IMG/VR virus record: IMGVR_UViG_3300014205_000001
Span: 189,413-253,412 of that record
Direction: 5' to 3' (one strand)
Source: a virus
Lineage: Duplodnaviria > Heunggongvirae > Uroviricota > Caudoviricetes
DNA length: 64,000 bases
The number at the start of each line of letters is the position of its first letter. The first letter of the stretch is position 1. The notes beneath the pieces are model-generated. The model was not told where the DNA came from, made no database searches, and worked only from the letters and a program-made list of their open reading frames with translations. The translations under genes were made by a program, and so were the position numbers. Positions 1 through 64,000 of the stretch are shown here, one piece after another.

Positions 1-2
1 AA

Positions 3-998
3 GAATATGGTTTACAATTTATTGCAGGTAGTAAACGTGTATTAAGTGCAAATGTTGCAAAAGTATTAGAAGATCGTTCATGTGAATACGAATATCGTGA
101 AGTAGATATTTTAGATAGACGTTTACAAGTTGAATATGAACAATTACGTTTTGCTCCTGATTTTAATGAAGCAACTCGTCATCAATATCATTGGCTAAGT
201 ATTGCAGATATTAGCGAAGGTTTAGGTTTAGATGATACTGTTGTCAATTGGTTCCGTTTAATGCCACGTTCGAAAGAATGGTTAGAAACACACAAAATTA
301 AATCATTACATGATGCTTTTTATTATAAGCAATCAATAATTTACAATTATAATCGTATTAATCATAAAACAGATTTAGCAGATTTCTTTTATTTGATGAA
401 TTTCGAATATTTAGACCCACAAAAAGTAAAAGCAGTAGTAGAATATAATGGGCCTGGTTCAAGTTTTTTAACTGCCATGCCATTTGTATTTAATCAAAAA
501 AATCAGTACGGTAATTACCCATTTGTACGTTATTATCATAACCAACGTGATAAAAAGAAGAAAGTAGGTATTAAAGTAACTCGAAATAAAAAAGAATTAG
601 TAAAATCGTATACTGTAGCCATTGAAGAAGATCGTTTATATGTAGATGAACGTAAAACATTAGAACAAATGGATAGTTTTATTAAAGTTGAAACTCGTTC
701 AGGAGATTATACATATCGTGCCGATTCAGGTCATGATGATATTGTAATGACATTAGTAACAGGTTCTACATTCTTAGAGACACAAGATTTTAAAAATGTA
801 TGTTATTCGGCATATAAAGAATTGAATGCTGAATGGCAACGTTTGATCGATGCTGCAATGGATTTAAATTATAATCCTGATCCGATAAGTTATAAAAGCG
901 TAGGTAAAGCGATTGCTAAATTAGACGAAAATGGTAATCGCACACATCGTTTTCAAGGTGGTACAGGTCGTTTTGTACGCAAACCTTCCCAAAATTAG
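3..998 (+). CDS. Large terminase subunit, C-terminal nuclease (RNase H-like) domain, T4 gp17-like; 5'-partial
   Basis: The frame is open from base 3, upstream of the listed ATG at 261 (EYGLQF...IADISEGLGLDDTV). DISEGLGLD and GHDDIVMTLV match the gp17 D-x-x-E-G-x-G-x-D and HDDLVM motifs. Confidence 0.88.
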   Translation, partial: EYGLQFIAGSKRVLSANVAKVLEDRSCEYEYREVDILDRRLQVEYEQLRFAPDFNEATRHQYHWLSIADISEGLGLDDTVVNWFRLMPRSKEWLETHKIKSLHDAFYYKQSIIYNYNRINHKTDLADFFYLMNFEYLDPQKVKAVVEYNGPGSSFLTAMPFVFNQKNQYGNYPFVRYYHNQRDKKKKVGIKVTRNKKELVKSYTVAIEEDRLYVDERKTLEQMDSFIKVETRSGDYTYRADSGHDDIVMTLVTGSTFLETQDFKNVCYSAYKELNAEWQRLIDAAMDLNYNPDPISYKSVGKAIAKLDENGNRTHRFQGGTGRFVRKPSQN

Positions 999-1089
999 GA
1001 AGAACGTCATTAAATATTTTAATATATAGTTATAAATAAGATTTGTCCTTCACTGGGCAGAGAATAAAAATACATTCAACCTAAAAGAT

Positions 1090-4000
1090 ATGATTAATTT
1101 ATCGGATTACAACAAGGCTGGAATCTTTATTGAGGAAAGAAATAACTCTGTTATAGATACTCCTGTTGCTCAAGAAGCAGTTGTGAACTTTATACCAGGT
1201 TTCAGCCGTAAAGGTACAGTTTTCAATCGTCCAGTTTTAATAAAAAGTAAAACTGAACGTCAAACATATTTTGGAGATATTGATCGTGTGTTAGAGAAAA
1301 AAGGTTCCTTTTTTCACAGAACTATCGACGTAGCTATCCAATCTGCACCTGTATGGGCTTTAAACTTATTAAAAACTACTTCAGTAGACCTATTAAATTA
1401 TGCATCAGTATCTTTATCTGCACAATTTGATAACGATGATGTAGCAACTGAACAATACGACAGTTTCTTTAACAAGTCAGGATTCTGGCAACGTGATACT
1501 GAAAGTTTCTTAAATTTCGCACAAAATTCTGAACGTATGATTCACTTTACAAACGTAAGTGATAAAAAAATTACTATGTTCATGTTCAAATCAACTGCAA
1601 GTGAATTTAATGTAACTGCAGAAACATGGTACGGTGGTGCTTCTAAAGTACCTTCATACATTCGTCCAACAGATTTAATGTCTGACTTTATGGTACGTGT
1701 TGTTGTTGTAGCAAATGACTGGTCAAGTTATGTAGCTTTAGCTGCAGACAATAACTATTCTAAATATTTTACAACTGCAGGTTTACGTAAAGAAAAAATT
1801 GATTCATTTATTAAAGATGCAAATGTAACTTTATTAGGTGATTACAATGGTTCATTAATTCCTTATTTCCGTGACAGCAAAAACAATAACATTTTTATCG
1901 AAACTTTAATTAACTTAGATACTGATAGAAGTGGTTTATTCTGTTCTTATGACATTGACAATGTTGAATCTGATTTTCCAAATGGAAATCTTGACATCAT
2001 CGGTCAATCATTAGTTGACAATTATCGTCAACGTATTAAATTTATGTCTTACGACGAAACTATTGAAGAAAAAGATAGTTATGATGCAACAGCATTAAAT
2101 CGTTTAGGAAATGTAATTGGTGTTGGTTCATCATTAGTAAATAAGAAAAATGGTTGGGTTACAACAACTGCAGCTACGTTAGGTGGTTCATTTACATCTG
2201 TAACAGGACCAACAATTACTTATTCAGCTGGTACATGTGTTATCAATGACACAAACGTAACAATTGCTGGTGGTGTTGTAACATTTACTTCACTTCCTGC
2301 TCCTGTAACAACAACAATGTATCGTATCGACTTAGTTTATATTGACTCAACTGGTGCTTTAAATTTATTAGAAGGTACTTCTGCTGAATTAGCTAACTCA
2401 TTAACTGAAGCACAAGCAGTTACTGCAGGTTTAACTTATCCAGCAACATATCCAACAGGTGCAATCCTTGCAGGTTACGTGTTCCGTACTCGTACAACTG
2501 CTCCTGTATACGCAAACACTCATGTACCATTATCAATTGGTGTAGGTGGTTTTGTTGATTTAACAATTTCATCAACACCATCAGGTACATTAGATATTTT
2601 AGTAACAACAACAGCAATCAATAATGTTACATTAACATTCAATGGTACTGCAACAGCTACTAAAGCAAATTACGCTGCTTACCGTCGTTTACAAATGTTC
2701 AATGAACTTGCTTCAAAGAAAGTATTATCAACTTCAGTAATCCGTACACAAGCACCTTCAACTACTCCAAGTAAGAAAGTTGATTTAACAGCATCAACTT
2801 GGTCAGATAATTATTCATCAGGTACTGGTGATAAATTTGTTACAATTACTACAACTGCTGGTATTGACATTGCAACTGAACCTGCAACAGGTTCTAAATT
2901 CACTTTCTACTATGTAGATGATGAATTTGTAATGGGAACTATCGGTTTAGAAACTGTAAATGATTACACAACACAAACAGCTAACTACGGTATCGTAGCA
3001 AAAGAAAGCGAATTGTATAACGATTTCTACGACGGTGTTGTAAAAACTGGTGATCACTTCTTCGTAAAACAAGCAGTGACAACAACAATGAAATTTGTTC
3101 ATTATACAAATACTGCAAACCCAACAGCTGTAGGTGATTATTTAATTTTAAATTCAACAACTGATTCAGCTGCAATTACTGCTTTAGCAATTGCAGTAGG
3201 CAATTTAAATATTCATATTTTAATTCAAGATCATGCAGTAAATGCAAACGATTACACAATTTCACGTGCTGAAGTTTATAACACAGGTTCAGGTTTATTT
3301 GGACCAGCTTTATACACTGATGGTTTTTTAACAACAGGTGAAATTGCATTAAAAGTAAATAATACTGTAAGTACTTATTCAACATTATCAACAATTGATA
3401 TTTATAACTACAACTTAAAAGTATATTTAAAAATGTTCCGTTTAGGTTCAGTAATGAAAGCAATTTTCTATTCTGATAATACATTAATCAGTCCTTACAC
3501 AATTCCTGGTGGTTTAAGTTCTATCAATACATCAATTAATGTTTTCTCTGGCGAAGCTAGTTACAATCAAACAATTGAAATTGAACAACATGGTTCTTAT
3601 ACAATCACAGATACTAAATTTTTAATTGACTTAGCACGTTATGGTGAAGTAAAAGTTGGTGACTATATTAAAGCACACGTTGAAACTGGTGATTTACAAC
3701 CAGGTGAATTTGCAAAAAAATTCACACGTATTATCAAGAAAACTCCTTGGAGTGGTAATACTGCAAATAACGTAAGTTATGCAGAAATTACAACTGATTC
3801 AAAATATCATGTTGATATTTTTGGTACTGATGATTTACAAACTGAACGTTACACAACAATCGAAGATTATGTTGACACTTACAAAGCAATTACTTTAAAT
3901 GGTTTTGCTCCACAAGCTGCTTCAATTCCTGATGGTACTGAAACACGTCAATCAGAAATTTTAGATATTATCGGTACAGGTACATCATTATTTAACGCAA

Positions 4001-4938
4001 TCATTAATAAAAATAAATTCAACTTCCGTTATTTAATCGATAGTTTCGGTAATGGTTTAACTGAATTTTCTAAACAACAATTAGTTGATATTACTGGTAA
4101 ACGTAAAAATTGTATGGGATTCATCAACATGCCAAGTGCGAAAGCATTTAAAAATTCTTCAAGTCCATCATTCACAAATACTGATGGTACTTTAAGTTTA
4201 GAATTTGTAAAAAATGGTGGTGATTTAGAATCTAACCCAGCATTCTTATACTCATTCGCAACAGGTGAAGGTACAGGTGATGGTCGTCCTACAGTTGGTT
4301 ATTTCTTCCCTTATGTAACAGTAAATGACAATGGTCGTCCTTTAGCATTCCCACCTTCTGCATATATTGCAAACACATATATGCGTAAATTGAACTCAAC
4401 TATTGCTGGTATTTATAACTGGACAGTAGCTGCTGGTTCTGAAGATGGTAAAGTATTAGGAATTGCAAACGTTGAAATGGACTTCACAGAAGATGATTTA
4501 GTTCAATTATATGCAATGGGCGCGAACCCAATCGTTTATGCAAAAAATAAAGGTTTCTATATTGAAACTGAGTGGTCAGCATTACGTACACCATTAAGTT
4601 CATTATCATATTTACATGCACGCGAAGTATTAATCGACTTAGAAAACGATTTATATGCAATGTTATTAAAATACCAATGGAAATTTAACACATCTGCAAA
4701 CCGTGCAAAAATTAAACGTGAAGCTGATGAAATTTGTCAAAAATATGTAGACCGTTCAGGTTTATATGCTTACAAAAACATCATCGATGAAACAAATAAT
4801 ACACCTACATTAATCGATAATCAATTCGGTTTATTAGAAACATACGTAGAAATTACTAAAGCAATGGGAATCATTGTTAACGTAATCAACGTAATGGCAA
4901 CTGGTCAATTAGGTGCATCTACAGGATTTACAGCATAA
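1090..4938 (+). CDS. Contractile tail sheath protein (T4 gp18-like) with a large Thr/Ser-rich central insertion
   Basis: N-terminus (KAGIFIEERNNS...FIPGFSRKG..NRPVLI....RQTYFG) and C-terminus (YFFPYVTV...FPPSAYIA...LYAMGANPI...LSYLHAREVLIDLE...KWKFNTSANRAKI...DETNNTP) match the sheath family; 1282 aa. Confidence 0.92.
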   Translation: MINLSDYNKAGIFIEERNNSVIDTPVAQEAVVNFIPGFSRKGTVFNRPVLIKSKTERQTYFGDIDRVLEKKGSFFHRTIDVAIQSAPVWALNLLKTTSVDLLNYASVSLSAQFDNDDVATEQYDSFFNKSGFWQRDTESFLNFAQNSERMIHFTNVSDKKITMFMFKSTASEFNVTAETWYGGASKVPSYIRPTDLMSDFMVRVVVVANDWSSYVALAADNNYSKYFTTAGLRKEKIDSFIKDANVTLLGDYNGSLIPYFRDSKNNNIFIETLINLDTDRSGLFCSYDIDNVESDFPNGNLDIIGQSLVDNYRQRIKFMSYDETIEEKDSYDATALNRLGNVIGVGSSLVNKKNGWVTTTAATLGGSFTSVTGPTITYSAGTCVINDTNVTIAGGVVTFTSLPAPVTTTMYRIDLVYIDSTGALNLLEGTSAELANSLTEAQAVTAGLTYPATYPTGAILAGYVFRTRTTAPVYANTHVPLSIGVGGFVDLTISSTPSGTLDILVTTTAINNVTLTFNGTATATKANYAAYRRLQMFNELASKKVLSTSVIRTQAPSTTPSKKVDLTASTWSDNYSSGTGDKFVTITTTAGIDIATEPATGSKFTFYYVDDEFVMGTIGLETVNDYTTQTANYGIVAKESELYNDFYDGVVKTGDHFFVKQAVTTTMKFVHYTNTANPTAVGDYLILNSTTDSAAITALAIAVGNLNIHILIQDHAVNANDYTISRAEVYNTGSGLFGPALYTDGFLTTGEIALKVNNTVSTYSTLSTIDIYNYNLKVYLKMFRLGSVMKAIFYSDNTLISPYTIPGGLSSINTSINVFSGEASYNQTIEIEQHGSYTITDTKFLIDLARYGEVKVGDYIKAHVETGDLQPGEFAKKFTRIIKKTPWSGNTANNVSYAEITTDSKYHVDIFGTDDLQTERYTTIEDYVDTYKAITLNGFAPQAASIPDGTETRQSEILDIIGTGTSLFNAIINKNKFNFRYLIDSFGNGLTEFSKQQLVDITGKRKNCMGFINMPSAKAFKNSSSPSFTNTDGTLSLEFVKNGGDLESNPAFLYSFATGEGTGDGRPTVGYFFPYVTVNDNGRPLAFPPSAYIANTYMRKLNSTIAGIYNWTVAAGSEDGKVLGIANVEMDFTEDDLVQLYAMGANPIVYAKNKGFYIETEWSALRTPLSSLSYLHAREVLIDLENDLYAMLLKYQWKFNTSANRAKIKREADEICQKYVDRSGLYAYKNIIDETNNTPTLIDNQFGLLETYVEITKAMGIIVNVINVMATGQLGASTGFTA

Positions 4939-4956
4939 TCAAATCATATCTTAAAC

Positions 4957-4986
4957 AAAAAAGCCGTTCAAATGAACGGCTTTTTT
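4957..4986. terminator. Bidirectional intrinsic terminator between the sheath gene and the converging minus-strand block
   Basis: AAAAAA-GCCGTTCA-AA-TGAACGGC-TTTTTT, a perfect inverted repeat. Confidence 0.9.
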
Positions 4987-5016
4987 AGTGATATTTACAG
5001 TGTTAGACAACTTATT

Positions 5017-5298
5017 TTAATTTCCATGATATTGCCATAGGACAGCATTACAATAAGCGTGTACAGCACCTTCTGTTAAACCTGTTTTGTGATTGTGTTG
5101 TAAATGGACAGGATGAGTTAAAAAACCTTTTGGAAATAAATTCCAATGAATAGGTTTTGCAGTAATATGCAGTGGTGGTTTTTCACTTAAACTGTGATTA
5201 CAAAAATGACACAAATTCTTTTGCAACGTAACATATTGCAAACGTACTTCTTTTTTCTGGGTAGCACTTAGTGCATCGTAATTGGTAGGTAAATTCAT
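5017..5298 (-). CDS. Small endonuclease VII-like (His-Me finger) protein
   Basis: CHFC and HLQHNHKTGLTEGAVHAYCN resemble the Endo VII DHxHxTGxxRGxLCxxCN motif. Confidence 0.6.
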   Translation of the reverse strand: MNLPTNYDALSATQKKEVRLQYVTLQKNLCHFCNHSLSEKPPLHITAKPIHWNLFPKGFLTHPVHLQHNHKTGLTEGAVHAYCNAVLWQYHGN

Positions 5299-5573
5299 TA
5301 AATTCCTTCGGCGCTGTTATAATAATTATCAATTGCTGTTTCGCGATCTTTATTCCAAATTAAATTGACACATTGTTTTTCTTCACCTGAAGATAATTCA
5401 GAATCCTGCGGATCAATATAACAATATACATGATTACCTTTTTCAAGATATTTGATCAATTCTTTTTCATTCGTAACTTCAGTGACACCAAAACTTTTCT
5501 TTGCTTTTTCAAGGTCAGTAAAATTTTTACCATCAGGTACAAAATGAATTGGTTTATCTAAAGATTTTGCCAT
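5298..5573 (-). CDS. Hypothetical protein
   Basis: 91-aa ORF abutting its neighbours in a co-oriented block. Confidence 0.55.
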   Translation of the reverse strand: MAKSLDKPIHFVPDGKNFTDLEKAKKSFGVTEVTNEKELIKYLEKGNHVYCYIDPQDSELSSGEEKQCVNLIWNKDRETAIDNYYNSAEGI

Positions 5574-5751
5574 ACTTTAATTATTATAATTATTGCTAAT
5601 ATCAGTTGTAAAATAAAACCGCTTAAAAATAAACGTTGAATGAGATTTCTTGAAAAATTACCTAAATTCACAGAATTTAAAAACCACAATATAATTGCTG
5701 TTACATAATTTGCTGTTGTAATAATTGCAATAATATTTACTATAATTATCA

Positions 5752-6798
5752 TCACAGATATTTATTTGCAGGATTATTATTTAACCTACGTGGATGTGGT
5801 TTATACTGAGGTTCGTAACGTTCAACAATATTACCTGTTTTATCTAAAGGTTGATTTTCGTCATCGTAACCAGTAACAGGATTTACAAGTGTTAGGTAAC
5901 CCATCATAATTTCGGCAACATGTAAAGAAACAACTGACATGTAATCGTCGTTTCTGTAACCACCAAATAAACACATAGTAACAGGTACATCAATGTTGTG
6001 TGTTTCTTTCATGAATTTAATCCATTCAAAAAAGTGTTTACTACATTCAAGCCATTCCTGAGTATTTACTTGACCTGGGTAATCGTCATCTTCGTGAGAA
6101 TCAGCACCGTGACACCAAACAACATAATCAATTTGTTGAGTTGTAAATGCAAGTGTTAAATCGTCGTATAAAAATGAACGAACGTGTTCAACATATTCTG
6201 CGTTTGTGTAAGCAATTGAACGTGGACCATTAGGATTAAAATTATATCCCATTGGAATTGCTTTATTCACCATGAAATTAAATTTACGTGTATCTTCAAT
6301 GGAATTACCAAAGTGACCATCAAGGTCCAGATAACAACCACGTAATCTTTTTTCGCGATATAATTTTACAGATGCAATAACTTGACCTGAAAAGGTACAA
6401 AAACCTAAACCATTGTTAGGTTGTGCATGATGAAAACCAGCAACAGGTGCTAACACTAAATCGTTGTATGTTACACTGTGTTTAATAGCATGATATAAAC
6501 AAGCGTTGTTATATTCCAATGACTCCACTAAGTTTTCGCTCCAAGGTATATCGCTGTCCAATAAAGCACCAGGTTGATTGAAGTCATACACGTAACTTAC
6601 GTGTTGTTCAGTATGTGCATGTAAAAAATCTTCGTAATCGTAAGGTCTGTATTCGATAATATCTAATTTGTTACCAAGTACTCGTCGTAATTCTTCTACG
6701 ACGAGTTTAGGTTTCAAAGGAGATTTAGTTTTTGACTTTTCGATGTTATCAGTCAAAACTTGTTTAGGATGATAAAATGTTACAAAGTTGTCTTTCAT
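5752..6798 (-). CDS. Histone deacetylase-family (AcuC/HDAC-like) Zn-dependent amidohydrolase
   Basis: GFHHA, GFCTF, LDLDGHFGN, GADSHEDD and GGY motifs, covering the catalytic His pair, Zn ligands and Tyr. Confidence 0.88.
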   Translation of the reverse strand: MKDNFVTFYHPKQVLTDNIEKSKTKSPLKPKLVVEELRRVLGNKLDIIEYRPYDYEDFLHAHTEQHVSYVYDFNQPGALLDSDIPWSENLVESLEYNNACLYHAIKHSVTYNDLVLAPVAGFHHAQPNNGLGFCTFSGQVIASVKLYREKRLRGCYLDLDGHFGNSIEDTRKFNFMVNKAIPMGYNFNPNGPRSIAYTNAEYVEHVRSFLYDDLTLAFTTQQIDYVVWCHGADSHEDDDYPGQVNTQEWLECSKHFFEWIKFMKETHNIDVPVTMCLFGGYRNDDYMSVVSLHVAEIMMGYLTLVNPVTGYDDENQPLDKTGNIVERYEPQYKPHPRRLNNNPANKYL

Positions 6799-6800
6799 AA

Positions 6801-7097
6801 TTAAATTTCAGGTTCCGTATTTTCTATTTCAGTTGCGATTTCAATTTTTTCGACAGGAATTAATGGATGTACATCTCTGGGTTCAGCAATGAATAAATGG
6901 TTGGATGCTGCTTCGTGAAGTACAACTTGTTTGTCGTCGTTCATTCCCACGATTTGTACTTTTTTGCCATTCATTTCGATATGTTTATCTATATCACCGG
7001 GTGTTAAAAAATTACCATGAATAAATTTTGATAATTGATTTTTAAAGTTAAGTCTGTAACTTTGCAGTAGTGCGGCGGAATAGATTTTTCTTTTCAT
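6801..7097 (-). CDS. Hypothetical protein
   Basis: 98-aa ORF overlapping the upstream gene by ATGA. Confidence 0.55.
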   Translation of the reverse strand: MKRKIYSAALLQSYRLNFKNQLSKFIHGNFLTPGDIDKHIEMNGKKVQIVGMNDDKQVVLHEAASNHLFIAEPRDVHPLIPVEKIEIATEIENTEPEI

Positions 7098-7427
7098 ATT
7101 TGGTTTTTGGTTTTTGTGTGATTAAAAATTTTCATTGGAATATCTTTGGAATGATACTTGTTAATTGTGTAACGATCTAATAATACCCAAACAATTCCAT
7201 TGTATTCGTATTTATCCGTTGTTTCGTTTTTTGTAATCGTCAATTCAAAATCACTAAATAATGCGAAAATAAGAATGAGAGTTACAACAGCTATTAAAGG
7301 AAAGAATAATAATTTCATGTTGTTTGTTTTGTTACTACATAATTAATCAATTTATATGACATAAAAAAATGCTTTATTGTAACTGATTGATTATGAATAT
7401 CATAGTTTTTAAGCATCTTGGAACCGT

Positions 7428-8063
7428 TTATAGATCAAAGTAGCATTTCTTTGCCATTGTTAAATATTGCTTCTGCGTTAGAGTATAACCTTTATTCATT
7501 TTGGTTGAAAATAAATTCAAAACTTCTTCAACTTGATATGCTGCTTTTAAAGGTTTATTCCATCTGCGTAATTTTCGTACAGCGTAATAACTTAAATGAT
7601 ATGCATTCGCTTTTTGTGTATAACGATCAATATTAATGATATCGTCTAAACCATATTTTTTAATTTTTTCAATTGATCGTAAATCACAATCACGTTCACA
7701 ATCAATAATTTTTTTCATGACTGCTTGAACTTGTTTGTCGTTCATTTCAATATGTTTACCTAACCATAAATCTAACATTGCGTTTACATCAACAGTACAT
7801 ATTTCTTGATCGTCCCATTCAGGAGAATTTTCAATGTATTGATCTAAATGACAGGATTCGTGAATGAGAATTTCTAACCATTCTTTTTTGTCTTTTTTAG
7901 TCGCGACTGCTAATGTGTCAGTTCCTGTATCGAAATAACCAGAGACAGTTATTTTTTTATTTGTCGCATAAGGAATTGCAGGTAAATTAATTAGTTTTAA
8001 TTTGATTTTATGTTTTTTACATAAAGCACGTAAATCTGCTTTAAAACGAGATACATTATCCAT
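7428..8063 (-). CDS. Hypothetical protein with an HExxH (zincin-like) motif
   Basis: EILIHESCH motif with a downstream E (CERDC); function uncertain. Confidence 0.45.
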   Translation of the reverse strand: MDNVSRFKADLRALCKKHKIKLKLINLPAIPYATNKKITVSGYFDTGTDTLAVATKKDKKEWLEILIHESCHLDQYIENSPEWDDQEICTVDVNAMLDLWLGKHIEMNDKQVQAVMKKIIDCERDCDLRSIEKIKKYGLDDIINIDRYTQKANAYHLSYYAVRKLRRWNKPLKAAYQVEEVLNLFSTKMNKGYTLTQKQYLTMAKKCYFDL

Positions 8064-8294
8064 TTAATTTATATGTTCCTGTAATGAGATTGTTTACTTT
8101 CAATTACTTCTAATTGTGTTAAAAGTTCCTGAATAATCTTTTGATTTTCAATCGCTTGCAATGCTGTATCATTGATAATTTTGATTAATGCTTCATCTCT
8201 TTCACAATGCTGACTTGATATTATAATTTGCGGCAACCCATACATTGGAGTCAATTGATTACGAAGTTTCGATACTACTGTTTCTGCTAACATA

Positions 8295-8951
8295 TTATTC
8301 TGCACATTTACTATATAATTCTTTAGGTTCTTTACAAACCCAATAATCTGGATTCCAACCTTTAGCTATTACGTAATTTAATTTTGAAATACTTTTTTCT
8401 TTACCACATGCATAACATGTATGTTTCAATGGTGGTATTTTTAATTTTTTAATGTCTTTATGTTTTTCATACACTACACCATTGATTCGTGCAGCAAACC
8501 AAAAATAATCTACGCTGTACCAATGTTGTCCTTCACGACACGGAGCACACATATCAAAACTCCAAATTATTTCTACTAAATTATCATCGATATGTTCTGT
8601 AACAAGTACTTTTTCCCGTTCACCACTTTTCAGATTTTCGTTAATTTCGTCCCAACTGCCAACATAAGCATATTCTGCATCGCCACATGCTAATGAACCT
8701 ATACGAAATAAACATTGAGCGTGTCTTGTTGAACCATTACTGTATTGTGGAATGTCCCAAAATTTACCATTAAATGTACAATATTTTTCTGGGTATGAAA
8801 TATACAATTGTAGTTTTTCGTTGGAAGAATATCTACCATCGTATTGGGGATAATTTTTATAATGAGGTTCAACTTCTTGACCTACTAATTTCATTAAATC
8901 TTTATGTCGTTTCTTAGCAAGTTTTACTAAGTTACTCATCTGTTCTGTCAT
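8295..8951 (-). CDS. Hypothetical protein with Cys pairs
   Basis: 218-aa ORF; CAPC and CYAC motifs. Confidence 0.55.
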   Translation of the reverse strand: MTEQMSNLVKLAKKRHKDLMKLVGQEVEPHYKNYPQYDGRYSSNEKLQLYISYPEKYCTFNGKFWDIPQYSNGSTRHAQCLFRIGSLACGDAEYAYVGSWDEINENLKSGEREKVLVTEHIDDNLVEIIWSFDMCAPCREGQHWYSVDYFWFAARINGVVYEKHKDIKKLKIPPLKHTCYACGKEKSISKLNYVIAKGWNPDYWVCKEPKELYSKCAE

Positions 8952-9117
8952 TGTACAAGTATTAAACCTTTAATATTTTCAAAACATCTTCCACCTGGCC
9001 ACCTAACATCAACATGATCATCATCAAGTACAAAAGGTGGTTCAACAATAATTCCCACACCAATTCCACGTCCCCATGAATCAAAATCATTTTTAATCCA
9101 AGTTCCTTCGTTTTTAA

Positions 9118-9912
9118 TTACTTTGTCACCAACTTGCATAATTCATATTTAGGATTATACCAAAATGTACGACCATTATTATCTAAAATGGAAGCCATGT
9201 TTGATTTTTTATAACATTTTTGCCAGTCACCTTTATTTTTAGGTTGATCAATTTGATTAGGATTCTTAAACGCTGCGATTTCCATTCCACCTACTGAATA
9301 GGCTTCAGTCATTACTTGACAAATCGCACGATGTAATGATGCTGTTTCAATTTCCCAATGAGTTAATGCAGGATTAATATCCATGTTGAATAAAACTTCT
9401 GCACGAATATAATTACCTACACCATTGAATAAATTTTGGTCCATTAACAATTCGTAAATAGGAATTTTATCATATTTATGTTTTGCAATTTGTTCGTTGA
9501 AATGTACCCACCATTGTGTTGGTTCTAATAACGGATCAGGACTACGATCTTTATTCCAATCATTAGCTATTTTCCATTTTGCAAAGCGACGTGGGTCAAC
9601 CATGTGTAAACGTAAATATTGTAAACTGATGTTGAAATGAGAATGTTTCGGTGCGACAGCATTAAGACCTGAAGATACTTGCCAGTTTCCACTCATACCC
9701 ATACTGAAAAAATATTTTATATTTTCGTCTGTATCAGTACGAAATTCTAACATTAATTCTTTACCACGAGATTTTGCACCTATAAAAACGCCATCTTCAA
9801 TATCAGGAGTTACAATTTTTGTAACAGTGCTTTTATATGTACCATAACATTCTGTATCTTTATACTGATTTAAAAAATCAGCCATTAAACGTAATTCTGG
9901 TCCTTCAGGCAT
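9118..9912 (-). CDS. Fpg/Nei-family DNA glycosylase/AP lyase
   Basis: MPEGPE N-terminus (Pro2/Glu3), RGKEL, MGMSG, DPRRFA, H2TH motif LLMDQNLFNGVGNYIRAEVLF, C-terminal GRTFWY. Confidence 0.92.
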   Translation of the reverse strand: MPEGPELRLMADFLNQYKDTECYGTYKSTVTKIVTPDIEDGVFIGAKSRGKELMLEFRTDTDENIKYFFSMGMSGNWQVSSGLNAVAPKHSHFNISLQYLRLHMVDPRRFAKWKIANDWNKDRSPDPLLEPTQWWVHFNEQIAKHKYDKIPIYELLMDQNLFNGVGNYIRAEVLFNMDINPALTHWEIETASLHRAICQVMTEAYSVGGMEIAAFKNPNQIDQPKNKGDWQKCYKKSNMASILDNNGRTFWYNPKYELCKLVTK

Positions 9913-10175
9913 AGTTAAGATTCTTTAATTCGTTCTACTTTATTTACATCCTTGACTATAATATTTGTTTCAATTGAATATGAACAAATTTTTATAGGTT
10001 CTATTTTAATTATAATAAAAGGGTTAGGGCGATAATCAAGTTTAATTGTTTGGCCTTCTTGAAATATTATCTGTGTATCGCATTCAATTGACGTTAAATA
10101 GCTTTGATGTTCACGAAAATAGTATTTGAATTTCATAGACTTAATACAATTATATGCATTTTAGCATTACTATAA

Positions 10176-10227
10176 AAACAAAAAGACCCCTCAAAGTGTG
10201 CTTGTATTCAGAGGCATGAGGGGTTTT
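10176..10227 (-). terminator. Putative terminator closing the minus-strand tRNA operon
   Basis: ACCCCTCA/TGAGGGGT stem with a 23-nt loop, followed on the minus strand by a U-rich tract just after tRNA-His. Confidence 0.55.
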
Positions 10228-10237
10228 GGTAATAAAG

Positions 10238-10309
10238 GGGCTAATAAGAGGTTCGAACTCTTCCTAAAACATCCACAATGTTTCGTGCTACCACTACACT
10301 AATCAGCCC
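10238..10309 (-). tRNA. tRNA-His(GUG) with genome-encoded G-1
   Basis: Cloverleaf G-GGCTGAT...AAACA-TT GTG GA-TGTTT...TTCGAAC...ATTAGCC-C; C73 discriminator; CCA not encoded. Confidence 0.92.
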
Positions 10310-10313
10310 ATAT

Positions 10314-10547
10314 TTAATGTATACTTTGTAAACGTTGCAAATTATCTTTACAAGTTTTATTGAAATTTTCTAATACTACATTCATATTAGAAAAAGTTTG
10401 TTCAATTGAATCAAGTGATTTATCAATTGCCGAAAGATATTTATCTGTATCTTTCAAACTTATTTTAATATCTTGTAGTTCATTATAGATAGGTTGTAAT
10501 TTATCATCTAACAATTTACAAATATTAGTATAAGTTAATTCATTCAT
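10314..10547 (-). CDS. Small coiled-coil hypothetical protein between tRNA-Asn and tRNA-His
   Basis: 77-aa heptad-rich ORF that fits the inter-tRNA gap. Confidence 0.5.
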   Translation of the reverse strand: MNELTYTNICKLLDDKLQPIYNELQDIKISLKDTDKYLSAIDKSLDSIEQTFSNMNVVLENFNKTCKDNLQRLQSIH

Positions 10548-10551
10548 TTTG

Positions 10552-10624
10552 CTCCCCAGGTAGGAATTGCACCCACACCCATCCGGTTAACAGCCGGCCG
10601 CTCGCCTACTTGAGCCTCTGAGGA
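10552..10624 (-). tRNA. tRNA-Asn(GUU)
   Basis: TCCTCAG/CTGGGGA acceptor, GCCGG-CT GTT AA-CCGGA anticodon arm, atypical T-loop TGCAATT. Confidence 0.88.
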
Positions 10625-10797
10625 TTGTTACGAATAATGTCTGCTACTATTTCTAATGTAACGTTACTTACATTTTGTCTAGTGATAATGATATAGTTAT
10701 TATCACCGAAGATAGTTAGACACAATCCATTTTTCTTTGTTGTTTGAATCCAAATTTTTCTGAATCCAAATATATTACATAATTCATTTTCCATTTG

Positions 10798-17935: not shown

Positions 17936-18325
17936 TTATATCTGAATTTTGTAATTCTGTTTAATCGCTTCACACTTTTCGATGAAAGAAATCACAGGTT
18001 TCAATAATTCAGTCGTAACTTTACCAAATATTAATGTTTTATAGTAATAATTATCACGTATCATACTATTTAAAGTATCGTAAATAGGTTTTTGAATGGG
18101 TGTCGCAATTAATATTTCACAATCAAATAAACCTTCATCCTCTTTTTTAGGTTTTAACATATACATAAAACTTTCACCTGTTGCAGGAATATACATGGGA
18201 TTCAATTCATCTGTTTCAGTTAAATTGTATTTTTGTGTAATATCATCTTTTTTCATTGACTCCCATAACTTAATGTCATGTAAGGCAGCAGGATATTCGT
18301 AAAAAACTGCAGTTATTTTCTTCAT
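17936..18325 (-). CDS. Hypothetical protein within the putative modification operon
   Basis: 129-aa ORF coupled to its neighbours. Confidence 0.55.
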   Translation of the reverse strand: MKKITAVFYEYPAALHDIKLWESMKKDDITQKYNLTETDELNPMYIPATGESFMYMLKPKKEDEGLFDCEILIATPIQKPIYDTLNSMIRDNYYYKTLIFGKVTTELLKPVISFIEKCEAIKQNYKIQI

Positions 18326-19275
18326 TTTGAAATAGTTGGAGAAACTTTAATTAGCTGACGAATGTTGTGAATTACATTTACATTCTTTTTTACACCTAAC
18401 AAGTCTTCACTATTATATAAATTTTTGTTGTAAAATAAAAAACTTTGGAATGTATTTGCTAATTTGTTAATATTATCAATTTGATCATCTACTACAAATT
18501 CAATTTGTTCAGGATTAAAATTGTTAATTAAGAAATCTTCTTTATGTTCACTGAAAAACAAATAATCATACGGGATGTTTTCTTGTTCTAACCAAAAAAT
18601 AGTATCATAATACAGACGCGATATTTTTTCGTAAGGACGTGCTGTTAATAGAATTATTTTATGAGTTTGTGATAATAATTGTAAAACTTCTTTAGTTTCC
18701 GGATTTACAGTATTATTACGTTCTTCACCTGTTGTTTCAAACTTATCTTTTAACATTCTATACTCAGAACGATGTGTCTTTTTGTATAGATTTAAATCCT
18801 CAACATTCATATACTTCATCACATTCAAAGGATAATCATTAATCACACCATCAATGTCAAATACAACGTATTTTTCAGTTGTATCGTTTTGCGATTCGTG
18901 TAATTTCTTTTCTTGGTCAAAACGTATATCGACAATTTTAGATTTTTCACTATATTTAGTAGTAAATTGATCAGCATCAATTCCATTCAAGATACACACA
19001 TTCAGTAGATATTTAAATGCATCAATTGCCTGTTCCGCAAAATTATCAATATTCATTTCATGATCAGATTGATAACGATGAGTTTTCCATTGTAAAATAT
19101 CTAACAATTCGTGAATTTCTTTACTACTGGACAAAATCATTTCTTTCGTCCAATGAATCCGATCTTCTTTACTGATAGTATCTAAATCAATATTATGTTT
19201 TTGTTGTAAAACTTTACGTAAAAAGTCTTGTTGTGTTTTAAATATTTCTTGAAATTTGTCGTTCATATTTTGCAA
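18322..19275 (-). CDS. All-alpha NTP pyrophosphatase (dimeric dUTPase/MazG-like) fused to a HAD-family phosphatase
   Basis: N-terminal KEIHELLD...WKTH...EQAIDAFKYLLN; C-terminal FDIDGV, LTAR, VVDD (HAD motifs I, II, IV). Confidence 0.8.
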   Translation of the reverse strand: MQNMNDKFQEIFKTQQDFLRKVLQQKHNIDLDTISKEDRIHWTKEMILSSSKEIHELLDILQWKTHRYQSDHEMNIDNFAEQAIDAFKYLLNVCILNGIDADQFTTKYSEKSKIVDIRFDQEKKLHESQNDTTEKYVVFDIDGVINDYPLNVMKYMNVEDLNLYKKTHRSEYRMLKDKFETTGEERNNTVNPETKEVLQLLSQTHKIILLTARPYEKISRLYYDTIFWLEQENIPYDYLFFSEHKEDFLINNFNPEQIEFVVDDQIDNINKLANTFQSFLFYNKNLYNSEDLLGVKKNVNVIHNIRQLIKVSPTISK

Positions 19276-20164
19276 TGATTTCGTTAGCTTTTATTGAGTG
19301 GTTCCATTGTGCAAATCGTCCCACAAGTTCTATTCCTTGTATATTACGAAAATCAATCGAATTGTTTATTTGTATCGGAATGTTATTTAATACCTTCATT
19401 ACATTGTTACCATGTATTGCAACAATCGAATCTTCTTTTACAGGATTTACCATTTCGTAGACAATATAGTCTTTGAAATATGTTTTACGTGTATAATGAC
19501 CATCAGTAGAATAAATATAATGGAATTTTTTACTGTTTTCAATATCACGTGGAGTATCATAACTACATTGTACGAAATGTTTTTTCAAAGCAACTAAATT
19601 TAGTGGTTCTAAACCTAACAATTTTGTTAGAATGTTAATGTTTAGTGTCGATATTAATTCCTTATAAGGTGTAGTAATACCTTCCCAACCTAATACTTGA
19701 CGTTTTGTATTTAAAAATTCTACATTTTTGGGAATGATACGATCTTTTAAAAGATTTGTTAAGATAGCGAATACTTTATAGTATAAATCATCCCCATTTT
19801 CTGATACAAAAATTTCTATTTCGTTTTCACCACTTGATAAAAAAGAATCTTCAATTTTTGTTGTACCACGAGTAATTTGTGAATAATTTTCTTTAAATTC
19901 TTGACTTGCTTCGTTTTCAACTATTATACCGTCAGGGCTATAACCTACATAAATAAATTTAGTCGTATATTCCATGTGAAGACGTTCAATAAAATCTCTA
20001 CTAAATTCATCAACTTTTAAAATCCGTGGACCCGGAACAAAAGGTAAATTTAATTGACCCATGGGATTCTTATCAATGATTTGATAATCTGGGTTGTAAA
20101 ATGCTGCTATTAATCCGGCAGGTCCCCCGCCTAAGATATATTTTTCGGATGCTTCTGTTATCAT
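19238..20164 (-). CDS. FAD-dependent oxidoreductase (UDP-galactopyranose mutase/amine oxidase-like)
   Basis: ILGGGPAGL dinucleotide-binding motif; C-terminal LVGRFAQW. Confidence 0.75.
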   Translation of the reverse strand: MITEASEKYILGGGPAGLIAAFYNPDYQIIDKNPMGQLNLPFVPGPRILKVDEFSRDFIERLHMEYTTKFIYVGYSPDGIIVENEASQEFKENYSQITRGTTKIEDSFLSSGENEIEIFVSENGDDLYYKVFAILTNLLKDRIIPKNVEFLNTKRQVLGWEGITTPYKELISTLNINILTKLLGLEPLNLVALKKHFVQCSYDTPRDIENSKKFHYIYSTDGHYTRKTYFKDYIVYEMVNPVKEDSIVAIHGNNVMKVLNNIPIQINNSIDFRNIQGIELVGRFAQWNHSIKANEIIAKYERQISRNI

Positions 20165-20199
20165 ATAATGACTTTTGTATAATCATTATATGCGAAACT

Positions 20200-20565
20200 T
20201 TAAGAGTTGTTTAGAGTATTTTTTAATACTTCGTCGATTTCATTGTCGCATTCAGTATATTGAGGCATTTCGTAAATATGCACAACTTCATTAGGTGGAA
20301 TGATTAAACCTTGATAACCTGTATACCATAAATTGCTGCTTGACATAATTTCCATTACAGGTCCTATTTTATTATTGAATTGTGCAATTTTTGACTGTAA
20401 AAGTGCAGCTGCTTCTTTACTGATATGTAAATCATTTTTGTTGAAATTAATTAAGGATGTACCTGAACCTACCAAATGTATTTTGGGTGTACGTTTAACC
20501 AATTTAATGATTATGTATTGTTTGTATTCTTTGATCTCGAGACTATGCATAAAAAAACCTGACAT
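20200..20565 (-). CDS. Hypothetical protein (start probably at the internal MHSLE)
   Basis: The ORF's 5' end overlaps the terminator hairpin at 20551-20584. Confidence 0.5.
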   Translation of the reverse strand: MSGFFMHSLEIKEYKQYIIIKLVKRTPKIHLVGSGTSLINFNKNDLHISKEAAALLQSKIAQFNNKIGPVMEIMSSSNLWYTGYQGLIIPPNEVVHIYEMPQYTECDNEIDEVLKNTLNNS

Positions 20566-20584
20566 AACTTATATGTCAGGTTTT
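20551..20584. terminator. Intrinsic terminator downstream of the ACP-fusion gene
   Basis: A7-CCTGACATA-ACTTA-TATGTCAGG-TTTT. Confidence 0.8.
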
Positions 20585-20606
20585 AAAGTTTGTTTAAAGC
20601 TGTGTA

Positions 20607-21707
20607 TTATGCTTCTACCAGGTTGAAATTACCAGCCATGGAACATCTTACTTCGCCTGATTTAATATGGTTAAGTGATGCAAATCGGCTACGTGCTTGA
20701 TCACGTGTTACTTTATGACTGTAAACATGTATTTCCGTTTGATCGTTGTAACGTTGGTGACACACCCAATTTTTACCATCGAAATCAGCACCGTTTTTAT
20801 AATCTTCGAACTGTTTTGGAGTATAAAAAATATTAAGTGGTGCGCGATTGTCAGCTGAAGGTGTATTTGCGTTAGGTGCAGGTGTTGCTCCTAAAACCTT
20901 TTCAATGTGTGAAATACAATCACCAACAGTGTTCATTTTTTCGACATCGTTATCGTCAATGGCAATATTGAATAGTTTTTCCATTTCCATGACCAATTCC
21001 ACAGCATCCAAAGAATCACAACCTAAATCATTGATAAATGACGCGTTAGGTACAACTTCATCTTCATGAACTCCTAATTTGTCAACAATAAGATCAGTAA
21101 TTTGTTGTGAGATTGCAGATTTAGGTATTTTACTGTTGGGTGTTTGAGGTTCAGGGTCACCACCATTTAAATCGTTAATTGTTTTTAACGTTTTGGTTCC
21201 AGGTGTATATTCAGCAACGATACCAACACCGGGTACAATTTTGGAATCACGAATACGATCGTGAAATTTGTGCATTGGTGTTTTGTTGTTTTGATCCGCA
21301 ATGAAATTATCCAATGAATTTTTAAAGGATGTATTGATTTCATTTTTTTCGGTACCGTTTACATCACCAGTTTTACTGACAAAATCCATTTTTGCAACTG
21401 AATCATTTACCGGACCAGAATTTTGTGTTGATGCAAGTGTTGCTGCAACTGTCGTTTCCCAATCAGTAATAGCTGTGTAGATATTATAAGTAGGTCCGGC
21501 ACCTGAACTTATAGCACGTTGATATTTGCCATTGTTTTCTGCAAATATTTCTTCCATAAAATTATGAACATCTTCTTGTTTTGCGAAGTATTCCAAATTT
21601 TGGAGATGCAATTTAATTTCCAACGTTGTCGCTTGACTGTTGGTTAATATAAGCAAATCTAGCGCAAGCTTGACTGCTTCTTTTGTTAAGGTTTTTTTAC
21701 CATCCAT
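20607..21707 (-). CDS. Multidomain protein with an embedded acyl carrier protein (ACP) domain
   Basis: QQITDLIVDKLGVHEDEVVPNASFINDLGCDSLDAVELVMEMEKLFNIAIDDNDVEKMNTVGDCISHIE is AcpP-like with an intact DSL serine, flanked by Pro/Thr linkers. Confidence 0.88.
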   Translation of the reverse strand: MDGKKTLTKEAVKLALDLLILTNSQATTLEIKLHLQNLEYFAKQEDVHNFMEEIFAENNGKYQRAISSGAGPTYNIYTAITDWETTVAATLASTQNSGPVNDSVAKMDFVSKTGDVNGTEKNEINTSFKNSLDNFIADQNNKTPMHKFHDRIRDSKIVPGVGIVAEYTPGTKTLKTINDLNGGDPEPQTPNSKIPKSAISQQITDLIVDKLGVHEDEVVPNASFINDLGCDSLDAVELVMEMEKLFNIAIDDNDVEKMNTVGDCISHIEKVLGATPAPNANTPSADNRAPLNIFYTPKQFEDYKNGADFDGKNWVCHQRYNDQTEIHVYSHKVTRDQARSRFASLNHIKSGEVRCSMAGNFNLVEA

Positions 21708-21799
21708 GTTTTAAGATTTTTATACTACAAATATATGTATATTATATGAAATAAAAAAATTTATTACTTTATTCTTTTAAATGCTGACTAAATCACACA

Positions 21800-21833
21800 A
21801 AGAAAGGGAAATAGTAAACTAAATCCCTTTCTT
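21800..21833. terminator. Putative terminator hairpin
   Basis: AAGAAAGGGA...TCCCTTTCTT inverted repeat in an intergenic gap. Confidence 0.55.
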
Positions 21834-21854
21834 TAGGCAGTTTGCCAAACTAAC

Positions 21855-22115
21855 TTACTTCCGTAGCATTTTACGGAATGACGGTACACGTCTTGAACGT
21901 ACATCTTCTTTCGCAACACCTAATTCCTTAGCTGCTTTATAGCGAACAAGATCACGACTCAGTACTGAACTAAAAACTAAAGCTTTATTTGGATTTCCTT
22001 TTGGAAAAGTAACCCAAAGCTGACGGCTTGAATTTTTAGTAAGACGAGATGCAGGGTACATCGATGTGATGTTTTTTGCTTTTGTGCTCATTTTACTTGT
22101 TTTATGGTTATACAT
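21855..22115 (-). CDS. Small basic protein resembling the C-terminal domain of the ACP-fusion protein
   Basis: SSVLSRDLVRYKAAKELGVAKEDVRSR aligns by eye with SHKVTRDQARSRFASLNHIKSGEVRCS. Confidence 0.5.
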   Translation of the reverse strand: MYNHKTSKMSTKAKNITSMYPASRLTKNSSRQLWVTFPKGNPNKALVFSSVLSRDLVRYKAAKELGVAKEDVRSRRVPSFRKMLRK

Positions 22116-22160
22116 TATTGAATTACAATTATATACTTTATATAGTATCTTTGAAAAAGT

Positions 22161-22919
22161 TTAAAGTTCGCTAAGTTCTAAACCAATCATAAGTGCTACA
22201 TTATCTTCTTTAAATAATAAAAATTGATCAAACATGTGGATTGTTATTTGATCCGCAGGTGTAATTGATTTTAAGTATTTATTATTGAATGACCAAGTTT
22301 CGTCATCCACTGTCGGTAAATCACAAACTGCTAAACTCCATTTGCGACCTTCAAAAAATTCCAATTTACCTTTATTCACACGAATAGAAATTGTTTCGGA
22401 TTTATTTAAAGCTGTTAGTTTTTTAACTTCGGCAAAATCTTCACCTGAAATTACAAAATCAAAGTTTGCATTATGTGGGTCCATTTTATTTTCAATGTCA
22501 CCTTTCGTTAAATCTTTGATCATACGATAATCCCCCGTAATAAAATTAACTTTGATTTTATCATTGCTAATATAAAACATTGAGGCTACACGATCTTTTT
22601 CTTTGTAGGTTAATTTACCATTAATGGGTTTGTCTCGATTTAAAATATCTAAATTTTTAATAAAATTCGGACCATTTAAAATAATGAAATCAATTGTTAT
22701 TGATTCATCAGCTTCGATAAAATCACATACTGGTAACATAAATGATTTTAGTGCATGAATTGAATTATCTTTTCCTGCTTTGGCGTAAAACAAAACATGT
22801 TCATCGTCGATTTTCATTTTGATCATCGGATCAATTTTACTCAAATCTTTAATGATGTCAATTACAGTATCTAAATTACTGCGGTTAAATTGGAATGTAA
22901 ATTCCCGGATGTCACTCAT
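22161..22919 (-). CDS. Probable DNA sliding clamp (gp45/PCNA-like)
   Basis: 252 aa with two-domain periodicity; the helix LDTVIDIIKDLSKI and the terminal beta-strands fit the clamp fold. No diagnostic motif. Confidence 0.5.
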   Translation of the reverse strand: MSDIREFTFQFNRSNLDTVIDIIKDLSKIDPMIKMKIDDEHVLFYAKAGKDNSIHALKSFMLPVCDFIEADESITIDFIILNGPNFIKNLDILNRDKPINGKLTYKEKDRVASMFYISNDKIKVNFITGDYRMIKDLTKGDIENKMDPHNANFDFVISGEDFAEVKKLTALNKSETISIRVNKGKLEFFEGRKWSLAVCDLPTVDDETWSFNNKYLKSITPADQITIHMFDQFLLFKEDNVALMIGLELSEL

Positions 22920-22972
22920 TTGATATTTATTTTTAAGTTATATTCAAAAAACATATAATTGTTTTATACAAA

Positions 22973-23563
22973 ATGTTACAAATACTACAAGAATACGAAA
23001 AAGGTACGATTTTAAACGTTTTAGACCTTTCTAATCATCACTTTAAATCATTAGATGTGGATTATTATCCACCTCATGTTGAACGAATTAGTATTAATAT
23101 CGGTAACTACCGTTTATATTTTCATGTCTTACATCCCTGCAAAGCTGGTGAAAGTTTATATCATTCACATCCGTGGGCAAGCGCAATTCATGTTATTTCA
23201 GGTAATTATGAAATGGGATTAAGTTTTTCAACAGATGAAAATGATTTAATTGACGTCGAATCAGGTAAATATAATGAACAACGTGCAAAAGACGAAATTT
23301 GTAAAATTCAAGTTAATTCAGGCATGTATTACGAAATGCTGAATAAACATGGTTGGCATTATGTTCGTCCTTTAGGTACACAACCATGTTATTCAGTAAT
23401 GATGACAGGTAATCTTCTATATAAAGGTGGTAAAGCTCCTTACGAATTAAAAGAACTTTCAGATAAAAGAATTACTGAAATCAAACAATGGTTTTTCGAC
23501 CATTACTATAATAATACAGATAAATATTATCAACAATACAATAAATTATGGGCAAAAAAGTAA
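22973..23563 (+). CDS. Cupin-fold protein
   Basis: YHSHPW....HVISGNYE and HGWHYV resemble cupin metal-binding motifs. Confidence 0.55.
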   Translation: MLQILQEYEKGTILNVLDLSNHHFKSLDVDYYPPHVERISINIGNYRLYFHVLHPCKAGESLYHSHPWASAIHVISGNYEMGLSFSTDENDLIDVESGKYNEQRAKDEICKIQVNSGMYYEMLNKHGWHYVRPLGTQPCYSVMMTGNLLYKGGKAPYELKELSDKRITEIKQWFFDHYYNNTDKYYQQYNKLWAKK

Positions 23564-24831
23564 AATTAGTTTACGTCTCAGTTGAAGACGGTAAAACTGA
23601 ACAAAGCAATAAGTTTTACGACATGGAAGAAAATGATGACGGTACATATACTGCAACCTGGGGTCGTTATGGCGCACCTAATCCTAGTACTCAAACAAAA
23701 AGTATGAACGAATGGCAAAAAACTTACAACAGTAAAGTCAAAAAAGGTTATCGTGATCATACAGAATTATTTATTGTTGAAGATTCCAAAGGTGGTACAA
23801 CTAAAAAAGCAACTACTGTAAAAGACTTTATTAAAACCAGAACGCAATCTGTTATTAATTTAGTTAAACGTTTACAATCCTGGGCCAAAGGTAGTATTGC
23901 TGAAAATTATACTGTATCATCTGAATCAGTAACTCAAAAACAAATCGATAAAGCACAAGTCATGCTGAATGAATTAACAGCATTGGATGTGAAAAAAGAT
24001 TTTGTACCTTTCAACAAATTATTGTTGGAATTTTTTACAGTTGTTCCTCGTAAAATGAAAAACGTAAAGGACCATATTATTTCTGCTGATAAATTAGGCG
24101 ATGATGGTAAAAAAATGTCGAACAATGATCAGAAAAATAAAATAATTACTGACGAACAAGGAACATTAGACGTTATGGCAGGTCAAGTATTATTGAATAG
24201 CAATGTTCATGAACAAGAAACTGACGAACCAGAAGTTGAAACAGATATTATTAAAGCATCAGGTTTGGAATTAAAAGATGTTACAGATGCTGTTGTCATT
24301 AAACAAATTAAAGAATTAATGGCAGATGATAAAGGTAAATTCAAAGAAGCATTTGAAGTTGTCAACAACCAAACTGCTACTGCACACACCAAACATTTGG
24401 ATAAAGCTAAGAATAAAAAAATGGAATTATTCTGGCATGGTTCCCGTAACGAAAATTGGTGGTCAATCATGACAACAGGATTATTAATACGTCCTTCCAA
24501 TGCAGTTCATTCAGGTTCGATGTTTGGTGATGGTATTTATTTTGCAGATAAATTTCGTAAAAGTTTTGGTTACACTTCAGGACGTGGAAGTTATTTTGCA
24601 AATGGAAGTAGTAACGAAGCAATTCTTGCTATTTACGATGTTCACGTAGGTGAACAAAAACATATCAAACACCACGATAGCAGCTGTTATTCTTTATCAG
24701 CAAAGGTTTTAGCAAAAGACGGATTTGATTCAGTCTTTGCACATGGTGGTGCTGATCTTCGTAACAATGAGTACATTGTATATCAATCACCTCAATCAAC
24801 AATTAAATATTTAGTAGTCGTAAACGCATAA
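23548..24831 (+). CDS. PARP-like ADP-ribosyltransferase with WGR, regulatory and catalytic domains
   Basis: NKFYDM...TWGRYG (WGR); FFTVVPRK (regulatory helix); LFWHGS, GSMFGDGIYFAD..RKSFGY, NNEYIVY (H-Y-E triad). Confidence 0.92.
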   Translation: MGKKVKLVYVSVEDGKTEQSNKFYDMEENDDGTYTATWGRYGAPNPSTQTKSMNEWQKTYNSKVKKGYRDHTELFIVEDSKGGTTKKATTVKDFIKTRTQSVINLVKRLQSWAKGSIAENYTVSSESVTQKQIDKAQVMLNELTALDVKKDFVPFNKLLLEFFTVVPRKMKNVKDHIISADKLGDDGKKMSNNDQKNKIITDEQGTLDVMAGQVLLNSNVHEQETDEPEVETDIIKASGLELKDVTDAVVIKQIKELMADDKGKFKEAFEVVNNQTATAHTKHLDKAKNKKMELFWHGSRNENWWSIMTTGLLIRPSNAVHSGSMFGDGIYFADKFRKSFGYTSGRGSYFANGSSNEAILAIYDVHVGEQKHIKHHDSSCYSLSAKVLAKDGFDSVFAHGGADLRNNEYIVYQSPQSTIKYLVVVNA

Positions 24832-25151
24832 TGAAATTAACCTACACTCAAAAGTACATAGCTGAGCATTTTCTTGGGATTACTCGCCCCGGAAATAAAA
24901 TAGATCAATCGTTTGATGATCTTACAAACTACGAATTTAGGGGATATGATGGACCATTGAAATATCCTACTCAAACTGACTATCGCATAGCTAAGAAGTA
25001 TGCACAAAATGTCTTAGATGAAGCGAAAAAATTTGTAGAAAATAAAGCAAAAGAATTAGAAGCATCCATGAAATTAGATTGGATTGAATATAAAAAGACT
25101 CACGTGTATGGAGAATACGGTTGGGAAAAAGCTAAAAAAATTAAAAAATGA
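24831..25151 (+). CDS. Hypothetical protein
   Basis: 106-aa coupled ORF. Confidence 0.5.
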   Translation: MKLTYTQKYIAEHFLGITRPGNKIDQSFDDLTNYEFRGYDGPLKYPTQTDYRIAKKYAQNVLDEAKKFVENKAKELEASMKLDWIEYKKTHVYGEYGWEKAKKIKK

Positions 25152-25597
25152 AAACAATGAATTTTAAAATTGAAGAACCTCTTAAAAAGGCACAACATAT
25201 TAATTTGTTTTGTCTTAAAATTGAAAACATGCATGGTGATGCTGATGCGTACACTACAGAAAAAATATTACTTCCTGATAACGAAGATTCTAAAGAATTT
25301 ATGAAGGAGATGATTGATTTATGTAAATGGAGTCAAAGTGAATGGCCAAGTCGTGAAAAAATTGGCGACAAGTACAAAAAAATTGAAGAAAAATTCGCTA
25401 AATTAAAAGTATGTTATCCTGATGGTGAAATTGCATCTTTTGAAGAATTTGGTGATGAAGGTGGTTTAGTTCAAAATGATTCAACTGCTGATCATCAATT
25501 TCCATGTCGTCCTTCAGTAAAATCATTAACATTTTTCAACGAATCAGGAGTTGAATGTAAAGTAACTTATAATAATGGACTTAGAAATCAGGGATAA
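25148..25597 (+). CDS. Hypothetical protein, paralog of 26332-26718
   Basis: Shared MxGDADA and DST(A/C)DxQ motifs. Confidence 0.55.
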   Translation: MKTMNFKIEEPLKKAQHINLFCLKIENMHGDADAYTTEKILLPDNEDSKEFMKEMIDLCKWSQSEWPSREKIGDKYKKIEEKFAKLKVCYPDGEIASFEEFGDEGGLVQNDSTADHQFPCRPSVKSLTFFNESGVECKVTYNNGLRNQG

Positions 25598-25952
25598 ATT
25601 AGTTACTGCTTTAGAATCAGGCAACTATAAAAAAGGTCGACACGTTTTACGTAACACTTACAATGAATATTGTTGTTTAGGCGTATTATGTGATATGTAT
25701 CAAAAAGAAATTGGTGGTCAATGGATAAAAAGCACTAATACTAGTGAATATAGATTTATAGATTCAGGTGAAAATAAATCAATTTTTTATTTACCAACTG
25801 ACGTGAGTAAATGGGCTGGAATAGAATGTGAACCGCGAGTTGATAATCCGTGTTACGAAAACAAATTAGGTGAAAAAATATTTTTATCTGCATTGAATGA
25901 CAATTCTGATTCATTTGCACCTGTTATTGAAATTCTAAAAAGTATCAAATAA
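25575..25952 (+). CDS. Hypothetical phage protein
   Basis: ALESGNYKKGRHVLR...YCCLGVLCD N-terminus. Confidence 0.55.
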   Translation: MDLEIRDKLVTALESGNYKKGRHVLRNTYNEYCCLGVLCDMYQKEIGGQWIKSTNTSEYRFIDSGENKSIFYLPTDVSKWAGIECEPRVDNPCYENKLGEKIFLSALNDNSDSFAPVIEILKSIK

Positions 25953-26320
25953 TGGAAAATTATTTAGGAGACATTGATGTTACTGATAATAAAGATTTGA
26001 ATCCTTGTTTTGATCATACACCTACTGATTGGACTTTATATTTTATTCAGTGTTATGGTTCATATAGTGGAAGTCAACATAAAGATTGGGTATTAGACCA
26101 AATAGCAAGAGTTCTGAAGGGTTGTAAAGTTCAAGTTAAATTAGCACAGTGGGGTGATTTAATTTTGAATGGTGAAAACAGTGAAAAAATTATACGACAT
26201 GAAGAACTTCGTATTAGTGTTGTTTCAGAAAGTGATGAATATTTAAAATTTGTCGCTGATTGTAAAGATGGTGAAGATGGTCCTGAAACATTTGAATATA
26301 ATATTGGAATTGCGCCTTAA
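25952..26320 (+). CDS. Hypothetical phage protein
   Basis: HKDWVLDQIARVL and C-terminal YNIGIAP. Confidence 0.55.
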   Translation: MENYLGDIDVTDNKDLNPCFDHTPTDWTLYFIQCYGSYSGSQHKDWVLDQIARVLKGCKVQVKLAQWGDLILNGENSEKIIRHEELRISVVSESDEYLKFVADCKDGEDGPETFEYNIGIAP

Positions 26321-26331
26321 ATAAATAAAAT

Positions 26332-26718
26332 ATGAAAATTAAATTTGAATTAGAAGAAAAAACACGTGCAAACAAAATATTCCTAAAAGTGGAATATATG
26401 AGTGGTGATGCTGATGCGTCTGAATTTGAAGAAATTGAAATCGAAGGTGTAACCTTTGACAACTACAAAGAAAAGAAAAAAGAAATTGAAGCTTTTATTG
26501 CTCCATATAAAATTCTTGCAGAAGTTACTGATGTGAATCACAAAAATTACACTGAAGATTACGATGAGGTTGGTGACAAATTCGGTGAAGAAGTTGCATC
26601 TCTTTACGATAACTGTCCCGGTGATAGTACATGTGATGGTCAAGTAAAAGCGCATTTAAGTAGTATGACTTTAATTGCATACGATAAAGAATCTAACAAG
26701 TACGAATCGTATTTGTAA
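26332..26718 (+). CDS. Hypothetical protein, paralog of 25148-25597
   Basis: YMSGDADA...GDSTCDGQ. Confidence 0.55.
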   Translation: MKIKFELEEKTRANKIFLKVEYMSGDADASEFEEIEIEGVTFDNYKEKKKEIEAFIAPYKILAEVTDVNHKNYTEDYDEVGDKFGEEVASLYDNCPGDSTCDGQVKAHLSSMTLIAYDKESNKYESYL

Positions 26719-26974
26719 TGTATTACGACGACGAATTACAAGAAATTATGCGTAAGAACTTAGATACTCGTGATAAACGATTTATGTTCTTACGCATCTT
26801 TTTTCCTAAATTAATACATCAAATTAATTTGGAAGGTAGTACAGAACAAGCGTGCTACGATATTGAGGATGTGTTCATTAAACATCAGATGCAAGGCAGT
26901 CTGCGGACCCATATAATGGTACATTTTAAGGATTAAAATATATTGCGTATATTTATAGTCTTAATAAATGAAAC

Positions 26975-27541
26975 ATGGAAACAATGAACAAACCGCAAAT
27001 CATCTATCGTGAAAATTACATTGAAGGTGGTTTAGATTACTTTGGTGCTTTACGTAGAACCGTGAACTGGGAAAACCGTGAAGCACCTCGTGCTGAATAT
27101 TTTATGGGCTTCAAAGCTGGCATTCCTTATACTTATGGTGAAGGCCCAGGTGAACGTACGTACTTCAGTAATGAAATGATTCCGATTGTGAAAGCAATTA
27201 TGGATAAAATCAACATGGACTATAATAGCGAATACAATATTTGCTTTTTAAATTATTATGCATCTGAAAAGCAACATTTAGGTTGGCATAGTGATGACAG
27301 TCCCAGTCAAGATACAAATCACGGCATTGCTGTGGTAAGTTTTGGTGCTGATCGTTTGATTTACTTTAAAGAAAAAGAATACAAAGGTGAAATCCCAGAT
27401 GAGAATAAATATATGTTAGGTGATAACACTTTATTTATTATGCCACCTCACATGCAAGAAACTCATTTGCATAAAATACCTAAAGGTGACAAACCTTGTG
27501 GTGGTAGAATATCATTAACTTTCAGAAAATATATCGGTTAA
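26975..27541 (+). CDS. AlkB-family 2OG-Fe(II) dioxygenase
   Basis: CFLNYY...LGWHSDD (HxD), SFGADR, HLHKIPK (H), RISLTFR. Confidence 0.9.
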   Translation: METMNKPQIIYRENYIEGGLDYFGALRRTVNWENREAPRAEYFMGFKAGIPYTYGEGPGERTYFSNEMIPIVKAIMDKINMDYNSEYNICFLNYYASEKQHLGWHSDDSPSQDTNHGIAVVSFGADRLIYFKEKEYKGEIPDENKYMLGDNTLFIMPPHMQETHLHKIPKGDKPCGGRISLTFRKYIG

Positions 27542-27542
27542 T

Positions 27543-28130
27543 ATGGATTGTTCAAAATTTACATACGATTTCAAAAAATACGAACTAGTGTACGGTAAAA
27601 ATCTAAATGCAGGAGAAGCGTATGTCACCTTCATTGGTATTGTAACTAAATGTACAGAAGATAGAGTTGCATTATCAATTGTGTGGTGTGAACATATTGA
27701 AAGGATGGGTTGTAAACCTTGGTTTGTTGGGATGGAGATTGAATATTACACAAAAAAATCTTATTGTTGGAACAACTTACAATTTTATTCAAATGTAAGA
27801 CGCATCGGTGACGCTTCTTTCCCGTATGATATTCCGGGACATTATCCAGCTGGTGGTGTTTGCTTTGAAAGTGGTCGTGCACAATTTGAAAGTGCGAAAG
27901 AAAGAGGTAAAATTGCAAGTAGAAAACAATTTATTGATCTTCTTGATTACGTAAAAGAAAATGTGGAAAATGGAACTTTCCCGTTTATTAGCGATGCTAT
28001 AATTTCTTTTTATAAAACTTTTGGTTGGAGTGACTATGGTAATATGTTTATACAAGGTGTACATGCAGACGGAAGAGAATGGCGTGATAAAAATATCACC
28101 AAATTCGCACAACCTTTAATATTCATATAA
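27543..28130 (+). CDS. Hypothetical protein
   Basis: 195-aa ORF in the co-oriented block. Confidence 0.5.
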   Translation: MDCSKFTYDFKKYELVYGKNLNAGEAYVTFIGIVTKCTEDRVALSIVWCEHIERMGCKPWFVGMEIEYYTKKSYCWNNLQFYSNVRRIGDASFPYDIPGHYPAGGVCFESGRAQFESAKERGKIASRKQFIDLLDYVKENVENGTFPFISDAIISFYKTFGWSDYGNMFIQGVHADGREWRDKNITKFAQPLIFI

Positions 28131-28649
28131 ATGACAAAATCAAGATTTAACCGATTTACTCCTGAACAAAAAGAAGAATTTAAACGGGAAAGAGAAAGAA
28201 GAAGAAAATTGCTTACTTTACCTTATCAATTAGGTTATTATGTAGGTGAACAAATTATAGACGATTATTTGGTTACTTTAAGTTGTGATGAAATACAAAC
28301 ACGTAAAACAATTTCTGTTACAATCGCCGAAGGTGACGAATATCGCCGATTAAACGATGTTTGGTTCAGTAATCATTTTAATACTAAAGACAGTGGTGCA
28401 GATTCGCCTGAATGGAAAGCTGTAAGAGCACATCACAAACTTTTGGAGGATAAATACATACCTGATACTCTTGAATGTCATTTCTCAGTCTTAAACATCG
28501 AAGATAAGGATATGGAAGAATTTAAAAAAGGTGTAGGTGTTTCATTATGGGACTGCGACTGTTCATATTACGGCACTAAACCTGAAGACATTGATGTCAA
28601 AATCGACGAACATCAGTGGTTTACAATCATTACATTGAAAAAAGCGTAA
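28131..28649 (+). CDS. Hypothetical protein
   Basis: 172-aa ORF abutting the previous stop codon. Confidence 0.5.
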   Translation: MTKSRFNRFTPEQKEEFKRERERRRKLLTLPYQLGYYVGEQIIDDYLVTLSCDEIQTRKTISVTIAEGDEYRRLNDVWFSNHFNTKDSGADSPEWKAVRAHHKLLEDKYIPDTLECHFSVLNIEDKDMEEFKKGVGVSLWDCDCSYYGTKPEDIDVKIDEHQWFTIITLKKA

Positions 28650-29116
28650 GATTATATCTAATATATAATTTTATGATTACAACTATTTCTGCATTTTCAC
28701 GTATTAATGAAATACGTTTACCGAATGGTTATTTTGCAGTTCAAGATACTTTTATGTTACCCTTAAAAGCTGAAGGTGAAGTAGATTCTGCATCCTCAGT
28801 ATTTAATAAGGGTTCAATCATTGAAATTAACGTATCTGAAAAGTATATCAAAAAATGGTCAAAAACTATTGCTGATACAGCTTCACGATCTGAATGGAAA
28901 TTTACACAATATCCTTGGGTTGATTTAACCAATTCTGCAGTATATCCTGAATTTAAAAAGAATGTAATGAAATTAGAACCTGAAGAGGTTCCTGATTTCT
29001 ATAAAACTGGCAAAGATTTAGCAAAAACATTTACAACTTCTTATAAGTATTTAAATAAAAAATTGGGTGAATATCAATTATCACCTGACACAAAAATCAA
29101 AATAGTTATTCTTTAA
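28616..29116 (+). CDS. Hypothetical protein
   Basis: ORF; start probably at the internal MITT. Confidence 0.5.
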   Translation: MVYNHYIEKSVRLYLIYNFMITTISAFSRINEIRLPNGYFAVQDTFMLPLKAEGEVDSASSVFNKGSIIEINVSEKYIKKWSKTIADTASRSEWKFTQYPWVDLTNSAVYPEFKKNVMKLEPEEVPDFYKTGKDLAKTFTTSYKYLNKKLGEYQLSPDTKIKIVIL

Positions 29117-29424
29117 AAATGAACAGAATCATCCTTCGCACAGTAGCAGAGTTTAAAGCGTATTGCAATTCGTTGAATATCACTCCGCACATTCAATTAC
29201 AACCTAAAAAACATCAAAATATGCGAGGTGAATATTTACACCAAATTAACGCGAAGCATGACATTTTTGATATTCTAATTGATGAACCTGTTGCTTATAA
29301 AGAAAAGCGTCAACCTTTAGAAGAAGGTTATAAATTATCTGAAATTTAATCTAAGTCACTGATCTAATCATCATTTTTAGTTTACAATTATATTGTTTAT
29401 ATTTATAGTATTAAAATTATAAAT

Positions 29425-30042
29425 ATGAAAAACATGATTATTAATTCAATTCAGTTTCCTGTATTCACAGGAATTAAATGTAACATGATGCCTTTTATAC
29501 AAGGTGACAGTTCATCCGTACCTGAAATTTACAAACCTTATGCAAAAATTATCAACGATAATTTTTTAGAAAAAGGTGAACTTGGTTTTCTTACTATCCA
29601 TGAAGCATTTGTAGAAAGTGGAAAATCACAACGAGGTTTTAACGACAGAGGTATTAACAGAAATGTACATATTGAAGTTGGAAGAAACGAAAAAGAAAAT
29701 TATTGGGGTGGAGGTGGAAGTTCCTGGGGAGGCCGTTTAAAAACTTTACTTGATGATAATACAATGGCTTTAATAGCTAACAGTATGTCAGATACTTGTA
29801 GATTGTGGAACACTAAAGAAATGAGGTATACACAAAACGGTGATTTAAGTCAATATATTAACGAATATCCTGAACAAACAGGTATATTAATGAAAGCCGG
29901 TGAAGTTGCAAAAATTAGTATTTTTACACCACACGAATGTATTAATCAACAACAATCAGGACAACGACAATTTTTCAGAGTAATTGGAAAAGGTGTTACT
30001 GGTCGTGAAGATTACTTCACAAAAAATCCTTTAATCAATTAA
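29425..30042 (+). CDS. Hypothetical protein
   Basis: 205-aa ORF behind a TATATTTATAG promoter-like box. Confidence 0.55.
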   Translation: MKNMIINSIQFPVFTGIKCNMMPFIQGDSSSVPEIYKPYAKIINDNFLEKGELGFLTIHEAFVESGKSQRGFNDRGINRNVHIEVGRNEKENYWGGGGSSWGGRLKTLLDDNTMALIANSMSDTCRLWNTKEMRYTQNGDLSQYINEYPEQTGILMKAGEVAKISIFTPHECINQQQSGQRQFFRVIGKGVTGREDYFTKNPLIN

Positions 30043-30044
30043 AA

Positions 30045-30452
30045 ATGAAAAAGAAAATTGTCAAGTTTATTTGGGTATTATTTGCTGTACTTGTAATTTC
30101 AGCGCTTGTTAATTACAATGTCAAAACATTTAAAGAAGATGTTACAGTAACGTGTGTGAATAAATATCGTCCATTTCGTGAACACAAAGGTCAAACTTAT
30201 TATGGAGGTGATTATAATTTAATTATTAAACATCCATTATATGGTTATGGTGATATTCGTGTGGATGTAAATACTTATGAAAATCACAAAGTAAATGATA
30301 AATTGATATTTAGTTGGTCACAATCTGATTTAAATAGACATTTCAATAATTATCCTGATCGTGAATGGTTATTACAATTAGAAAAAATAATGCTTTTATC
30401 TTTTGCATTATTGATAATGTGTGTAATATTATCCTTTATTTTGTTACTTTAA
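30045..30452 (+). CDS. Membrane protein, paralog of 54014-54442
   Basis: N- and C-terminal hydrophobic helices; YGYGDIRVDVNTYENH versus YGYAHLSVDDITYNNH. Confidence 0.6.
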   Translation: MKKKIVKFIWVLFAVLVISALVNYNVKTFKEDVTVTCVNKYRPFREHKGQTYYGGDYNLIIKHPLYGYGDIRVDVNTYENHKVNDKLIFSWSQSDLNRHFNNYPDREWLLQLEKIMLLSFALLIMCVILSFILLL

Positions 30453-30820
30453 TTATTAGGCGAATTAGACGCCTTTTCGACATGATCTTTGTCGATAAAA
30501 TTTAATATTGCTGCAACTCCTGTGCCTAATTTGGTTAAAGTATTTGCAGCTTTATTTTTGCCTAAAACTGAAGAAATAGTTTCATCTGTATTACCAAATT
30601 TATGTTGTGAGTCTTTTGTAATTAAGACATCATTGAACAAATACTGACCTAATACATTACCATATTGATCTTGACCTATGGCTAATTGGGTATACCACAA
30701 TGAAAATTCAAATCGTCTGATCGATTGTACTATACCGTAAGGCCATAATACAACCGATAGACAAATTTTAAGTACAATGGCTGTGAGCCATAAAATTAGA
30801 CCTGAGAAATATTTAAACAT
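30449..30820 (-). CDS. Small membrane-associated phage protein
   Basis: Hydrophobic N-terminus; DQYGNV...FGNTDETISSVLGK. Confidence 0.55.
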   Translation of the reverse strand: MFKYFSGLILWLTAIVLKICLSVVLWPYGIVQSIRRFEFSLWYTQLAIGQDQYGNVLGQYLFNDVLITKDSQHKFGNTDETISSVLGKNKAANTLTKLGTGVAAILNFIDKDHVEKASNSPNN

Positions 30821-30823
30821 TAA

Positions 30824-33800
30824 TTAATAACCTGCTTTTTTCAAAGCCTGTTCTAATTCAGATAAATCACTAATCCAAATGTCGCCAGGCTTTAATGATT
30901 TATATATCTTGTATTCGTCTTTTAAATCTTTCACAAGTTGCTTAATTTCTTCATATTTTTCTTTTGTGAAGTGATAAATAGGAATGTTAAGTAAATAATC
31001 GAAACTGTCGTTCATTTTAGCAAATTCCATGTCAATTAAATCTTTAACGACAGCATCTTTTTTACGATTGTTAACTACGACGTCGCCTTCAATTACAAAT
31101 TTAATGAAAGTTAAGATGTAGTTGTTTTTAGTTACTTTATCTTCTAATGATTTTAACCATGCTGCTTTTCTTTTGTCGTAATATTCTAAACGAATATCGA
31201 ACCAAGTATTTAAAAGTTGTTCGGCTGATTCCCATTTAACAATTTTAGTTCCTATGAATGAGTGCATATTGTTCATTGAAATAGAACTACTTAATTTTAA
31301 TAACGATTCAATTTCTGTAGATTTTGTATCATCTTGTAAGATTACTTCGATGTGAATATCGTTGTCAGTTGAATTATCAATATAATTTCTGATTTTCTTT
31401 TCATCACATAAACGATCTAAGAAAATCACATAAGCTTCTGTCCAAACATCAATAGGAAGTTCAGTAATCAAAATACCTTTTTTACTATTTTGATAAACAC
31501 CTTTACTGATGTAAGCATTTTTTTCACTGTTAAATTCAATTTCACCTTTGAACTTATTATAGTCAGGATGAATTTTATATTTTAAATCAGATTTTTCAAT
31601 TTTCTTTTTAATTACTTTAATTAAATCCATCGGACTAAATTTAGGAACGGAAGTTGACCAACCTGTACCGATACCTTCAACACCATTTAATAATATTGTT
31701 GGTATAATAGGTAAATAAAATTCAGGTTCAATATAAGTATCTTCAAATTTATTCCAATTTAAAATACTTTCATCTTCTTTACGAAATACGAATTTAGTTA
31801 AGGGATTTAAAAATGTATGAATATAACGTGAAGCAGCTGAAGCGTTTGGATTTAAACGATTTGCGAAGTTACCTTGTGGCCATAAAAAATTAATATTATT
31901 AGTACCTACAAAATCTTGAGCCATACCCACAATAGCACCTTCCATACTTGCACCACCATGCATGTAATGTGTGTGATTACCTACATACGAAGCGAATTGT
32001 TCTACTTTCATTTCTTCCTTTTCTGTTGTACCTAATGTTTTAAAAGCACCAAACATAATTTTACGTTGAGTAGGTTTAAAACCGTCAATAGTATTGGGTA
32101 AGGAACGAATATTATCGTAGTTACTATATTGAATATGTTCGTTATCAATGAAATCGTTAATGTGATTATCTTTACCAAATTTGTTAGGAATAACTTCACC
32201 TTTGTAAGTTAATAACCAATCTTTACGATCTTGTACACGATCTTTTTTGAATAACATGTCAATTTTATCATTGTCGCGTTTAGGTAAATAATCAAAACGG
32301 ATAAGATGACGATCTAATTTACTGAAAAATGTTTTCATTAATTCAGCAGTAATAGTACCTAAACCTTTATAGTATTTAGCGTACCAACCATCAATTTTAC
32401 CTTTTTCTTTATCTTGTTCGTATTGTAAAAGATCATAATATTCTTTTGCTTCTTTACCTTTTTTAGCAATAATAATTGGTGTTACAAATTCATAACAAAA
32501 ACCTAATTCTAATAATTCAGGCCAGAATTGATGAATCATATTGATTAATAATCCTTTAATATTAGTACCGTCAGCATCAGCGTCAGTCATAAAAATAACT
32601 TTACCATAACGTAATTCTGCAACCGAAGTATATTTTTTGCCAGGTACAAGACCTACAATTTGAAAGATTTTTTGAATTTCTTCGTTTTCAGTAATTTTAC
32701 TAATTTTTGCATCACGTACATTTAATGGTTTTCCACGTAAAGGGAATACACCATAATAATCACGACCTACAACACTTAATCCTGTTACTGTACTACCTTT
32801 TGCAGAATCCCCTTCGGCTAAGAATAAAGCGCATTTAAACCCTTCACTAGTTCCTGCTTTGTGTGCGTCAACTAATTTATCAATACGTAAAGTTTTACCT
32901 GCTGCTTTTTTATTAAGCTTGTTTAATTCCATTTGTTCTTTCATCTGAACCCAAGCTAAAATGTTTTCGATGATTTGTGACTTCATTAATTTTTTGTATA
33001 ATCCATCACTTAATTCAAATGAATCTTCAATTTTCAAACTCATGTTTTCTTTGGTTTGAGAATCAAAACTTGGATTAGCAATTTTTGATACAAGAAACAA
33101 GTGAAACTTGTTCTTTATATCACTTGAACGAATTTTAATACCTTTGTTACCACGTGTAAGATCAGCTGTAAGACGTTTAATAATTTGATTCATGACATAA
33201 TCAACATGAGTACCCCCTTGCCATGTTGTATTACCGTTAACAATACTACAATGATCAAAATTTTCACCTTTGGATTCGGCTAAAGCAATTTGCCATTTGT
33301 CATTGATATTTTCAACAAATAATTCATCTTCAGGATTTAAGTGCATGGTTGCCCAGTCTTTGATATTGTCGATTTGAATTAATTTATCATTAAAAAATAC
33401 TTTTACTTTAGGATTATATACTGCAACGTCAATAACACGTTTTAAAAATATTTTTAAAGTTGCTTCTTCTAATCCTACAATTGGTAAACGATTAAAATCA
33501 GGTGTATATGTTACTGATGTATAAGATTTGGAACTGCTTTTAATTTTAGGTGTACTACGTTTTTGTAAATTTTCACATAATTCTTGATAATATGAATTAG
33601 TACCGTCAGCACAATCAATAATAAATTTACTACTAAAGAGTGACACTAAACTAGAACCCAAACCGTTACGACCTGCACCATATCTTTGTTCTGTATCATC
33701 ATAATTGGAACCTGAATTTAAATGTCCTAATAACATTTCAGGTAACCACATATTATGTTCTTTGTGTTTTACTACTGGAATACCTTTACCATCGTTCCAT

Positions 33801-34099
33801 ACATTGATAGTAAAATCTTTATCTACTGTAACTTTAATATTTTTTACACCACCACCACGATGATAATGATCAGATGCGTTGGTTAAAATTTCATCAAATA
33901 ATTTGATGAATGCTGGTTTGTATGTTAAAAGCTGTTTAACAATTTTGATATTATCTAAATCATTAATGTCTTTAACTGCCCAAATTGCTTTTTCTTGCTC
34001 GATGATAGAACCTAAATTAGTATCGGGTCGAAGCAATATTTGTTCTTCCTGTGTTAACTTCTGATATTCTTCTTCAATGCTTTTTACTTTTGTTGTCAT
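30824..34099 (-). CDS. Type IIA DNA topoisomerase, single polypeptide (ATPase + TOPRIM + breakage/reunion)
   Basis: FDEILTNASD, GRNGLG, AEGDSAKG, PLRGKPLN, MTDADADG, YKGLGT, DGFKPTQRK, ASRY (catalytic Tyr). Confidence 0.95.
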   Translation of the reverse strand: MTTKVKSIEEEYQKLTQEEQILLRPDTNLGSIIEQEKAIWAVKDINDLDNIKIVKQLLTYKPAFIKLFDEILTNASDHYHRGGGVKNIKVTVDKDFTINVWNDGKGIPVVKHKEHNMWLPEMLLGHLNSGSNYDDTEQRYGAGRNGLGSSLVSLFSSKFIIDCADGTNSYYQELCENLQKRSTPKIKSSSKSYTSVTYTPDFNRLPIVGLEEATLKIFLKRVIDVAVYNPKVKVFFNDKLIQIDNIKDWATMHLNPEDELFVENINDKWQIALAESKGENFDHCSIVNGNTTWQGGTHVDYVMNQIIKRLTADLTRGNKGIKIRSSDIKNKFHLFLVSKIANPSFDSQTKENMSLKIEDSFELSDGLYKKLMKSQIIENILAWVQMKEQMELNKLNKKAAGKTLRIDKLVDAHKAGTSEGFKCALFLAEGDSAKGSTVTGLSVVGRDYYGVFPLRGKPLNVRDAKISKITENEEIQKIFQIVGLVPGKKYTSVAELRYGKVIFMTDADADGTNIKGLLINMIHQFWPELLELGFCYEFVTPIIIAKKGKEAKEYYDLLQYEQDKEKGKIDGWYAKYYKGLGTITAELMKTFFSKLDRHLIRFDYLPKRDNDKIDMLFKKDRVQDRKDWLLTYKGEVIPNKFGKDNHINDFIDNEHIQYSNYDNIRSLPNTIDGFKPTQRKIMFGAFKTLGTTEKEEMKVEQFASYVGNHTHYMHGGASMEGAIVGMAQDFVGTNNINFLWPQGNFANRLNPNASAASRYIHTFLNPLTKFVFRKEDESILNWNKFEDTYIEPEFYLPIIPTILLNGVEGIGTGWSTSVPKFSPMDLIKVIKKKIEKSDLKYKIHPDYNKFKGEIEFNSEKNAYISKGVYQNSKKGILITELPIDVWTEAYVIFLDRLCDEKKIRNYIDNSTDNDIHIEVILQDDTKSTEIESLLKLSSSISMNNMHSFIGTKIVKWESAEQLLNTWFDIRLEYYDKRKAAWLKSLEDKVTKNNYILTFIKFVIEGDVVVNNRKKDAVVKDLIDMEFAKMNDSFDYLLNIPIYHFTKEKYEEIKQLVKDLKDEYKIYKSLKPGDIWISDLSELEQALKKAGY

Positions 34100-34349
34100 A
34101 ATTGCTTGTAATTGCTTTTTATTTCTAAGTTTATATATGTAACATTATTTTTTGTTTTATACAACTTATTCATTATATGAAAGTTGCATCAATTTGTTTA
34201 ATCAATATTATATAATAATTAAAGTACTTTGTTTAAAAAATTAAAGAAAGTTTTTGGGACAGATATGATATAATTTAAAATTATAAAAATAAAAATACGA
34301 CTTAAACTAAATTATAAATATAGTATAGAATAGAAAACAATAACAAATT

Positions 34350-34619
34350 ATGAACGAACTTAGCAATTGTGCTATTATTACAGCTTTTTATCGAGACAAA
34401 ACTTACAGAACATTACCAATTGATTTAGGTAGTCAAAGTAATATTCAAATGATTATGGATATTTCTGAAAATGGTTCCAATCATTTACAGAGTTTAAAAA
34501 TCCCTTTAACAAATAATAAATTTATTGTTCTATCAAAAGCACAATTAAATGAAACTATTTTAGAAATTGAAATTTTTGGTGAAAAAAGACCCTCACCGAC
34601 TAACACTGATATAGCGTAA
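34350..34619 (+). CDS. Hypothetical protein
   Basis: First gene of the plus-strand block after a divergent AT-rich intergenic region. Confidence 0.5.
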   Translation: MNELSNCAIITAFYRDKTYRTLPIDLGSQSNIQMIMDISENGSNHLQSLKIPLTNNKFIVLSKAQLNETILEIEIFGEKRPSPTNTDIA

Positions 34620-34620
34620 T

Positions 34621-35049
34621 ATGTTTGAAGGCGAAATGATTAAACGAAATAGCCAATTCTGTAAAGGTAAACAGGTTGGTGTGCATGGACGAATGTTTGG
34701 TGCAGATTTAATGGAAGAACTTGATTCAGTATGTGCAGTATTTGCTGCTGAAGTTGTAGATACTCCGTGGATTGTTACAAAAGTAATGAATATTGAATTT
34801 GCTGCACCTATCATGCCCAATCAAATTTATTGTACTTATGTAAGTGTTGTGCATATTGGTAATAAATCAATTAAATTGTACGCTGAAATACGTAAGTATT
34901 CAGTACAAACACAAAAAGAAACTGTTTGTGTAAAAGCAAATGCAGTATTTGTACGTATTAATGAAGATGGCGATGCTGTACGTATTTCAGATAACGCAAG
35001 AAATAAATTTAATAAAAAATTAACTGAGGAAACTGTACATGGAAACTAA
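34621..35049 (+). CDS. HotDog-fold acyl-CoA thioesterase (YciA-like)
   Basis: GVHGRMFGADLMEELD, IEFAAPI, IGNKSI, VFVRIN. Confidence 0.8.
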   Translation: MFEGEMIKRNSQFCKGKQVGVHGRMFGADLMEELDSVCAVFAAEVVDTPWIVTKVMNIEFAAPIMPNQIYCTYVSVVHIGNKSIKLYAEIRKYSVQTQKETVCVKANAVFVRINEDGDAVRISDNARNKFNKKLTEETVHGN

Positions 35050-36226
35050 TATAAGCCACTGCGATTTTAATGAAAATGATATTAAACCAATGGAATTTGC
35101 AATGTCTCATTTTGAGACAATTCCATCTGTATTTACTATTCATAGTGTAATTATGAATGAAAAAGTTTACGAATCTTTTTTAACAAAATTCAATGGCAAA
35201 ATTCGTAGAGAATTTGATACATCTGAAACAGAAATGTTTGAAATTTTAGATCAAACTAAAATTTTAAATGATCGTTTTGTAGCAGCTGTCAATGTTAAAC
35301 CAGATTTTTATGAAAATTTTGATGCTACTTTAGGTACAGTAGTATTATCTGTAACAATGACTGATGATACATTTAAATATGTTATCAACACCAAAAAACC
35401 TAAACTACGTTGCAGATTTACTGTTTATTATACTGATCAAAAGTTATTAAACGAATTTGTTTTATTGCTTAAAGATGTTTTTACACCTGATAAAGATAAA
35501 GCTATTGATAATAACAGTTATATTTCTTTAGTAATTAAACGGCCCAATGGTTCATTAGATACTTCGGATTTTGAAATTAAAAATCCTAAAATAAATATTC
35601 CATTATCTTATGGTGAAGAATTTGAAGCGATTGATAAAAATATATTTACGTCATTAACAAAATCAGATAAAGGTTTATGGATATTTCATGGTCCTCCTGG
35701 CACAGGTAAATCAATGTATATTCGTAATGTAATTAAAAAATTAAACAAATCAGGTAAAGTTGGTAGTGTTATTTACATGCCAAGTGAAATGGTTGGTTCA
35801 ATTGAATCGCCTGAATTTATACCCTTCATTCAAGATTATCAAGATAGTGTTTTAGTAATTGAAGATGGTGATATCGCATTAGAGTCAAGAAAAAATCATG
35901 GTTCAATTGTAAAAACAATTTTACAATTAACAGATGGTATTCTTGCAGATTGTTTACGATTAAAAATTATTGTTACTTTTAATTGTGAATTATCAAAAAT
36001 CGATGAAGCATTATTACGTAAAGGGCGTTTACAAATTCGACATGAATTTAGATATTTAAATCGTACAGAAGCAATGAAATTGGCTGAAAGTCTTAAAATC
36101 GATGTGAAAATATTTGATACAGAAGAATATAGTAATAAAAAAGAATGGACATTAGCAGAAATTTATAATATACATACTGATTTTTATTGGGATAAAAAAC
36201 AAAAGAAATTAGGTTTTGGTAAATAA
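35039..36226 (+). CDS. AAA+ ATPase
   Basis: HGPPGTGKS (Walker A), LVIEDGD (Walker B), TFN, IDEALLRKGRL (second region of homology). Confidence 0.9.
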   Translation: METNISHCDFNENDIKPMEFAMSHFETIPSVFTIHSVIMNEKVYESFLTKFNGKIRREFDTSETEMFEILDQTKILNDRFVAAVNVKPDFYENFDATLGTVVLSVTMTDDTFKYVINTKKPKLRCRFTVYYTDQKLLNEFVLLLKDVFTPDKDKAIDNNSYISLVIKRPNGSLDTSDFEIKNPKINIPLSYGEEFEAIDKNIFTSLTKSDKGLWIFHGPPGTGKSMYIRNVIKKLNKSGKVGSVIYMPSEMVGSIESPEFIPFIQDYQDSVLVIEDGDIALESRKNHGSIVKTILQLTDGILADCLRLKIIVTFNCELSKIDEALLRKGRLQIRHEFRYLNRTEAMKLAESLKIDVKIFDTEEYSNKKEWTLAEIYNIHTDFYWDKKQKKLGFGK

Positions 36227-36755
36227 TGTCAGACATAGACATGGAAATGGTTGATATATATTTGGAAGCTTTTGATATGTTTGTCAATAATGTTATTTGC
36301 AGACACGAGCTCAATCAAGAACAAGCTGATAGGATTTTCAGAACGAAGATAGTAAATATTTTTGGTAGAAATCATCCTTTCAATTCGGATTTGATAACAG
36401 AAATGATACATTATAACAATAACGAGTTAACAACTGAGCAGTTTGGTGAGTACTTAAAAATTAAGAAAGCTGAATTTAAGGAGTTAATAATCGATACTGT
36501 TATAAATAAAAATAAAAATATATCATTTTATGAAAATCAAAGAAGTAAACCCAAATCATCAAATCATTCAATTAACAGCATCTGATGTTGAATCAGCAAT
36601 TCGTCAATTTATTTGCACTTGTCACCCTCAATTTGCAAAAGGATTTGTAGTAAATCCTTTATACGATAAAGATATTAAATCGACTGAAATGTACATCAAT
36701 ACAACTTACGAGGCATTTACTGATAAGTCAAAACGGTTTAAATAATATATAAATC

Positions 36756-37442
36756 ATGCGTATCTTACAACCGTATGATTTAAATGTAATAACTATTGAC
36801 CAGTTATTAGAACAGAATAAAATATTGCCGATTCAAGGCAATAAAATCTGGAGCTGTTCTATATTTCCACTTTCCAAAACAGTTTCATCGTTGGAATTTT
36901 TTGATAAAGATCATCAAATTACTTTAATCGACGATGAACTGTTTACAGGATATACAGTTTTAGACAAAACACAACAAACATTATTAATAAATAACGGCAC
37001 AGGTCGTAAATTAGTCAAAACTACTGAATTTGGTACGTTTGAAGATTCAATTAAACGTTATAATCAATTAGACAAACCTGTCGATTATAGTGAAGATGCT
37101 CAAACATTTTTAAATATACCTCAATATGATGTTACTTTAGTAAATCAATTAAATGTTAATACAACTGAATTAATACATCGTCCTACTGGGTTAGAAGATT
37201 TCTTACCTAAGAAACGTTTAGGTATATTTGACACACCAATTAATCATCCACATATTACTCAACCCACATCAAAAAAAATACCTTTCAAAAATAATGATAA
37301 AAAAATTATTTTAGAAGTATTAAAGTGGGGTCTTACAAAAGGTATCAAATATATTTATTGTATTAATGAATATCGTCCGTATCTAATCAATCAATCGTAC
37401 GCATCTCCTTTTGTGTATTACACAATCAGAGGAAGTCTTTAA
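36756..37442 (+). CDS. Hypothetical protein
   Basis: 228-aa ORF. Confidence 0.5.
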   Translation: MRILQPYDLNVITIDQLLEQNKILPIQGNKIWSCSIFPLSKTVSSLEFFDKDHQITLIDDELFTGYTVLDKTQQTLLINNGTGRKLVKTTEFGTFEDSIKRYNQLDKPVDYSEDAQTFLNIPQYDVTLVNQLNVNTTELIHRPTGLEDFLPKKRLGIFDTPINHPHITQPTSKKIPFKNNDKKIILEVLKWGLTKGIKYIYCINEYRPYLINQSYASPFVYYTIRGSL

Positions 37443-37472
37443 ACTTTTTAACGAATTATTCATAAAAACAAT

Positions 37473-38036
37473 ATGAATAATATAATAATAGGAATCTCAG
37501 GCAAGATAGGGTCGGGCAAGGACACCGTAGCTCACTTTATCAAACAACACGATCAAAGCTTTCAATCGAAAGCATTTGCTTACAAATTGAAAAAAATAGT
37601 ATCTTTATTAGCAGGTTGCGATTTTGAGTTAACACTAACTCAAGAAGGTAAAAATGTCTACATTGAACAATTCGGTAAAACGATTGGTGAAATGTTACAA
37701 GGTGTAGGAACCGGTGCATTACGTGATAATTTTGATAAGAACGTGTGGATAAATGGTTTATTTACTGATCTTAAAAATGGCAATTACGTAATCACTGACG
37801 TACGTTTTAAAAATGAGGCAGATGCTTTAAAAGCAAAAGGCGCATTTTTAGTACGTGTAAATCGTCCAATCAATCCTATTGCAGAAAATAGTGGTCGTGA
37901 TTTAACTCACGCGTCAGAAACAGATTTAGATGATTATGAAGGTTTTGATGCTATTATTGACAATAAAGGTACATTAGATGATCTGGAATATGCAGTTGTT
38001 AAGTTGCTGGAACGTTTATCGAAGACAGCAAATTAA
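37473..38036 (+). CDS. Deoxynucleoside monophosphate kinase (T4 gp1-like)
   Basis: GISGKIGSGKDT, AFAYKLK, VITDVRFKNE, HASE. Confidence 0.88.
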   Translation: MNNIIIGISGKIGSGKDTVAHFIKQHDQSFQSKAFAYKLKKIVSLLAGCDFELTLTQEGKNVYIEQFGKTIGEMLQGVGTGALRDNFDKNVWINGLFTDLKNGNYVITDVRFKNEADALKAKGAFLVRVNRPINPIAENSGRDLTHASETDLDDYEGFDAIIDNKGTLDDLEYAVVKLLERLSKTAN

Positions 38037-38046
38037 TATATAATAC

Positions 38047-38769
38047 ATGGAATTAGCATCTTGGTTACAAAATAATACAAACAATTTCCCAATCTTAGGT
38101 GCAGAAAGTTTTGCAACTTTCATTAAAGTCTGTGAAGAATTTTCTGAATGGGCTTTAGATGATATTGGTTTAGCTAACCGTTCAAATTCATACAAGATTT
38201 GGACATGTTGGGTAAAACCTGAACAAATTACTTCTGTCAAAGATGTATTGGGACGTTATACTTCATTAAAATTATTAGCACATTACTACGACATTAATAT
38301 TGTTGAAAAAAATAAAGTAGGTTTATATGTACGTTTAGATTGGGAACAAAATAAATGGAATATGAGTTATGGAATTACTAACAACAAAAAACTTTTTAAA
38401 GTAGGTGAGTTTGAATATAATATTAATGTAAAATTACCTGAATCAAGAATTTTAAAATATGTATTAGATGAAATTGAAGATTTTAATCCTCGTGAACATT
38501 TAATTCTTTTTAATATCAAACAAGATTTTATTATGTTCAATCCTGGTTATTGTAAAAGAAGTGATCCGCAAATTATTGACAAAGAAGTAATTATTTCGTG
38601 TTATGAATTAGGTCAATGGACAGATTCAGGTATTGCAAAAGGTGAAGCACAGAAATATTTAGATATATTTAAGCAATGGGTCAAGACACAAAAATGGTGG
38701 TCAACAGTTCATTTAATAGTACGACCCAAACGTGATAAATGGATGGATTTTGTACTTAAGTTAAAGTAA
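38047..38769 (+). CDS. Hypothetical protein
   Basis: 240-aa ORF ending at a terminator. Confidence 0.55.
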   Translation: MELASWLQNNTNNFPILGAESFATFIKVCEEFSEWALDDIGLANRSNSYKIWTCWVKPEQITSVKDVLGRYTSLKLLAHYYDINIVEKNKVGLYVRLDWEQNKWNMSYGITNNKKLFKVGEFEYNINVKLPESRILKYVLDEIEDFNPREHLILFNIKQDFIMFNPGYCKRSDPQIIDKEVIISCYELGQWTDSGIAKGEAQKYLDIFKQWVKTQKWWSTVHLIVRPKRDKWMDFVLKLK

Positions 38770-38777
38770 ATAATTTT

Positions 38778-38802
38778 AAAACCCTGATTTAGTCAGGGTT
38801 TT
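38778..38802. terminator. Intrinsic terminator
   Basis: AAAA-CCCTGA-TTTAG-TCAGGG-TTTT. Confidence 0.8.
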
Positions 38803-39474
38803 GAGTGTAAGATAAATTTTTTATTTACATAAATAATGTTTATATTTATAGTTCTAAACAATTACTATGAACAGTTACATTATTATACTAAATTCTTATT
38901 CGTTTTCAGTTAATTGCAACAACGATCAAGAAGCAATGAAGTTAGCAGATTCAGTCGAAAAAATTTGCGATAAAAATATTATTGCGGATGAACCTTTAGA
39001 AGTATTGAATATATCAAATAGTACACGATTTGATGGTGCTGTTGATAAATTTGTAAAATTTAATTCAATTGTTTTGGAAGAAACAGAAAATGAATTAGAT
39101 ATTGTTATTAGTTTACCGATTTTTCCTGCTACTGATTTTGACAGTGATGATCAATACAAAAATATTATCCTTAAACATTCTCCTAAAGAACATAAACCAC
39201 AAAATAAAGGCCGCTATTCTAAATATTTAAAATAAATCAATATGAAACAAGTAATTAAAGTAATTGGAAAGGACCTGTACGTATACAAAGAACGTAATAC
39301 TGTACGTTTAGGTAGTTTGGAAAAAGCTACATTGTATAACACTAAAGGCAGTGCATCAATTGCACTTAAATCAAACAATTGTAAATTTTGGTTAAATCAT
39401 ATTTATCAACTTTTATTACAAGATATGGAAGTTAGGTCAGTTACAATCTTATTAAATACAAAATAAATAAAAAT

Positions 39475-40104
39475 ATGGCAATCATCAAATACCTTCAAAA
39501 ATATCCTTGGGCAAAGGAAATCATCAAATTACATTTTGATAAAAATGTCGCAGTGGTAGCACCTTATCACAATTTCAATCATACAATGGTAGTTACAGAA
39601 AATGTAATTCATGCAGCACACTACTATGACAAACCTGAACAGGATTTAGTATGTGCAGCATTGTGGCACGATTTTAATCATACTCAAGGAAGACAAGTTG
39701 ACAAAATCAATGTGCAATATGCAAAGGATGAATTTTTGATTTGGTGGAAATCAACTAAAAACAAATATGTTGAAATTAATCCCATCAATGTATTAAAAAT
39801 TATTGATGCAACGCAATATAATGGCATGGAACAAGGTTATGAAATTCCAGCCGCTGATTTAACGTTGGAACAAAAAATTATTCGTGATGCTGATTTACTT
39901 CAGTATCTTGAAAAAAATCGTATCAGTCAAGTTTATTTAGGATTAAGTTTTGAAATGAATGTATCTTTAATTGAATTACTTCAAAACGCACCTAAATTCA
40001 TTAATAGTATTATTCCCAACACTGATTGGATGAAAAGACAATGGGAAGACGGTAAACAAGAAATTTTGGAAGAATTTAAAATTTTAATTGACACGTTAAA
40101 ATAA
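39475..40104 (+). CDS. HD-domain phosphohydrolase
   Basis: PYHNFNH, AALWHD, IIRDADL. Confidence 0.85.
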   Translation: MAIIKYLQKYPWAKEIIKLHFDKNVAVVAPYHNFNHTMVVTENVIHAAHYYDKPEQDLVCAALWHDFNHTQGRQVDKINVQYAKDEFLIWWKSTKNKYVEINPINVLKIIDATQYNGMEQGYEIPAADLTLEQKIIRDADLLQYLEKNRISQVYLGLSFEMNVSLIELLQNAPKFINSIIPNTDWMKRQWEDGKQEILEEFKILIDTLK

Positions 40105-40673
40105 TGAAACAATTAAAATTTGCAGGTATCGGTTCACGTAAAGCAGTTAAAACAAAAAGTGTTGAACCATTAATGCGACAATGTGTTGATCATTTAAATG
40201 CTTTTGATGCAATCTGTCGTTCAGGTGGTGCGGAAGGACCGGATGAATGGTGTGAAACGACTTCAACCAATGCAGAACGTTTTTTACCATTTGCGCAATT
40301 TCGTATTAAGGAAATAAAACATACTCCTTACATACGTACTATTAATACATGGCAATTACCTAAAACAATTCAACAAAAAGCTATGCAAATGGCAGTTGAA
40401 GTTGCACCACATATTCAATATCAAAGTTATGGTGTGCAAATTATGCATGGTCGAAATCCATTTCAAATTTTTGGTGAATATTTATCTGACCCAGTTGATT
40501 TTGTACTGTGCTGGACTAAATTTGGAAAAGTTGAAGGTGGAACAGCAACTGCGATAAATATTGCTCTTAAACACAGCATTCCAGTGTTTAATTTAGGTGC
40601 TGTAGGTGGTTTAGAAGCTTTTAAATTATACATGAAAAAATACACAGATGAATTTCATAACTCCTCTATTTAA
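40104..40673 (+). CDS. SLOG/DprA-like Rossmann-fold nucleotide-binding protein
   Basis: FAGIGSR, RSGGAEGPD, GGTATA, IPVFNL. Confidence 0.75.
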   Translation: MKQLKFAGIGSRKAVKTKSVEPLMRQCVDHLNAFDAICRSGGAEGPDEWCETTSTNAERFLPFAQFRIKEIKHTPYIRTINTWQLPKTIQQKAMQMAVEVAPHIQYQSYGVQIMHGRNPFQIFGEYLSDPVDFVLCWTKFGKVEGGTATAINIALKHSIPVFNLGAVGGLEAFKLYMKKYTDEFHNSSI

Positions 40674-41182
40674 TGTTCGTTATTGTGGTTCAAGTTTTGA
40701 TGGCAGAACCAATGCGTGGGAATTTACTTCTAAATGTTGTAATAAAATTTTCAAACCAATAACTACTATGTTACGTTTTCAAACTGTAGAATGTCCGAAA
40801 TGTGGTAAATGTGAAACAATTGATTATAACAACAGTCAAGCAGTCGAACCTATTATCCGTACTGTTAAAGGAACAAATTTAAAAGTTAGATTATGAACTT
40901 TAAAAAATTTTATATTAATGGTGATTTTCGTTTGTTAGGTTCACGTAACTTGTATGGACGTTGGAATACGTTAATGTATTATATTCACATTCATGTTAAT
41001 TTTATTCTGGCTGTATACTATATGAAGACTAAAAAGTCATTCTATCACGGTCGTATAGCAATTAGATTACGTAAAGCGATCCGTGAAGAAAAGAGATACG
41101 TATATCCATTCAAATAATTTCAATTTTACTTCTTTATTCTTATAATTGTTCCATACATTGGGACATTTTTAGTTTATAAACA

Positions 41183-41728
41183 TTGTTCCGAAATAATGAT
41201 ATAAATAAAATGAAAGAAAAAAGAATACTGACGTTCTTCGATTGTGATGGAACATTGATACATACAACTTTACCTGAAATTGGTAAACCATTATGGGAAC
41301 AACATCACGGAAAACCTTATCCGCATAAAGGATGGTGGGGTCGTGAAGAAAGTTTGGACATGAATGTGTTTCCTAATGAAACAAATCCTGAAGTTTATGC
41401 AGATTATAAATGGATGAAAAAACATCCCATGTATATTACATTTGTATTAACGTCGCGCGAACCTAAATTACAGACACATTTAGAAAAAATATTTGCGAAA
41501 CACGAAATTGAAGTGGAACGTGTAATGTGTAAAAAAGGCAATTACACAAAAGGTGAACGTATTGATCAAACGATAAAAGAATTTTCGGAGAAATTTGACA
41601 TTGTAGAAGTGATTCTGTACGACGATCGTAATAAGGAACATGCAACAGTTGAACCTTACAGACATATTTGGAAGAATAAAGGCATTGAATTGACTTTAAT
41701 TAAAATTGAAAGCGACGCAAAGGATTAA
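41183..41728 (+). CDS. HAD-family phosphatase (RNA-repair 'Swiss army knife' type)
   Basis: FFDCDGTL, WWGREESL, VLTSR, LYDDR. Confidence 0.75.
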   Translation: MFRNNDINKMKEKRILTFFDCDGTLIHTTLPEIGKPLWEQHHGKPYPHKGWWGREESLDMNVFPNETNPEVYADYKWMKKHPMYITFVLTSREPKLQTHLEKIFAKHEIEVERVMCKKGNYTKGERIDQTIKEFSEKFDIVEVILYDDRNKEHATVEPYRHIWKNKGIELTLIKIESDAKD

Positions 41729-42091
41729 TGTTACAAGAAACCAATAAAGCCTTAACAAGTTTAAGGGACCAAAACAAAATAGTTGCTATAAAAAAGGCAC
41801 GACGTAAATATTTTTATAAATTATATAAAAAATATTTGATTCAAGTGATATTTATTTTGCTTATTTTATGGGTATTTTTATGCCCTATTCAAGCTGGCAC
41901 GATTTTTGGTACCTGGATTCATGATTTTTTCGTTACGATATATCTTATTGTCTTTCAATCAGTTAGATAAGGCTATTTAATATAAACATTTAAGTGTTTA
42001 TAAAGTTGAGTAAAAAAATACACAAAAACATTTTCTATATAATAATACTTTACATATATTTGTAAAACATAACCCACTAAGTATATAGATT

Positions 42092-42211
42092 ATGAAATTA
42101 AGATTTTTTACAACAGCAAATTCACCTGATCAGGTGAAATCAAATAATATCTTGATTCGTAATTTCTATGGACAGATAGGCGTCGGTAATATGGCGATGG
42201 GACCCAATTAA
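42092..42211 (+). CDS. Small unlisted ORF (39 aa) upstream of the sigma gene
   Basis: MKLRFFTTANSPDQVKSNNILIRNFYGQIGVGNMAMGPN, directly after the promoter-like box CATATATTTGTA (42053-42064). Confidence 0.35.
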   Translation: MKLRFFTTANSPDQVKSNNILIRNFYGQIGVGNMAMGPN

Positions 42212-42474
42212 CAAACCTTTTATACAATGAAGTGAAGTAGCACTATGCTACTGATCAAAACTGATGTGTCATGTTTAATGATTTAATAAATTTCAAGTGT
42301 ATAAAAAAAAAGTAATAATTTTTAAAAGTGTAGCATTTAAAATTATAAATGAAAATAGTAAAACAAAATAAATACAAAATAAATACTTAAAAATATTTTA
42401 TAAAGTAAAAAACATTATATAATTTTGCATTCAACACAATAATAAAGTAAATAGAAACTAAACTCACACACTAT

Positions 42475-43479
42475 ATGAAACTTAATTTAACTAAACACAC
42501 AAATGGAGCATCACACGCCCTTTCATTAGGAATGTATTTATCCGAAATTTCAAGAAAAGACATCAAACCTCTTACCGCTCCACAGGAATTGGAATTATTC
42601 CAAGAGTATGGTCAAATAAAAGAAACAAATTTGGTGCGAGCATTAGAAATTCGCAATAAAATCATTTCTTCCAATTTACGATTTGTAATTACAATTGCAA
42701 AACAGTTTGAATATCCTAAAGCTAAACTTGAAGATTTAGTATCTGAGGGTAATATTGGTTTATTTCGTGCATTTGATAAATTTGACCCTAAATTAGGTTA
42801 CAGATTTTTAACGTTTGCGAACTCATATATCAATTTAAATATCCGTGATTATTTACACACTACAATTGCGGATATTGTTCAACCTGCAAATCGTCAACGT
42901 GTTGACAGATTGATGAATAAAGCTGAAAATCTTTTACGTAAAAAAGGTGTACATAATCCTACAGATGAACAATTGCTTGAAGTATATGATAAAATTAAAG
43001 ACCCAACTGATTTAAATTTAGATTTGGCGACATATCAGCAAATGAAACGTGATAAAAAGGATTTCAATTCAATGTCACAAACAATTGGTCATCAAGGTGA
43101 CGGTGAAATGACTTTAGGAGATACATTTCGTAGCAATGCCGATTACGATGCCGATTATGAAATTAAAAAGGAAGAATCCAAACAAGAAATCAACAAAATG
43201 TTAGAAGTTGTATTGAAGAATCCTTTGGAAAAATTAATCGTTGAGTATAAATTGGGTTTAAATGGTAGAGAAGAAAAAACTTTGGAGCAAATTGCCGATT
43301 TAATCGACCGTCAACCTAAATATACCAGAGCACGTGTAGGTCAGCTTTACGAACAAGCAATCGATAAACTTAAGGACCATAAACAAGTTCGTAATAAGGT
43401 TAGAGAAAACTGTGGTTCTGCATCTGATGCATCCCAACTTGTTAATAACAACAGTACAGAATCACCTGTAACAGCATAA
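42475..43479 (+). CDS. Sigma-70 family RNA polymerase sigma factor (group 1/2-like)
   Basis: PLTAPQELEL (1.2), NLRFVITIAKQF...EDLVSEGNIGLFRAFDKFDPKLGYRFLTFA (2.1-2.4), EKTLEQIA...TRARVGQL (4.2). Confidence 0.92.
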   Translation: MKLNLTKHTNGASHALSLGMYLSEISRKDIKPLTAPQELELFQEYGQIKETNLVRALEIRNKIISSNLRFVITIAKQFEYPKAKLEDLVSEGNIGLFRAFDKFDPKLGYRFLTFANSYINLNIRDYLHTTIADIVQPANRQRVDRLMNKAENLLRKKGVHNPTDEQLLEVYDKIKDPTDLNLDLATYQQMKRDKKDFNSMSQTIGHQGDGEMTLGDTFRSNADYDADYEIKKEESKQEINKMLEVVLKNPLEKLIVEYKLGLNGREEKTLEQIADLIDRQPKYTRARVGQLYEQAIDKLKDHKQVRNKVRENCGSASDASQLVNNNSTESPVTA

Positions 43480-43501
43480 TATTTCACACAAAGCAGGTGA
43501 A

Positions 43502-43531
43502 AGGCTCAGGATAACTATCCTGGGCTTTTTT
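43502..43531 (+). terminator. Intrinsic terminator after the sigma gene
   Basis: GCTCAGGAT-AACT-ATCCTGGGC-TTTTTT. Confidence 0.85.
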
Positions 43532-43572
43532 CATTTTACATAGTAAAGGTATATAATTGTATAGAACTTTCT

Positions 43573-44049
43573 ATGACATATACGTACTCTGACTTTTACC
43601 CGTACATACCCGATTTAAAAAATTACATTCGAAGCAAAATCAAAACAGATCATTGGAAGGATGTTCTGCAGGATACGATGTTGTATCTATTTATGAAATT
43701 CGATTCGTTAATAATTACCAATCTGAAAGGATTGTTATTAAATGCTGCACGATTTTTTGTTAATCAATATTATCGAGGTACTAAAATTAAATTTGATGAT
43801 ATTGATTTGTGTTATAACATATCTGATCGTGATCGTCATGTATTTAAAATAGATCATTGGAATGCAAATGAGATTGATGATATTTTATTACGTAATTTAC
43901 GAACAATCAAAAAGAATTTATACGAACCTTTTGATATGCAATTAAACGGCAAAACAATTAAGGAAATCAGTGATAAATTAAATATCAATGAAAATACAGT
44001 AAAAACAAGAATTAAACGTGCAAAGGAATATTTAAAACAAAATTTATGA
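43573..44049 (+). CDS. ECF-type sigma factor
   Basis: DVLQDTMLYL (region 2) and GKTIKEISDKLNINENTVKTRIKRAK (region 4 HTH). Confidence 0.85.
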   Translation: MTYTYSDFYPYIPDLKNYIRSKIKTDHWKDVLQDTMLYLFMKFDSLIITNLKGLLLNAARFFVNQYYRGTKIKFDDIDLCYNISDRDRHVFKIDHWNANEIDDILLRNLRTIKKNLYEPFDMQLNGKTIKEISDKLNINENTVKTRIKRAKEYLKQNL

Positions 44050-44486
44050 GTAAAGACTATAGTGGATTAGCACTTCGTATGAAAAATTACGAAGCAATAA
44101 ACAGGAATTTTTTAATGCCTAACATGAACAACGTGTTACGGTTAGACGGTCGTGCGTTTCATACCTATACGAAGAAATTCAAACGCCCTTTTGATGATGA
44201 ATTGATAAATGCTATGGATGCAGCTGCAATTTATTTATGTAGTAACATTCAAGGTGTGAAATTTGGTTACGTACAAAGTGACGAAATCAGCATCTGTTTT
44301 ACTGATTATGATAATTATGAAAGTACATTGTGGTACGATGGTAATATTCAGAAAATTGTTTCAGTATCAGCTTCTATGTGTGCAGCTAAATTTAATCATG
44401 TAAGAACACAACAAATTGTTAAGAAATTAATTGATACAGATTCAGATACAAACGATAGTACATTTATTCAAACAGCTTTCGGATAA
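44046..44486 (+). pseudogene. Thg1-like (tRNA-His guanylyltransferase/3'-5' polymerase), C-terminally truncated
   Basis: RMKNYE, RLDGRAFHTYT, GYVQSDEIS, QKIVSVSAS; stops at 146 aa where the conserved FDxR...WRQ half should begin. Confidence 0.75.
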
Positions 44487-44510
44487 ATTAATTTTTATCC
44501 GGGATTTTTA
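44478..44510 (+). terminator. Terminator-like hairpin overlapping the Thg1 stop codon, upstream of the plus-strand tRNA array
   Basis: TTCGGATAAA-TTAATT-TTTATCCGGG-A-TTTTTT. Confidence 0.65.
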
Positions 44511-44527
44511 TTTAGATAAATAAATTA

Positions 44528-44600
44528 CGAGATGTAGCGAAGTTGGTATCGCGCCTGGTTTGGGACCAGGAGATCGCAGGTTCGAGTCCTGTCATCTCGA
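44528..44600 (+). tRNA. tRNA-Pro(UGG)
   Basis: CGAGATG/CATCTCG, CCTGG-TT TGG GA-CCAGG, TTCGAGT. Confidence 0.95.
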
Positions 44601-44612
44601 CAAACATTAAAT

Positions 44613-44699
44613 GCTCCTGTCGGCTAGCGGTCTATGCCACAACACTTTCAATGTTGAAGATCAGAAATGGTCTCGCGGGTTCGAATCCCGTCTGGAGTA
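44613..44699 (+). tRNA. tRNA-Glu(UUC) with a long variable arm
   Basis: CAACA-CT TTC AA-TGTTG; variable hairpin AGATCA-GAAA-TGGTCT; GCGGG-TTCGAAT-CCCGT. Confidence 0.85.
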
Positions 44700-44724
44700 C
44701 AAGTTCTTTAAAATAAAAATATAC

Positions 44725-44799
44725 ACCGGCGTGGTCCAGCCTGGAGTGGATGCCGCACTGTCACTGCGGAGATCGCGGGTTCAAATCCCGTCGCTGGTG
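44725..44799 (+). tRNA. tRNA-Asp(GUC)
   Basis: ACCGGCG/CGCTGGT, CCGCA-CT GTC AC-TGCGG, TTCAAAT, G73. Confidence 0.93.
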
Positions 44800-44805
44800 C
44801 AATAT

Positions 44806-44896
44806 AGTCGCTTAGTTTAGAGAGTAGCAAAATGCTACATGGTTTGAATACTTCCATTTCGGGAAGAGGTTGTGGGTTCGACTCCCATCGCGACTG
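44806..44896 (+). ncRNA. tRNA-like RNA with a hairpin inserted in the D-loop and a 6-nt anticodon loop
   Basis: AGTCGC/GCGACT acceptor, GTAGC-AAAAT-GCTAC insert, CTTCC-ATTTCG-GGAAG, GTGGG-TTCGACT-CCCAT. Confidence 0.65.
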
Positions 44897-44908
44897 CTAA
44901 AATAAATA

Positions 44909-44981
44909 CCGTGGGTGGAGTATGATGGTTGTATAACCCGTTGTCTGCGGGATGGAGGGGTTCGATTCCCACATTCACGGC
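44909..44981 (+). ncRNA. Degenerate tRNA-like sequence (GUC-like loop)
   Basis: CCGTGGG/TTCACGG acceptor, CCCG-TTGTCTG-CGGG, GGG-TTCGATT-CCC; D- and T-stems poorly paired. Confidence 0.5.
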
Positions 44982-45250
44982 TGTTAATAAAAAGTAAAAA
45001 TAAAAACGATGACTAAATTAGTTTATGATCACAAAGCGTTACCGTTCATATTGGAAGCTTTAGGATTTAAAAAGAAAAAAGGTTTAGTTGTAGATGCTAC
45101 AACTGATGAAAGACCTAACGGTAAAAAAATAAAAGCAAATAAAATAATTGCAATTCAAAAAGATAAAGAAACAGGGCAACCTAAATTTTATACAAATGAA
45201 GCACAATTAGTAGGAGATGTATTAAGAGATAAATTTGGACCTTTTCTATA

Positions 45251-45478
45251 ATGATTTATCTTTGTGATAACAAACGACATTTAATTTGTCAGCCATATAG
45301 TATTGAAAACTTACATTTAATGGCACAACAATTACAAATTAATAGATGTTGGTATCACACAGGAAAGTTTCCACATTACGATATACCCAAAAGAAGAATT
45401 GAAGAAATAACAAACAAATGCAAAATAATAAGTAGTCAAGAACTACTAAAAATTATACAAAATGAAAACAACAGTTAA
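45251..45478 (+). CDS. DUF4031-like small protein
   Basis: LHLMAQQL.I.RCWY...PHYDIPK. Confidence 0.6.
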   Translation: MIYLCDNKRHLICQPYSIENLHLMAQQLQINRCWYHTGKFPHYDIPKRRIEEITNKCKIISSQELLKIIQNENNS

Positions 45479-45515
45479 CACATATTATTGGTATTATTAT
45501 AAGCTCTTTAAATGA
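45462..45515 (+). CDS. Putative attenuator leader peptide MKTTVNTYYWYYYKLFK
   Basis: Translated by hand; five TAT codons in YYWYYY. TGATAAGG at the stop codon duplicates the 3' arm of the downstream terminator. Confidence 0.82.
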   Translation: MKTTVNTYYWYYYKLFK

Positions 45516-45538
45516 TAAGGAATAGCATTGTTATGTAC

Positions 45539-45568
45539 AAAGCCCTTATCGTTGATAAGGGCTTTTTT
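45539..45568 (+). terminator. Attenuator terminator upstream of two tRNA-Tyr genes
   Basis: AGCCCTTATC-GTT-GATAAGGGCT followed by TTTTT; tRNA-Tyr starts 11 nt later. Confidence 0.88.
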
Positions 45569-45578
45569 ATTTTATAAG

Positions 45579-45660
45579 GGTCAGTATGCAAGTGGCTAAA
45601 GCAGAATGTCTGTAAAACATTTCCGTTTACGGTTCGTAGGTTCGAATCCTACCTGGCCCA
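45579..45660 (+). tRNA. tRNA-Tyr(GUA) copy 1
   Basis: GGGTCAG/CTGGCCC, AATGT-CT GTA AA-ACATT, variable arm CCGT-TT-ACGG, TTCGAAT. Confidence 0.93.
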
Positions 45661-45672
45661 CTTAAATTTAAT

Positions 45673-45754
45673 GGGATATTATACCGTAGAAGTAGCGGGA
45701 CCGCCTGTAAAGCGGTTGTCTTCGACTCGGGTGGTGCAACTCCATCATATCCCA
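45673..45754 (+). tRNA. tRNA-Tyr(GUA) copy 2 (divergent body)
   Basis: GGGATAT/ATATCCC, ACCGC-CT GTA AA-GCGGT, variable arm GTC-TTCG-AC, T-loop TGCAACT. Confidence 0.88.
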
Positions 45755-45755
45755 C

Positions 45756-45959
45756 ATGAAATATATAGAAATGAATAAGAACATATCAATACAGAAGACA
45801 AATAATTATTTTATTGTCACGATACATTTTTTACACGATATACAAACTTTTGCATATTCAGAAGAAGATATAGATGTTGCAGTGGAAGAAGCAATTTTAT
45901 GTTTCATTCAAGCAAGTAAAAAATTTGGTAAAGGATTAGTAAAAGAATTAAACGGATAA
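45756..45959 (+). CDS. Small protein with a weak HicB-like N-terminal fold
   Basis: YFIVTI...IQTFAYSEEDIDVAVEEAILCF resembles the HicB beta-beta-alpha core. Confidence 0.35.
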   Translation: MKYIEMNKNISIQKTNNYFIVTIHFLHDIQTFAYSEEDIDVAVEEAILCFIQASKKFGKGLVKELNG

Positions 45960-45965
45960 CAATAA

Positions 45966-46080
45966 GGGGCGATTAAAAGTGGTAAAAAAGTAAATTGGTA
46001 GAAATTTACTGACAGCAAAACAAAAATTTAAACAAACTGTAAATTTGCAAAGAGGCAGTGTTCGAATCCTGCTCGCCCCA
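45966..46080 (+). ncRNA. 115-nt tRNA-like RNA (perfect acceptor stem and T-arm, A-rich expanded core)
   Basis: GGGGCGA/TCGCCCC-A, GCAG(T)G-TTCGAAT-CCTGC, internal hairpin AGTAAATT-GGTAGA-AATTTACT. Confidence 0.6.
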
Positions 46081-46460
46081 CAATTTTCTAAAGATGCTAA
46101 TAATGCATATAATTGTAATATGCTTTTAGAAGGTGTCGATAATAACCACAACAAACCTGGGATAAATCTCAAAAAATATAATGTAGACAATTTAACTGAT
46201 TTTGATCTTACTTATAAACGAATTGAAGATAACACAACAATGTCCTGGTATTACGAAGTCTGTCTTAATAATAAATTAATTGGTAATATTAAATGTATAA
46301 ACGATTCAAATTATTCAAGTCGTTGTACAAAAGTACGTTTTACATTTACATCAGAAGCCAACAATTATTGTATTTATGGAGATTCAGGTGAAACTTTGGA
46401 TGACTTGAAAGAAAAATTAAATTTACAGATAAAGAATCCAATTAAATTTATAATGAAATT

Positions 46461-46943
46461 TTGGGAAAACAAATAAAAATGATTGATTTAAAAAAGGTAC
46501 AACAAAAAATCGTTTTAGAAACTGATTTACAATTTGACAGAAAAGAAGATGAGGATGCTTTAACAGCTTTTATTGAAGTTGTTTTTAATGGTCACAAAAT
46601 AGGTGCAATTAGACATACTGTTCGTGCCAGAGTAAGTAATGGACAAATTAATGGATATGATTATTTTTATAATTATTTCAGTTACAATCAAGTTATAAAA
46701 GTAACTTGGGAGTATCGTGATTTGCCTTCAATTAAAGATCAGATTAAAGAAGAAATTGAAAAATATATTGAAAATACATATCTCTTATTTAATTTACCCA
46801 AACCTGAAGTTAAAATTGACGAAGAAACTTTATTTGATAATTCTGAAGAAGAATTACGAAAATTAACTGAAGCTGAGTATGAATTAACTAAAGATAAGTT
46901 AGAAGTACAGAGAAAAATAATTGATAAAATTATAAAATCATAA
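46461..46943 (+). CDS. Hypothetical protein
   Basis: 160-aa ORF with a coiled-coil C-terminus. Confidence 0.5.
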   Translation: MGKQIKMIDLKKVQQKIVLETDLQFDRKEDEDALTAFIEVVFNGHKIGAIRHTVRARVSNGQINGYDYFYNYFSYNQVIKVTWEYRDLPSIKDQIKEEIEKYIENTYLLFNLPKPEVKIDEETLFDNSEEELRKLTEAEYELTKDKLEVQRKIIDKIIKS

Positions 46944-47485
46944 TGTTTCCAATTCTTCATTTTAAAAATAAATTACCGACAAAAACAGAACCTGGCAGTT
47001 TTGGTTTTATTCGTAAACATGATATTCATACAGGCGTCGATTTATACACTGAAACGAAAGAATTGATTTATACGATGGAAGATGGTTATGTTGTAAGAAC
47101 AGGTCATTTTACAGGTGAACAAGTCGGTACTCCTTGGTGGAATAATACTGACTATATTTTAATTCGTAGTAAAAGTGGTTGTATCTTGTATGGAGAAATT
47201 GAATTAGTGCCTCAATTTATAAGACCCATGGTAAATGAATTTGTAGAAGCAGGCACAGTAATCGGTTATGTAAAACCCGTTTTAAAGAAAGATAAAGGTC
47301 GACCAATGAATATGTTACATATTGAATTGTACGATCATAACTATAATGGTGATGGTGTTGTATGGAATTTAAACGAACCCAAACCTGAACAATTAAGGGA
47401 TATTACACCCTTATTAAAAAAGGAATTTAACCGTCAAAAACCTCTTTTTAGAAGGCTTTTAGGTTATATTGGGATTAATATATAA
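46943..47485 (+). CDS. M23-family peptidase-like protein
   Basis: HTGVD (HxxxD) and MLHIE motifs; GTVIGYV. Confidence 0.7.
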   Translation: MFPILHFKNKLPTKTEPGSFGFIRKHDIHTGVDLYTETKELIYTMEDGYVVRTGHFTGEQVGTPWWNNTDYILIRSKSGCILYGEIELVPQFIRPMVNEFVEAGTVIGYVKPVLKKDKGRPMNMLHIELYDHNYNGDGVVWNLNEPKPEQLRDITPLLKKEFNRQKPLFRRLLGYIGINI

Positions 47486-47490
47486 GATAA

Positions 47491-48003
47491 GTGGAGAACC
47501 TATTAGAATACATAGAAGACAGACGTATCAAAAACAAATTGCATTTTGATATGAAAGAATGTGAAGAGTATATTACGACTAAATATACGTCCAGTGAAGC
47601 TAATATTTATAAACGTTTCTTTTATTACGTTCGTGAAAAAGTATATGATTCATTTGTAATGTACGAAAATAATTTATTTGAACTTAAAATTCGTGGTAAA
47701 TTAAATACACCGTTTTTCGAATTTGAAAAGGATGAAGATTATATAAAATGGTTACGTGATCGTAAAGAATTTTATGCATCAGTTAATACTATTGAAAATT
47801 TCAGAATGTTGAATTTTTTAGAATTGAGTTTAATGAATTTTATTACTGATTTAACTACATTACAAGAATATGAACTAATTGCACCTGACGGGAGTACTAA
47901 AAATTTCAAAAAGATTGGATATGGCACTGACCAAGACCAACAATCTTTCATCAAATATCTAGGTCGAAAATTCAAACAAGGTTTTACTTTTAAAGCAATT
48001 TAA
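47491..48003 (+). CDS. Hypothetical protein
   Basis: 170-aa ORF (GTG start). Confidence 0.5.
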   Translation: MENLLEYIEDRRIKNKLHFDMKECEEYITTKYTSSEANIYKRFFYYVREKVYDSFVMYENNLFELKIRGKLNTPFFEFEKDEDYIKWLRDRKEFYASVNTIENFRMLNFLELSLMNFITDLTTLQEYELIAPDGSTKNFKKIGYGTDQDQQSFIKYLGRKFKQGFTFKAI

Positions 48004-48005
48004 TT

Positions 48006-48449
48006 ATGACAAAAGAAACAATAAATGCAGCGCATATTAATGCGATCAAATCGAAAGATGTAGTAGCGAAAGCACTATTTTCAACATTCAAAGGAGCATT
48101 GGATAATGAATTAAAAAATGGTTCACCTAAATCAGAAAAAGAAATTATCGAATCTATTGCAAAAAAGTTTACTGAAAATGCAAAGATTATGGGTACAATT
48201 GAAGCTGAACGTGAAATTGAATTATTGAAACAATTTCTACCTGCTGAATTAGAAGATCATTTATATAACGAAGAAGTAAAAATTGTTGTAGAAAACAATT
48301 TAGGTCTTGCGGAACAAATTCAACAAGGCAAAGCCAATTCAGGAAAATTAATTGGATTAGTAATGGGACATTTAAAAAAGAAATTCCCAGGGGTTGCTAT
48401 TAATCCTGAAACTGTAAAAGAAGTATGTAATTTATTAATTACTGCGTAA
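48006..48449 (+). CDS. GatB/YqeY-domain protein
   Basis: AIKSKD....LFSTFKGAL...EREIELLKQFLPAEL...GKLIGLVM. Confidence 0.75.
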   Translation: MTKETINAAHINAIKSKDVVAKALFSTFKGALDNELKNGSPKSEKEIIESIAKKFTENAKIMGTIEAEREIELLKQFLPAELEDHLYNEEVKIVVENNLGLAEQIQQGKANSGKLIGLVMGHLKKKFPGVAINPETVKEVCNLLITA

Positions 48450-48925
48450 TGGATAAACAAATTGAAGATATTTTAAACAATATCAATATACCTGCTCATT
48501 GTATGGGTGTAAAATGTATGGTTGAAGGTTGTACAAATATGTCATCTCATAAAATTGGTGAAGAAAATGTATGGTCGAAAGATTATCAACCTGAACAACA
48601 TGAAGCAGCAAATATGAGTCATAATTTGACATCGTATGTTTGTGATAAACATTTTGATTTAGTTATGAAACGTGATACAAAATATGAAAGTGAAGATGTT
48701 CGTTTTCAACTTGATCAAAAGTTTATACGTTACGAATTAGATATACGTAAATGGAGTAGTAATTGTATCAAAGGTATTTATATACATATTGATGAAAAGG
48801 GAAAATCACATGAAAAAAATGAATTAATTTTAGGACCTTTTTTAAATAAAGATCGAGGTGATAAATATGCTGAGTTACTTGTAAAATACCTCAATTCTTT
48901 ACTTTCGGAACCTTCGAAGACATAA
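48449..48925 (+). CDS. Hypothetical protein with a Cys/His motif
   Basis: CMVEGC...HK...YVCDKH. Confidence 0.5.
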   Translation: MDKQIEDILNNINIPAHCMGVKCMVEGCTNMSSHKIGEENVWSKDYQPEQHEAANMSHNLTSYVCDKHFDLVMKRDTKYESEDVRFQLDQKFIRYELDIRKWSSNCIKGIYIHIDEKGKSHEKNELILGPFLNKDRGDKYAELLVKYLNSLLSEPSKT

Positions 48926-48954
48926 TATAACTAGTTGATAATCAATAAGATAAC

Positions 48955-48989
48955 AAAAATCCTAAAGTGAAAACTTTTAGGATTTTTTT
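48955..48989 (+). terminator. Intrinsic terminator
   Basis: AAAAATCCTAAAG...CTTTTAGGATTTTTT imperfect hairpin. Confidence 0.7.
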
Positions 48990-49001
48990 ATGTCAAATTA
49001 A

Positions 49002-49388
49002 TTGTTTAAATATGTAGTAAATCAAAACGTTATAATTATGAAACAAACACTGAGTACATTGCTACTGTTGGCAAGTTTTTCACTTCTTGCACAACAACCT
49101 CAAATGAAAAAAGATACCGTTAATGGCAAATGGTACACTTCTAAAGATTTTTCACCTCCTTCGAAAAATCTTGATGATGACAAACCTTTTAGTTTTGTTA
49201 CACACAAAAAAGACACTTTGTTTTTAGTAAATGAAGGTATTGGTTTAACAATTGCAAAAGTCTGGGAAGGAGATTTTTATAAAATTGAACGTGATGGTAA
49301 AAAACCTAAAATTGTTTTCACGACGCAAAATTACATTGTAGCTCGTCATTCAAAAAATACACAATCTAAATACATAGTACATGACTAA
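49002..49388 (+). CDS. Secreted protein with a signal peptide (start probably MKQTL)
   Basis: MKQTLSTLLLLASFSLLA-QQ, a typical Sec signal. Confidence 0.55.
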   Translation: MFKYVVNQNVIIMKQTLSTLLLLASFSLLAQQPQMKKDTVNGKWYTSKDFSPPSKNLDDDKPFSFVTHKKDTLFLVNEGIGLTIAKVWEGDFYKIERDGKKPKIVFTTQNYIVARHSKNTQSKYIVHD

Positions 49389-50034
49389 GGAAAAAACTGT
49401 AAAAAAGCATTATTCTCGTTCTGGGTATAATGGCGACTTTACCTACACATCAGTGTGTGGCAAAAAAGTAAAAACTCATCAGGACACGGAAGACAGCACC
49501 GTGCATCCCGAAAAAGCAAATTGTAAAAAATGTTTACAAACAGCTGAATACAAAAAGGATATTGCAAAATGTCCTGTCGATATAAAAAATCGAATTTACA
49601 TTGAGTCAGATATTTTGCAAGCTGACGAATTTCGTTCCGCCCAACGTGACGTTGTGGATTTAATTACAGCCAAAGGATTAAAATACGTTGATCGTGTTTT
49701 TTCAAAAGTATTGGATAAAGCATGGCACGATTTGGAAACTACCTGGAAAGCTGTAAAAGAAGCGGATGAAATTTACGCGACTTCTTCACTGATTCCTTTA
49801 TCTGGTGGTTCTTATATGGGTGCACCTGTAATATTCAATGGAATGTGTGAACGTGCTGTTAAAGAAGGTATTAAAGGCAAATCTGTTTATATTTTAAATA
49901 CTTTAAAAAATATCAATTGGTATATGATAAAGTTGGATGTTATGCAAAAAGCATTTACCGATAACGATTTGTACATGTGGGACGAAGATTACGACAAAAT
50001 GGTTAAAATTGACGTTTCAAAGGTCAAAAAATAA
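49381..50034 (+). CDS. Hypothetical protein with an N-terminal Zn-binding motif
   Basis: H...VCG...CKKC. Confidence 0.5.
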   Translation: MTKEKTVKKHYSRSGYNGDFTYTSVCGKKVKTHQDTEDSTVHPEKANCKKCLQTAEYKKDIAKCPVDIKNRIYIESDILQADEFRSAQRDVVDLITAKGLKYVDRVFSKVLDKAWHDLETTWKAVKEADEIYATSSLIPLSGGSYMGAPVIFNGMCERAVKEGIKGKSVYILNTLKNINWYMIKLDVMQKAFTDNDLYMWDEDYDKMVKIDVSKVKK

Positions 50035-50507
50035 TGAGTAAAGTAAATCGGATAAATCACATGAAATTAGTAAATTATGCTTCAAGTAGTAATTTACCTT
50101 TGGAACTATTGACCGAAATTATTTCGTGGCCTGATCTTATTAAATCGCCTTACAGTTTAAGTTTTTACAGTGCACCTGTCGATTGGAATTATAAGGAAGA
50201 TAAATCATTTAGAGTTTCAGATCATTGGAATTTTTTCGCAAATGATTTTACTATGCACTGTAAAACTGATATTGAAGTACCTAAAGATTTTTGGGCATTA
50301 GGACAATTTGATAGTGATTTAAAGATTTACAAAATTTTAAAGATTTACAAACCTTTATCTGATCATTTAAGCAGAATTTGCGATTTTCAAATACTTAAAT
50401 TAAATGTGTTGTATGATTACACATTACAAAATAATTTAGCATTTGAACAGAAAATCAATTATTCATTCCTTAAAAAGTATTACAAAATTTTAGAAAGAAG
50501 TAATTAA
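50034..50507 (+). CDS. Hypothetical protein
   Basis: KSPYSLSFY...RVSDHWNF. Confidence 0.5.
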   Translation: MSKVNRINHMKLVNYASSSNLPLELLTEIISWPDLIKSPYSLSFYSAPVDWNYKEDKSFRVSDHWNFFANDFTMHCKTDIEVPKDFWALGQFDSDLKIYKILKIYKPLSDHLSRICDFQILKLNVLYDYTLQNNLAFEQKINYSFLKKYYKILERSN

Positions 50508-51468
50508 CTATGAGCATGACAGAAGAACAAATTCACGCAAAAGTTGCAAAATTATTTGACGATAATGAATTAACAATTCGTGCATCACGAGTTGTTGTAC
50601 CCACAGATCATTTAGATCAATTTGTAACTGACCCAATCGATCAAATGCATGTCATTTTAAATGCGAAAGCGTATCGATTACAAATTCCAAGTAATGTCGC
50701 AAAAGGTATACGTAATAGTCTTCAGACACCTGAAAGTGACAAACAGAAAATTTGTCTTAAATATGATTTGACAAATTATTGTAAGAGTAGTAATTTAAAA
50801 GAAATTTGTAGATTTGCAAAAAAGCAAATTGGATTATCGGAAATATTTGATCAGTTCATGGATGTTCGTAAAGATACATTCACTGAACCAAGTCATTTTA
50901 ATTCCATGATGGAATATTTCTTTAAATACATGCCTTTTGTTACTATTCAAAAATATTGTGAATTTACGACCAATGATTTTACAACTGAACTCACTCAAAA
51001 AATTTCCTTTATTCATGACAAATTAGAAATGATCGCAGTCGATTATAGCAAATGAAAGTAACAATCACGACATTAAAAATTCCTTACATTGAAGCAATTA
51101 AATTGCTTCGTGAAAAAGACACAAGTAAAACAATTACTGAATGTCAGAACTTTATCAACAAAAATACTGATAAAGTGAAAATTATTGATCGCTATACAAA
51201 TGAATACGATTTATTGAACGAAATGTTTAATATGACAAGTGAACCTTATTCAAATGACGAAAAATATGAATTGTTAAGGATTCAGGAACAGGACGAAAAA
51301 GCAAAAAAGACACTTGCAGCCTGGGAATGGATTGATGACAATGTAAACGATGAAGGTAAAGCACATATTAATTTTTTAATTGATAACGGTGGACCTGGTC
51401 CTGCTTGTGGTTAATATGAAATACATTAAATACATAAAACTCTTTTTAATTGGGCTATTAAGTTTAGC

Positions 51469-51945
51469 TTGGGTGTTAATTATTACATCAATTATAATCG
51501 GATGAAATATTTACTTTTAGATATTGATTTTACTACTTTTTGGGGACGTGTACCTCGTCCTCATTTAAAGGATTTCATTGAACGTCACAATGAAAAATAT
51601 ATTTTAGGTTTCTTTACTGGCGCAAATTCTGAAAGATTAGCTGAAGCGTTTCGTTTACTGTACGATATTAAAGTTGATTTTGATATTATTACTATGATGC
51701 GAATGAATTCGTTGTACACTGAAATTTGTCCTATTATTGATTACAAAACTACTCATGGCAGTTCAATTGAAATTAAATGTTTCGATAAAGCATCAGAAAT
51801 TCTTAATTGTCAACCTACTGATATAATATTATTGGATGATATGTTGAAACATGGTCATCCCTATACTGCGCAATACATTCAGGCGCCTCAATTTAAAGGA
51901 GATATGAATGATAATTATTTAAAAACTTTAAACGTACAACTATAA
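51469..51945 (+). CDS. HAD/NIF (FCP1-like) phosphatase (start probably MKYLL)
   Basis: LLLDIDFT, RPHLKDFI, FTG, ILLDD. Confidence 0.75.
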   Translation: MGVNYYINYNRMKYLLLDIDFTTFWGRVPRPHLKDFIERHNEKYILGFFTGANSERLAEAFRLLYDIKVDFDIITMMRMNSLYTEICPIIDYKTTHGSSIEIKCFDKASEILNCQPTDIILLDDMLKHGHPYTAQYIQAPQFKGDMNDNYLKTLNVQL

Positions 51946-52529
51946 TGGCAACAGGAATCAATCTCAAAAAAGACGACACAAAAATAAAATACCTGGCAAA
52001 ACAAAAACTTCCAGGTAATATTGTAAAAGACGATATAATTGTGTATGATACAAAAAAGAAAACATACACTCTTGAAAAAACAGGTAAAGTAGTACCTTAT
52101 AATTGCGCTGAAGAAACAGCTTTCTTCAAATTGCAAGATATACCCAAATTTCAATCAGGTGATCTTGTGTTTATTCTGAAAAGCGATCACTACTTTAAAA
52201 CTATTGATAGTAAAATAGGTAAAAGCACCAGTAAAAGTATTTTTATTAATGCAAATGAAGAATTAAAAATTATTTCTAATTCCAACGGAGCTTATGTAGT
52301 TGAAATAACTGAACAACCTGGTGTCAAAGTATCAATTTCAGAAAAATTATTGTTACCATGTGTATACTGGTATTTTTATAATACTGATGGTGTATTAATT
52401 AAAGCTTTGATAGGAAGATTTCCTAAAAAAGAAATTTGGATGAAATTAATTGATCAATATTTCACATCTAAAAGTGAAGCTGAAACATGGAAAGTTACTC
52501 GACACAATTACACTAAAAAATCTGCATAA
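51945..52529 (+). CDS. Hypothetical protein
   Basis: 194-aa coupled ORF. Confidence 0.5.
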   Translation: MATGINLKKDDTKIKYLAKQKLPGNIVKDDIIVYDTKKKTYTLEKTGKVVPYNCAEETAFFKLQDIPKFQSGDLVFILKSDHYFKTIDSKIGKSTSKSIFINANEELKIISNSNGAYVVEITEQPGVKVSISEKLLLPCVYWYFYNTDGVLIKALIGRFPKKEIWMKLIDQYFTSKSEAETWKVTRHNYTKKSA

Positions 52530-53473
52530 TGGAAAACCTCATCACACAAACAAAAACTATTCAAGGTTTAGTTGCATACACTAAATCACACCGAAATTTT
52601 AATGCAAAAACAGTATTAGAACACAAGGTTAAATTGATAAATCAATTCTTTAAAAATGAGGGATTAGATTCAGCAGTAATCGCATTAAGCGGTGGAATTG
52701 ATTCAGCACTTGTTTTCAAATTATTATTAAAAGCAGCAAGCCAAAGGAACAGTCCATTACACAAAATATCTGCAATTTTTTTACCCATTTATTGTAAAGG
52801 AACAACCGGACAAAAGGATGCTGAAGTACACGTAAAACAATTGATCGGTACATGTAAAGAAGAAAATATTTACAGTTATAGTAAATATGAATTAAGTTCT
52901 GCTGCTTATGAATATTACAGAGCTATGAATTTATTGAATAAGGATTCTGATCAAATGCGATTTGTTCATGGGCAAATCGCATCTATTGTTCGAACTCCTG
53001 TTACGTATGGCGAAGCTGCACTATTACAAACTGAAGGTTATAAAAGTATCGTTGTAGGTACAACAAATCGTGACGAAGGTGCTTATATAGGATTCTTTGG
53101 AAAAGCCAGTGATGGGATGGTGGATTTACAACCCATTGCTGATTTACATAAAAGTGAAGTCATTGAATTATCCAAATTATTAGGAGTACCTGCAACAATA
53201 ATTAATCGAAAACCAGTAGGTGATGTTTGGGATGGTAAATGCGACGAAGAAATGATCGGTGCACCCTATTGGTTTTTGGAAATGTATCAAATTCTTAAGC
53301 AATTAGAAAACGAACCTTATTTAACTGAAACATTACAAGAATTAACTGATTGTCCCGAAGCAATTCAATGGGCAAAGAACATTGAAAGACTGCACCAGAA
53401 GAACAAACACAAATATGTCGTAGGTAATCCTGCTAGATTTATCGATGTATTACAACGCGAAATAATTTATTAA
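52529..53473 (+). CDS. nadE: NH3-dependent NAD+ synthetase
   Basis: VIALSGGIDSAL, VGTTNRDE, GFFGKASDG..DLQPIADLHKSEV, DEEMIG. Confidence 0.9.
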   Translation: MENLITQTKTIQGLVAYTKSHRNFNAKTVLEHKVKLINQFFKNEGLDSAVIALSGGIDSALVFKLLLKAASQRNSPLHKISAIFLPIYCKGTTGQKDAEVHVKQLIGTCKEENIYSYSKYELSSAAYEYYRAMNLLNKDSDQMRFVHGQIASIVRTPVTYGEAALLQTEGYKSIVVGTTNRDEGAYIGFFGKASDGMVDLQPIADLHKSEVIELSKLLGVPATIINRKPVGDVWDGKCDEEMIGAPYWFLEMYQILKQLENEPYLTETLQELTDCPEAIQWAKNIERLHQKNKHKYVVGNPARFIDVLQREIIY

Positions 53474-53474
53474 G

Positions 53475-54017
53475 ATGAAGAAGATAAAAACAATTGGAGT
53501 ATACCCAGGTTCATTTAATCCTTTTACAATTGGTCATTATAATATATTGCTGAAAGCACAATGTATGTTCGATGAAGTTATTGTAGCTGTAGGTTTAAAT
53601 CCGTTGAAAAAAGATACAGGTACATATACCAAAAATAAAGAAGGTGATGTGTATCAAGATATAACGGCACATCGAACTTCAATTTTAAGTGAACAATTGA
53701 ATATGACAGTACAAACGTATTCAGGTTATCTTACTGAATATTTACGTTCAATTGAAAATGAACACATAGTACGAAATGAACCTTGCAGAGTAATTTTGAT
53801 TCGCGGTTTACGAAATGGCGACGATTTAGATTATGAAATAAATCAAATTCGTGTCATGGAAGATTTAATCAAACCACGTGCATTGCATGTTGCGTTTATT
53901 AATTGCGATCGTGAATATGAACATATTTCTTCAACAGTCTGCCGTGCAATGGAAGTAATAGAAAAAAATAGTAGTCAACGTTATATTTATCGGCATGATA
54001 TGCCACACTTTTTATGA
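53475..54017 (+). CDS. HIGH-family nucleotidyltransferase, CoaD (PPAT)-like
   Basis: VYPGSFNPFTIGH, LIRGLRNGDDLDYE, HISST. Confidence 0.82.
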   Translation: MKKIKTIGVYPGSFNPFTIGHYNILLKAQCMFDEVIVAVGLNPLKKDTGTYTKNKEGDVYQDITAHRTSILSEQLNMTVQTYSGYLTEYLRSIENEHIVRNEPCRVILIRGLRNGDDLDYEINQIRVMEDLIKPRALHVAFINCDREYEHISSTVCRAMEVIEKNSSQRYIYRHDMPHFL

Positions 54018-54442
54018 AACAAAATATTGGAATTTTAGTTAGTGCAGTAATTTTATACACTTTACTAATTGTGTGGATGCGTTCTGCATACGTAAACACT
54101 TATGAAACTCATGTAGTAACTCCTGTAGTCCTTGACAAATGGCATTTTCCTGTGCAACACAGATATAAATCCCGACGATGGATTGATACTACTTATATGA
54201 TGTGTGTAAAATCACCTAACTATGGTTATGCACATTTATCAGTTGATGATATAACATATAATAATCATACTAAAAAAGATACATTATTATTTGAATGGAC
54301 CAATAAACGTTTAGGTATCTTTAATCCTAATTACGATCGAGGTTTAATGATGGATTTTACCTTTGTTGTATTACTTTCAATTATGTTGGGTTGTATTATA
54401 TTCTGGGTAGGTGGTTCGTTACTATGTGTAACACCTGATTAA
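54014..54442 (+). CDS. Membrane protein, paralog of 30045-30452
   Basis: Two hydrophobic helices; shared YGY...TY.NH motif. Confidence 0.6.
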   Translation: MKQNIGILVSAVILYTLLIVWMRSAYVNTYETHVVTPVVLDKWHFPVQHRYKSRRWIDTTYMMCVKSPNYGYAHLSVDDITYNNHTKKDTLLFEWTNKRLGIFNPNYDRGLMMDFTFVVLLSIMLGCIIFWVGGSLLCVTPD

Positions 54443-54509
54443 ATCACAAAATAGTAACTTTTAACAATATAAATTTCCTAGATACAAAAATAATGTTTAA
54501 TTATGTAGT

Positions 54510-54857
54510 ATCAAAACAATCAACGACATAGATTCTCAAGCTTTACACACTATCGCCTTAATTCAAGGTTTTTCAAATGATAGTTTAGGTGGTGAAAGCA
54601 AACAAAAAGTTTTCTTTATTGAAAAAAATCATTATTACAATCGTTTACTTACTTTAATTGATAAATACGGTTTAAAATCAACCCGTAAAGAAAATGAATT
54701 AAGCAATGGTTGTAAACGAGTAATGATCAATGTTGAATTAATTGGTATACAATTAAATTACGAAAGATATTCAATTACTTTTGTTACAGGTCGTCATAAA
54801 GATCGTCCCAATGTGATTGGTTATGTAAAAATTGAACGTTTAAAATTTAAAAAATGA
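54510..54857 (+). CDS. Unlisted 115-codon ORF with no ATG/GTG/TTG at its 5' end
   Basis: Open from ATC at 54510 to TGA at 54855-54857, which overlaps the next ATG (ATGA); preceded by the promoter-like TAATTATGTAGT. Confidence 0.5.
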   Translation: MKTINDIDSQALHTIALIQGFSNDSLGGESKQKVFFIEKNHYYNRLLTLIDKYGLKSTRKENELSNGCKRVMINVELIGIQLNYERYSITFVTGRHKDRPNVIGYVKIERLKFKK

Positions 54858-55621
54858 AATCAGCAAATTTTAGTTACTCAGCAATTACAACTTCAGGAAC
54901 TTCTAACAGAACATTAAGAGGTAAAGTTACTTTAAAAGACGATGGTACAATTACTGTAAATTTAACTGACACAAGAATGTGTTCTGCTAACATGCGATAC
55001 ATGGCAAAAAGACATGGTGAAAAAATTGCAAAGGAAGGTTTTATTGATCCGTCAATTACCAACATTGTAGAACAAAATACAAATTCTGATTTAGTTTCAA
55101 TTTTAACTAAAGAAACTCAATCCTTAAAAATTCAGTACATTGAAAAAACAAAACAATATGCTGAAAAGAAATTTAATTGGGCCAATACTTTATGGTTGTC
55201 ATCAATCACTGACCGTTACGATCGTTTCGGTATCAAATGGGAAATGAAACGTACACCTAATTATGGAAGTAATGGTCCTAGTCATATTGAAAAACCTACG
55301 CCCCTTACTGATCAAAATGAAGAACACAAAATAATGTGGGATGCATTGGACGAAGCCAAGAAAATTTACATGATGGGACTTTCAGTTTATGTACAAAAAC
55401 AAATTACTATTGCTGAACGTCATTATGAAAATTCAATTTTGAAATTAGCCCATCGAATCGAAACTAAAGGTTTGGATATTTCAAAATTATCCACAGTTAC
55501 TTCACACGTTGGTGTCAATATTGAAACTATTTTGACAGATGGTAAAATTACTGTCAAAGCGTGGACAATTATTGCAGAAGGTCCTATTCAACAACCTCAT
55601 TATAGATATTTAGTAAAATAA
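54854..55621 (+). CDS. Hypothetical protein
   Basis: 255-aa ORF. Confidence 0.55.
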   Translation: MKSANFSYSAITTSGTSNRTLRGKVTLKDDGTITVNLTDTRMCSANMRYMAKRHGEKIAKEGFIDPSITNIVEQNTNSDLVSILTKETQSLKIQYIEKTKQYAEKKFNWANTLWLSSITDRYDRFGIKWEMKRTPNYGSNGPSHIEKPTPLTDQNEEHKIMWDALDEAKKIYMMGLSVYVQKQITIAERHYENSILKLAHRIETKGLDISKLSTVTSHVGVNIETILTDGKITVKAWTIIAEGPIQQPHYRYLVK

Positions 55622-56786
55622 ATCATGAATATAACAGTAACAACAACCAAAGAATGGAAAGACGGTTCTAATAGTGAAGATAGATTTACGACAATAGACC
55701 CGAAAAAAGCTGCTGAAAAAATTAACGAAGTTAAATTAACAACAGTTAAAGAAATTGAAGAAGCTGTTGAAAACAAAATAGCTTTTGTGCAAATTTCAAT
55801 CTTAATCCAATAATATGTTAAGTAAATATATCATCGTAAAAACAGGTGCTATCCTGTTCAATAAATTGACAACACATAGTCAAGTAGGCGCGACTTTTCC
55901 TAAAGTATACGCTGCAGGGTTTTGTAATATTGAATTTGATTCAACAGGACGGCACGTAGTAACATGTACAGGTGCAAGTGAAAGTTTAAATATCAAATCA
56001 ATTCCACCTCTTGATGAATTTATCATCAGAGATACTTTGACTAAAGTTTCTCAAATTGAATATTTAGGTTTGGATGTTGAACAAATGTACGATGATTATC
56101 ACGCTTCACATTCAACCTAACTCCTTACTGACAGTAAGACTCCAGACTGTTACTCTCATCACAACAAATTTAACTGATTGACTATCAACTAGTTAACTCT
56201 TCACATTTCTTTTTATCATAAAAATTAGTTAAATATGTAGTATATGAATAACACAAAAATTACAGCTGACAGTATCGTTGCAAAAATTGCGCAACTCCCA
56301 AAATGTATGTTAACGTATCCTGTTGATCATGTACAAGGTGACGAAAAACTTTGTCAGCAATATTTAATGGAACTGTACGAACAAAAACATAATACTGAAA
56401 GTATGGTACCTTTCTTTGGGCAAGAATTGCTGAATGAAATAGTAAATTTCGTTGAAACTAATCTTTTAAAATAATGGACGTAAATGTTTTACAATACTTT
56501 GTAACTTCCAAAGTTCACAAAGCTTTAAAAGAAATTGGTTTTAATGAAGGACCTCTACCCACTTGGTGTCACGCCATTGATTTTTTAGACAGAAAATTCA
56601 AAGTAAAAATTGAACAATATATTTCACCCGCAACAGGTAAATATAAATATGGTATTCGTTTTTACAATCCTAATATAGTAAATAGTCCTTGGGAAAGAAT
56701 TTTTAATCCTTTAAGTGATTTCACACGGATTGAACGTGACGAAAGAGCTTTACTTCACGCAATAACAATTTTAGACGAAATAAAAC

Positions 56787-57947
56787 ATGAATTTCTTTAA
56801 TTTAAAAAATAAAGCTTTAGCGCTTTGCAGTTTAAATGGTAATAAATTAAATTATACATTTGAACAAACAGGTTTAACTTTTCCAATTAACGAAAAACGC
56901 AAGTTAATTGAAACAGAATTAATGATGCGTAATTTCGATGTACCCGGAATTGATGTTGAATTTTATTATCACGTTGATCGTGAAGGTAAATACACATATC
57001 ATGTAACTTCGATCCGTTGTGAAAATCCTGACATACGTATTAATAGTGATTACGAAATTCGTGCACGAGGTGTAATCATGTCTTTACATAGCGATGGTTC
57101 TGGTTCATTAGATATGTACTGTGGTGATAATTGGGAAGCAGATCGCAACGAATTTACAAAAGGTAGATTATTTCATCGCAAAATGGATAATAAAAGTCGT
57201 ATTAATTTACACTATCAAAGAAGTAATCGAGGTCAACCTTATACAGCAACAAACGATTGTAGTCGTGGTTACTATCCAGACACTGAACGTAACGAACCTC
57301 TATCATATTCTGTTCAAGAAATTGAACATAAAATTCTTGAAGGTTTGGAAGATTTATTTGATTTAATTAAAAGTACTCCACGACAAAAAATAAATCATGA
57401 TTTATTTTCGGAACCCAATCCGATATATTTGACAAATGAACTATTCAGAGGAACATTACTACATACGTATATTTCTAACGACAGTGTATATGATATTCAG
57501 GGAGGAACTCGAGGTAATTTTGGAATTGACGGTGGATGGAGACTTATGGATTTTAGTGTAAGTCCTCCTAAAGATCATCCGTATCACGAATTAATGAATG
57601 ATGGTTTTATTTATTGCGAAATTGAATGGCCTAACGGTGAAATTACAAAAAACAATTGGCATTACAATTGGAATCGCGAAAGTAAAGTTATTCTGAAATT
57701 AAAAAACATGAATAACGTTTTTGTTGTCGATGCTGCTGCAGGTGATAATTTTAAAAAGGAATGGTTCGAACAAAATCCTACACTTGATACCATGACAAAT
57801 GAAGCGTATGCCGAATTACAAAAAGTACGTGGACAAACAATGATACATATTAATGACTATAAAGGCGACTTTGAAAAACCTTTAGTAATTATTGATCGTG
57901 TTGTTGAAGTTGAAGAAATTGAAATTCTAAAAGAAAAACAAAAATAA
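56787..57947 (+). CDS. Hypothetical protein
   Basis: 386-aa ORF, no recognised motif. Confidence 0.6.
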   Translation: MNFFNLKNKALALCSLNGNKLNYTFEQTGLTFPINEKRKLIETELMMRNFDVPGIDVEFYYHVDREGKYTYHVTSIRCENPDIRINSDYEIRARGVIMSLHSDGSGSLDMYCGDNWEADRNEFTKGRLFHRKMDNKSRINLHYQRSNRGQPYTATNDCSRGYYPDTERNEPLSYSVQEIEHKILEGLEDLFDLIKSTPRQKINHDLFSEPNPIYLTNELFRGTLLHTYISNDSVYDIQGGTRGNFGIDGGWRLMDFSVSPPKDHPYHELMNDGFIYCEIEWPNGEITKNNWHYNWNRESKVILKLKNMNNVFVVDAAAGDNFKKEWFEQNPTLDTMTNEAYAELQKVRGQTMIHINDYKGDFEKPLVIIDRVVEVEEIEILKEKQK

Positions 57948-58247
57948 TGACTTCAAATACATTTATGGCTTTATTGAATTTAGAATTGATGAGGCATCGT
58001 TTTCAAGCAGCAACAAGCCACAATAAAAGAATGGTTACATTGACCAATCACAAAGGTAATAGTATTTATCTTGCAATGAGTGATGAACCCTTAAATTCAG
58101 TTGAAGTATCAGTATATAAAATATCTGCAAGGTGTTTTAATAGAATTGTTGATCTAAATACTTACACTACTGAAGATCAGGCAAAATTGTGGATTGATGA
58201 AATAATTAACATCATAGTTTTCAAATTGAAATTAAAACCTCACGAAC

Positions 58248-59063
58248 ATGCATAATATTGTAAATAGCACTAAACCTAAATTAGGTACTTTACCAGGATT
58301 TTGGGAAACAGATTTATTTCCTTTTGAAGAAGTTGAACCTATCTATGCGACAGCATTACCCGGTTTTACACCTCACGAAGTAATTGTGTATGAAAATGTA
58401 TTTACGAAATCTGAATGTCAAAAATTAATTGACTTCATGAATCAATCACCTAATTTTGAAGAAGTAGGCGTGCAAGGAATGAAAGATCAAAAGGACACTC
58501 GAATTGGTTCATTAAGAACTTCTATTTGGTCACCTAAAATTGCAGGATTTATTTGGAATCGTATTGTTGAATATCTCCCAGGCACAATACAATTTAATAA
58601 ATCAACTTCGACTGATTGGTGGCAGGGTGAATATTCAGGGTTACGTTTAGAGAAAGATGAAATAACTGTACAAGGTGATCCGATTGCTATTTCACCCCTT
58701 TTAAGATTCATGAAATATGGAAATGAAGGTCAACATTACGCTCACTATGATGCATCCTTTATTTATCCTGAACAGCAATTCAGAAGTTTAAAATCGATGG
58801 TGATTTATTTAACCACGAATGAAAATGCTGCAACAAGATTCATTCGGGATGAACAAACCAAAAAACCAATATGGGACCGTAATCATGAAGATTGGAATCG
58901 TCCTGTATTAGATGAAGAAGTAATTGCAAAATCTGAATGTATTGCAGGTAATGTTCTTTTCTTTGATCATCGAATTTGTCATGATGTTCAACAATACTTT
59001 GGTAATACTGAACGTGTAATTATACGTGGTGATCTTATTTATGAATTATTTTATAGCAAGTAA
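58248..59063 (+). CDS. Prolyl-4-hydroxylase-like 2OG-Fe(II) dioxygenase
   Basis: RFMKY...HYAHYD (HxD), MVIYL, FFDHRICHD (H), RVIIRGD. Confidence 0.88.
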   Translation: MHNIVNSTKPKLGTLPGFWETDLFPFEEVEPIYATALPGFTPHEVIVYENVFTKSECQKLIDFMNQSPNFEEVGVQGMKDQKDTRIGSLRTSIWSPKIAGFIWNRIVEYLPGTIQFNKSTSTDWWQGEYSGLRLEKDEITVQGDPIAISPLLRFMKYGNEGQHYAHYDASFIYPEQQFRSLKSMVIYLTTNENAATRFIRDEQTKKPIWDRNHEDWNRPVLDEEVIAKSECIAGNVLFFDHRICHDVQQYFGNTERVIIRGDLIYELFYSK

Positions 59064-59345
59064 TATGACAAGTAATATGAATACATTAATGCAGAATTTT
59101 ATGGATATTTTCAAAAAACGTCCATTTGATTATACAAAGGATTTAAGAAGTAAAATTCAACATGCATTGAAACATGACATGGATGGTATTTTTGTACAAG
59201 CACATTTCTACGAAACGCCTTATGAAAATATTAAAAATGATTTTCCCATTGCAATGGTTAAAGCGCACACAGTAGAAGGTGACATTTTAAAAATTTGTAT
59301 AAAAAATCGTAAACACCGACAATTTAGATTTGTCGATTATGTATC

Positions 59346-59801
59346 ATGAGTATAAAAAAATATATCTATTTTGGTCCGTATTTAGAATACACACCAAAAC
59401 AAATTGTAACAATCGATTATGTACGTAAATGTACAAAATGTAAAAAGAAACGTGTTGACGAAATCTGTCCCACATGTAAACAACAAACTACATTAATTCC
59501 CAAAGATATAGATGAACCTGTTTTTGATTACATTGAAGGATATAAATATTTACAGCAACCTCATTGTGGTGGTGATTTTATGGAAGAGGATTTGTTAATT
59601 CCGGGTAGCAACGAAGGTCGTCCTGAAAAATTCAATTTAGATGACGATAATTATTGTGGGTCAATTCCTTTACCAACAGAAGAAGAAATCCAAAAAGATA
59701 CTCGTTGGTTCATGGATAAAATAGCACCAGTGATTGAAGGTTTCAAAAAACATCAAGTTGAATTTCAACTTAAATACGGATTTGTAATTCATTATTCATA
59801 A
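59346..59801 (+). CDS. Hypothetical zinc-ribbon protein
   Basis: CTKC...CPTC. Confidence 0.5.
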   Translation: MSIKKYIYFGPYLEYTPKQIVTIDYVRKCTKCKKKRVDEICPTCKQQTTLIPKDIDEPVFDYIEGYKYLQQPHCGGDFMEEDLLIPGSNEGRPEKFNLDDDNYCGSIPLPTEEEIQKDTRWFMDKIAPVIEGFKKHQVEFQLKYGFVIHYS

Positions 59802-59820
59802 TATATAAACAAATAAAACA

Positions 59821-60390
59821 ATGGCAATAGTAAACATCAGAAACAGAGGTAGAGTTCTCAAAACAAGAGAACACAAAATTAATGAGGAAATTACCCACCC
59901 TCAAGTTCGTGTAACCTATGATGAAACATTAGGTGAAAATTTACAATCAGCAATTTTAAATAGCGATGAAGCATTTAAAATTGCAAAAGAATTAGGAGTT
60001 GATTTAGTGGAAATCACAACACAAGCAAATCCTCCTGTCTGTAAAATAATTGAATACAGTAAACATTTGTATCAATTAAAAGAACTAAAAAAGAAAAAAG
60101 ACAGTAACAGTAAAAGTACTCAGGTAAAAGAAATTCGTATTTCGCCTAACATCGGTGAAAACGATTTGAACGTGAAAGTAAGTAAAGCTATCGAATTTTT
60201 AAAGGATGGTGACAAAGTAAAATTGGAATTACAATTCCGTGGTCGTGAAATTGTTGTATTGAAACAACAAGGGCAAATGAAAATGTTATTATTTGCAACC
60301 AAAGTTGAAGAATACGGGAAAGCAGAATCCTTACCCAAATTGGATGGTAAAAAAATGCAAATGATGTTAGCACCTAAAGCCAAAAAATAA
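59821..60390 (+). CDS. infC: Translation initiation factor IF-3
   Basis: INEEI...VRV, AFKIAKELGVDLVEI...PPVCKIIEYSK, VKEIRISPNIGENDL.VK, FLKDGDKVK..LQFRGRE. Confidence 0.95.
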   Translation: MAIVNIRNRGRVLKTREHKINEEITHPQVRVTYDETLGENLQSAILNSDEAFKIAKELGVDLVEITTQANPPVCKIIEYSKHLYQLKELKKKKDSNSKSTQVKEIRISPNIGENDLNVKVSKAIEFLKDGDKVKLELQFRGREIVVLKQQGQMKMLLFATKVEEYGKAESLPKLDGKKMQMMLAPKAKK

Positions 60391-60833
60391 TGGAAAGAAA
60401 AAATGCATATTTAGCAAATAATCTTGACAAATACATTAAAGAATCAATCCGTATAGGTTTCACTCATAGCTGGGAAGGCGACAAAATAGAAATTTTGGAT
60501 GAAATGATCGTTAAAGACGAATGTCATGGATTTCCTGTTGAATTTAAAGTAATGTTACAAAAACTAACTTTTGGAAAAGGTAAAGATTCTTTTTTCTTGA
60601 CTGGAATCGTAACTGAACGAGTTGAAATAGCTCATAAATTACGTTCAGGTGGTTGGGGAAGTCATTGTTATATGGAAGAATCTGCAACAATGGAATTAGG
60701 TGTCGTTATTATGGCAATGAAACACGATATGTATGTACATACTAAAGTCTGTTCGTGGCCTTTTGCAAAAGCTTTAGTAAGTAAAGTAACAGATGCACAT
60801 CGTAAAAGTTTTATCCCAGAAAAAGTAAGTTAA
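60390..60833 (+). CDS. Hypothetical protein
   Basis: 147-aa coupled ORF. Confidence 0.5.
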   Translation: MERKNAYLANNLDKYIKESIRIGFTHSWEGDKIEILDEMIVKDECHGFPVEFKVMLQKLTFGKGKDSFFLTGIVTERVEIAHKLRSGGWGSHCYMEESATMELGVVIMAMKHDMYVHTKVCSWPFAKALVSKVTDAHRKSFIPEKVS

Positions 60834-60872
60834 AACTAAACAAACAACCTGCTAATCAATATAACCTTCAAT

Positions 60873-62090
60873 ATGAAGGTATCAAAATTAGCACAGAACA
60901 TAGTTGGCAGCGAAATAATAAAAATTGCAGCCGAAGTCAAACAAAGAATCGAACAGGGTCATGAAGTTTTCAATTTAACGATTGGAGATTTTGACCCTTT
61001 TCAGTTTTCCATTCCTAGTAAATTACGAGATTTAGTAATTGATGCGTATCGTCGTAACGATACAAATTATCCTGAAGCAAGTGGTGAAATCACTTTACGT
61101 AATGCAGTTAGTTCAATATCTGCTATTAAAGGTCTAAAATATTCCAATAAAGAAATTGTAATTGCTGCAGGCGCTCGTCCTATTATTTACAGTATCTTCA
61201 AAACTTTAGTTGACCCAGAAGATTATGTATTGTATGTAACACCTTCATGGAATAATAATCATTATACTTATCTAACAAATGCACAATCAATTGTAGTGGA
61301 AACAACTTCTGAAAATTATTTCATGCCTACTGCAGATGATATTCGTCCATATATTGATAAAGTAAAATTAATCGCATTATGTTCACCACAAAATCCAACA
61401 GGAACTTGTTTTAGTAAAAAAGATTTATTGGAAATTTGTCAATTAGTAATTGAAGAAAATCAAAAACGTCCTGATAATCCTGTGTATGTAATGTACGATC
61501 AAATTTATTCAGAGTTAGCGTATAACAATGTAATACATTATGACCCAGTTAAATTATTACCTGCAATGAAAGATTATACAGTTTATGTCGATGGCATTTC
61601 TAAATCTTTATCTGCAACTGGTGTTCGTGTTGGATGGGCAATGGGACCTGAAGAAATCATTGCAAAAATGCGTGCAATTTTAACTCATTTAGGTGCTTGG
61701 GCACCCAAACCTGAACAAGTAGCGACAGCACAATTCCTAACTACAACTTATTACCAGTTATTTTTAACTGAACAACGTAATAATATTTATAAACGATTAA
61801 AAGGTCTCTATCTCAGTATTTATGACTTAAAACGTGAAGGTTTAAACGTTGACATTATACAACCTCAAGGTGGAATTTATTTATCTGTTAAAATTGAAGT
61901 GGCAGGCAAAACTCCGGAAGAAGTACGTGCCATGTTATTAGAAAAAGCCAATATTGCAGTGATTCCTTTTTATGCTTTTGGTTGCGACGAAAATTGTCCG
62001 TGGTTCAGAATTAGTGTAGGAACCTGTAAAGAAAGTGATCTACCTTTGATTCAAAATAGTCTTCGTAATTTCCTGAAAAAGTTTTCATAA
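60873..62090 (+). CDS. PLP-dependent aminotransferase, class I/II
   Basis: NLTIGDFD, AGARP, CSPQNPTG, YDQIY, DGISKSLSATGVRVGW (PLP-Lys), WFRISVG. Confidence 0.92.
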   Translation: MKVSKLAQNIVGSEIIKIAAEVKQRIEQGHEVFNLTIGDFDPFQFSIPSKLRDLVIDAYRRNDTNYPEASGEITLRNAVSSISAIKGLKYSNKEIVIAAGARPIIYSIFKTLVDPEDYVLYVTPSWNNNHYTYLTNAQSIVVETTSENYFMPTADDIRPYIDKVKLIALCSPQNPTGTCFSKKDLLEICQLVIEENQKRPDNPVYVMYDQIYSELAYNNVIHYDPVKLLPAMKDYTVYVDGISKSLSATGVRVGWAMGPEEIIAKMRAILTHLGAWAPKPEQVATAQFLTTTYYQLFLTEQRNNIYKRLKGLYLSIYDLKREGLNVDIIQPQGGIYLSVKIEVAGKTPEEVRAMLLEKANIAVIPFYAFGCDENCPWFRISVGTCKESDLPLIQNSLRNFLKKFS

Positions 62091-62110
62091 ATTCATTAAA
62101 ATTCATATAA

Positions 62111-62890
62111 TTGTGTAACAGCACTAGTATGACGCAAGATGAAAAAATTAAACGTTTATTAATTGAACCTTACTATAGTGTTCTATATAACAAACATGGA
62201 ATTGATTATTGTGTAGACAATGGTTTTTTCTTTAATTCCAATAACGTTGAAATTAATTGGCGCAATCATGTTGAAATTCCTTGTACTCCCATTAATTTTT
62301 TAGAATTACCTAATCCTAATTTTAAGCAACGCAAAAAATGTGTACTGTTACAGACAGGTGCTCATTGTCCCTTACATGAAGGACATATTGCGATGATGGA
62401 ATATTCCAAATCGTTTTTAGAAAATCATGGTTACCACGTAATGGGAGGATATTTAAGTCCAGGTCATGACGAATACATTAAAGATAAAAACAAAGACGAA
62501 TACATGCCGATTCATGATCGGTTAGAATATGCGAATAATTTAATTAAGAAAGACGAACGATTAAATTGGTTAGCAATTGATCCGTGGGAAGGGTTATTCG
62601 CACCCGGTGCAGTTAATTATACATCTGTTGTGTATCGGTTACAACAATATTTAGCGTATTGGTTACCTGAAGAAAAAATTGAAATTTTTTATGTGTGTGG
62701 TGCTGATAATGCACGATTCTTTCGTGTATTTAAAGATTCTGACATTCAAATGTGTATTACTACACGTAAAGGTTATGATATTTCTGAAATGGCGAAAGAC
62801 ATTTTAGATAGTGGTTTTTATATTGCGGAAATGGATAATTCTTTATCTTCTACATTTGTTCGCAAACAACCTGAATATCAACAATATTAA
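62111..62890 (+). CDS. NMN/NaMN adenylyltransferase (NadD/NMNAT-like) domain
   Basis: TGAHCPLHEGH (HIGH-like), GYLSPGHD.Y, AIDPWE, YVCGADN, LSSTFVR. Confidence 0.82.
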   Translation: MCNSTSMTQDEKIKRLLIEPYYSVLYNKHGIDYCVDNGFFFNSNNVEINWRNHVEIPCTPINFLELPNPNFKQRKKCVLLQTGAHCPLHEGHIAMMEYSKSFLENHGYHVMGGYLSPGHDEYIKDKNKDEYMPIHDRLEYANNLIKKDERLNWLAIDPWEGLFAPGAVNYTSVVYRLQQYLAYWLPEEKIEIFYVCGADNARFFRVFKDSDIQMCITTRKGYDISEMAKDILDSGFYIAEMDNSLSSTFVRKQPEYQQY

Positions 62891-63658
62891 AAAAAGAGAC
62901 ACACACCCAAACAATTATATTTACGCACAGACGGAAGTGATGTAGAAGTTAGAGTATTGTGGTTATTACGAAAATATTTCACGAATGTGTTCCCACAATA
63001 TATTGAAGATCAACAACATCAATACGATGAACATAAAAATCGTGATATAGATATTGTAAATTTAGATTCGCATATCATTGGTGATGCTTATTTAGAAATT
63101 TCACGATTGTATGACAATTTTGGACAGAAAATGTTAGGTTATACAAATCGTCCAGGTAGTGATGAAATTCATGTGCAATTAGCAAATTTAAATGAAATTG
63201 TAACCTCACCTGTAATATTATTTGATGATGATATTGCAACAGGAGGCACAATGAAATTTGCTGAATCACAATTACGAGAAATTTATATTGAAACACAAGG
63301 ACGTTTTAGTTTAGTAAGTAATAATGATCAAAACGCAGAAATTTTAGATGCACGCGATTTTATTTTAGGTGCATCTGAAGGAGGTTTAGTTACAAAAATT
63401 AAAAATAAATTAGTACGAGTTCCTTATGTTTATCCCTTCGTGTGTCCTAAATCACGTGCAAGTATCAACAATCCCATGGAATTTTCCCAATATATTTGGT
63501 TATTGAACTATAATTACTATAAAGATTCATATAAACAAATACGTGACTTCCCACAATTAAAATTCATCAGTGATCATTTAGGTTTCAAATCAACTGCATA
63601 CATGGAAGATGTTTGTATGTATTATCACAGATTTTTATACGATATCAATCATATATAA
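62891..63658 (+). CDS. Type I phosphoribosyltransferase-like domain, in frame with the preceding ORF after a single TAA
   Basis: ILFDDDIATGGTM (PRPP-binding loop); the frame is open from 62891 onward. Confidence 0.7.
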   Translation, partial: KKRHTPKQLYLRTDGSDVEVRVLWLLRKYFTNVFPQYIEDQQHQYDEHKNRDIDIVNLDSHIIGDAYLEISRLYDNFGQKMLGYTNRPGSDEIHVQLANLNEIVTSPVILFDDDIATGGTMKFAESQLREIYIETQGRFSLVSNNDQNAEILDARDFILGASEGGLVTKIKNKLVRVPYVYPFVCPKSRASINNPMEFSQYIWLLNYNYYKDSYKQIRDFPQLKFISDHLGFKSTAYMEDVCMYYHRFLYDINHI

Positions 63659-63866
63659 ATTATATGACTATCGTACTTACTGCTGTAGGAATCGTAGCGA
63701 TTCTAGCAGGACTTGGAATTTATTTTCACAAGTCTGAGAAATGTAAACACAATTGGACTAAAATTAGTTCAACTAATAATTCAAAAGAGTACACATTTAA
63801 CTATCAGTGTACGAAGTGCAAAGAACGTAGATCAGAAACATTCATTATCTTTTAGCTGATAAAATT

Positions 63867-63880
63867 CATATAATTGTAGT
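63867..63880 (+). promoter_or_regulatory. Putative promoter box CATATAATTGTAGT directly before an ATG
   Basis: Same motif family as 13086-13099, 21724-21737, 10144-10156, 15930-15942, 62104-62116. Confidence 0.55.
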
Positions 63881-64000
63881 ATGGCTACAAAAATTGAAGA
63901 TTTAAAAGAACCTATTGAAATCGGTTGTATTTATTCAGTTCCATGTTTAGAAATTAAAGTTTCAAGAAATTTTGAAGAGGATTGGATTGATGACGATGCA
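63881..64000 (+). CDS. 3'-partial hypothetical protein
   Basis: MATKIEDLKEPIEIGCIYSVPCLEIKVSRNFEEDWIDDDA, open to the window end. Confidence 0.5.
   Translation, partial: MATKIEDLKEPIEIGCIYSVPCLEIKVSRNFEEDWIDDDA

Follow-up and report, generated by a model that had tools for sequence, protein, structure and literature searches.

A candidate leader-peptide transcription attenuator upstream of the tyrosine tRNA genes of a jumbo phage

The tyrosine tRNA genes of the phage described here are quite probably gated by a ribosome-mediated leader-peptide transcription attenuator, a reading that draws on sequence comparison and on RNA folding models. The virus record comprises 391,061 bp (31% GC) with terminal repeats, and the window, the whole 64,000-nucleotide stretch of DNA that was analysed, corresponds to its bases 189413-253412; positions given below are those of the window unless marked as genome positions. 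An earlier sequence-only reading of the same DNA had proposed a leader-peptide attenuator at this site, and the proposal appears to be supported: the site has a short open frame whose start looks efficient, a run of codons that match the tRNA genes downstream, an intrinsic terminator with no promoter motif detected before the tRNA, and an antiterminator that folding models show to be exposed or hidden according to ribosome position. Elsewhere in the window the phage encodes a 427-aa protein with a PARP catalytic domain and a WGR domain (23548-24831) and a fused GyrB-GyrA-type topoisomerase II of 1091 aa (30824-34099).

The tyrosine unit lies directly behind a gene on the plus strand for a 75-aa DUF4031 protein (PF13223; 45251-45478), which ends in the stop codon TAA at 45476-45478. 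The candidate leader open reading frame, MKTTVNTYYWYYYKLFK (45462-45515, plus strand), begins within the final 17 nt of that gene in a different frame and consists of 17 codons followed by TGA, with an ATG AAA start as in the other five leaders of the phage. On re-reading, its codons are ATG (45462) AAA ACA ACA GTT AAC ACA, then the regulatory block TAT TAT TGG TAT TAT TAT (YYWYYY; 45483-45500), then AAG CTC TTT AAA and TGA, which confirms the five TAT codons that had been reported. DUF4031 homologues share the same end point, and the tyrosine block is therefore outside the gene and unconstrained by DUF4031 coding. Immediately after the block comes the predicted antiterminator strand (45501-45520), identified by minimum-energy folding, duplex ranking and ribosome-mask folding, which has two parts: AAGCTCTT at 45501-45508, with the terminator 3′ arm (45557-45564) as its predicted partner, and AATGATAAGG at 45511-45520, which includes the stop codon and would pair with the 5′ arm and loop (45544-45553). 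The element TGATAAGG at 45513-45520 had been described as a copy of the terminator 3′ arm, and the two indeed share GATAAGG (45554-45560 in the arm).

The intrinsic terminator (45539-45575), likewise verified, has a 12-bp stem (45539-45550 / 45554-45565) containing five GC pairs, a GTT loop and a T-rich tail of the form T6-A-T4. It is followed by a class II tRNA-Tyr(GUA) gene at 45578-45661 on the plus strand, called by ARAGORN and scoring 54.7 bits with Rfam, which is the sole canonical tRNA-Tyr of the whole genome; the gene is where it had been placed, but the spacing of 11 nt given for it is corrected to 9-10 nt after the T-run. The second tRNA-Tyr gene of the sequence-only reading (45675-45752, plus strand) has a GUA anticodon within the anticodon loop CUGUAAA, a long variable arm and an atypical T-loop, and is a real, if borderline, tRNA-like gene (28.7 bits against the Rfam gathering score of 29, with no ARAGORN call). 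Other tRNA-like sequences are found nearby. A gene at 44806-44896 (32.2 bits, no ARAGORN call) carries a 24-nt insertion in the D-loop region and is followed at about 44900-44990 by more tRNA-like sequence, also without an ARAGORN call, and an RNA of ∼113 nt at 45962-46075 combines a tRNA acceptor stem and a canonical T-arm with a long AT-rich insert containing ACAGCAA (46012-46018).

The rarity of the tyrosine run was assessed by six-frame translation of all 391,061 bp, scored for at least five identical residues in six codons. Such identical-residue runs number 277 genome-wide, and a single one, that of the leader, is composed of tyrosine in 782 kb of strand sequence; the genome's one canonical tRNA-Tyr lies 95 nt further downstream. 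The probability that one run would land within 150 nt upstream of tRNA-Tyr is ∼2 × 10⁻⁴, and tyrosine accounts for 5 of 16 leader codons against 4.7% expected. By these sequence statistics, the placement of the run is not a matter of chance. A comparable case is the run Q-W-Q-Q-Q-Q, 113 nt upstream of two tRNA-Gln genes in a genome with three glutamine runs in total. The leucine run LVLLFL was set aside, being the terminator of the leucine cluster read in another frame; the real leader of that cluster is the ATG AAA open reading frame upstream of it.

At minimum energy, 45455-45577 folds into the antiterminated form and not into the terminator. In this fold 45544-45553 is taken up by AAUGAUAAGG (45511-45520, with the stop codon) and 45557-45564 by AAGCUCUU (45501-45508), so that the antiterminator, formerly put at 7-8 bp, is actually ∼18 bp long, comprises two helices and pairs both terminator arms. 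The segment has a folding z-score of -3.2, and none of 200 shuffled sequences was equally stable. When the 5′ arms of all 262 terminator-like hairpins of the genome were each paired with the 70 nt upstream, the duplex of the tyrosine unit (-13.0 kcal/mol) ranked second of 262, and the six tRNA units of the phage ranked 1, 2, 3, 8, 10 and 17 (Mann-Whitney p = 2.3 × 10⁻⁵).

The effect of ribosome position was modelled by masking the ribosome footprint and refolding the RNA, both at equilibrium and with a transcript ending before the 3′ arm. At equilibrium, the modelled probability of the tyrosine terminator is 0.31 without a ribosome, 0.01 with a ribosome at Y8 and 0.97 with a ribosome at the stop codon. 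In the transcript ending before the 3′ arm, the probability that the 5′ arm is sequestered is 1.00 when the ribosome is on any tyrosine codon and 0.12 when it is at the stop codon, in line with the ribosome-position logic that had been put forward for this site; if the footprint is set at +12, the outer antiterminator helix is already perturbed when the ribosome is on the last tyrosine codon. The shorter transcript was modelled because equilibrium folding of whole units reproduces the switch in the tyrosine unit, reproduces it partially in the serine unit and does not in the others. All six units move in the same direction in the folds that precede the 3′ arm. At equilibrium the terminator is favoured in five of the six units, and antitermination must therefore be kinetic. 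In the valine and glutamine units, termination also results when there is no translation, as in classical attenuators, and both have an anti-antiterminator (1:2) hairpin. For the tyrosine unit, 1:2-type pairing could be made out by eye only as a weak all-AU/GU match of the TAT block with AUGAUAA, and the model gives read-through without a ribosome. Lacking a convincing anti-antiterminator, with the untranslated state predicted to read through, the tyrosine unit would therefore work only if the leader is efficiently translated.

The same arrangement recurs within the genome. Terminators and ATG open reading frames were listed upstream of every tRNA, and a unit was taken to have a terminator within 100 nt of a tRNA, a definition framed after the data were seen, but on position and not on composition. 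A real intrinsic terminator stands ahead of seven tRNA blocks, and six of these also have an ATG-AAA open reading frame of 17-28 codons ending no more than ∼30 nt from the terminator. A leader rich in L, I, T, C and M precedes four tRNA-Leu genes, one unassigned tRNA and genes for Ile, Thr, Thr, Cys, Ile, Ile and Met; a leader with the core VVGQQGAAAV precedes Val, Ala, Gly and Gly and then the glutamine unit, in which the core QWQQQQ precedes two tRNA-Gln genes; the core YYWYYY precedes tRNA-Tyr and the Tyr-like gene; and the core SSRSASSRRRS precedes Ser(UGA), Arg(UCU), Arg(ACG) and Arg(UCG). The phenylalanine unit is on the minus strand, with a leader (11262-11339) whose core KKFNKHNNHNFWFN is rich in K, F, N, H and W, an intrinsic terminator at 11202-11234 with a 13-bp stem and T-tail, and genes for Phe, an odd tRNA, Trp, Lys, Asn and His, the Asn gene being found by Rfam and missed by ARAGORN; 17 of its 24 leader codons are read by the downstream tRNAs. 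Between its tRNA-Phe and tRNA-Trp genes, at 11043-11113 on the minus strand, is a tRNA-like gene of 36.5 bits with an apparently enlarged anticodon loop.

The match between leader residues and downstream tRNA identities sums to 61, compared with a mean of 21.5, and no other of the 720 permutations does as well; leader codons read by the downstream anticodons exceed phage codon usage (Fisher combined p ∼3 × 10⁻¹⁷). The correspondence extends to isoacceptors, with GGG and GGC for two tRNA-Gly genes and AGA, CGC/CGT and CGG for three tRNA-Arg genes. Generality had been argued from two cases, and this argument now extends to six codon-matched units here and to analogues in the two other phages described below. 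The hairpin at 44477-44504, before tRNA-Pro/Glu/Asp, was left out of the units; it is without a short leader and follows a 146-aa Thg1-like open reading frame. That frame (N-terminal part of PF04446 only; frame and hairpin together span 44046-44504) has an Asp/Thr-rich tail and its stop codon lies inside the 5′ arm of the hairpin, a layout unlike that of the six units. A TGG codon occurs within or directly after the codon run in four of the six leaders (YYWYYY, at 45489-45491; QWQQQQ; AAAVW; FWF); Trp is cognate in the phenylalanine unit only, and TGG makes up 1.2% of codons.

Translation of the leader would have to begin without a Shine-Dalgarno (SD) sequence. The SD core motif precedes 7 of 188 long open reading frames, compared with 6.4% of random sites, and on this count the phage does not use SD sequences. 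The regions upstream of its starts are A-rich and G-poor, and the commonest second codon is AAA (15%), which is present in all six leaders; the start context of the tyrosine leader fits these SD-less, A-rich starts. The opening ATG AAA ACA ACA GTT AA (45462-45482) is nearly identical to that of a Ser/Arg leader (∼375420) in the 642-kb phage LR756502.1 and also resembles the Ser/Arg leader of the present phage (genome 302507), with TVNT common to both. The tyrosine leader had been called unrelated to the first attenuator noticed in this DNA; taken against all the other leaders it is not wholly unrelated, its initial codons resembling those of the Ser/Arg leaders. Leaders may evolve by exchanging the codon run on a shared start module.

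With respect to transcription, the leucine, valine and Ser/Arg leaders are each located ∼45-50 nt downstream of a common promoter-like element, TTTTCA-N17-TATAATTGT (consensus TTTTCA-N17-T(C/A)TATAATTGTA; genome 27140-27090, 45910-45860 and 302455-302507, respectively), and the tyrosine, glutamine and phenylalanine units lie within longer operons. The phage-type promoter closest to the tyrosine unit on its upstream side is a promoter-like site TTTTCA-18-TATAAT at 43528-43557 on the plus strand, likely the origin of the transcript that reaches the unit; the next phage promoter 12-mer on this strand occurs at 46105, just past the tyrosine block. An internal promoter between the terminator and tRNA-Tyr had been named as an observation that would count against attenuation. 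Motif scans, which unfamiliar promoter types may escape, turned up neither a sigma-70-like motif nor a Bacteroidota -7 motif (TAnnTTTG) nor the phage 12-mer between the terminator and 45578.

Related arrangements were detected in two other phages. The public LR756502.1 genome (642 kb) contains six leader-terminator-tRNA units, for which the observed leader-tRNA matching is again the best of 720. One of them has a Ser/Arg leader similar to that of the present phage. In the others, a K/H/F/N/W leader is followed by Phe, His, Phe and three Lys; an I/G/A/V leader by Ile, three Gly and Ala; a D/Q/P leader by two Pro and three Asp; an uninterrupted stretch of seven Gln by four tRNA-Gln genes; and a leader in which Tyr occurs three times and Glu three to four times by Glu, Tyr, Glu, Tyr and Glu. 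Two clear units are present in Caulobacter phage phiCbK (JX100813.1), one with a promoter-proximal open reading frame (51341-51439; core QFVRQIQVV) and a strong terminator before Phe, Val, Ile, Ile, Val, Gln, Gln and Ile, and the other with a 45-codon frame (49540-49677) composed almost entirely of S, A, L, T, K, P and H before Pro, Pro, Lys, Lys, three Leu, Ala, Ser and Ser. A possible third phiCbK unit (48081-48143) has a TTGACA promoter-like sequence, a 20-codon open reading frame and a T-run hairpin before tRNA-Glu and tRNA-Asp; its frame contains two Glu, one Asp and five Thr codons, a weaker match than in the two clear units.

As controls, five unrelated phage loci with tRNAs lacked cognate leaders, and a DNA pattern coding for YYWYYY had at least 117 sites in IMG/VR, with none near a tRNA among the matches listed. 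The comparative search for Tyr-rich leaders, suggested earlier, yielded the Glu/Tyr leader of LR756502.1 but no orthologue of the tyrosine unit, and searches of IMG/VR, INPHARED and metagenomes disclosed neither such an orthologue nor a close relative of the phage. The nearest protein relative shows 77% identity, and at four IMG/VR loci with DUF4031 relatives the downstream arrangement is not shared. A search with a tRNA-Tyr 22-mer gave a single match, in an unrelated phage; no relatives were found for the downstream 67-aa open reading frame or the topoisomerase II gene, and none of the metagenome sequences matched a leader-specific pattern. INPHARED entries are similar at the tRNA level or the DUF4031 level only, and Chryseobacterium phage MA9V-1 and Flavobacterium phage MaF61 lack tRNAs and were therefore unsuitable for comparison.

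It is proposed that the transcript comes from upstream, through the DUF4031 gene, and that a ribosome would initiate at the ATG at 45462. With ample charged tRNA-Tyr, the ribosome would pass the five TAT codons, reach TGA and cover 45501-45520, allowing the terminator (45539-45565) and its U-tract to form, and RNA polymerase would stop 10 nt before tRNA-Tyr. If tyrosine decoding is slow, the ribosome would instead wait at 45483-45500 and leave 45501-45520 free to capture the terminator 5′ arm once it is made, in which case no terminator would form and both tyrosine tRNA genes would be transcribed. Because the tRNA product would relieve the stall, the arrangement would amount to a negative-feedback supply loop, and the phage would have six such units, the tyrosine unit among them, each matched to the tRNAs that follow it. 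Translation of the leader, its coupling to RNA polymerase and regulated read-through are the parts of this scheme that we infer.

Three other explanations of the locus were weighed. The hairpin is found 60 nt past the stop codon of a real gene, and it could be an ordinary end-of-operon terminator of the DUF4031 gene, with the open reading frame and tyrosine run arising by chance in an AT-rich spacer and the tRNAs made by leaky read-through. At 31% GC the trinucleotide TAT is frequent, the leader frame has no SD sequence and no orthologue was found with which to compare it, but this explanation is extremely improbable given a tyrosine run that is unique in the 782 kb and sited before the only tRNA-Tyr, an antiterminator ranking second of the 262, five more units with a codon-to-tRNA match, the same pattern in two other phages and negative controls, both at the five tRNA loci and at the YYWYYY sites among the matches listed. 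It is also very improbable that the switch operates independently of the ribosome, through direct binding of tRNA by the codon repeats or UGG in the manner of a T-box, or through a bound protein. The alternative structures exist irrespective of translation, UGG lies within or beside the codon run in four of six leaders, and the T-box contacts the NCCA end of tRNA via a UGGN bulge. Against this, no match to the T-box covariance model (RF00230) or another riboswitch was obtained within 43500-47500 at E-values up to 1; all six codon runs are in frame with ATG AAA and meet no stop before the antiterminator, an improbable outcome in AT-rich DNA; and as many as five amino acids are represented in a leader, more than one binding pocket would read. 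Weak Rfam matches to the PyrR-binding and PyrG leaders (RF00515 and RF02371; 26.9 bits against a threshold of 54 and 31.6 against 65, respectively), in which only the hairpin and U-tract aligned, were rejected, as were those to SpF51 and MicX, as hairpin-plus-U-tract likeness.

A translated leader that senses tyrosine decoding could alternatively act on the processing or stability of the tRNA precursor, or through the peptide itself. RNases must cut the precursor near the leader, and some attenuator leader peptides and RNAs are reported to act in trans (PMC7298713 and PMC6614838). An output of this kind is nevertheless improbable, as a canonical GC-rich hairpin and U-tract stand ahead of the tRNA, 10 nt from it here, and likewise in all five sister units, the competing helix hits exactly the terminator 5′ arm, and leader peptides vary between units and phages save for the cognate residues. 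Transcription attenuation by ribosome position is the preferred reading.

Leader-peptide attenuation of amino-acid operons is textbook knowledge, the enterobacterial examples being trpL, hisL, pheL, leuL, thrL and the multivalent ilvL. The tyrosine unit resembles trpL-type attenuators in its predicted parts, namely a short translated open reading frame, a regulatory codon block, an intrinsic terminator and an antiterminator set by ribosome position, and its sister units are multivalent like ilvL, although the tyrosine leader has no sequence homology to any of these six leaders. Unlike trpL-type systems, it would regulate tRNA genes and not biosynthetic enzymes, so that the product itself decodes the sensor codons, and it is viral and situated inside an operon directly behind a protein gene; unlike trp, it has no clear 1:2 hairpin and its untranslated state is predicted to read through. 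In Escherichia coli the pheM leader attenuator controls pheST, which encodes phenylalanyl-tRNA synthetase. The likeness to pheM is that of a cognate-codon leader over a component of the translation apparatus for the same amino acid, but pheM controls a synthetase protein in a cellular genome, whereas the tyrosine unit would control the tRNA genes themselves. With T-box riboswitches the tyrosine unit would share the reading of the state of one tRNA species and the choice between terminator and antiterminator; a T-box, however, needs no ribosome to bind uncharged tRNA directly and is marked by a conserved Stem I and T-box sequence. The enterobacterial leader-peptide attenuators of amino-acid operons are reviewed in PMC1183508, and no published description of leader-peptide control of tRNA genes was found among open-access papers and preprints.

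The sequence-only reading had stated that retron-Eco7 PtuAB degrades tRNA-Tyr and that phage tRNA-Tyr can rescue infection, which agrees with Azam et al. (2024; PMC11555353), where the T5 tRNA-Tyr protects against PtuAB and the T1/T7 tRNA-Lys counters PrrC. As in T5, the phage tRNA-Tyr would replace a tRNA that can be depleted in infection. The T5 gene is under a strong promoter according to the same paper, whereas the gene described here would lie behind a conditional terminator, and no tRNA-Tyr-targeting defence is known for the host of this phage. The unit may serve an anti-defence purpose; general supply-and-demand control fits its anatomy equally well.

Considered together, it seems fairly likely that phages of unrelated lineages, namely the present jumbo phage (SD-less, of Bacteroidota type), LR756502.1 with its 642 kb and phiCbK of Caulobacter, adjust their tRNA supply by sensing demand, a block being transcribed only when the pool for its codons is short. 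If so, the shortage could be triggered by codon mismatch, host shut-off or tRNA-cleaving defence nucleases, and the tyrosine unit would be an inducible answer to tRNA-Tyr depletion. The units would be compact, modular parts that convert a tRNA shortage into transcription and would be usable as reporters for tRNA-targeting defence systems, and phiCbK on Caulobacter is a cultured system suited to a direct test of attenuation. Phage tRNA genes would then be regulated sensors of host decoding capacity and not constitutive codon-usage patches, and their leaders would constitute a readable list of the codons that the phage expects to run limiting.
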